From positions 1 to 27,226 of IMG/VR virus record IMGVR_UViG_3300006789_000124: a DNA stretch of 27,226 nt, one strand, 5' to 3'. This DNA comes from a virus (taxonomy: Duplodnaviria; Caudoviricetes). Positions 1-27,226 of the stretch are shown here, piece after piece; within the stretch, counting starts at the first letter, position 1; each line of letters begins with the position of its first letter. The position numbers and the translations under genes were made by a program. The notes below the pieces were generated by a model. The model saw only the letters and a program-made list of their open reading frames with translations. It had not been told where the DNA came from and made no database searches.

Positions 1-33
1 CGCCTCAGCGCCCTGGAAGAGGACATCGGGATC
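1..33. repeat. Direct repeat copy A (encodes DPDVLFQGAEA on - strand)
   Basis: cgcctcagcgccctggaagaggacatcgggatc matches 3811-3843 at 30/33 positions. Confidence 0.9.
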
Positions 34-3000
34 TTTTGCTCTTGTACGTTGTAGAGATTGTAGAGCGAGATCACTTTCTGTTTGATACGCCTTCCCGAGA
101 TCATATCTATCGCCGGAGGGAACGTGCCATGTAGCACGGGGTTTAACTCCCAGCTCTCCGGGCGTCACAACGCCGGATCGTCTGAGGTCTGGCAGGATAG
201 TCGGGTAGTCTTTAGAAAGATCTACAAGACCCCGTAGCATCTCGGGATCGAGGTCCCTGGCACGGCTTATATTACCTCGCCCGAAAATATGCACTGGAAT
301 CGGAGTGTCTGGCTGAAGCTCTGCCAAGGTCATCATCCGGCCACGACCCTCGTGGCCCACAACCCGCAACCCGTTGCTGTCTTCTTTCACCATCAAAAAG
401 GGCGGGGCAATGGCTTCTCCCGCCTCGATACGCCTTGTGACCTCTGAGATAGTTCTCTTTCCTGACACGGCTTCTGCTGGCCGCGCTGGATTAAGGGACA
501 GGAACTCTTTAGGGGTCATCCAAGCAACAAAGCCTTTGTAAGCTACGTTCATGTTGAGCGGAACCTGGCCTAAGCCCTCCTTAGAGTCAAAAACGACTCG
601 GCCTGCCGTCATTCGTCCCTCGTAAGAGGCGGCATCTGTTGGAACAACGAACGCCGGAGCAGCCTCTTCTGAAGGCAGCTTGATCCCCAGCCGGGACGCT
701 ATGATACGTTTAGTAGACTCTTGACCTGCTCTGGGCTCGATTCCTTCAACTTCTTCTGCACGTTGAGCAGCTCCTGGGGCGTCACCTCTTCGGGGGGCAA
801 CCTTTCCAGTTTCATCCGCATCCCGTCCAGGTACGCGATCAAGTCCTCGATCCGCTCCTCGTCTGGGATCTGGTACTCTCGCATAGTCTGAAGGTTCCAG
901 ACCCTTTGCAAGATTTGCTGTACTGTCGGATTCATACGCTTTCCTTTGGGCTCTATACAAGTCCCAGTGCTTCTCGAAGACCTTCTCCACAGCTCTTTCT
1001 ACTTCGTAATAGGCGTCGAGGTCTGAAAGAAGCTTCAGAAGCTGCATCTCGCCCGTTGAGAAGCTCTCTCCGTGACCAGACACTGGAAAGTGAACAAGCT
1101 CATGCTGCAAGACAAACATATACTGGCGGGCCGCTGCGCGAGGGTTCTTTGGAGCTATTAGAGAGTTTAGAGGATTTACAAAGAAGCCGTGAAAGGGAGT
1201 ACGGATATGTACCCCCGCGTACTCCTTATCGATAGAAATACCGGTAGGAACATCCGCGATGTCCTTATACCGATCGTACACCCAGTACTCGTCCGATCCC
1301 TTCGCCGCTATCTGCGTCAGTCGCTTCACCTCGTCATTCAAAGAACCTAACGAAGAGTAGAAGTCCGTAATATCTGCTTCTGAGAATCGAAGCGTCTTAG
1401 GTTCTGATAGCTTTAGAAGAGAGGTTGCTAAAGACTCTGCCTTTAGGACATCTCCAAACTCGATCGTTAAAACTTGGTCGGCAAGAGCAGCAATCCCCGG
1501 ACTCGCAACATCAGCCAACTCGCCTCGAAGATAATCTAAAAGAACTCGATATTCTTGAATAGCATAGTCATAGTCGTAGAATCTTTCTTCTGTGAACTTG
1601 TCTGCCGGAGAGGTGTATTTGCCGACAATCCTTTCTTCTTTTCTCCTGGAAAGAAAACTAAGAAGATCGTCTATGTTGTAGCCAAGGATCTGTTCGTGGT
1701 CTTTGTAAGAGCGAGATTCTAAAAGGGAGGGGCGACCTTCGCTGCTCTTAAGCCAATCATCGTGGTCTTTAAGCCTTAGCCCGAGTCCCTCCTCTACTTT
1801 GTGAGAGTGATAGACGCGATCCATCAACCCGTTACGCAGATGTATAAAGGCTACTCGCTCCCCCGGCGACATCCGGGTAAAAGCCTCTCCTACAAGCTCG
1901 TAGACATCAGACATCTGGGCCTGCGTAGCCGTTACTTGGGCGGTCGCTTTGTTAAACCTCGATGCGCCGAAGACATCCGCCCCTTCTGAGCTTTTATCAT
2001 GCCACAACAAAGCAGCCCGAGATTCCCCTCCTCCCCCGCTGGCGGGGTATAGAGTGTTTTCTAAAGAACGGATAAGGTCTCTGGCTTCTTTGTTTGGTAC
2101 GAGATCCAGCCCTTCTAAAGGATCTTCAGACACCTTTAGCGCTGTAATACCGAAGTAGTTTACATTCGTGTTGTTGTGGAAAAGCGCGACTCCCTTTGGA
2201 ACCTCAATCTTTGTCGGAGCAGCAACGTCTCCACCAGCCCCGACTCTAAAACTATCGGAAATCTCGTTGATGTTCTCGGAAGTAAGGGTCTTCCCTTTAC
2301 CAGCCTCAAGTTTCCCCTCCCAGATTTTTAGAAGACGCGCTCGCTCCGAGTCCTTTACCTTCGGCGGAGTGAGCTTTGGTCCTATTAAAGGACCGTCGAT
2401 GTCCTCCAGGCGATCAAGCAAACGCTGCCGAAGAGGCATCGGGCGAAAGGAGGAGAAGGTCTCTCCTATCTCAACGGCTTCTTGAGCCGCGTACCAGCGC
2501 CGAATATGAAACTTAAGCGCGTCCAGGTCTTTCTTGATGTTCTTGTTAAAACCCTCTCTTTGTTTATTGAACGGATACGCTCGGTGAGAAGGGTCTACGG
2601 TCGGCTTCCAATCAATGAAAATGTCATAAGGAATGGTCTTATCAGAGAAGGACTGGATGTCTTGATTAAACTGAAACAATCCCGCCGAAAGGTTTTGATG
2701 CCTGGCAAAATGAGCCTTCTCATGCTTCTTCTTAGAAATCCAGACCTGGGCGGAGCCCCAGGAAAACTCAGCCTCTACAAAGTCCTCGTACTCACCCAAG
2801 CGGTCAAAGCTCCTGCCTAATAGAGGGGTTTTGTTAGGCGGAAGAATGTATGTCCAGTCCTCGTTGCCTCTCGTCTTAGAAGCCCCTCCCTGAAGAAAAT
2901 GTACCTCTACAGAAGCATCGTGGATTAGAGCATTACGTGACAGGGTGTTGGGGACCGGAAGACTTCTTAAATCCTCCTGAGAAGAAACAGTCTTATAAGG

Positions 3001-6000
3001 ATACGAGATCTTCCTTGTCTCGTCTAACTGAGCGTCGTAGTACTCCTCGGGTATACGAATACGAACCTCTGTTCCGTGCTCTAACTTAAGAGCCCCGGCT
3101 TCGTGCTTGTTCCAAAAATCAAGCTCTTCTTTAGGGGTTTGATTAAGAGAGCCTTTCCAACGATTATCTTCCTGGAGTCGCTTCATAGCGTCGTATCGAT
3201 CGGGAATCATCTTAAGAGCATTGCCCTTGGCGTCCTTCTTAACGACAGCTACCTCAGCAGCAAAGCTATCTGCCTTGGTCGTGCTCACGGGAAACTTGGT
3301 TCCAGAGACTATGCTGTCCTGCATCTGCTTAGCACTAACTTCTGCAGTAGTAAGAACACCGTCTCGAATAGTTCTCAAGGAGATCGATTCCGCGCCCAAG
3401 AGAAACCCGAGTTTCGCGATACCAAAGCCGCCCGAGCGCATCTCTATGGGGATGTCTTTCTTGGTTCCCGCCACAGTAAAGAACGCATCCTGAACAATAT
3501 CAGGAGACATGCCGATACCGTTATCAATAAGGGCGATCTCACGAAGAGTCGGGTCATAGCGAACGATAATCCGACCCGCTCCCTTCTCTAGAACACCCTT
3601 AAACTCGGCCTCTTTAATCGCATCAAAAGAGTTCTGAATTAATTCCTTTACTGTAACTTCGGACAAAGACCGCGAGTACATCTGAGAACCCAGAAGCTCC
3701 ACCAACCGGGCCTTGTTGACCTCGATGCCCATCTCGCCACCCGCCTGGGCGACAATCTTCTCGGCAAGCTCCTCATCTGCGCCCGAGTAAAGAACCGTAG
3801 GCGCTTTCGCCGCGTCAGCGCCCTGGAAGAGTACGTCGGGATCAGCAAACGGAGACTTAATCTGAGTAGCCTCAAAGACAATGAAATTATCGGAAATCCC
3901 CTCCCCGTCTTTAATGTTCTTGATATGGATTCCGTCAAAGTTGCCTTCTGCTATCTCTATTCCTCGAAGGATTTCATGATCCAACTCACGAGACCAGTGC
4001 CTCCCCTTAGCATCAAATACGAAAGGTCTTTCTATCCTTAGGTGTGCCGGGATAACCGAGCCCCAGTCCTCGATGAGTTTAGACCACTTGCTGCCCTTTG
4101 CCTGCCCTGTAAGCAGATCATCGAGGAGGTCAGACAACTCTATCTCTTCCGCTTTAGCAGCCCCGACCTCTTTAACAAGCGCCTTGTGCTCTTTCGTAGA
4201 AACCAACCGCGTCTGAACAGCATACGCAGAAGCACGCTCTGGAGAGGGTGTGAAAAAGAGACCTCGAATCGTGGTCTCCCCGTGAGCACTTCCTAAAGCA
4301 GACAAAGAAAAATCCTTAAACACCGCTGATGTTCCGTGGTAAACAACCAGCGGCTTACCCTTCTCGTCAACGACCTTAGAATCACCAAACCAACGCTTAA
4401 ATTCGGGGGTGTCTGTTATTTCCTCCGCTCTCTGTAGCAAGACATCTGGTTCCTCAGCCTTCTCTGGAGCCTTCTCCTTCGGCGGTCTTTTCTTGAGCTT
4501 GAAGGTGGGTTTTCCATCCACTATCTGGATCTTACCCTTCACGATCTTAATATCGTGCTTCAGCCACCAGGCCTTTGGGTCTTGCCCGTAGGTGTTACCG
4601 TGGTTGATGGCATAATCGTCCAGCATCCGAGCAATCTTCTCGGCCTTCTTTGCGCTGTACCCTGCGTCGATCGCTTGATCCATAAACTCGATCGCCTCGA
4701 AGGACATCGGGTTTCTAGGATCCAGCTCAGGTACGTCTCGGAAACCCCTGACCTTGATAGGCTTTACACGCTTACCCAGCTTGCCTTCCACGAAGTAGTG
4801 CATCTGAGCAGCCGCTATGGCACGGGCCTCGTTGTTAATCCAGACAGCCGCCTTAGCTCGCTCAATGACCTCCAGAAGCTCCTCTTTGGAAAGAGCCTTG
4901 TCCATTGTCTTGCTAAGCTCTGCAACCATCTTCTCGATGGCAGGGATAAAGGAGTCCCTCTTCTTCTGCCGGGCCTTGCCCGCTTTCAGGGCCTGCTTTT
5001 CGAGGTCTGAGAGCTTGGGCTTCTTGGGCGCTTTAACCTTGGGCTTAGGTGCCGCTGCCCGACGAGCCCTCTCTTCCTGGATTGCTCGGATATTGAACTT
5101 ATGAAAGTCCTCAAGCTCCTCCCCGCGAGCAATCCGCTTACGATAAAAGCCCAGAGCTTCTGATAGGGCTTCGTCGGACTCCTTAGCTGCCTTCGCAAGA
5201 AGCGTCGGACCTCCCTGAGCCCAGGCGGCCTCATCTACCGTGACCTTAATAGGCTCTTCGACGGGCTCTTTTACTGGCTCAGGAGCCTTGGGAGCTACGG
5301 GCTCGTCGGGAAGCCTCTTGAGCGTAGTGACTTCGTTTTCCAGGAAGCGCATAAGGGACTGCTGAAGAGCAGCCGGGTCATCGGGATGAGCTTTGATCGC
5401 AGCGAGCGCTTTCTCTTTTGCAGCGGCAACCTCTTCTTCTGTCGCTCCCTTCTTCGCTACTCGCTTAGAGAAGCTCTCCGCCAAGTCATCTGCGATTTTA
5501 TCCACGGCATCTGACGCGGGATCGATCTCTCCTCGCTTGATTTTCTGAGCGAAATCTTCCAGGTCCTGAGCATGCCTCGGATGATTGAAAAGCTCATCGT
5601 ACCGGGTTGCAACTGTGCCGGCCTGCTCCCCCATCAGGACACCGGCTTTACGGTTTCCTGTGCTGAGATTCAGCCCTCGGGGGACCTTCGCGGCGAGGTC
5701 CATGTCCACGATATCGGGGTGCTGCTTGGACAGGCGCTTCGCAATCAGCTGCTCCTGGATGTCCAGCATGTCTGCAACATCCCCTTGACCAGGGAACTGC
5801 GACCGGAGGCGGCTTTCTGCCTCAGCAAATTCCTCGGTTCTATTGAGACGAGACTCTGCAATGATCCGAAAGTCTTTAGAGGCTTTCTTGAGGTCGGCCC
5901 TGCGAGGTGTCTCCAAGCCCTTCTTGACAACCCTCCCTAGACTGCCAACCGCGACAGTAATCATGTCGGGAGTAAGGATCCAGCCGGCAGTACCGCCTAA

Positions 6001-7758
6001 ATACCACGCAAGCTGATCAAACGTGTCCATATTAGGGGACGAGCCGATGACATCCAGTCCTACCTGCTGTGTATTATCCCGCTGGGCCATTCCCCTCTTC
6101 CAAGCAGTGGAAAAGTTATCCCAGGAAGTAGACGGATCCCTGGGATCAAAAAGCTCAGACCAACCTGCGCCCAGACTTCCCTCTCTAACAACCCCAGCAA
6201 CGCCGCTGTGCGCGATATCCACTATCTCGAAGCCGCCCATCCACCCGTCAACAGCTCTTAGAAGAACCTCGCCGTCTGTGTCGAAGCCAACGACCTCGAT
6301 TCTCTGCTCTAAGGCGTCTCCGAAGAGCAAATCTCCTTGATATCCCTTGAGCTGTCGATCTGAGATACTACGATTCCCGCTCCAGTTACCGGTCACATAG
6401 AGGGCTCCTACGTCGCGAAGAGCCCTCTCCCGGAAATACTGAATCTTCTCCTCGTGGTTAGGTGCTCCTGCTTCCAGCTTAAACTGTCTCGCGTAGATTT
6501 GCGTCATGGCATCTACGAAGTTGTCCGTAGAAGCATGGCTTAGGAGACCACTGTACTCCTCCCAAACCTGCCTCTTCTGCTGACCGATATCGCTCTTGTC
6601 TAACAAGATAGAGGCGGCGATCATCTGGGCGTCAGTGAACTTCGCGTCTCCAGGGACAACATTCAAGCCCATGGCCAGGCTATCGTCCTTCTCCGTGAAC
6701 TTAAACGAGGGATCGTCCAGCTCCATCATCGTGTTGATGTCACCGGCTCTGATGTACTTGTCCTGCGCCTCGATGCGAGCCACGCCTTCTCGGACAGCGT
6801 TGACACGGTCTACAAGCTCGGGTCCCACCCCTTGGAGAACAGCGCCCCCACGAATGGTCTCTAAATGAAGAACGGCGGCAGGGTTCTGGTTATCTACCCG
6901 GATCTTTTGTTCAAGATGCTCCAGGTTAATGCCCGCAGCCGTGAGGGTATCCTTGAATGTCTGCGCGGACGGGGGCGCTTCTAATCCGAGGCTCTTGACA
7001 TGCTTCTGAATGATCTGGTCTGTCGTATCTGCGGAGGAGCTAGTTCCCAGCTTGAAGACAAAACTCCGTACATCAAGCTCCTCAAGAGCCGCCTGTCGAT
7101 CTGCAGAAGCAGCCATGAGCATTGTCGCGGCCTTGGCTCGCGAGGGCTTCGCGTACTTCTTCGCATAGATCCCTTTAAGCTTCTCATAAGCCTCTTTCTT
7201 GGCATCTTCGAGCGGCAAACCGTCCCACATCCGAACAAAGACAACTGCCGCGTGATCATCCGCGAGTTCTTCCCAGCTACCCGGAAGCTCGTGCTCCCAC
7301 GCCTTTGCCGCTACCTCTTTCTCCTGAAGCTGAATCTTCTCCAAGAGCTGATTTAGCTGCCTCTCTTCTTCCCCCAGCCGAGTCTGGTCTGCGGATAGCT
7401 GCTCCTGGAGAGTGGTAAGGGCGGTCTCTCTTTCGAGCAGCGCCTCCCTCGTCTTAAGAGCCCGATCATATTCTTCGCCCGGAGAGAACCCGTCGGGGTT
7501 CTCTTCAAGCAACGCCTGCAACCCCCGAGCGTCGGCATCGAGCGCTTGTGCCTGCTGATTAAAGGCCTCTATTCGCGGGTTAAAAGCAGTTGCGTCTGTT
7601 TCAAAGACCTGAGCACGAGTGTTGTAGTCCTCGATCAAAGTGTCGAGGTCCATCGGTGGCGCTTCTGGCAGCTCCACAGCCTCCGGTACATCCTCTTCAG
7701 CACGCTCTGCGCGGGGAACTGCGGAGACCGCTGTAGAAGCTTTTGGAGCAGGAGGCAC
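1..7758 (-). CDS. Giant polyvalent / internal virion (ejection) protein, >2586 aa, 3' end outside window; contains ART, GHKL ATPase, HExxH peptidase and ParB-like domains
   Basis: GTG at 7758-7756 preceded by AAGGAG and the upstream gene's TAA. Manual translation (MPPAPKASTAVSAVPRAERAEEDVPE...DPDVLFQGAEA) stays open to base 1. It is absent from the ORF track because there is no stop in the window. It is the last gene of the virion operon, after other large probable ejection proteins. Confidence 0.9.
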   Translation of the reverse strand, partial: MPPAPKASTAVSAVPRAERAEEDVPEAVELPEAPPMDLDTLIEDYNTRAQVFETDATAFNPRIEAFNQQAQALDADARGLQALLEENPDGFSPGEEYDRALKTREALLERETALTTLQEQLSADQTRLGEEERQLNQLLEKIQLQEKEVAAKAWEHELPGSWEELADDHAAVVFVRMWDGLPLEDAKKEAYEKLKGIYAKKYAKPSRAKAATMLMAASADRQAALEELDVRSFVFKLGTSSSADTTDQIIQKHVKSLGLEAPPSAQTFKDTLTAAGINLEHLEQKIRVDNQNPAAVLHLETIRGGAVLQGVGPELVDRVNAVREGVARIEAQDKYIRAGDINTMMELDDPSFKFTEKDDSLAMGLNVVPGDAKFTDAQMIAASILLDKSDIGQQKRQVWEEYSGLLSHASTDNFVDAMTQIYARQFKLEAGAPNHEEKIQYFRERALRDVGALYVTGNWSGNRSISDRQLKGYQGDLLFGDALEQRIEVVGFDTDGEVLLRAVDGWMGGFEIVDIAHSGVAGVVREGSLGAGWSELFDPRDPSTSWDNFSTAWKRGMAQRDNTQQVGLDVIGSSPNMDTFDQLAWYLGGTAGWILTPDMITVAVGSLGRVVKKGLETPRRADLKKASKDFRIIAESRLNRTEEFAEAESRLRSQFPGQGDVADMLDIQEQLIAKRLSKQHPDIVDMDLAAKVPRGLNLSTGNRKAGVLMGEQAGTVATRYDELFNHPRHAQDLEDFAQKIKRGEIDPASDAVDKIADDLAESFSKRVAKKGATEEEVAAAKEKALAAIKAHPDDPAALQQSLMRFLENEVTTLKRLPDEPVAPKAPEPVKEPVEEPIKVTVDEAAWAQGGPTLLAKAAKESDEALSEALGFYRKRIARGEELEDFHKFNIRAIQEERARRAAAPKPKVKAPKKPKLSDLEKQALKAGKARQKKRDSFIPAIEKMVAELSKTMDKALSKEELLEVIERAKAAVWINNEARAIAAAQMHYFVEGKLGKRVKPIKVRGFRDVPELDPRNPMSFEAIEFMDQAIDAGYSAKKAEKIARMLDDYAINHGNTYGQDPKAWWLKHDIKIVKGKIQIVDGKPTFKLKKRPPKEKAPEKAEEPDVLLQRAEEITDTPEFKRWFGDSKVVDEKGKPLVVYHGTSAVFKDFSLSALGSAHGETTIRGLFFTPSPERASAYAVQTRLVSTKEHKALVKEVGAAKAEEIELSDLLDDLLTGQAKGSKWSKLIEDWGSVIPAHLRIERPFVFDAKGRHWSRELDHEILRGIEIAEGNFDGIHIKNIKDGEGISDNFIVFEATQIKSPFADPDVLFQGADAAKAPTVLYSGADEELAEKIVAQAGGEMGIEVNKARLVELLGSQMYSRSLSEVTVKELIQNSFDAIKEAEFKGVLEKGAGRIIVRYDPTLREIALIDNGIGMSPDIVQDAFFTVAGTKKDIPIEMRSGGFGIAKLGFLLGAESISLRTIRDGVLTTAEVSAKQMQDSIVSGTKFPVSTTKADSFAAEVAVVKKDAKGNALKMIPDRYDAMKRLQEDNRWKGSLNQTPKEELDFWNKHEAGALKLEHGTEVRIRIPEEYYDAQLDETRKISYPYKTVSSQEDLRSLPVPNTLSRNALIHDASVEVHFLQGGASKTRGNEDWTYILPPNKTPLLGRSFDRLGEYEDFVEAEFSWGSAQVWISKKKHEKAHFARHQNLSAGLFQFNQDIQSFSDKTIPYDIFIDWKPTVDPSHRAYPFNKQREGFNKNIKKDLDALKFHIRRWYAAQEAVEIGETFSSFRPMPLRQRLLDRLEDIDGPLIGPKLTPPKVKDSERARLLKIWEGKLEAGKGKTLTSENINEISDSFRVGAGGDVAAPTKIEVPKGVALFHNNTNVNYFGITALKVSEDPLEGLDLVPNKEARDLIRSLENTLYPASGGGGESRAALLWHDKSSEGADVFGASRFNKATAQVTATQAQMSDVYELVGEAFTRMSPGERVAFIHLRNGLMDRVYHSHKVEEGLGLRLKDHDDWLKSSEGRPSLLESRSYKDHEQILGYNIDDLLSFLSRRKEERIVGKYTSPADKFTEERFYDYDYAIQEYRVLLDYLRGELADVASPGIAALADQVLTIEFGDVLKAESLATSLLKLSEPKTLRFSEADITDFYSSLGSLNDEVKRLTQIAAKGSDEYWVYDRYKDIADVPTGISIDKEYAGVHIRTPFHGFFVNPLNSLIAPKNPRAAARQYMFVLQHELVHFPVSGHGESFSTGEMQLLKLLSDLDAYYEVERAVEKVFEKHWDLYRAQRKAYESDSTANLAKGLEPSDYARVPDPRRGADRGLDRVPGRDADETGKVAPRRGDAPGAAQRAEEVEGIEPRAGQESTKRIIASRLGIKLPSEEAAPAFVVPTDAASYEGRMTAGRVVFDSKEGLGQVPLNMNVAYKGFVAWMTPKEFLSLNPARPAEAVSGKRTISEVTRRIEAGEAIAPPFLMVKEDSNGLRVVGHEGRGRMMTLAELQPDTPIPVHIFGRGNISRARDLDPEMLRGLVDLSKDYPTILPDLRRSGVVTPGELGVKPRATWHVPSGDRYDLGKAYQTESDLALQSLQRTRAKDPDVLFQGAEA
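250..610 (-). other. ParB/sulfiredoxin-like domain within the giant ORF
   Basis: FVAWMTPKEFLSL...IEAGEAIAPPFLMV...RVVGHEGRGRMMTL...IPVHIF. GHEGRGR (337-357) corresponds to the ParB/Srx GxxR nucleotide-binding motif. Confidence 0.6.
699..935 (-). CDS. Small helical protein overprinted (nested, alternative frame) inside the giant ORF
   Basis: ATG at 935-933 with AAGGAAAG just upstream. The 78-aa product is L/E/Q/K-rich and amphipathic, while the host frame here degenerates into an R/G/D/P linker. Confidence 0.55.
   Translation of the reverse strand: MNPTVQQILQRVWNLQTMREYQIPDEERIEDLIAYLDGMRMKLERLPPEEVTPQELLNVQKKLKESSPEQVKSLLNVS
960..1260 (-). other. Zincin-like metallopeptidase motif (HExxH...H) within the giant ORF
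   Basis: ...GVHIRTPFHGFFVNP...YMFVLQHELVHFPVSGHGESF (1060-1104). HExxH plus a third His and a following Phe is the pattern seen in WLM/SprT-like zincins. Confidence 0.7.
2480..3740 (-). other. GHKL (Hsp90/MORC/MutL-like) ATPase domain plus middle domain within the giant ORF
   Basis: N-box KELIQNSFDA (3619-3648), G1 DNGIGMS (3505-3525), G2 SGGFGIAK (3412-3435), GTEVRI (3058-3075). Downstream PFNKQRE (2554-2574) resembles the Hsp90 middle-domain LNxSRE arginine loop. Confidence 0.88.
3811..3843. repeat. Direct repeat copy B (encodes DPDVLFQGADA on - strand)
   Basis: cgcgtcagcgccctggaagagtacgtcgggatc lies exactly at the ART/GHKL boundary. Confidence 0.9.
3850..4410 (-). other. ADP-ribosyltransferase domain (ART-PolyVal-like) within the giant ORF
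   Basis: TPEFKRWFGDSKVVDEKGKPLVVYHGT...GLFFTPSPERASAYA...VIPAHLRIERPF...FDGIHIKN...NFIVFEATQIKS matches the signature of ART domains in phage/plasmid polyvalent proteins. The His of YHGT is at 4336-4338. Confidence 0.85.
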
Positions 7759-7760
7759 GG

Positions 7761-10205
7761 TTACTCCTTGGGCTGAGGCTTAAGCGCGATGTTCTCAGAC
7801 AAGTAAGATGCTTCCCGAAGTATATCAACCTGCTCTTGATTCTGTTTTATCTTCCGCTGGCGGGCGCTTCCGTACTTCTGCGCTTTCTTTAAGGCAGCAA
7901 CATCTTCTTGATAGTCCTCAAGCCCCCTCCAATACAGCGCCTGCCTAGCATATAGGGCCTGATTAAAGCGGTTAAACCAACCGTCCAAAGCGCTTTGCGC
8001 TTCAGGAGACAGGCTTTCGTAGACGTTGACATCCAGGTCATCAGCAGGTCGCCAGTCGCTAAAGCTCCCCGCTTCCTTAGCGGTTTTCGTATACGCCCTA
8101 GCTTCTACGGAGGGGGTTGAGTAGGGTAGATCGTCACCGGCACGCTCGAAAGAAGAAGAGACAGTGGCAGCGCCGCCGGGGGCTGTGTACTTGCTGTAGA
8201 GATCTTTTCTATCGTCAAAGTACTTCTTGTAATGACCTAGCCACAGTCCCCAGTATGCGGTTGGCTTTCTAAAGCGATCTGGTTGCCCTCTATCTATCCC
8301 TAAGAGAAGCTTGTCCAGCTCTTTGCCGAGCGCCTGGAAGTTTTCTTCAGAAGCAAGGGGGCTTTCATTCAAGCTCTCAACAAGCTCTGCATCTGCTCCC
8401 GTTGTCGTATCAACTTTGAGAGAGGCGAGCGTCTCCCCGTTCGCTGCCAGCTCCTCTTTAAGAGTGTCGTTTTCGCGCAAAAGGTACTGGGCTCGGAGCT
8501 TGTTCTCTACCCGGTTCTCTGCAACCTGGCGGGCAAACTCCTCGTCTCCCATACCTTCGGGCTTGGGCAAAGAAATTTCCCTAACGTAAACAGTTCCACT
8601 AACGGGCGCAGCGGGCTCCTCTATCCCAAGGCTCTCAAGAGCTGTCTGCCCAAGCCCCTGGGTCTCGTAGGGATCTAGCCAGACCGATAAGGGTATCGCA
8701 AGCCCTGCGTCCATCTTCTTTAGCTCTTTCCTATCGCCCTCTAGTCCTCCTATTAAAGCAAACAAACTATAGCTTACCTCGTCGCCTATCTCCTCTCCTG
8801 CCTCTCTGCTCGTAGTCGCCTGGGCCTCAAGGAGGGCGACGGCGTCTTCTTTCTGCCGAATGGCCCTTTTTAGCCTCGATCGCTCTGCTCCTATGTCTTG
8901 AGTTATCAAGATCTGCAGGTCCGTTTTTCCCTTCTTCTTTGGGTCCGTAGCCACAACACGAACTTGGAGCGCTTCTGCCTTAATGAGCTTATCCCGGTAC
9001 TCTCGGCGTCTCGCTCTAGCGGGATCTGCATACTCATACAGCTGAATCAGGCGATCTTGAGCATCGTATAGGTTCTGTAAGGGCTGAGAACCTGCTCCTG
9101 TGCTCTCCCCCGCTTTCTGAAAAAGCTCTAAGAGAACGTCTTTAGGAAAGCCCTCAGTGCCGTAGTCTTCTCCACGGAAAATATTCTTGCTGAGATTATC
9201 TCGCGCTTGCAGAGACAAACGCCCTTTCTCCTGAGAAGAAGCATTTCGCCCGCTGGGCAGATACCCTTCCTGAGCTAACAGATGTTGATACTCTGCTGCG
9301 TGAGCGAGTTCCCCGGCTTTCTCAAAAGCAAACGCGTTGTTGTAGTCTAAGGTAGCGTCTACCTGTGATTCCGACATATCAGGCCGGCTAAATCCTGACG
9401 GTCGAGGCGCTTTTCCCTCCCTGGTTTTCACGGGAGTGTCGCCATAGAACCACTTTATATCGCCTGCGAAGAGGTCTTTTGCGTATTCAAACGCCTTGAT
9501 ATCCTTTCCTTTTTGCGAAGAGCCCTCTTTTGTTCTTTCTAGGAGAGAGAGTTCTCTCGCAGGCCAGATCTCTTCTACGCTGTCTAAGTACTCGCCTGTC
9601 TTTGGATCAAGGTAGCGAACAGGGATAGATATTTTCTCCTGCCCTTGCGAGGCCCACTGCTTCGCGGCTATCAAGCGCCTTTTTCTACCGGGAGAAAGAG
9701 ATCCCTCTTGAGAAGCCTGTTCATAAAGAGGTCCGAAGTCAACGTCATCGCCTGTGGAGAGAGCCTCGTCCATGAGATCTAAGGTCTCCTGAGGCGTACC
9801 CCCCAGGGCAATAGGAACAGGAGCCGCTAAAGCGGGCGTGTCCCCTTCTATTTTTGGCGAGTCCTCCGGCACGACCGTTGGCCCGAAGATCGGTTGCTCC
9901 CCAACACCCTTTGCTGGCCCGAAGATCGGTTGCTCCCCAACACCCTTTGCTGGCTCGTCCTCGAAGCCGAGGTCCCACTCGTCATCATCATCATCATCAT
10001 CAAAAACAGCTACGGGCTTACCTAAGGGCTTACCTACGGGCTTACCTACGGGCTTAGCTACGGTTTCAACTACGAGTTCGCCTACGGGTTCAACTACGGG
10101 TTCAACTACGGGTTCAACTTCGGGCGGGCCGAAATCGAGGTCCCACTCCTCGTCATCGCTAAAGCCTGCTCCCAAGTTGGCCCATGTCTTTTCAGTATCC
10201 GCCAC
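7761..10205 (-). CDS. Probable internal virion (ejection) protein, 814 aa, with acidic repetitive N-terminus
   Basis: Long ORF with a GTG start and GGAGG RBS. It is helical/charged and lies between the other large probable ejection genes. Function is inferred from synteny only. Confidence 0.6.
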   Translation of the reverse strand: MADTEKTWANLGAGFSDDEEWDLDFGPPEVEPVVEPVVEPVGELVVETVAKPVGKPVGKPLGKPVAVFDDDDDDDEWDLGFEDEPAKGVGEQPIFGPAKGVGEQPIFGPTVVPEDSPKIEGDTPALAAPVPIALGGTPQETLDLMDEALSTGDDVDFGPLYEQASQEGSLSPGRKRRLIAAKQWASQGQEKISIPVRYLDPKTGEYLDSVEEIWPARELSLLERTKEGSSQKGKDIKAFEYAKDLFAGDIKWFYGDTPVKTREGKAPRPSGFSRPDMSESQVDATLDYNNAFAFEKAGELAHAAEYQHLLAQEGYLPSGRNASSQEKGRLSLQARDNLSKNIFRGEDYGTEGFPKDVLLELFQKAGESTGAGSQPLQNLYDAQDRLIQLYEYADPARARRREYRDKLIKAEALQVRVVATDPKKKGKTDLQILITQDIGAERSRLKRAIRQKEDAVALLEAQATTSREAGEEIGDEVSYSLFALIGGLEGDRKELKKMDAGLAIPLSVWLDPYETQGLGQTALESLGIEEPAAPVSGTVYVREISLPKPEGMGDEEFARQVAENRVENKLRAQYLLRENDTLKEELAANGETLASLKVDTTTGADAELVESLNESPLASEENFQALGKELDKLLLGIDRGQPDRFRKPTAYWGLWLGHYKKYFDDRKDLYSKYTAPGGAATVSSSFERAGDDLPYSTPSVEARAYTKTAKEAGSFSDWRPADDLDVNVYESLSPEAQSALDGWFNRFNQALYARQALYWRGLEDYQEDVAALKKAQKYGSARQRKIKQNQEQVDILREASYLSENIALKPQPKE
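9879..9954. repeat. 36-bp tandem duplication (PAKGVGEQPIFG x2)
   Basis: tggcccgaagatcggttgctccccaacaccctttgc occurs at 9879-9914 and 9915-9950. Confidence 0.95.
9979..10120. repeat. (tca)n poly-Asp tract followed by 12-bp tandem repeats encoding PVGK / PVVE units
   Basis: tcatcatca run, then ctacgggcttac-type and actacgggttca-type 12-mers, all in frame. Confidence 0.9.
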
Positions 10206-10207
10206 GG

Positions 10208-13200
10208 CTAACCTCCCGCTTCAACTTCTATCCCCACCTCGGGAGATTCCTCTACCTTCCCTTCTCTTCTTTTCCCCCAGGAACGAAGCCAGGGACCTTT
10301 CGGGTTCTTTCGCCTGGCTTTTCTTTCCTTTCGAGTGCTCCGACTGGGAGTTAGGTCTACGGGCAGGTTGGATGACGGGGAGTCTTTAGGAATATCGCTG
10401 ACGGCGTAGGGATTCATACGCAGACCATCGGTCATGTCCTCTCCCGTAGCTGAGAGCCCGGCTTTAACTTGCTCAGGAGTTCTCCCCGGATCACCCCTAA
10501 AGATTGCTGCAACCGCGTCATACTCCTCGTCTGATACAGGTTTCCAATCTTCCTCAGATCCCTTCTTTCGGAACGCCAACTCAGACCCGTCGCGTTTATA
10601 TTCGTAGGGAGCTTGCTGGGGATCTTCTTCGTCGCCTGGAAGAATGTCGGAAGCGTGCTTCGCGAGGCTTTGATCGAAGTCCCCCCCAGGCGCGAGCGAA
10701 GCCTCGTTCGCTGCTCTCCGCTGAGCTTCGAGTTGATCTTGTTCTTCCAGTGAAAGCCCTTCCCCTACATCTGTTGCAGTTGCTTCGGGCGAGACTGACG
10801 CCGACACATCGTCCTCACTCTCCCTAGAAAAGGTATCTCCCTCGTGGGGGGCTCCCATTGTCACCTTCTTTCCTTCCCAGTCCTTGGCGGCATAGGGATC
10901 GCCCGTGTCCTCCGTGTCCTCTTCCACGGGCTTGAGCGCATCCCTGAGTGCTCTGATTTTTTCGAGCATTGTCGCTCGTTTCTGTTCCCTTGGACTATTA
11001 AGCCTCTCGTAGTACTCTCTGAAGTCCTGGGACAAGAACGGCGCAACAGCATCTCCCTGCTCCCGAGTCAACCTCCCCTCTTCTTGAGCTTTTTCAGCGG
11101 CCTCCCTGACGCGGTTATACTCGAACTCAAAGGCTTGCTCTTTAGTAGTAGAATCAAACTCGCTCCAATCTTTTTTCCGAACTGCTGCGAAGTCTGCGAC
11201 CGCCTCCTCTATCGAAGGAACCTCCTCGTCTACGACCTCCTCGTCTACGACCTCCTCGTCTACGACCTCCTCCTCCACGGAGGGAGCCTCTTCTGCAGGA
11301 GCCTCCCCCACGGGGGACCCAAAGGACAGTCCATCGCGCCAGTTCTGGTACTGCTCCATACCGATGAGGGTACGCTCGCTTCCGGCTCCGGACGGCTCCG
11401 CTGCATAATCTAGGATATTCTGTAGCGCGTTTCCTTTAAGCGCTTCAGAGGCACCGTCGGGCGAAGTATATATGATCGAGACAGGCGCGCCACCCAAGTT
11501 ATTCCTGTCTGAGAAGCTAAACTCGTATGTTCCGCGCCCTTGCTCGTAAGAGGCAACAGACGCTTCCGTAACCTCCCCGTCGATTCCCTTGCGGCCAAGA
11601 GGGTTCTCGGTCAGCGTCACAGAAAAGGGAATAGGCTCGCCGGGAGCAGGGGCCTCGGGAGCAGCCTCCTCGCCTGAGACACCGGGAATATTGACCCCGA
11701 CCTCCCCGAGGGTTTTGTATTCGGACACAAGCTCCTCAAGAGAAGCAATCCGAGGAGGAGCCCTCTTGACCTTTTCCAGACCATAGACATTACGAACAGT
11801 ATCCAGCGGACGAGTAACCTCCATCCCGAAGCCATTCGTATCTGTATAGCCTTGTTCGTCTGTCATCAACATACCGGTTGCGCTTACTTGTACCGAACGC
11901 CGAAGATCCTCCATCACCGTAGGCATAGAGTTCTGTAAGATACCAGGAACCCTCTCTGCCTCAACCAGCGCCTCAATCTTGGTTCCTGGCCCGTTAGGGA
12001 TCTTCAGCTCCGTACCGTCACCGAGCACGATAGGAACCACACCAAGATTATCTGCGTTGATATCCTTGACCCCACCCGCCAGAGTAATCGGACCCGTCGG
12101 TTCCACATCTGTAAACGTGACCTCTGTAGCCGTGAGAGGGTTCCAAGGACCTGGGGTTGGAAACGCTTCGCGCAGGCTGTACCCCTTCGCCTTGGCTCGC
12201 TGCCAACGCGCCCCTTGTTTTTCGCCTTCCAGGAGGGGGAAAGCAACAGCGTCGCCATTGCCGTCGAAAAACTGAAGGAGCCCTTTAGCGTCTTTCAGCG
12301 GCTGTTTTCTCGGGGCGGCGGCGATTTCCAGCCCCTGGGGGGTGTTGTAGAGGTCTTGGAAGTTCCGAACAGGGCGCAGGTGCTTCCCTTGCTCCTTGTC
12401 CAGTACAAACAACCCCTTGAGCTTAGTCGTGTCTTCTGGCTCCGTATGGTAGAGATCTGTCACCCTACCAGCAAAATAATCTCCGTTCTCGACAACCCTG
12501 TCAGAGAGAAAGAACCCCTTCGAGGGATCGTCCAGTCGCTGAACATAGACCTGCGAACCGTCTGTAAAGACCTCGAAGGGAATACTAGACAACCCCGTGA
12601 GCGCCCCGATGTCTTCGTACGCCTTTTCCTTTTTAGCCAGCCTGAAGTGCGAGGGAAGGTGCGCGGTTTCAAGTTCCCTGACATGGTTCGCAGGGATATA
12701 GGACCCGTCTGGAGTAGTTGCGTACAGGCCCTTATCATCGAGGTCTGGAGACATTCGCAGACTGTTCTTGAGCTTGAGCTGGTCTTCTGGGGACAGCTTG
12801 CTAGGATCAAAGGTCACATTTCCGAAGTAGCGAATACCTCTCTTTTTACCGAGGAAGGGCTTGGGGCCGTACCGGTCACTACCCGCCCTCACCGCTTCGC
12901 TCTTAGAGTTCATAAGAGCGAGCATTGCATGTGGACCGGGGATGGCCTTCCGCCTCTCCTCAGTGCTGACTACCTCTCCCGTGTCTGGATCTTTTATTTC
13001 TATGGTCTCGGTTCTAAAGGTCAGGACTTGGTGAGGCTCAAAGCCAGCAGTCGGCAACCAACCGCTGTTGTAGAGATCTTCAAGGTCCTGCATATATTCA
13101 GAGGGGAACTGAGTGCCCGGAGTGCCATCCGCCCGAGCCATGAGCCTGTCGTACTCAGTCCGATGCCAGTCCTTAGAGGTTTGATTGGTAGTGAAATCCG

Positions 13201-14092
13201 CAATGTCCTTAGCGAGTGCGTCGTTATCTACCGATGCTCCGAAAGCCGCGTTTCGTGCATTTCCCCACTGGGTGTTCGGTCCCATCATGTCTGCTAGCGC
13301 TGTAGCTTGTGCGGAAGTAGCTGTGCCGTCTGCTATCGCTTTCTGGAGATCTTTAGAGAGCTGCGTGAACGTAGCTCCTTGATCCATCAGCTGATCGTGG
13401 TCCTTCTGATAAGCAATCGACTCACCCGCGTACTCCTTAAGAAGACTGCTTGTTTGTGTCGCTGGTAAATGCTTGGAGATCGCGTCCATGAGAGCTTGTT
13501 TCTCAGCGGACCCTGCGCCTAACTTTCCTGCCCTTGTTAGAGCAGTGGCTGCGTCTTGCATACCAAAGTCCATAAAAGCAGTCTTAAGAGCCGTATACAT
13601 CTGATAGTTGCCTACAGACCGTAGCTCTCCCTCGCTGTTTTCGAAGGTGCTTACAAGCTGTGCAAAAGCCCTCTCTTTATTCTGGCCACCGCCCGCCTTG
13701 TATGCTCGCCGCGCAGGCTCTAGGGCATTGCGGTGCCAACCCGACCGAGTCTGAGATAGACGAGTCAGGTTGTTATTGACATTCTCGGTTAGCCCCGCCA
13801 CGATCTTCGCGGCTTCGGTCTTATTCGTCAGGTCAATTTCATAAAGGTCGGTCTGGGCACTCAGCTGGGCTCGTGCGAGGTCGCTCTTGACCTTGCGATA
13901 GGCAATGTCCTTTTGCGTATAGGCTCTAAACCCTTCCTTTTCGATACGGCTGATGGCCTTTAGATGCTCTTCAGCAACGCTGAGATAGTACCCGTGCAGA
14001 CGCACCTGGTCCCTGGAATCGTAGGTAGCGCTTCCGTCAGTACCCTCTAAACCAGAGGGCATATAAGGATACCGGGAATTACCTACAGACAT
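10208..14092 (-). CDS. Probable internal virion (ejection) protein, 1294 aa
   Basis: Long ORF with a helical N-terminus, acidic low-complexity C-terminal region and basic tail. Its position after the tail genes is typical of podovirus core proteins. No catalytic motif recognised. Confidence 0.6.
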   Translation of the reverse strand: MSVGNSRYPYMPSGLEGTDGSATYDSRDQVRLHGYYLSVAEEHLKAISRIEKEGFRAYTQKDIAYRKVKSDLARAQLSAQTDLYEIDLTNKTEAAKIVAGLTENVNNNLTRLSQTRSGWHRNALEPARRAYKAGGGQNKERAFAQLVSTFENSEGELRSVGNYQMYTALKTAFMDFGMQDAATALTRAGKLGAGSAEKQALMDAISKHLPATQTSSLLKEYAGESIAYQKDHDQLMDQGATFTQLSKDLQKAIADGTATSAQATALADMMGPNTQWGNARNAAFGASVDNDALAKDIADFTTNQTSKDWHRTEYDRLMARADGTPGTQFPSEYMQDLEDLYNSGWLPTAGFEPHQVLTFRTETIEIKDPDTGEVVSTEERRKAIPGPHAMLALMNSKSEAVRAGSDRYGPKPFLGKKRGIRYFGNVTFDPSKLSPEDQLKLKNSLRMSPDLDDKGLYATTPDGSYIPANHVRELETAHLPSHFRLAKKEKAYEDIGALTGLSSIPFEVFTDGSQVYVQRLDDPSKGFFLSDRVVENGDYFAGRVTDLYHTEPEDTTKLKGLFVLDKEQGKHLRPVRNFQDLYNTPQGLEIAAAPRKQPLKDAKGLLQFFDGNGDAVAFPLLEGEKQGARWQRAKAKGYSLREAFPTPGPWNPLTATEVTFTDVEPTGPITLAGGVKDINADNLGVVPIVLGDGTELKIPNGPGTKIEALVEAERVPGILQNSMPTVMEDLRRSVQVSATGMLMTDEQGYTDTNGFGMEVTRPLDTVRNVYGLEKVKRAPPRIASLEELVSEYKTLGEVGVNIPGVSGEEAAPEAPAPGEPIPFSVTLTENPLGRKGIDGEVTEASVASYEQGRGTYEFSFSDRNNLGGAPVSIIYTSPDGASEALKGNALQNILDYAAEPSGAGSERTLIGMEQYQNWRDGLSFGSPVGEAPAEEAPSVEEEVVDEEVVDEEVVDEEVPSIEEAVADFAAVRKKDWSEFDSTTKEQAFEFEYNRVREAAEKAQEEGRLTREQGDAVAPFLSQDFREYYERLNSPREQKRATMLEKIRALRDALKPVEEDTEDTGDPYAAKDWEGKKVTMGAPHEGDTFSRESEDDVSASVSPEATATDVGEGLSLEEQDQLEAQRRAANEASLAPGGDFDQSLAKHASDILPGDEEDPQQAPYEYKRDGSELAFRKKGSEEDWKPVSDEEYDAVAAIFRGDPGRTPEQVKAGLSATGEDMTDGLRMNPYAVSDIPKDSPSSNLPVDLTPSRSTRKERKARRKNPKGPWLRSWGKRREGKVEESPEVGIEVEAGG
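11220..11270. repeat. 15-bp tandem repeat x3 (EEVVD)
   Basis: acctcctcgtctacg is repeated three times. Confidence 0.95.
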
Positions 14093-14095
14093 ATC

Positions 14096-14662
14096 TCATC
14101 CCCCCAGCATTGAAGCAAGGCCCATCAGCCGCTGCGTGTTCGCTGCCGTCGCAGCTTGTTTATCTTCGGGCTTCTGTTTTGTCAGGCTGTCATACAACAT
14201 CGCTCGAATCTGCTCCGCCTTTGCATCGACGCGGTTTTTCCAACCCTCGCGAGTCTGAGCGCGTCGTGCGCTCTCTGCATTAGCTATCTCTCCCAACGTG
14301 CCCTCAGGGAGCGAGCCGTCGCCGATCGCCTCTTGCATTGCACGACCCGAAGTAAAGAGTCCCCCGCCCGCTGCCAAGCGCTTCATTACCTCGGTCTTGC
14401 GGTCTTGCAACGCCCCTTGGGTTCGTGTTGCTTCCTGCATTAGAGCTTGACGAAAGGCAGCGTCTTCCGCCGTGGGACCTTTCTTCTTGAGACCCTGCCG
14501 CGCTTCCTTATCAAGCTTTGCTTGCGCTCTTCCAGCGGGCGTCATGCGGGTGATGGCTTGAGTTGCAAGCGCCGGACCTAGATTCTGAGCCTGCGTCAGG
14601 CCCTTGGCGGCGACCTGGGTTCCCAGCGCTTTTGCGAGAACGCCGCCCAAAGCTGCGGACAT
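14096..14662 (-). CDS. Small Ala/Gly/Gln-rich probable ejection (DNA transfer/pilot-like) protein
   Basis: 188 aa, GGAG RBS, hydrophobic Gly/Ala ends (MSAALGGVLAKALG; LMGLASMLGG). It is the first of the probable ejection genes, the position held by T7 gp14 / P22 gp7. Confidence 0.55.
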   Translation of the reverse strand: MSAALGGVLAKALGTQVAAKGLTQAQNLGPALATQAITRMTPAGRAQAKLDKEARQGLKKKGPTAEDAAFRQALMQEATRTQGALQDRKTEVMKRLAAGGGLFTSGRAMQEAIGDGSLPEGTLGEIANAESARRAQTREGWKNRVDAKAEQIRAMLYDSLTKQKPEDKQAATAANTQRLMGLASMLGG

Positions 14663-14677
14663 GGCTCCTCCTATTTC

Positions 14678-15487
14678 CTAAAGAATTGTGAGCAAGCGGA
14701 CATTACGAATACCTAGACTAAGGCGCTGGTAGAACTTGTGAAAGAACTCCTTTGTATGAGTCCCGACAACCCTCTCCAGAGTAGCGTTTAAGATGCCCTC
14801 ATTCTCGGTTTCCTGAGGGTCTACAACAGGGTGCATATATGCTGTGAGATCTAAAGTGTACCAGCCTGCTGTAACATCCAGGGCCATATGATTCATGTCC
14901 CATTGCATAGCGTTCTTTTGCTCTAAGACAATCTTGTCGTGAACCTTTCTCTTAGTCCCGGTTCCTGTAGAGTCTTCGATAGCGAGCTTTGCGCTGATAG
15001 GGACGCTTCTCGCCGTGTGAGGAAGAGCAGTACCATTAAGCCGCGCTCGAATAGACATCTCGTACTGCCTATTACCCAGAGCAGAAATCCCGCTCTCGAT
15101 CAAGATTCTGTATCCTGAGAGGAAAAACGACCACTCCCAGAGCGCTACATTCACGTCATAGGGGATATAAACCCGGAGACTCGTGCCCGCCAGGGGGCGG
15201 TAATTCCCGGCAACTGTTTGAGCCGTCTCGCCGCCCGCGTCAGAGCAGCCGTTGCTGAAAACATCCGCCGTGTCGAGCACAAACTCCTGGCGTCCCCGAC
15301 ACACCTCCTCTGGCCAGACGTGCTCAGAACGGACCTTAAACCCTGCATGGAGATTAGAACTGTCCAGGCCTCCGTTGGCCTCGGACATAATTCCCTCACC
15401 CGGTGTCGGGGAGTAGATGTTCTTATTGTGCCCTAACGGATCAAGCTCTTGACCGTCTAGATAGGAATAGGGGGTAGAAACAGTCAT
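14678..15487 (-). CDS. Virion structural/tail protein, 269 aa
   Basis: Beta-rich ORF in the tail operon. Its N-terminal motif resembles those of the adjacent 580-aa protein. Confidence 0.55.
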   Translation of the reverse strand: MTVSTPYSYLDGQELDPLGHNKNIYSPTPGEGIMSEANGGLDSSNLHAGFKVRSEHVWPEEVCRGRQEFVLDTADVFSNGCSDAGGETAQTVAGNYRPLAGTSLRVYIPYDVNVALWEWSFFLSGYRILIESGISALGNRQYEMSIRARLNGTALPHTARSVPISAKLAIEDSTGTGTKRKVHDKIVLEQKNAMQWDMNHMALDVTAGWYTLDLTAYMHPVVDPQETENEGILNATLERVVGTHTKEFFHKFYQRLSLGIRNVRLLTIL

Positions 15488-15488
15488 G

Positions 15489-17231
15489 TCACATCTTGAG
15501 CTGGATAACGGAGATATTAGCTCGCTTATACTTAAGGGATGTATCGAGCCCGTGGTCTGCCTTCGCAGTTGGGTTCATTGTACTTGCAAAGACCTGAAAT
15601 TTGTAGATGTTGTTTCCTCCAGTAATCGCAGACAGCTCGCTTGATGTGAAGACGTGAAAGAGACTGACGTTCTGCTCAGAGGGAGCGGTGGTGTCCCAAT
15701 CGCTACGGTCGGATTTAGCTGCGGCTCCCCCCACAGCGCTGTCATATCCCGTCGTGTTGAAGGAGTTGATGTAAACAAGGCCGTCTGGGACGATGTAGCT
15801 TACGCTGGTGCTCGCCGCTCGAAAGCCCAGAGCAAGCACTCCGAAGTTCTCCGCCGTAGCGATCCCATGAGATCCTGATGTCCCGTATCTTCCGGCGGAA
15901 ATCGAGTTCACCTGGACATTGGCAGTCACGATGAAAATAGAGTCTTCGCTGACATCGAAGCCAGTGATAGAACCGCTTTGATCCGTAACCGAGAACTGCG
16001 TTCCGTTCTCCATCGCGAAGAACCCGTTCCCCGAAGACGAAGCGGTCAAGTTAAAGTAAGTAGGATCGTCGGTGCTGTTAACCGTCACCAGCGGGTGCCC
16101 TGGAAAAACAGAGTCCAGAGTAGCTGTGGCAGAAGATCCGAATGTCGCGCTGTTCTTTTCGATAACGGGCGAGGACAGGTGGTAGTGAGTCAGCGCACCT
16201 CGTGCGAGAGATCCTTTCTTAACGGTGTTGTAGGCTGTTCTGAGCTTATCAACGCGATCTGTCTGCAGAGACTCCTCTGTCAGGACATCTTCGCTGTCGA
16301 AGGCAGGAACAGACAGCTTGGGAACAGAAGAAGAGGCTACCGGAAACTTCTTAAGCTCCAACACGAACAGCTTCCGAGTAGTGACAACGATATAATCATC
16401 GTCAAGAGATGCCCGCCCGCTATCTGATATGTAGGCCTCTCTTTCATAGGAAGGGATTCTTCGAGCGACTACCTCTACCGTATGCTTCCCCGGCTGCACG
16501 GGATAATGGCAACCAAGCCGCACAGGAAAGACCTCGGGTCCGTAGGCAGAGAGCTTGTTTATCCAGGTCCCGTGAGGTCCTGGAAAGGGCTGTTCAGCCG
16601 TACCGCCAGAAAACCCGGTGTCCTGGGATCTCTCCCTCGTAGACAAGATCGGCTCTATCGAGTTCTCGAAGGGAGACCTTCTGCCAGTAATCGTGTGCTC
16701 GATGACTTGACCGTCAACACGGATAGCGAACTGCACCCCCGCCGGAGTCCCGTCATGCGAGAAGAGATGCCCTAAAGCCGCAACCTCGTTTTCAAAGTCG
16801 GAGGCGCTCCCCGAGCCGGGCCAGCGCATTCGTAAAGCTGCAACATCGCCTCCAAACCCCACCCAGAAGTACTGGATCAGAGCAGTAATCCACAGGGTAG
16901 AGATCCCAGTAGATATCTCCTTATCGGTATCCGCGATCTCCGACCAGGTGAAGTCATTTCGGACTTGGTGATGATTCGTCATGTTGCTCGTATTGGGATG
17001 TTGCCCCGAAGAGATTTCCGGGCTCACGTCAGTAGTCGCGAACTTATACGAATAAAACGGAGTGTCCTTTGCCTTAGAAGTGTCGATCTCCGGGTTGATA
17101 TTCTTCTGAATATTGTGCGCGTTCAACCCGCCCACATACATCTCTGCTGCAGGGATAAAGTCCTCGTTCAACTCAATCGGATCTAAAACATCCGAGGAAC
17201 GGAGACTGCGCTTGGGGAAAATATACGGCAT
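15489..17231 (-). CDS. Virion structural/tail (fibre/appendage-like) protein, 580 aa, apparently two tandem modules
   Basis: S/T/G-rich beta protein directly after the nozzle-like gene, with GAGG RBS. Confidence 0.55.
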   Translation of the reverse strand: MPYIFPKRSLRSSDVLDPIELNEDFIPAAEMYVGGLNAHNIQKNINPEIDTSKAKDTPFYSYKFATTDVSPEISSGQHPNTSNMTNHHQVRNDFTWSEIADTDKEISTGISTLWITALIQYFWVGFGGDVAALRMRWPGSGSASDFENEVAALGHLFSHDGTPAGVQFAIRVDGQVIEHTITGRRSPFENSIEPILSTRERSQDTGFSGGTAEQPFPGPHGTWINKLSAYGPEVFPVRLGCHYPVQPGKHTVEVVARRIPSYEREAYISDSGRASLDDDYIVVTTRKLFVLELKKFPVASSSVPKLSVPAFDSEDVLTEESLQTDRVDKLRTAYNTVKKGSLARGALTHYHLSSPVIEKNSATFGSSATATLDSVFPGHPLVTVNSTDDPTYFNLTASSSGNGFFAMENGTQFSVTDQSGSITGFDVSEDSIFIVTANVQVNSISAGRYGTSGSHGIATAENFGVLALGFRAASTSVSYIVPDGLVYINSFNTTGYDSAVGGAAAKSDRSDWDTTAPSEQNVSLFHVFTSSELSAITGGNNIYKFQVFASTMNPTAKADHGLDTSLKYKRANISVIQLKM

Positions 17232-17239
17232 GCTCTACC

Positions 17240-19321
17240 TCAAGTATCTCCCCGCCGAGGAATGCGGGACAAAGCGTTTCCAGACGAAGCAATGCTCACG
17301 TCAAAGGCAAACGCGGCAAGATGCAACCTCACCGGGCTCTTAGCACGGATCTCAAAAGCCCAGGAGTTTACGTTCTGAAGACCCACAGGAACCTGTCTAT
17401 AGAACAAACGAGGGTTGTGCGTTGTAGCAGTACCGATAACCGCGCTCCCCGCGATGTCTGTAACCAGACCAGAATCATCGTCTGGCCCGACGGCCTTTAC
17501 GTCTGTCATCTGTACAACTGCTTTGTAAGAACCGTTCCTGTAGAAAAGAATCTCAAAGTCATCGTCATAAGAATCCAGAAGACCAATGTACATAGTCCTG
17601 ACGTTCAAGAGCTTTAGACCTGTATCATCCCCGCGTAACCAAGCAGAACGATAGAGAATATCCCGCTCTCGCGCAGCATAGGCAACTGTCTCTCTGTTTA
17701 GGACAAAGACATCATTCCAATCATCGTCTGTATCTGTATCTGTAGCAACAGCGAGAAGCATCCTGCGCCAATCGTCTGTTAAACACATATCCGCAAGGTG
17801 AAGCCCGAGCGTCTGCCGCTTCCAACCCTGCCCGTCGAAGGTCAAGACCAGGGTGTTCTTGTTCTCACCAGCGGGGGTGAGCGCACAATAATACTCCCCC
17901 GTCTCGTGATTCATTGCCGCTACAGCCATGCAAGCGCGGCTGCGGCTGACATAATGTCGCATGGTTCTCTGGATCGACTTGCTCAGTTGAGAAACAACAC
18001 CGCTGTTCATCCCATAGAAACCGTCGTGCGCTAACCAAATCAAAGTCCCGTCGGGCAAAGCCTGAATAGAGCGAGGGGCAACGCAGCCGATTCCCTGAGC
18101 CAGAGGCACGGGGAAAGCAAAGTCCTTCAACAAGTAGGTAGTGTTCCGAGTAAAGGCGATAAGCTCGCCATTGTGTGAGGCGACTGCCGTAACCTCTGCC
18201 CCGCCCGAGTCGGGATATATAAAGGAAGCAGCGCTGAAGGTCCCTGGAAAACCCGGTTCCGACTGTCTAACTATGCCTGGATCTTCGGGCGTGTTCGCGA
18301 TGACCAAGCAGCCCTGATGCGTACACATCGTCCTGAAAACAGGAACTGCCACCGTAGCGCTTATCGGAGAGCCTAAATACCCGTCTGCCTTCCTGTCGGA
18401 AAAGAACACCTGCGAGTTACCCGGCAGCCGGGTAACAAGCTGAGGAACACCGCCCTGGTTCTTTAGATCGGGAGTGCGGTAAATCCGCTGAGCTACCGCA
18501 TGCTCCGGTGCCTTGGCCTTGAGATGAACCAAGAACTGCCGAGTCAAGTCCGTAACCTCAGAGCCCGTCTCGTTCCCGTCCGTAAGAATGAGCGGATCTG
18601 CCTGAATCGTACTGATATTAACCAGGTTACTCGCCGCCGAGGGCTGCGAGAGGTTTCCGAAGATGTCCTCCCACTGTACGTAGTACTCCCAGGCACCCGC
18701 CAGAACTGCTCCCGTCTGCCCATCAAGGAGATCTCCAATCGTACCAATCTCCCCTCCCCACGAATATCCCAGGGCATTCGGGTAGAGATACCGCCGATTT
18801 TCCGCGTCCGGTTGCTGAGGCCCGTCCACTGTAGGAGCGCCAGGAACAGCGGCAAAACCCAAGGGAACAACCATGCCGTCGTGATTGATCACCAGAGCCC
18901 GATCGATCCCGTTAGTCCAGACAATCTTGTCGTTAAGAACTACGAAGTGGTCAGGATAAAGGGGCCGGGTCTCGCTTACGAGAGAAGAGATACTAGAGGG
19001 CAAGGTCAGCTTCGAAAAGCCCCTTTCCCACCCCTGATGCCGGTATAGGTAGTTATCTGCACGGACAATCAAGGTGTCCGCAATACCGCCCAGAAGACCC
19101 GCATGGAAGATACCGTGCGGCTCCTCAAAAGGAGAAGGGGAACTGCCTGAAATCCGCTTAGGCTCATAATAGGTGGGACCTACTACAGACTTCAGCGTCC
19201 TCTCTGCGGTAAGCTCGAAGTTCTGAATCTTATTCGCCAGGAGAGTAGGCTCAAAAAGAACCTGTGCCTCTCCTGCCGGGATTATGAACTCAACCGCCGT
19301 CTGTTTACTCGGTCCCGCCAT
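17240..19321 (-). CDS. Tail tubular/nozzle protein (T7 gp12 / P22 gp10-like, beta-propeller)
   Basis: 693 aa with propeller-like repeats (GCVAPRSIQ...LIWLAHDGFY...LSKSI; LVLTFDGQGW), located downstream of the adaptor. Confidence 0.7.
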   Translation of the reverse strand: MAGPSKQTAVEFIIPAGEAQVLFEPTLLANKIQNFELTAERTLKSVVGPTYYEPKRISGSSPSPFEEPHGIFHAGLLGGIADTLIVRADNYLYRHQGWERGFSKLTLPSSISSLVSETRPLYPDHFVVLNDKIVWTNGIDRALVINHDGMVVPLGFAAVPGAPTVDGPQQPDAENRRYLYPNALGYSWGGEIGTIGDLLDGQTGAVLAGAWEYYVQWEDIFGNLSQPSAASNLVNISTIQADPLILTDGNETGSEVTDLTRQFLVHLKAKAPEHAVAQRIYRTPDLKNQGGVPQLVTRLPGNSQVFFSDRKADGYLGSPISATVAVPVFRTMCTHQGCLVIANTPEDPGIVRQSEPGFPGTFSAASFIYPDSGGAEVTAVASHNGELIAFTRNTTYLLKDFAFPVPLAQGIGCVAPRSIQALPDGTLIWLAHDGFYGMNSGVVSQLSKSIQRTMRHYVSRSRACMAVAAMNHETGEYYCALTPAGENKNTLVLTFDGQGWKRQTLGLHLADMCLTDDWRRMLLAVATDTDTDDDWNDVFVLNRETVAYAARERDILYRSAWLRGDDTGLKLLNVRTMYIGLLDSYDDDFEILFYRNGSYKAVVQMTDVKAVGPDDDSGLVTDIAGSAVIGTATTHNPRLFYRQVPVGLQNVNSWAFEIRAKSPVRLHLAAFAFDVSIASSGNALSRIPRRGDT

Positions 19322-19346
19322 CTGTGCGCTCCTCGATTAAGAGCGG

Positions 19347-19805
19347 CTACGCCTGTGCATCGTTCTCGTTCTCACGAGCGTGCCAAACCTCTGAAATCAT
19401 ATCAGAAGCGTTGTCTTCTTTCTTCAGGGCAGGAACTTCTCGAAAAACACGAGAGCGCCAGGACATATACTTCTCTCCTGGAGTGGGGGCAGGGATAGTA
19501 AACTCTTCCTTGTTTACGGGCCTTGCCTTCTTCTCCGAGTCTTCGTTGATCACTACCCAGGTCTTCGCAACATCATCAAACATCCAGGTAGAAGGAACCC
19601 AGTCGTTTCTGCTACGGAACTCGCGATCTGAGCTACAAAACTCCACCCCGTTCTTGGTAAAGAGAGTAGCGATCCAAGAATCTCCGTTATCTGGATAACG
19701 AAGGCTGACTACCAATGCCTCCTCGATGAGACCGATAAGAGTACGTCGGTACATATGGGTGCCCAGCTGGGGGCGAGGAAGGACATTAAAGTCGCCGATG
19801 GTCAT
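19347..19805 (-). CDS. Hypothetical protein, 152 aa
   Basis: ATG with AGGAG RBS; fills the gap between adaptor and nozzle. Confidence 0.75.
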   Translation of the reverse strand: MTIGDFNVLPRPQLGTHMYRRTLIGLIEEALVVSLRYPDNGDSWIATLFTKNGVEFCSSDREFRSRNDWVPSTWMFDDVAKTWVVINEDSEKKARPVNKEEFTIPAPTPGEKYMSWRSRVFREVPALKKEDNASDMISEVWHARENENDAQA

Positions 19806-19826
19806 AAGAACTCCTGCAGTTGTCTT

Positions 19827-21374
19827 TTACTCTGACGAGAAGGAACCGTATCTGCGGCGCGTAATGTGCCCGCCGATAGGAACCGGCTCTACGATGCGGC
19901 CAGGATTGGCGTAACGTGTTCGATATCTTCGAGCGAGTTCAACGTACCTGTCAAGATGAATACTCGCCCCCGCCTGGTCTGCGCCGTCCTGCAAGGACAC
20001 ATAATATAGAGCAAGTTCTGTCAGCGCAGAGACAGCGTCTCGCTGAATCGGAGCCGTGTCTGTATCTGCGATGAACTTCCTCGGAAGCCTTAGCACGCGG
20101 AAGTCCAGCTCATAGCGAGCATCCTGGTGCGGATAGGTCTTGTAAGCGTAGTATCCCGTAGAGTGCTTCAGCGGACGATAGTAGTCTGGCTGAGTAGTTC
20201 CGTCCCAGGCATAGCTCGCTTCGTAAGTAACCCCGGCATCGGAGACCGTCGCCGTAGGCTCGATCTCCGTCAGGAAATAAAACACCCCCGCAGCTTCCAC
20301 ACGGTCGTACCCCGAAGAACTAGCACCCGCCCTCACCTCGTCACGAGCCACATAGATGCGGATCCTAAGGCCAGACTTCCCGAAATCTGTCTTTGTCGAG
20401 TCACCATAATCCGTCATCGCATCGATGTTCGTTGTCGTGATTCGAATAGAGTTATGAGGGTTCTCTTCGTGACTAAAGGCCAAGCTCTCAGGCGAGGGGG
20501 CGCTCTCCCACATGGGGTCTCTTGTTCCGAGAGGAGCGTCCTTCCACTCCTCGTCCTTACGCCCTCGCACATAAGTAAAACAGAACCTAAACCCGCCTTG
20601 TTGCTCTCCCTTGGCCCCTCCGGGTAGCCACCTGTTTACTGGGAGAGACACGTCTCCTCCCGTAACTTCTCTTGGCTCTGCCAAGGGAACCTGCCGGGGG
20701 GCAGTCAGCTGAAAATGCCGACCGCGCCAGAATCGATACGGACGCCCCGAGGTCTCCCCCTGGAAATCGACCATGTCCTGGCGATACGCGCCTGCTGTGT
20801 CGATACCCCAAACCTGTTGCCGCGTGCTGTCGTACACCCGCGCAGGTTCAAGAAGCTGCATCACATCGTCCCGGAGAAAGAACTCCGGCTGATGGACGCG
20901 AAAGGTCATGGAAGTGTCCGAGGAAGCGTCATCCCTCCACGGGCGATCGAGACTCACATAGTAAACATTAACATCATTCCACCACTCGCGAGACTGTCGG
21001 CGATGAACAGTGCCGTCGCTGTCGGTAATCTCAAGGTGCATGACACCGTCCCAGGTCCCGTCTACCGTGGGTCGCCAAGTGGTGAGAGAGCTTGCACCGA
21101 TATCTGTCCCGGCGCTGTCTACGAACTTGAGTAGATTCGGGTAGCTGGCTACCCTCTTTAATCTGGCGGCGGTAGTAGAGTCGCCGCTCTTTACATCTGC
21201 ATGAAGAACGATGTGCTCTTCGTCTGGAATCAAGGCCTCGGGTACATCCCCCGCCAGCCGATCGAGCGCCATGTTCAGCGCTTCACGAACCCTATTATTG
21301 AACGTAGTCCCCGAGCTATCCCACGCTCGCATTTCCAAAAGACGCTCACGAAGCGCTCTGAGAGACACGTCCAT
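19827..21374 (-). CDS. Head-tail adaptor / tail tubular protein A-like with large insertions
   Basis: Helical N-terminus (LRALRERL...VREALNMALDRL) and C-terminus (DTAPI...ALTELALYY...ASIHLDRY) typical of adaptors. First gene after the capsid terminator, with GGAGG RBS. Confidence 0.65.
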   Translation of the reverse strand: MDVSLRALRERLLEMRAWDSSGTTFNNRVREALNMALDRLAGDVPEALIPDEEHIVLHADVKSGDSTTAARLKRVASYPNLLKFVDSAGTDIGASSLTTWRPTVDGTWDGVMHLEITDSDGTVHRRQSREWWNDVNVYYVSLDRPWRDDASSDTSMTFRVHQPEFFLRDDVMQLLEPARVYDSTRQQVWGIDTAGAYRQDMVDFQGETSGRPYRFWRGRHFQLTAPRQVPLAEPREVTGGDVSLPVNRWLPGGAKGEQQGGFRFCFTYVRGRKDEEWKDAPLGTRDPMWESAPSPESLAFSHEENPHNSIRITTTNIDAMTDYGDSTKTDFGKSGLRIRIYVARDEVRAGASSSGYDRVEAAGVFYFLTEIEPTATVSDAGVTYEASYAWDGTTQPDYYRPLKHSTGYYAYKTYPHQDARYELDFRVLRLPRKFIADTDTAPIQRDAVSALTELALYYVSLQDGADQAGASIHLDRYVELARRYRTRYANPGRIVEPVPIGGHITRRRYGSFSSE

Positions 21375-21383
21375 GCTTCCTCC

Positions 21384-21419
21384 AAAGAAAAGGGCCGGGG
21401 CCTTTTGAGCCCCGACCCT
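21384..21419 (-). terminator. Rho-independent terminator after capsid/decoration genes
   Basis: - strand AGGGTCGGGGC-TCAAAAG-GCCCCGGCCCT followed by TTTCTTT: 11-bp stem with one G-U pair, then a U tract. Confidence 0.85.
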
Positions 21420-21440
21420 AATGTATCATGCTACGACCGC

Positions 21441-21926
21441 TTAGCGGAAGTCAACGTATGCGTCACTCACACCGCTACCAGTAGCAGTGATTGCTCGACC
21501 GAAGACTGCAAACGAGTCAGTAGCACCGCCTGTGGCGGGACCTCCGGTACCGGCTGTCGTAATGGAGGTCAGGTTGTTGCCTGCAGAGACACCCGCAGTC
21601 TTAACAACACACTCCCCCTTAACGATGATCCAACCATACTGGCTAGCCGCGATTGCATGACCAGCCACCCCAAGAAGGTTAATCAACTCCTTATCCGCTG
21701 ACGCGGCGGAAGTTGCCGCCACGAAAGAGGAAGAAGTTGCGCTTCGTTGAAGCAGGTCGTTGACAGCAACACCTGAACCGTCTGCTTGCACAAACATCCA
21801 AACACGGTCGCCCGTCAACGAAGCGTCTCCAGCAGTAACCTCAACCGCAGGCTCCACGCGAATGGAACCCAGCGGATAAGTCTCCCCAGAATAAGTATCG
21901 CTAAACGGGGTAGTTTTAACAGTCAT
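21441..21926 (-). CDS. Probable capsid decoration/cement protein
   Basis: 161 aa, A/G/T/S-rich (GVAGHAIAASQYGWIIVKG), directly after the MCP and before the terminator, with GGAGG RBS. Confidence 0.7.
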   Translation of the reverse strand: MTVKTTPFSDTYSGETYPLGSIRVEPAVEVTAGDASLTGDRVWMFVQADGSGVAVNDLLQRSATSSSFVAATSAASADKELINLLGVAGHAIAASQYGWIIVKGECVVKTAGVSAGNNLTSITTAGTGGPATGGATDSFAVFGRAITATGSGVSDAYVDFR

Positions 21927-21938
21927 GATGACCTCCCT

Positions 21939-23030
21939 TTATGTGTCGAGATTGACGCACACACCCTGTGCGACAAGCTTGGTACAGATGAGGTTGCCCT
22001 GCATCGAGAAAAGAGCCGTCACGACATCCTGGTCACCCACTCGCTCCTTGAACTCGGAAATCTGGGGAGCCTCGTGCATCGGGAACTCCAGATAGTCAGT
22101 GTTCAGGAAGTAAGCAATGCCGTTGTCGGCAAGACCGGAAGTGTGAGTGCCCGAGGAGCCGCTGGAGAACTGCGAAAGCTCCAGGTCGAGAGAACTGTAC
22201 ACCTTTCCAAGTCCCAGCTCCAGGCCCAGAGTATTGCTGCCCTTCTTGTCTTCGGGATCTTGGATGACATCGATGCGAACATTCGACCGTCGAGCATCCT
22301 CGAAACGACCGTAAGTGGCATCATCCATCATGACCAGGTCAGGACCCTTGCCAGGACCACCAGCGTAGTGAGCACACTCGCGATAAGTCTTGCGAAGAAC
22401 CTTCATACCATCGTCAGACCAAGTAGAAGCAGCATTGTACTGGTTGTAGTGGAAGTAAGAAGAACTCTTCGTAACTCCCTGAACGCTCTGTGCTTCTGTG
22501 GTCTGGTTGGCGACGGTGTCCATGTCAATAAGACCGTGGGTCACGCCGCTTCCGATACCGTCCGACTTCTCGCCGTTAAGAGTCATAAGACCCTTCAGCT
22601 CGGCAGTCTGGAAAACGATACCGCGACTCACACCAGTGAGCAGGTACTTGTTCAGATCGGCCTTCACGCCCTCCATCACCATCTGAGGATACTCCTCGAT
22701 GAGACGAATGACAGCAAGCTTGCCGCTGTTGAACAGAAGCTCCTTCTTGGGGATGTTGATCGCAACAACAAGACGATGAGGTTCCACTTGGAACTTCTTC
22801 ACCTGCTGACGGCGAGTCATATTAAGAAGTTCGTCACCGACGTACACACCAACACCGCGAGCAGGAGCGCCACCAGAGAAGGAACGCTCGATATAAGAGC
22901 CCCCTTCCATGGGCATCCGTGCCTTGTCGTTAAGTGCGTCGAACAGCTCGTTACTTCGAACAAAAGAATTTACGAGGGGGCCGCGAAGGTCCGCAAACGT
23001 AGTATTCAATACTTCGGTAGAGATGGACAT
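21939..23030 (-). CDS. Major capsid protein (HK97 fold)
   Basis: 363 aa with strong codon bias. Sequence pattern NSFVRSNELFDAL...EGGSYI, PDLVMMD, YFLNTDYL, GNLIC...QGV is characteristic of a widespread phage MCP family. Confidence 0.85.
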   Translation of the reverse strand: MSISTEVLNTTFADLRGPLVNSFVRSNELFDALNDKARMPMEGGSYIERSFSGGAPARGVGVYVGDELLNMTRRQQVKKFQVEPHRLVVAINIPKKELLFNSGKLAVIRLIEEYPQMVMEGVKADLNKYLLTGVSRGIVFQTAELKGLMTLNGEKSDGIGSGVTHGLIDMDTVANQTTEAQSVQGVTKSSSYFHYNQYNAASTWSDDGMKVLRKTYRECAHYAGGPGKGPDLVMMDDATYGRFEDARRSNVRIDVIQDPEDKKGSNTLGLELGLGKVYSSLDLELSQFSSGSSGTHTSGLADNGIAYFLNTDYLEFPMHEAPQISEFKERVGDQDVVTALFSMQGNLICTKLVAQGVCVNLDT

Positions 23031-23219
23031 ATTCGTATCCTATTAGAGTACGCAGAAAGGCTGGTTGCAGATGTGCCTTCTGCAAAAAAGTAAGCGGTCT
23101 TGAGCCTATCTGCGCTCGTCTTATGCTCGGACTCTTTTGAGCTACCCGAAAACAACGAAGATGCTGAGTTGACCTTTACACAGATAAGACAGTCAATGCA
23201 ACAAATACGGTGGATTTAG

Positions 23220-23396
23220 CTAATATTTTTTGCCCGGATTGTTCTCTGCCCCGAAAGTGGTAGCCATAACAGAGCCTTTCATCAAGCTCCTTTTATACCG
23301 GCGCATGCTCTTAGCGGTCTTATATTTAGGAGCCTTCGGCAGCTTCGGCCCTTTGGGCAGTTTTAGCTTCACGTACTCCTGCTCAAGAGTCTTCAT
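23220..23396 (-). CDS. Small basic Lys/Pro-rich protein, 58 aa (below ORF-track cutoff)
   Basis: MKTLEQEYVKLKLPKGPKLPKAPKYKTAKSMRRYKRSLMKGSVMATTFGAENNPGKKY*, just downstream of a candidate promoter. The RBS is weak. Confidence 0.5.
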   Translation of the reverse strand: MKTLEQEYVKLKLPKGPKLPKAPKYKTAKSMRRYKRSLMKGSVMATTFGAENNPGKKY

Positions 23397-23432
23397 CTGG
23401 GTCTACCGCTCGCTGAAGAGGTGTTGGATGTT

Positions 23433-23460
23433 ATTATATCGCAACTAAGCCATCAAGCAA
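23433..23460 (-). promoter_or_regulatory. Candidate sigma70-type promoter for the leftward virion operon
   Basis: - strand TTGCTT (23460-23455), 16-nt spacer, perfect TATAAT (23438-23433). Confidence 0.5.
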
Positions 23461-23470
23461 GGAAGGCGAA

Positions 23471-25117
23471 ATGACGAAGAAGCGCCCTGCTCTTCTACCT
23501 AAAGGAGCTGAACTCGCTACAGCCCCTGGTCTAAACCAGAGCAAAATCCATGCGCTTTTCTCTACGCCCGAGGCCTTTGTCTCGATGTGCCAGATCGTCC
23601 GAGAGGACGAGTCCACTGGTTACCTGGAACCCACCTCGACCCAGAGGAAGCTGCTCAAAGCAGTGCATGACCATCGCTGGGTTCTCGTAAACAAGTTTCG
23701 TCAGGCGAAGATCACAACCATCTCCGTCATGCTCCTCTTGCGAGACTGCATGTACCTGAGCGGCGTCAAAGGCCTCCTCATCGCAGAGCGCCAGGACACC
23801 GCCGAGGACATCTTTGAAAGAATCCTCTTCGCTTACAACAGACTCCCGCCCGACGTGAAAATGCCGTTCGCGCCCGGAAGGAAGGCGGGCGCAACACAGA
23901 TGCACTTCATCCACGGCGGGGGCATCAAGGTCCTGACCGCAGGAGGACGCTCGCCCGCCATCGGTCGCTCCATCGACCGCCTCATCATCACGGAGTTTGG
24001 TGAAGCAATGTGGCAGCGCAAGGCAGCCATCAACATCTTCCCGACGGTCAATAAACGTCCAAACGCCAGAGTTATCCTAGAGTCTACCCCCGGACGGGCG
24101 GGCTCTCATCACGAGCATATGTGGCAGTCAGCGCTGGAGGGAAAGAGCCGCTTCCATCCCCTGTTCTTAGACTGGTGGCGCGATGAGAGCTGTGTAATAA
24201 AAGCCCCTGACTTCACGGCCACGGAAGTAGAGAAAGAGTACCTGGCCCGACATCCGGGCATGAACTTCGCCAACTTGGCCTTCCGTCGCTCTGCTCTCAA
24301 CACAGAGTTCGTCGGCGACTCTCGCCTCTTTGGGGCGAAGTATCCTTCCGATCCCTATGATGGCTGGCTTGGCTCCCTCGCCCCCATCATGCCCATCGAT
24401 GTTCTCAAGCCAGCGCTGGCAAGAGCGCTTCCAGACCCGCCCCTTTCGAGCATGGGCTGCTGCATCATCGAGGCTCCAGAGCCCCACAAGAAGTACCTCG
24501 TCACAGCTGACCCCGCAGGGTACGGTGCCGGAGGAGATAAGAGCGCCCTTACCGTGTGGGATGCTGTCGATCGCAAAGAGGTAGCGTTCTGGGAAGACCG
24601 GGAAGACCCCGGACGTTTTGCCCAGCGCCTTAAAAATATACAAGCCCGCTACAACAACGCGCTCCTCGCTGTCGAGTCCAACGCCACGGCCTGTATCGCT
24701 GTGCTTAAAGACCAGGGAAACAAGAACCTGCTCTGGACAAGCCGTACTCATCCCGGTTGGTACGCTACGAACAAGCGCCTACAAGAAGCGGAAGCTCGCT
24801 TGGTTCAGCTTCTTCGCCAAGAAGATATCTTGATCCGCTCACGAGGGCTCTTGCACCAACTCGTAAACTACGACGGGAGCAGAAAGAAGCGCGTCAAAGG
24901 CCTCGACGGCATCGTCCATCACTTCGATAGAGCCAGAACAGCTGTAATGGCGGCGGATATTCTTTCCCGCAGACATTTCACAAAAGCTAATATCGAAGAG
25001 AACGAATACGAGCGTGTTCCAGGGCAGCTGAGTATATCAGATCTCGATAGACACAATAATAGAATCAAGCGAGAATCGCGAAACCTCTTCAAACCCCCAC
25101 CTCGGGACTGGTTGTAA
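23471..25117 (+). CDS. terL: Terminase large subunit
   Basis: Walker A-like VNKFRQAKITT, Walker B-like LIITEFG, coupling motif ILESTP, RNase H-fold nuclease motifs TADPAG...DKSA and AVESN. AAGGAAGG RBS. Confidence 0.92.
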   Translation: MTKKRPALLPKGAELATAPGLNQSKIHALFSTPEAFVSMCQIVREDESTGYLEPTSTQRKLLKAVHDHRWVLVNKFRQAKITTISVMLLLRDCMYLSGVKGLLIAERQDTAEDIFERILFAYNRLPPDVKMPFAPGRKAGATQMHFIHGGGIKVLTAGGRSPAIGRSIDRLIITEFGEAMWQRKAAINIFPTVNKRPNARVILESTPGRAGSHHEHMWQSALEGKSRFHPLFLDWWRDESCVIKAPDFTATEVEKEYLARHPGMNFANLAFRRSALNTEFVGDSRLFGAKYPSDPYDGWLGSLAPIMPIDVLKPALARALPDPPLSSMGCCIIEAPEPHKKYLVTADPAGYGAGGDKSALTVWDAVDRKEVAFWEDREDPGRFAQRLKNIQARYNNALLAVESNATACIAVLKDQGNKNLLWTSRTHPGWYATNKRLQEAEARLVQLLRQEDILIRSRGLLHQLVNYDGSRKKRVKGLDGIVHHFDRARTAVMAADILSRRHFTKANIEENEYERVPGQLSISDLDRHNNRIKRESRNLFKPPPRDWL

Positions 25118-25118
25118 T

Positions 25119-25310
25119 ATGGCTGGCTTCTATACCCCTCCAGGACTGACCCCCGAAGAAATCCTCCTGCGCCTTCGGCAGAAAGCAGGAGAGTCCCCAG
25201 AAACGAAGTCCTTTGGACTCTTCGCAAGAAAAGAAGAAGAGCCGAGCGAAAAGGAAGAAGAGGAAGTAGCAAAGAAGCTTCAAGATGCAAAGCCTGAGGA
25301 GACCGCCTGA
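25119..25310 (+). CDS. Small charged hypothetical protein, 63 aa
   Basis: Fills the terL-portal gap exactly; its stop overlaps the portal start (TGATG). Confidence 0.7.
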   Translation: MAGFYTPPGLTPEEILLRLRQKAGESPETKSFGLFARKEEEPSEKEEEEVAKKLQDAKPEETA

Positions 25311-27028
25311 TGACTAAGCTCTCAGTGCTCATAGACCGCCACAGAAAGTTCTATGAAGAGAACGAGAAGACCGTCTTTGATAAAGCCCGTCGATACTACA
25401 GAGGAGAGTTCTTCTCCAACCGCGCATCAGAGCTTCAGAAGGCTACAAACCTCAATCTCTGCAGCAAGAACCTGATATACGCCATCGCGGACACCGCTAT
25501 TAGCGCCCTGCTGGGTCCGAACCCGCAGGTCTCCGCAAATCCCCGGAACAGGCCCAGCCAGGACGCCACACCGGGCATCAACGGGCTCCTACAGTACGTT
25601 TTTTCCTCAAATAACATGCGAAGAAGGGCTGCTACGGCCCTTATTGACGCTGTTCTGTGTAAACGGGGAATCTTCAAAACAGGCTGGGATAGTAAGGAAG
25701 ATCGCCCCGTTATCCGCGTTTGTGACCCCTCAACGGTGTTTTTTGACCTAACTGTCCGCGATGTGGACGATATCAAGTACTGGATCGAGGCAACTGTCCT
25801 CCCTCTACACGAGTTTAAGCGTCGAGTAGACACGGGCTTGTACGATGTGGAGATGTCAGACGTTAAATCTGACCGATATCCAAAATGGATGCTCGGGGAC
25901 AAGCAACATCAGACAACGAACTCGATTCGAGACTCCTTCCAGTGGATTACGGTCTACGAATACTACGATCGCGAGACGAACAAGGTAAAACACTACGTCA
26001 GACAGCTCGATAAGGTAGTTTTCGAGGACGATATCGACTATATCCCCTATTCGATGTTCAGTCTGAACCAATCAGGCTCCGATTGCCTGGGATTGAGCGA
26101 AGTTCAGCTGGTTTTGGCCCAGCAAGAGACGGTCAACGACCTCTTGACCCACCTAAAGCGCATTACCTACCTTATGATCCCCCGAATCCTCTACGATGCC
26201 GGGAGAATCAGCGAAGAAGACCTGAATAAGGCGGTAGAAGCGTCCGCTGGGTCCTTTGTGGGGGTAGCCCCGCAGAATTCGGAGGCCATGAGGGCACTAA
26301 ACACGCTGTTTTACAACATGCCCATGCCCGAAAATCCCGTCGGCGTGCAGAACTTCCTCACGCAGCAGGAAAATGACGCCGCTTTCATCTCTGCGCTGGC
26401 CGAAGCCGCCCGAGGCCAGGTGGTTGGAGCCCGAACCGCGACGGAAATGGCCATTATCGATGCTCAGATGCGGACCCGGCTGGCCACTCGGGAGGGTCAC
26501 GTCAACACAGCCCTCGAAGATGTGGCTGAGAAGGCCTTTTACCTGTGCAGAAAGTACATGAAGTCGGAGAAAATGATTCGCGTGGCCGGTAGTAGGCGCT
26601 GGGACACCATTACTCTGGGCGATATTCAGGATGTAGAGGTTGATTTCGAGATGGTTAGCTACAACCCCATCCGACAGAACCCCTCCGTGCAGGTTGAAAC
26701 GATGATGCAGCTAATCCCGCTGCTCATGCAGGACCAGAACATCGATTCTCGGAAGGTAATCGAGGAGGTTATTCGTAGCCTCGGTCTCTCAGCGGGCCTA
26801 TTGATGCCAGAGGAAGAGGTCGAAGCGGCTGCTCAAGCTCAAGCACAGATGCAACAGCAGATGGCGCTGGGTGGAGCAGCGGCTCCTGCAGAAGGAGGCG
26901 CCCCCCCGGCGGGTGGAGAGCCAGATATCGCGGAAATCTTAGCCATGCTGGAAGCCACTGGAGCAGAGCCTACGCCTGAAGAGAGCATGGCAGCGGGTGG
27001 CGGAGCGCCGGTACGCGAGGAAGCCTGA
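25310..27028 (+). CDS. Portal protein
   Basis: 572 aa after terL, with GIFKTGW, RG...RTATE motif and a Q/A/E-rich C-terminal tail as in P22/T7-like portals. Confidence 0.88.
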   Translation: MTKLSVLIDRHRKFYEENEKTVFDKARRYYRGEFFSNRASELQKATNLNLCSKNLIYAIADTAISALLGPNPQVSANPRNRPSQDATPGINGLLQYVFSSNNMRRRAATALIDAVLCKRGIFKTGWDSKEDRPVIRVCDPSTVFFDLTVRDVDDIKYWIEATVLPLHEFKRRVDTGLYDVEMSDVKSDRYPKWMLGDKQHQTTNSIRDSFQWITVYEYYDRETNKVKHYVRQLDKVVFEDDIDYIPYSMFSLNQSGSDCLGLSEVQLVLAQQETVNDLLTHLKRITYLMIPRILYDAGRISEEDLNKAVEASAGSFVGVAPQNSEAMRALNTLFYNMPMPENPVGVQNFLTQQENDAAFISALAEAARGQVVGARTATEMAIIDAQMRTRLATREGHVNTALEDVAEKAFYLCRKYMKSEKMIRVAGSRRWDTITLGDIQDVEVDFEMVSYNPIRQNPSVQVETMMQLIPLLMQDQNIDSRKVIEEVIRSLGLSAGLLMPEEEVEAAAQAQAQMQQQMALGGAAAPAEGGAPPAGGEPDIAEILAMLEATGAEPTPEESMAAGGGAPVREEA

Positions 27029-27226
27029 TGGCGCGTGACTACCGCAAAGAGTACGACGAGTACCACGGCACTAAGGAGCAGAAGGAAAATCGTGCTGCCC
27101 GCAACAAAGCCCGTAGCGACTTGGGCCTTGAAAAGGGCGACGGCATGGAGGCCGACCATATTAACCCTCTCTCTAAAGGAGGGGGCAACGGCGAAAAAAA
27201 CCTTCGCGCAGTAAAGCGCTCTACTA
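27028..27226 (+). CDS. HNH endonuclease (partial, runs off right edge)
   Basis: MARDYRKEYDEYHGTKEQKENRAARNKARSDLGLEKGDGMEADHINPLSKGGGNGEKNLRAV... contains the DHxxPLSKGGxN..NL motif. TGATG coupling to the portal. Confidence 0.88.
   Translation, partial: MARDYRKEYDEYHGTKEQKENRAARNKARSDLGLEKGDGMEADHINPLSKGGGNGEKNLRAVKRST

Follow-up and report, generated by a model that had tools for sequence, protein, structure and literature searches.

The window, a stretch of 27,226 nucleotides that represents a partial genome, contains the 5′ part of a gene for a giant polyvalent protein of an uncultured marine phage (positions 1 to 7758, minus strand). This ORF of 2,586 amino acids (aa) is open at the contig end. 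A full-length counterpart from the same cluster, P0003, has 4,900 aa and is 99.2% identical across the part present in the window. Upstream of the giant gene we found matches to terminase, portal, major head and tail proteins, the virion module of a terminase-portal phage, and the gene comes after the capsid and tail genes and those for proteins of 188, 1,294 and 814 aa. Its product is polyvalent both in being encoded within such a module and in combining unrelated domains, since the P0003 chain holds two ART-PolyVal, one GHKL and two HExxH domains. Judged by gene position alone, it would be an internal virion or ejection protein, packaged and ejected with the DNA. A PDB sequence search with P0003 returned matches to HtpG/HSP90 only. 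Locus searches using the N-terminal core and the GHKL region gave no relatives; a word-index search with the N-terminal region found the window's own cluster only, and with the peptidase region no match. None of the eight capsid-protein relatives examined extends to the giant gene.

Several cargo cassettes can be recognized on the minus strand. The first-pass annotation had named ART, GHKL and ParB-like domains, and Pfam bears out the first two. ART-PolyVal cassette 1 (3850 to 4425) matches PF18760 with 52.1 bits against a cut-off of 31.2 (aa 1131 to 1181), and a mobile cassette carries a GHKL (HSP90-like) ATPase domain (3316 to 3726) that matches PF13589 (HATPase_c_3, aa 1366 to 1481). The third segment (67 to 645) has no Pfam match; we take it to be ParB-like from a motif it carries. 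It is 46% identical to a segment of P0014, and its N-terminal joint lacks the motif described below. The GHKL cassette is also present in L024, P0009 and P0034, where, as in the window, it travels with a second HExxH domain (892 to 1245; HELVH at 1090 to 1104). In L024 it is bordered, as judged by eye, by that protein's own dialect of the motif. Two further cassettes of P0003, aa 2588 to 2807 and 3146 to 3480, have no Pfam or PHROG match at threshold.

The three linker peptides noted in the first pass at domain boundaries are present, all in a single minus-strand frame. Copy 1, EPDVLLQ (4432 to 4452, within EPDVLLQRA at 4426 to 4452), marks the start of the cargo array. Copy 2, DPDVLFQGADA (3811 to 3843), is the glutamine dialect of a C-terminal tail found family-wide on ART-PolyVal domains, and copy 3, DPDVLFQGAEA (1 to 33), lies within a 39-nucleotide direct repeat (1 to 39). 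A serine-type variant, VLYSG (3781 to 3795, minus strand), opens the GHKL cassette. Chance does not account for the three copies: composition predicts PDVL[FL]Q 0.00025 times per protein, copies 2 and 3 have a 9-mer in common, and no repeated 9-mer of any kind appeared in 2,000 shuffles. P0003 has five copies (aa 1104, 1307, 2582, 2802 and 3140), those at 2802 and 3140 being additional to the window's three. All five lie in a 2,429-residue insertion and border cargo blocks; the pattern turned up at most once in 5,000 shuffles. When a motif profile was trained on other proteins, it picked out these five copies plus one site outside the insert, with a training site apparently mis-picked in 2/31 cases (L045 and L106) that are kept in the counts.

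The association with domain boundaries held up in a scan of homologues, in which the motif occurs family-wide and in several dialects. Copies 2 and 3 enclose a block of 1,275 aa with the GHKL, second HExxH and ParB-like domains, in which no internal glutamine motif occurs, and an 866-aa multidomain block of P0014 has no internal copy. P0003 has lost the glutamine at its last joint, before the C-terminal half of the peptidase-like domain; at the equivalent P0014 joint it is retained. By the strict definition, the motif occurs 1.83 times per 1,000 aa within inserts and 1.43 times outside them, and a Pfam flank test with ART excluded gave a weak signal, 6 versus 3 hits.

A peptidase-like domain interrupted by cargo

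Just before the cargo array, at 4519 to 4698 (minus strand), a profile match identifies the N-terminal half of a split HExxH metallopeptidase-like domain, of a type we label clade A. A profile of 58 homologous N-terminal halves, P0003 excluded, matches aa 1024 to 1076 of P0003 (E 3.1e-8 for one sequence). The C-terminal half (HELSH, aa 3512 of P0003) falls beyond the contig end. In insert-free homologues the two halves are contiguous. Across 32 clusters, the gap from the N-terminal half to HExxH is 32 to 34 aa in 3, 108 to 1,667 in 28, and 2,429 in P0003.

The clade A domain has an intact HExxH and a conserved downstream glutamate, the motif of zincin-like metallopeptidases. H29, E30, H33 and E77 are invariant across 35 aligned rows, HExxH is retained in 147/150 relatives, and the peptidase half is matched by 2,707 cluster representatives at E up to 0.001. 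A structure model of the insert-free homologue L115 has helices of high confidence and strands of low confidence (about 59); in a second model the strands were unresolved and the motif loop had a pLDDT under 50. Foldseek found no match to the peptidase model. The best hit of a VIA fold search (Z 6.5) was an unrelated chain, with neprilysin at rank 42 (Z 4.0, rmsd 3.7, 75 aligned). The fold searches returned no clear zincin, a result that does not argue for a different fold. With the peptidase profile as query, the PDB sequences yielded no hit below E 0.035.

The motif precedes the C-terminal peptidase half in 51/66 proteins with an insert versus 5/13 without (p 0.008). The motif thus tracks cargo and not the fold.

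Motif dialects and their possible reader

The dialect of the motif goes with the peptidase clade. A clade A domain lies at the same locus for 10/13 glutamine tails versus 0/43 other tails (Fisher 8e-9, with clusters not fully independent). When proteins were picked by their peptidase, 32/34 ART tails had the glutamine; 7 of these 34 also belong to the 13-versus-43 comparison. Cultured phages that infect different hosts show the same pairing of dialect and clade A domain. Tails also match the upstream linker of their own protein, scoring 11.27 versus 6.88 ± 0.48 (z 9.1; 0/100,000 permutations), with a tail anchor apparently mis-picked in 3/56 rows (L003, L008 and L016) that are kept in the counts. 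Eight controls for this match gave z of at most 1.9. Similarity of the ART body does not predict dialect (rho −0.02), and in other peptidase clades neither does peptidase similarity (rho 0.017). On an ART tree, the glutamine label changes 12 times versus 11.8 when shuffled, on a poorly resolved topology with 2/53 branches starred, so that the label shows no clustering there, a result of little weight. Copies within clade A proteins share 57/126 synonymous codons versus 66 expected. Copies thus resemble one another within a protein, yet synonymous sharing shows no excess across the family, from which we conclude that selection acts at the peptide level.

The boundary association, together with an in-cis peptidase candidate whose clade tracks the glutamine dialect, makes the first-pass suggestion, a processing signal for a phage peptidase in cis, the best reading. 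On these sequence comparisons, we consider it about an even call that the motif at the joints of swappable cargo is a self-processing signal for the in-cis HExxH peptidase. The clade link would equally follow from co-inheritance with any other part of the core. The motif could be a signal that is never cut, serving to dock, unfold or pass on a beads-on-a-string chain as it is packaged or ejected. Its reader would be the peptidase-like domain or some other part of the core, and the chain would stay whole. Such a signal accounts equally well for the dialects, the clade link and selection at the protein level, and it suits the loose residue after the glutamine. It leaves unexplained why HExxH and the downstream glutamate are so uniformly kept, and large motif-free blocks would still need to pass. 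We regard it as unlikely.

The first-pass annotation had likened the motif to the picornaviral 3C site and placed the cut between Q and G. The likeness to 3C is not supported, and the cut position is not established by it. In picornaviruses, a chymotrypsin-fold cysteine protease with a GxCG motif acts within a polyprotein, and its site has a small residue, mostly glycine, fixed after the glutamine. The phage motif shares four to six letters with this site, and the polyprotein logic is alike; Carin1 gp32 even carries a literal EVLFQG. The phage side differs in having no cysteine protease, a free residue after the glutamine and a metallopeptidase as the candidate enzyme. P0003 contains no cysteine, and neither GxCG nor GDSG occurs in the 12 other ORFs of the window. 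In the 34 clade A tails the glutamine hardly changes, unlike the residues around it, and the next residue is G in 7, E in 5, N in 4, P in 4 and R in 3. Glycine follows in 4/5 P0003 copies. The exact octapeptide pattern had 12 matches across IMG/VR, in ORFs of 120 to 337 aa, 11 of them from one unrelated family and none giant. A true 3C-type Q/G site for a chymotrypsin-fold cysteine protease is therefore highly improbable, despite the literal resemblance of VLFQG.

Another enzyme might cut the motif. Candidates are a protease of the host, a head-maturation protease whose gene lies outside the contig, and the HExxH domain of the GHKL cassette. For the head-protease codes of T4 gp21 and SPN3US gp245, release of ejected proteins by way of a short motif has been proposed or demonstrated. 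The motif here may likewise be tied to release. Capsid proteins are also marked in those systems, whereas in the window no PDVLFQ-like copy occurs in the capsid, portal, terminase or 9 other ORFs; two loose matches occur, one LFQ (814-aa protein) and one VFQ (capsid protein). In other phages, head proteases cleave ejection proteins at short motifs, according to the text available (PMC10052503), and a partial genome that includes a second HExxH domain leaves room for such an enzyme. Among the 13 ORFs of the window we found no protease family match, prohead protease included, and no scaffold gene was identified among the window ORFs. The HELVH domain was rejected as the motif reader and is read as cargo, being found with a different dialect in L024. 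The persistence of the dialect with clade A across phages of different hosts also speaks against an outside enzyme, and we consider one quite improbable.

The motif as a DNA repeat

Copies 3 and 4 share an exact direct repeat of 39 nucleotides, 660 nucleotides apart, and the contig breaks there. Records of the 39-mer have depths of 37 and 27 with flanks of 9 to 28, and one 681-nucleotide contig has the repeat at each of its ends. Copies 2 and 3 are identical at 30/33 nucleotides. The 39-nucleotide repeat and this near identity indicate that the likeness of copies within the window comes from recent duplication. One low-depth contig skips 32 to 664 in frame and is thus missing the ParB-like cassette as far as the motif, which is weak evidence. 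One related contig (run X4) diverges just upstream of VLYSG, leaving a loose end at 3795. As far as the nucleotide comparisons go, the motif is also a DNA repeat, apparently one at which cassettes are exchanged, a side of it that the first-pass annotation had overlooked.

These observations raise the alternative that the motif is a recombination scar and hot spot combined with the natural last strand of ART-PolyVal, so that a cassette inserts by duplicating a short junction and nothing reads the peptide. The exact repeat around a 660-nucleotide cassette and the contig without the ParB-like cassette fit this, as does the stand-alone ART of phage JA13, which ends at the tail position. So does codon sharing: copies 2 and 3 have 8/10 synonymous codons in common (P 0.005), and 16 selected ART pairs share 41/78 versus 30.7 expected. 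Against it, copies 1 and 2 share only 1/5 codons, clade A lacks the family-wide synonymous excess, the glutamine is almost invariant amid variable neighbours, and the motif is rarer where cargo is absent. We think a scar without a reader rather unlikely.

Known giant proteins and the proposed mechanism

Autoprocessing of polyvalent proteins by an embedded metallopeptidase was already proposed by Iyer et al. in 2017 (PMC5512222). The proteins treated in the text available there are alike in placing unrelated effectors, ART-PolyVal among them, in one chain beside virion genes; an embedded HExxH peptidase is proposed to release domains, and the analogy to viral polyproteins is explicit (PMC5512222). 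Unlike our description, that text names no recognition motif, dialects or insertion of cargo into a peptidase, and the word "linker" occurs 0 times in its main text, although the FTP alignments may show the motif (PMC5512222). The titles and abstract openings covered by our literature search, with most subscription papers outside it, mention neither the motif nor this layout, and we found no report of cleavage of any clade A protein.

Two known proteins bear on cutting from opposite sides. The same paper cites P1 DdrB as processed, which counts against a signal that is never cut, and N4 vRNAP as packaged unprocessed (PMC5512222). According to the available text of a further study, N4 vRNAP is ejected as a single chain of loosely linked domains, as a non-cleaved signal would have it; the recombinant protein showed no degradation and the C1-C2 density was contiguous (PMC13434306). 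N4 gp50 (vRNAP) is alike in its order of N-terminal core, cargo, HExxH domain and helical C-terminal core (PMC13434306). It is unlike in that its HExxH domain is not clade A (2.5 bits), no N-terminal half was detected before the cargo, and it is reported uncut. A similar TLFHS occurs at 2385 to 2389, and we infer that it is homologous to the motif.

Four cultured podophages are closer. BPP-1 Bbp10, Carin1 gp32 (Cobetia), JessA gp39 (Caulobacter) and the Tenjo protein (Xanthomonas) are giant proteins at the gp16 position with both clade A halves, cargo between them and glutamine-type motifs at the joints; they differ in their shorter inserts, about 190 to 910 aa. Their records are annotated as lysis, crystallin-motif or hypothetical proteins, and the literature available describes no processing of them.

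The cargo blocks sit in an insertion between the two halves of the peptidase-like domain, with the motif marking the joints. If the motif is a self-processing signal, the halves would assemble into one fold around the loop of cargo, either ahead of passage through the tail channel or after it, and the peptidase would recognize hydrophobic-hydrophobic-x-Gln, although the bond cut need not be Q/G. Cutting is predicted to free ART, the GHKL block and further effectors, and the two terminal cores might remain connected via the split domain. In P0003, cleavage directly after each glutamine would yield pieces of 122.8, 22.6, 142.1, 24.5, 37.7 and 194.9 kDa. Duplication or recombination at the motif might bring in new cassettes, which would thereby inherit the site. 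The self-processing reading is weakened by the intact N4 vRNAP, the motif-free joints, the 39-nucleotide repeat and the fold searches, which did not confirm a zincin.

A broader picture, which we offer tentatively and with the balance somewhat against it, is that of a self-excising cargo loop in a widespread podophage clade. Exchangeable effectors, up to about 3,000 residues, would occupy a surface loop of the peptidase. This enzyme, folded from halves thousands of residues apart, would cut at a clade-specific hydrophobic-hydrophobic-x-Gln code to free the effectors and would keep the ejection scaffold in one piece, and the same sequence would be the DNA target for new cassettes.

The 2017 autoprocessing proposal can now be tested directly, with the enzyme domain, sites, fragment sizes and cultured phages named, JessA and Carin1 among them, whose hosts are harmless. 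If the chain stays uncut, the conserved code would still indicate a further reader in ejection. If self-processing is true, it would provide a new sequence-specific protease and a rule for locating cassette borders in unannotated giant proteins, and it would explain how a single podophage gene can supply many enzymes directed against the host.

The giant gene and its motif copies

The window is a piece of a tailed-phage genome and encodes a terminase, a P22/SU10-like portal, a major head protein and tail proteins; its sequence is found on contigs from marine metagenomes. Terminase and portal (21939-27028) are plus-strand genes and read in the other direction from the capsid/tail operon. Among the window genes we recognized neither a scaffold nor a head protease. 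Relatives of the capsid protein exist at 73-78% identity. The giant gene is the last one (1..7758, minus strand) and is open at the contig end. Three PDVL(F/L)Q-type peptides were correctly located in it by the first-pass annotation: EPDVLLQRA (copy 1, 4426-4452), DPDVLFQGADA (copy 2, 3811-3843) and DPDVLFQGAEA (copy 3, 1-33). Composition alone predicts 0.00025 occurrences of PDVL[FL]Q. Copies 2 and 3 have a 9-mer in common, and a repeated 9-mer arose in 0 of 2,000 shuffles. Pfam supports both the ART-PolyVal and the GHKL domain calls of that annotation; its ParB-like domain has no Pfam match, and "ParB-like" is kept here as an assumed name for the cassette.

A cluster look-up gave a full-length relative of the giant protein, P0003, which has 4,900 aa and is 99.2% identical to the part in the window. 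It contains five motif copies, at aa 1104, 1307, 2582, 2802 and 3140, and none in aa 1-1100 and 3500-4900. Copy 4 stands before a second ART domain and copy 5 is the end of that domain. In 5,000 shuffles, a pattern spanning all five turned up no more than once. The motif is a real feature. We had predicted that the core peptidase would be encoded past the contig end, and P0003 has it there, with HELSH at aa 3512. P0003 aa 3146-3480, outside the window, is a cassette 63% identical to one in another relative, P0014, and has no Pfam or PHROG match; by eye it includes what we take to be a helix-hairpin-helix-like stretch resembling DNA glycosylases. The linker after the ParB-like cassette (window 150-178) has two alleles, the window's and that of P0003, and loose ends at 178 in sequencing runs X3, X4 and X6 show the second.

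Cargo inside a split, predicted peptidase

Homologues that lack an insert have a helical N-half, with the strands and the HExxH helix coming directly after it. We call this domain a peptidase because of its HExxH, kept in 147 of 150 relatives, its invariant downstream Glu and Iyer 2017 (PMC5512222), which in the sections consulted defines the polyvalent protein class, suggests that embedded MPTases process their own chains and likens these proteins to polyproteins. Fold searches with the peptidase returned no clear zincin. In a model of the insert-free protein L115 (mean pLDDT 82.4), the motif forms a short strand right before the next strand, with pLDDT of only ~59 there; a second model was uninformative. 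An iterated profile detected the N-half in 63 of 76 proteins. When built without P0003, the profile matched P0003 aa 1024-1076 (E 3.1e-8), which places the N-half at window 4519-4698. Within it, 4594-4623 holds a cluster of 5-8 substitutions relative to several runs. Of 32 clusters, 3 have a gap of 32-34 aa between N-half and HExxH and 28 one of 108-1,667; in P0003 it is 2,429, and this insert holds all five motif copies. Of 79 phmmer hits, 13 lack an insert, and gaps in the set reach 3,162. The cultured phages JessA, BPP-1, Carin1 and Tenjo have the same layout, which is new.

The first-pass annotation had proposed that the motif marks domain boundaries, and scanning the homologues bore out the association, with some joints lacking a copy. 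A copy stands before the C-half in 29 of 32 clusters (16% of random windows) and in 98 of 144 phmmer hits; for proteins that carry an insert the figure is 51 of 66, for those that do not it is 5 of 13 (p 0.008). The flanks of Pfam ART domains contain 10.2 strict motifs per 1,000 aa, versus 0.5 inside the domains; around 25 other Pfam domains the values are 3.3 and 1.1, from just 6 and 3 hits. BLAST-defined module ends without ART bore it at 14 of 48, against 5.8 ± 2.2 expected (2/2,000), several of the 14 being the site before the C-half. Inserts contained 25 profile hits (shuffled mean 7.1). Motif density per 1,000 aa was 1.39 in inserts versus 0.83 outside (profile hits, cluster proteins) and 1.83 versus 1.43 (phmmer hits), the outside profile hits being partly further cargo sites downstream of the peptidase. 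Joints within the 1,275-aa GHKL block of the window protein and an 866-aa block of P0014 have no motif, and the last joint of P0003 lacks the Q that P0014 retains there.

Junction dialects and the peptidase clade

We collected 80 IMG/VR loci with the ART domain as query. Short hydrophobic-x-[S/Q/A] motifs precede this domain, and it ends in P-D-I-x-x-[S/Q/A]; copy 2 is that tail, and the stand-alone ART of phage JA13 terminates at the tail position. We merged 81 proteins into 56 clusters and compared the six residues after the tail Ile with the upstream linker. Tails scored 11.27 against their own linker and 6.88 ± 0.48 against those of other proteins (0/100,000 permutations), and the own linker ranked top in 11 of 56 clusters. 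For the controls (five 6-mers and three regions) z did not exceed 1.9; the tail/linker match had 9.1. Each protein therefore has its own dialect of the motif. Two adjacent or nearby ART-bearing genes share a junction dialect in loci L001, L008, L020, L023, L026 and L062. An unrelated phage protein family of ~200-340 aa also has the octapeptide DPDVLFQG (L081-L092; 11/12 matches). At the end of gp59 of phage F116 (L093, 4029-10418), the beginning of a methyltransferase gives way to an atypical Arg-rich tail, suggesting a frameshift in the record.

We label as clade A the HExxH domain type xDxSTxxHExxH. It is present in the locus for 10 of 13 glutamine-tail clusters versus 0 of 43 others; the three that lack it are L033, L061 and L077, which is 5'-truncated. 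In a set picked by peptidase (32 cluster representatives and 150 phmmer hits), 32 of 34 detected ART tails have Q, with 7 of the 34 shared with the locus set. The likeness to the picornaviral 3C site seen by the first-pass annotation did not hold: P0003 has no Cys, GxCG is absent from the 12 other ORFs, and the residue after Q varies (G in 7/34 tails, P in 4/34), which makes the chance of a 3C-type site next to negligible. Similarity of the ART body does not predict dialect (rho -0.02). Peptidase similarity does across all 41 clusters (rho 0.155, 2/5,000 permutations), an effect that disappears when only the 31 non-A clusters are compared (rho 0.017). The second HExxH domain of the window moves with the GHKL cassette and in L024 sits with another dialect, so we read it as cargo. 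The link of dialect to peptidase clade is new.

Clade A proteins such as L114, L121, L134, L154 and L170 have an extra conserved TLFQ-like copy ~150-170 residues before the N-half end and further ones after the C-half; P0003 lacks these. HExxH is lost or altered in a few clade A relatives (P0022, P0026, P0109, L112, L125).

Origin of the copies and possible cutting

Between copies 2 and 3, 30 of 33 nt are identical, as are 8 of 10 synonymous codons (P 0.005). Copies 3 and 4 form an exact 39-nt repeat on either side of a 660-nt cassette: 39-nt records are collapsed, a 681-nt contig has the repeat at each end, and a loose end runs on into the sequence before copy 4. Because of this repeat, the contig ends at window 1-39. 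A first-stage window whose end falls in this kind of motif may mark an assembly break at a cassette joint. A contig of depth 2.2 lacks 633 nt, in frame, as far as the motif, but this is weak evidence: one record, at relaxed likeness, with 31 letters on its short side. In this phage, the motif copies are recent duplicates. Such duplication is compatible with a scar that has no reader, which we consider unlikely. Copies 1 and 2 have 1 of 5 codons in common; family-wide, 47 within-protein pairs share 57 of 126 codons versus 66 expected, and 16 selected ART pairs show a modest excess, 41 of 78 versus 30.7. We conclude from the sequences that cassettes enter at the motif through DNA events and that selection on the peptide retains it.

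On this comparative evidence, the most likely reading, at about an even chance, is that the motif is recognized in cis by the clade A domain, which would cut the cargo blocks free. The giant protein would be packaged, the two peptidase halves would refold around the cargo loop, and the clade A domain would recognize the motif and then cut. Since zincins commonly cleave on the N-terminal side of a hydrophobic residue, the cut bond may lie inside the motif. Cutting by another protease seems quite improbable. The strongest counter-case to in-cis cutting is N4 vRNAP, described as unprocessed (consulted sections of PMC5512222) and, when recombinant, as undegraded (consulted sections of PMC13434306), but its HExxH domain is from another clade. 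That the motif is a signal that is not cleaved is possible, though rather unlikely.

Our literature search found no description of the motif, and the consulted sections of Iyer 2017 (PMC5512222) name no cleavage site for MPTase autoprocessing. We found no giant-protein processing data in those of the reports on phi24B gp47 (10.64898/2026.04.10.717836), Xacm4-11 gp35 (10.64898/2026.02.16.706137), OANV1 gp16 (10.1101/2021.05.28.446129) and BPP-1 (PMC3863775). With the split-peptidase layout and the dialect-clade link, the older processing idea becomes directly testable.

Follow-up and report, generated by a model that had tools for sequence, protein, structure and literature searches.

The window, i.e., the whole 27,226-nucleotide stretch analysed here, is a phage contig, with matches to major head, virion structural, tail, terminase, and portal proteins among its genes. 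The runs in which this DNA occurs are marine metagenomes, with no RNA run among the 24 listed. The major head and virion genes on the minus strand diverge from the terminase and portal genes on the plus strand at a short intergenic region (positions 23030-23471). The last gene seen of the block that contains the major head, virion, and tail genes encodes a giant polyvalent protein, and a second reading frame is nested in it. The features in and around this gene are as follows.

1-7758, minus strand: giant polyvalent protein gene, at least 2586 residues, running off the window at base 1
886-3714, minus strand: whole module, with a GHKL ATPase, a middle region, a low-confidence insertion, and then a peptidase
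886-1380, minus strand: Wss1/WLM/YgjP-like zinc metallopeptidase domain, with HExxH at 1104-1090 and a further His at 1074-1072
942-947, minus strand: Shine-Dalgarno (SD)-like AAAGGA, 6 nt 5' of the nested ATG, with AAGGA at 946-942; pairing energy, -5.6 kcal/mol
699-935, minus strand (935 to 699): nested gene P0001, 78 codons, ATG start, TAG stop, +1 frame of the giant ORF (7758 to 1)
892-936, minus strand: doubly coded stretch, in which the conserved C-terminal module motif of the giant frame (YESDSTANLAKGLE) lies atop the first helix of the nested protein
700-891, minus strand: shadow linker of the giant frame, rich in R/G/D/E/P/A/S
100-660, minus strand: downstream domain with a GHEGRGR motif, tentatively called ParB-like from this motif only

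Several conflict domains are combined in the one chain of the giant protein, i.e., an ART-PolyVal domain at 4368-4216 (E = 1.6e-13, Pfam search), a HATPase_c_3 domain at 3663-3316 (E = 3.7e-7, Pfam search), and the HExxH peptidase, and the giant gene sits among virion genes. In its size, its place among virion genes, its ART-PolyVal domain, its zincin-like HExxH motif, and its domain shuffling, the giant protein resembles the polyvalent proteins as they are presented in the main text of Iyer et al. (2017, PMC5512222). Judging from the gene context and the polyvalent-protein literature, it would be packaged and injected. The short motif EPDVLLQ occurs once and DPDVLFQG twice at domain boundaries of the giant protein (window positions 4452, 3843, and 33 on the minus strand, i.e., residues 1103, 1306, and 2576, respectively), and this recurring motif is possibly a cleavage or cassette-junction signal.

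The nested ORF overlaps giant residues 2275-2353 and lies wholly within the giant gene, in another frame and with its own start and ribosome-binding site. The HELVH sequence of the peptidase begins at giant residue 2219 (nt 1104), 56 codons 5' of the nested start, and the AAAGGA hexamer is coded within the last helix of the peptidase domain. A preceding sequence-only reading had described a same-strand, alternative-frame ORF with an ATG, an SD-like AAGGA, and a natural helical composition. The ORF is confirmed at 935-699 with the AAGGA in place, and AlphaFold predicts four helices for its product (residues 3-17, 25-43, 53-65, and 68-75; pLDDT 89), a high score being weak evidence for a short sequence, as is pointed out in part of PMC13294457. 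The product contains no cysteine and no hydrophobic signal.

The same reading had placed a linker of the giant frame over exactly the nested interval. This part of the claim stands in that no other 79-residue stretch of the 2586 giant residues is less hydrophobic than the overlap (among 2507 sliding windows, only 19 are equally low, and all of these start here), and the R/G/D/E/P/A/S-rich composition recurs in 128 homologous giant proteins; it does not stand as to the exact extent, since in relatives the first 15 nested codons are conserved in both frames, with identities of 0.87 for the giant and 0.81 for the nested frame.

The length and the SD motif are locally unremarkable. ATG-started +1 ORFs of 60-92 codons are found at many places in the genes of the window, 14% of 1000 trials leave the nested frame open when the giant protein is kept and its codons are resampled, and the nested SD motif is equalled by 14% of the background +1 ATGs. 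On the window evidence alone, the nested ORF is not beyond chance, and the case for it comes from the relatives, which keep the frame. The other three long +1 ORFs of the giant gene are R/S-rich and unlike the nested ORF. Four DNA runs compared over positions 400-1400 of the window show no differences inside the overlap.

The +1 frame in relatives of the module

A DNA pattern for the ATPase motif yielded 74 viral and 7 genome loci, i.e., 82 together with the window; the motif is in frame in 80 of the 82 and the peptidase is present in 75, and the set was reduced to 58 representatives at 95% identity. The +1 frame is free of stops in all 58 over codons 65-105 after HExxH, a span that was picked for these sequences after the data had been seen and was fixed beforehand for the second scan. 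In a same-size comparison, 19 other windows are open in 1-17 of 55-58 sequences, and the +2 frame is open in 1 of 58. At offsets 60-99, no +1 stop is found in 2320 codons, as against about 5% elsewhere. A second DNA pattern gave 46 further loci, 45 of which have the peptidase; after removal of 9 identical copies, the +1 frame is open over the same span in all 36 distinct modules. Single-linkage clustering of the 94 sequences by peptidase identity gives 74 clusters at 90%, 40 at 70%, and 17 at 50%. Two clades account for 69 of the 94, and the window forms its own cluster. The nested gene is not lost in any of the 94 module copies across the 17 clusters at 50% identity.

A profile of the nested family, run against all six frames of 170 loci, gives 152 matches, all in the +1 frame directly behind the peptidase and none elsewhere, and 148 of 152 peptidase loci carry such a match; the scan is partly circular, as 57 of the sequences built the profile, and duplicates as well as the window's own contig are among the 170 loci. 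In the four loci without a profile match, a +1 ORF is still present; it is 37 residues long from an ATG in L099 and L108 and is longer and further downstream in L121 and L122. The module of the latter two (at about 4700-4930) is very divergent and has an extra segment after the peptidase, and the nested +1 ORF is shifted accordingly. In L001 (4404-4637), a short internal duplication in the overlap is visible in both frames. In L034, L097, L128, L140, and L070, only about 30-65 codons of the giant frame remain past the nested gene, and a module can thus also lie close to the C terminus. Two other loci, L020 and L021, were rejected as false matches with DNA-polymerase-like sequence, as judged by eye.

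In 60 of the 94 copies, the nested frame starts with an ATG or GTG 56 or 60 codons after HExxH (median length, 73 codons), and a +1 stop lies within the 10 codons upstream of the start in 78 of 94. In 73 of 85 copies, the SD pairs more strongly than it does in shuffles that preserve the protein, 9 of the 94 being left out for uncertain starts, and the SD count among the representatives is 45 of 58, vs 18% in the background; both counts are favoured by the fact that starts were picked partly by SD strength. The fixed offset, the upstream +1 stop, and the SD motif point to independent initiation, and the nested gene is likely translated from its own start. Stops in the nested frame of homologs or a lost start or ribosome-binding site had been named in the sequence-only reading as grounds for giving the gene up; the frame proved to be open in 58 of 58 and 36 of 36 copies, and starts and SD motifs are kept.

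The sigma-70 score before the nested gene is 7.60 in 85 loci and the expected value is also 7.60, by which an internal promoter of the sigma-70 type was ruled out as a family trait, and no minus-strand sigma-70 site was found at positions 400-1600 of the window. Because there is no excess sigma-70 signal before it, the nested gene is likely read from the transcript of the giant gene.

The comparison of substitutions in the two frames that had been proposed as a check came out in favour of the gene. In 19 disjoint close pairs, the substitution rates at codon positions 1, 2, and 3 are 0.14, 0.09, and 0.43 in the peptidase; in the overlap they are 0.27, 0.18, and 0.17 when read in the giant frame and 0.18, 0.15, and 0.28 when read in the nested frame, i.e., it is the wobble position of the nested frame that takes the substitutions there. 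The amino acid identity over the overlap is 0.74 for the nested and 0.65 for the giant product in these pairs. In 31 pairs aligned on the nested start, the rate at the third position of the giant frame is 0.43 at codons -30 to -16, 0.28 at codons -15 to -1 (the SD region), and 0.13 at codons 0 to 14; at codons 15 to 29, the giant identity is down to 0.58 and the nested identity is still 0.69, and the giant frame decays into the linker. None of the close pairs includes the window, and these values describe its relatives, its own lineage being represented only by P0002. Judged from these alignments, the substitution pattern is that of a real overlapping gene, with a frame that is kept open and is under purifying selection in the relatives. 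At the family level, the nested gene is virtually certain to be real, and there is very little doubt that it is real in the window as well. The overlap is a clean natural case for the origin and persistence of overlapping genes, passing from single through dual to nested-dominant coding within about 45 codons.

The ATPase-peptidase module upstream of the nested gene

The GHKL ATPase carries the Bergerat-fold motifs ExxxNxxD, DxGxG, and GxxG, and the best structure matches for the N-terminal part and the middle region of the module are Hsp90 and MORC (E about 1e-10; mean pLDDT of the model, 70). All 57 aligned copies retain the ATPase motifs and HExxH unchanged, and 51 of them also have the further His. 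The family matches of the peptidase are all weak, with WLM in 27 and YgjP-like in 35 of 57 copies (E up to 0.05), proabylysin at E = 0.003, Wss1 at E = 0.015-0.024, and SprT as well; the window itself scores under the curated cut-off for WLM. The module may be an ATP-driven, Wss1-like protease acting on host or self substrates. It has 943 residues in the window vs about 600-700 in relatives, and the extra part (about 2060-1390, module residues 553-774) is largely helical and has low model confidence.

The peptidase profile leads to 252 clusters at 50% identity, and the ATPase part is also present in 127 of the best 150 matches to this profile. The chain continues for at least 140 residues through a G/S/R-rich linker in 128 of 148 HExxH homologs, in which the module is thus internal. 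Eight stand-alone GHKL-peptidase proteins of 563-754 residues (P0067, P0091, P0102, P0113, P0119, P0126, P0139, and P0151) end 68-73 residues after HExxH, just beyond the point at which the nested gene starts; this set consists of proteins only, and for some of them the contig may simply stop there. By its name, P0113 comes from a Chlamydiales genome. Hydrophobic stretches are visible by eye near the N termini of P0119 and P0126, which hints at a role as secreted effectors. When two of the stand-alone proteins were used in a viral scan, only giant-protein copies or partial matches were returned. The full module had no match in the phage or plasmid searches, the peptidase piece had none among longer proteins (word search) or in cultured phages, and PADLOC gave none for the three phage modules tested.

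The domains on either side of the module vary among the relatives. Clustering of the 220 residues that follow the nested stop gives 17 types in 53 loci, and that of the region upstream of the ATPase gives 21 in 54 loci. The sequence-only reading had left the partner of the nested product open between the GHKL-peptidase and the ParB-like domain, and had proposed that the nested gene travels with its cassette. The second proposal is borne out by strict linkage to the module while the flanking domains are swapped, and of the two candidate partners only the GHKL-peptidase is retained. The downstream domain was ruled out, as there are 17 downstream types among the 53 loci and it is the first domain of a separate gene, not preceded by a nested ORF, in the 4 relatives read of 7; it has no match to ParB at E up to 1, or to another Pfam family, in the window and three relatives. 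In other phages (L003-L009), the GHEGRGR-motif domain likewise opens a gene of its own. Because the flanking domains vary, the nested gene is assigned to the ATPase-peptidase module, and its product is most probably a dedicated partner of this module.

Possible roles of the nested product

We see an even chance that the nested product is a co-transcribed inhibitor or immunity partner of the putatively toxic module. This role is favoured because the product is small, helical, and fast-diverging, has no invariant residue, and is encoded directly behind an intact enzyme with strict co-occurrence, which is the layout of MuF toxin-immunity pairs; the same traits fit a chaperone or adaptor as well. 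The nested family has no invariant residue in its alignment, and its identity is 0.15-0.31 where that of the peptidase is 0.1-0.5, i.e., it diverges faster than the enzyme. No significant match to an antitoxin or immunity family was found, the best Pfam hits being scattered and weak and PADLOC and the fold search giving none. According to the part of PMC5512222 that deals with them, the metallopeptidases of polyvalent proteins are proposed mainly to process the polyprotein itself; a self-processing peptidase needs no antidote, which counts against an inhibitor.

If the product is an inhibitor, the nested frame would have its own translation start on the giant transcript and yield a four-helix protein, which would bind and restrain the module while virions, and with them the giant protein, are being produced. 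The small protein would stay in the producing cell, and the injected module would arrive free of it. As to the origin of the arrangement, a two-gene unit, consisting of the enzyme and then its small partner, may have been incorporated into the interior of a polyprotein. The giant frame then has to read through the partner gene, which thus becomes an inter-domain linker. Such an origin by read-through is suggested by the fact that the stand-alone GHKL-peptidase proteins end so close behind HExxH.

Alternatively, the nested product may be a positive partner, i.e., a chaperone, co-chaperone, activator, or substrate adaptor for the folding, packaging, or targeting of the module, and we regard this as less likely than an inhibitor, although it fits nearly as well. 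One-to-one linkage and selection are expected equally for such a partner, and the fold of the module is Hsp90/MORC-like. Hsp90 works with small co-chaperones. On the other hand, a fast-diverging protein with no invariant residue directly behind an enzyme follows the toxin-immunity layout, and the eight stand-alone proteins, one of them from Chlamydiales, suggest use of the enzyme as a stand-alone effector, as far as can be judged from proteins only.

It is improbable that the nested gene works apart from the module, e.g., in host takeover or anti-defence, and rides along by physical linkage. The overlap by itself ensures co-inheritance, and the first 15 codons are doubly constrained; for an independent passenger, however, loss or swapping would be expected, as is seen for the flanking domains, whereas there is no loss in the 94 copies across 17 clusters and no profile match away from the module in the 170 loci.

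The window ORF could be a chance or decayed shadow frame even with a real gene in the relatives, which we consider very unlikely. Its likeness to the family is indeed weak, in addition to its unremarkable local length and SD motif and the limited weight of an AlphaFold score on a short sequence. Against a family profile built without it, P0001 ranks first of 351 segments, yet with 4.2 bits and E = 1, and hhalign gives a probability of 6% to the closest subgroup and 0.1-0.3% to the others, the family subgroups being themselves mutually distant (15-92%). The orthology of the window copy therefore rests on position. Searches with P0001 alone retrieved no viral locus, no Pfam or PHROG family, and no usable Atlas match, and Foldseek found no match to the small protein in PDB or BFVD at E up to 0.001; there is one Atlas lead, for P0157 (0.76). 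A chance frame is nevertheless hard to reconcile with several observations. P0001 shares the family offset of 56 codons, the typical length, and the helix pattern. P0002, which is 76% identical to it over the full length, keeps the start, the length, and the hydrophobic positions despite 18 changes in 78. Moreover, the giant frame is least hydrophobic exactly at the overlap, and its other three long +1 ORFs do not resemble the nested one.

Programmed frameshifting into the +1 frame, which would give a shorter giant protein with an alternative C terminus and would suit a same-strand +1 frame at a fixed position at the module end, is extremely unlikely in view of the ATG or GTG at a fixed offset (60 of 94), the upstream +1 stop (78 of 94), and the SD motifs.

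Relation to known systems

In the MuF toxins, as described in part of PMC5576092, a phage enzyme domain is followed by a small immunity ORF without a known domain. The likeness to the nested gene lies in the small ORF directly behind the enzyme; here, by contrast, the enzyme is internal (in 128 of the 148 homologs) and the ORF is nested rather than downstream, and no MuF domain is matched in the 2586 residues of the giant protein seen. In the Rz/Rz1 genes, one phage gene is contained entirely in the +1 frame of a second, is missed by gene callers, and encodes a product that forms a complex with that of its host gene, as is set out in part of PMC6139136, in which stop-codon read-through is also discussed as one route to gene embedding. 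The lambda Rz/Rz1 pair is like the present case in being an embedded +1 phage gene; it differs in that the nested gene here has no membrane or lipoprotein signal, and its host encodes a multi-enzyme protein of more than 2500 residues, with the overlap at an inter-domain linker and not in a lysis gene. The only trace of a lysis context in the window is the weak rIIA match of the ATPase.

An Hsp90/MORC-like ATPase is common to the module and to prokaryotic MORC/paraMORC, T4 rIIA, and Tiamat. The similarity of rIIA and paraMORC3 to the module covers the ATPase only, at 24-32% of the query (proteins treated in part of PMC7824862). Tiamat, in the part of the preprint covered (10.64898/2026.09.30.754977), has a Wss1-like fold behind a GHKL ATPase, without HExxH, whereas HExxH is invariant in the module described here. 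A word search of the main text of PMC5512222 gives no match for GHKL, HSP90, or overlap, and finds "nested" for a hairpin only; neither the GHKL-peptidase module nor a nested partner was met in the passages covered. In a full-text literature search, with most subscription journals and the supplements outside its scope, no title or abstract start describes the module or the nested gene. Nested genes are known, and so are toxin-immunity pairs; their combination inside a polyprotein was not found in print.

It is a tentative generalization, somewhat short of an even chance in our estimate, that polyvalent proteins carry toxic modules internally, with each cognate inhibitor nested in the linker behind its module. 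If this is true, the low-complexity linkers of giant phage proteins would be an unannotated layer of immunity genes, and the GHKL-Wss1 module and its four-helix partner would make up a new kind of ATP-dependent protease system, delivered by phages and provided with its own antidote. Such an arrangement would give a testable answer to how a phage makes much effector-laden virion protein without early harm to its host. The small-protein family is mostly invisible to standard annotation and is tied to an ATPase-protease module of 252 clusters, mostly in giant proteins. Members of the family are sometimes called by gene callers as hypothetical proteins (P0153-P0172), including on contigs of 17-19 kb.
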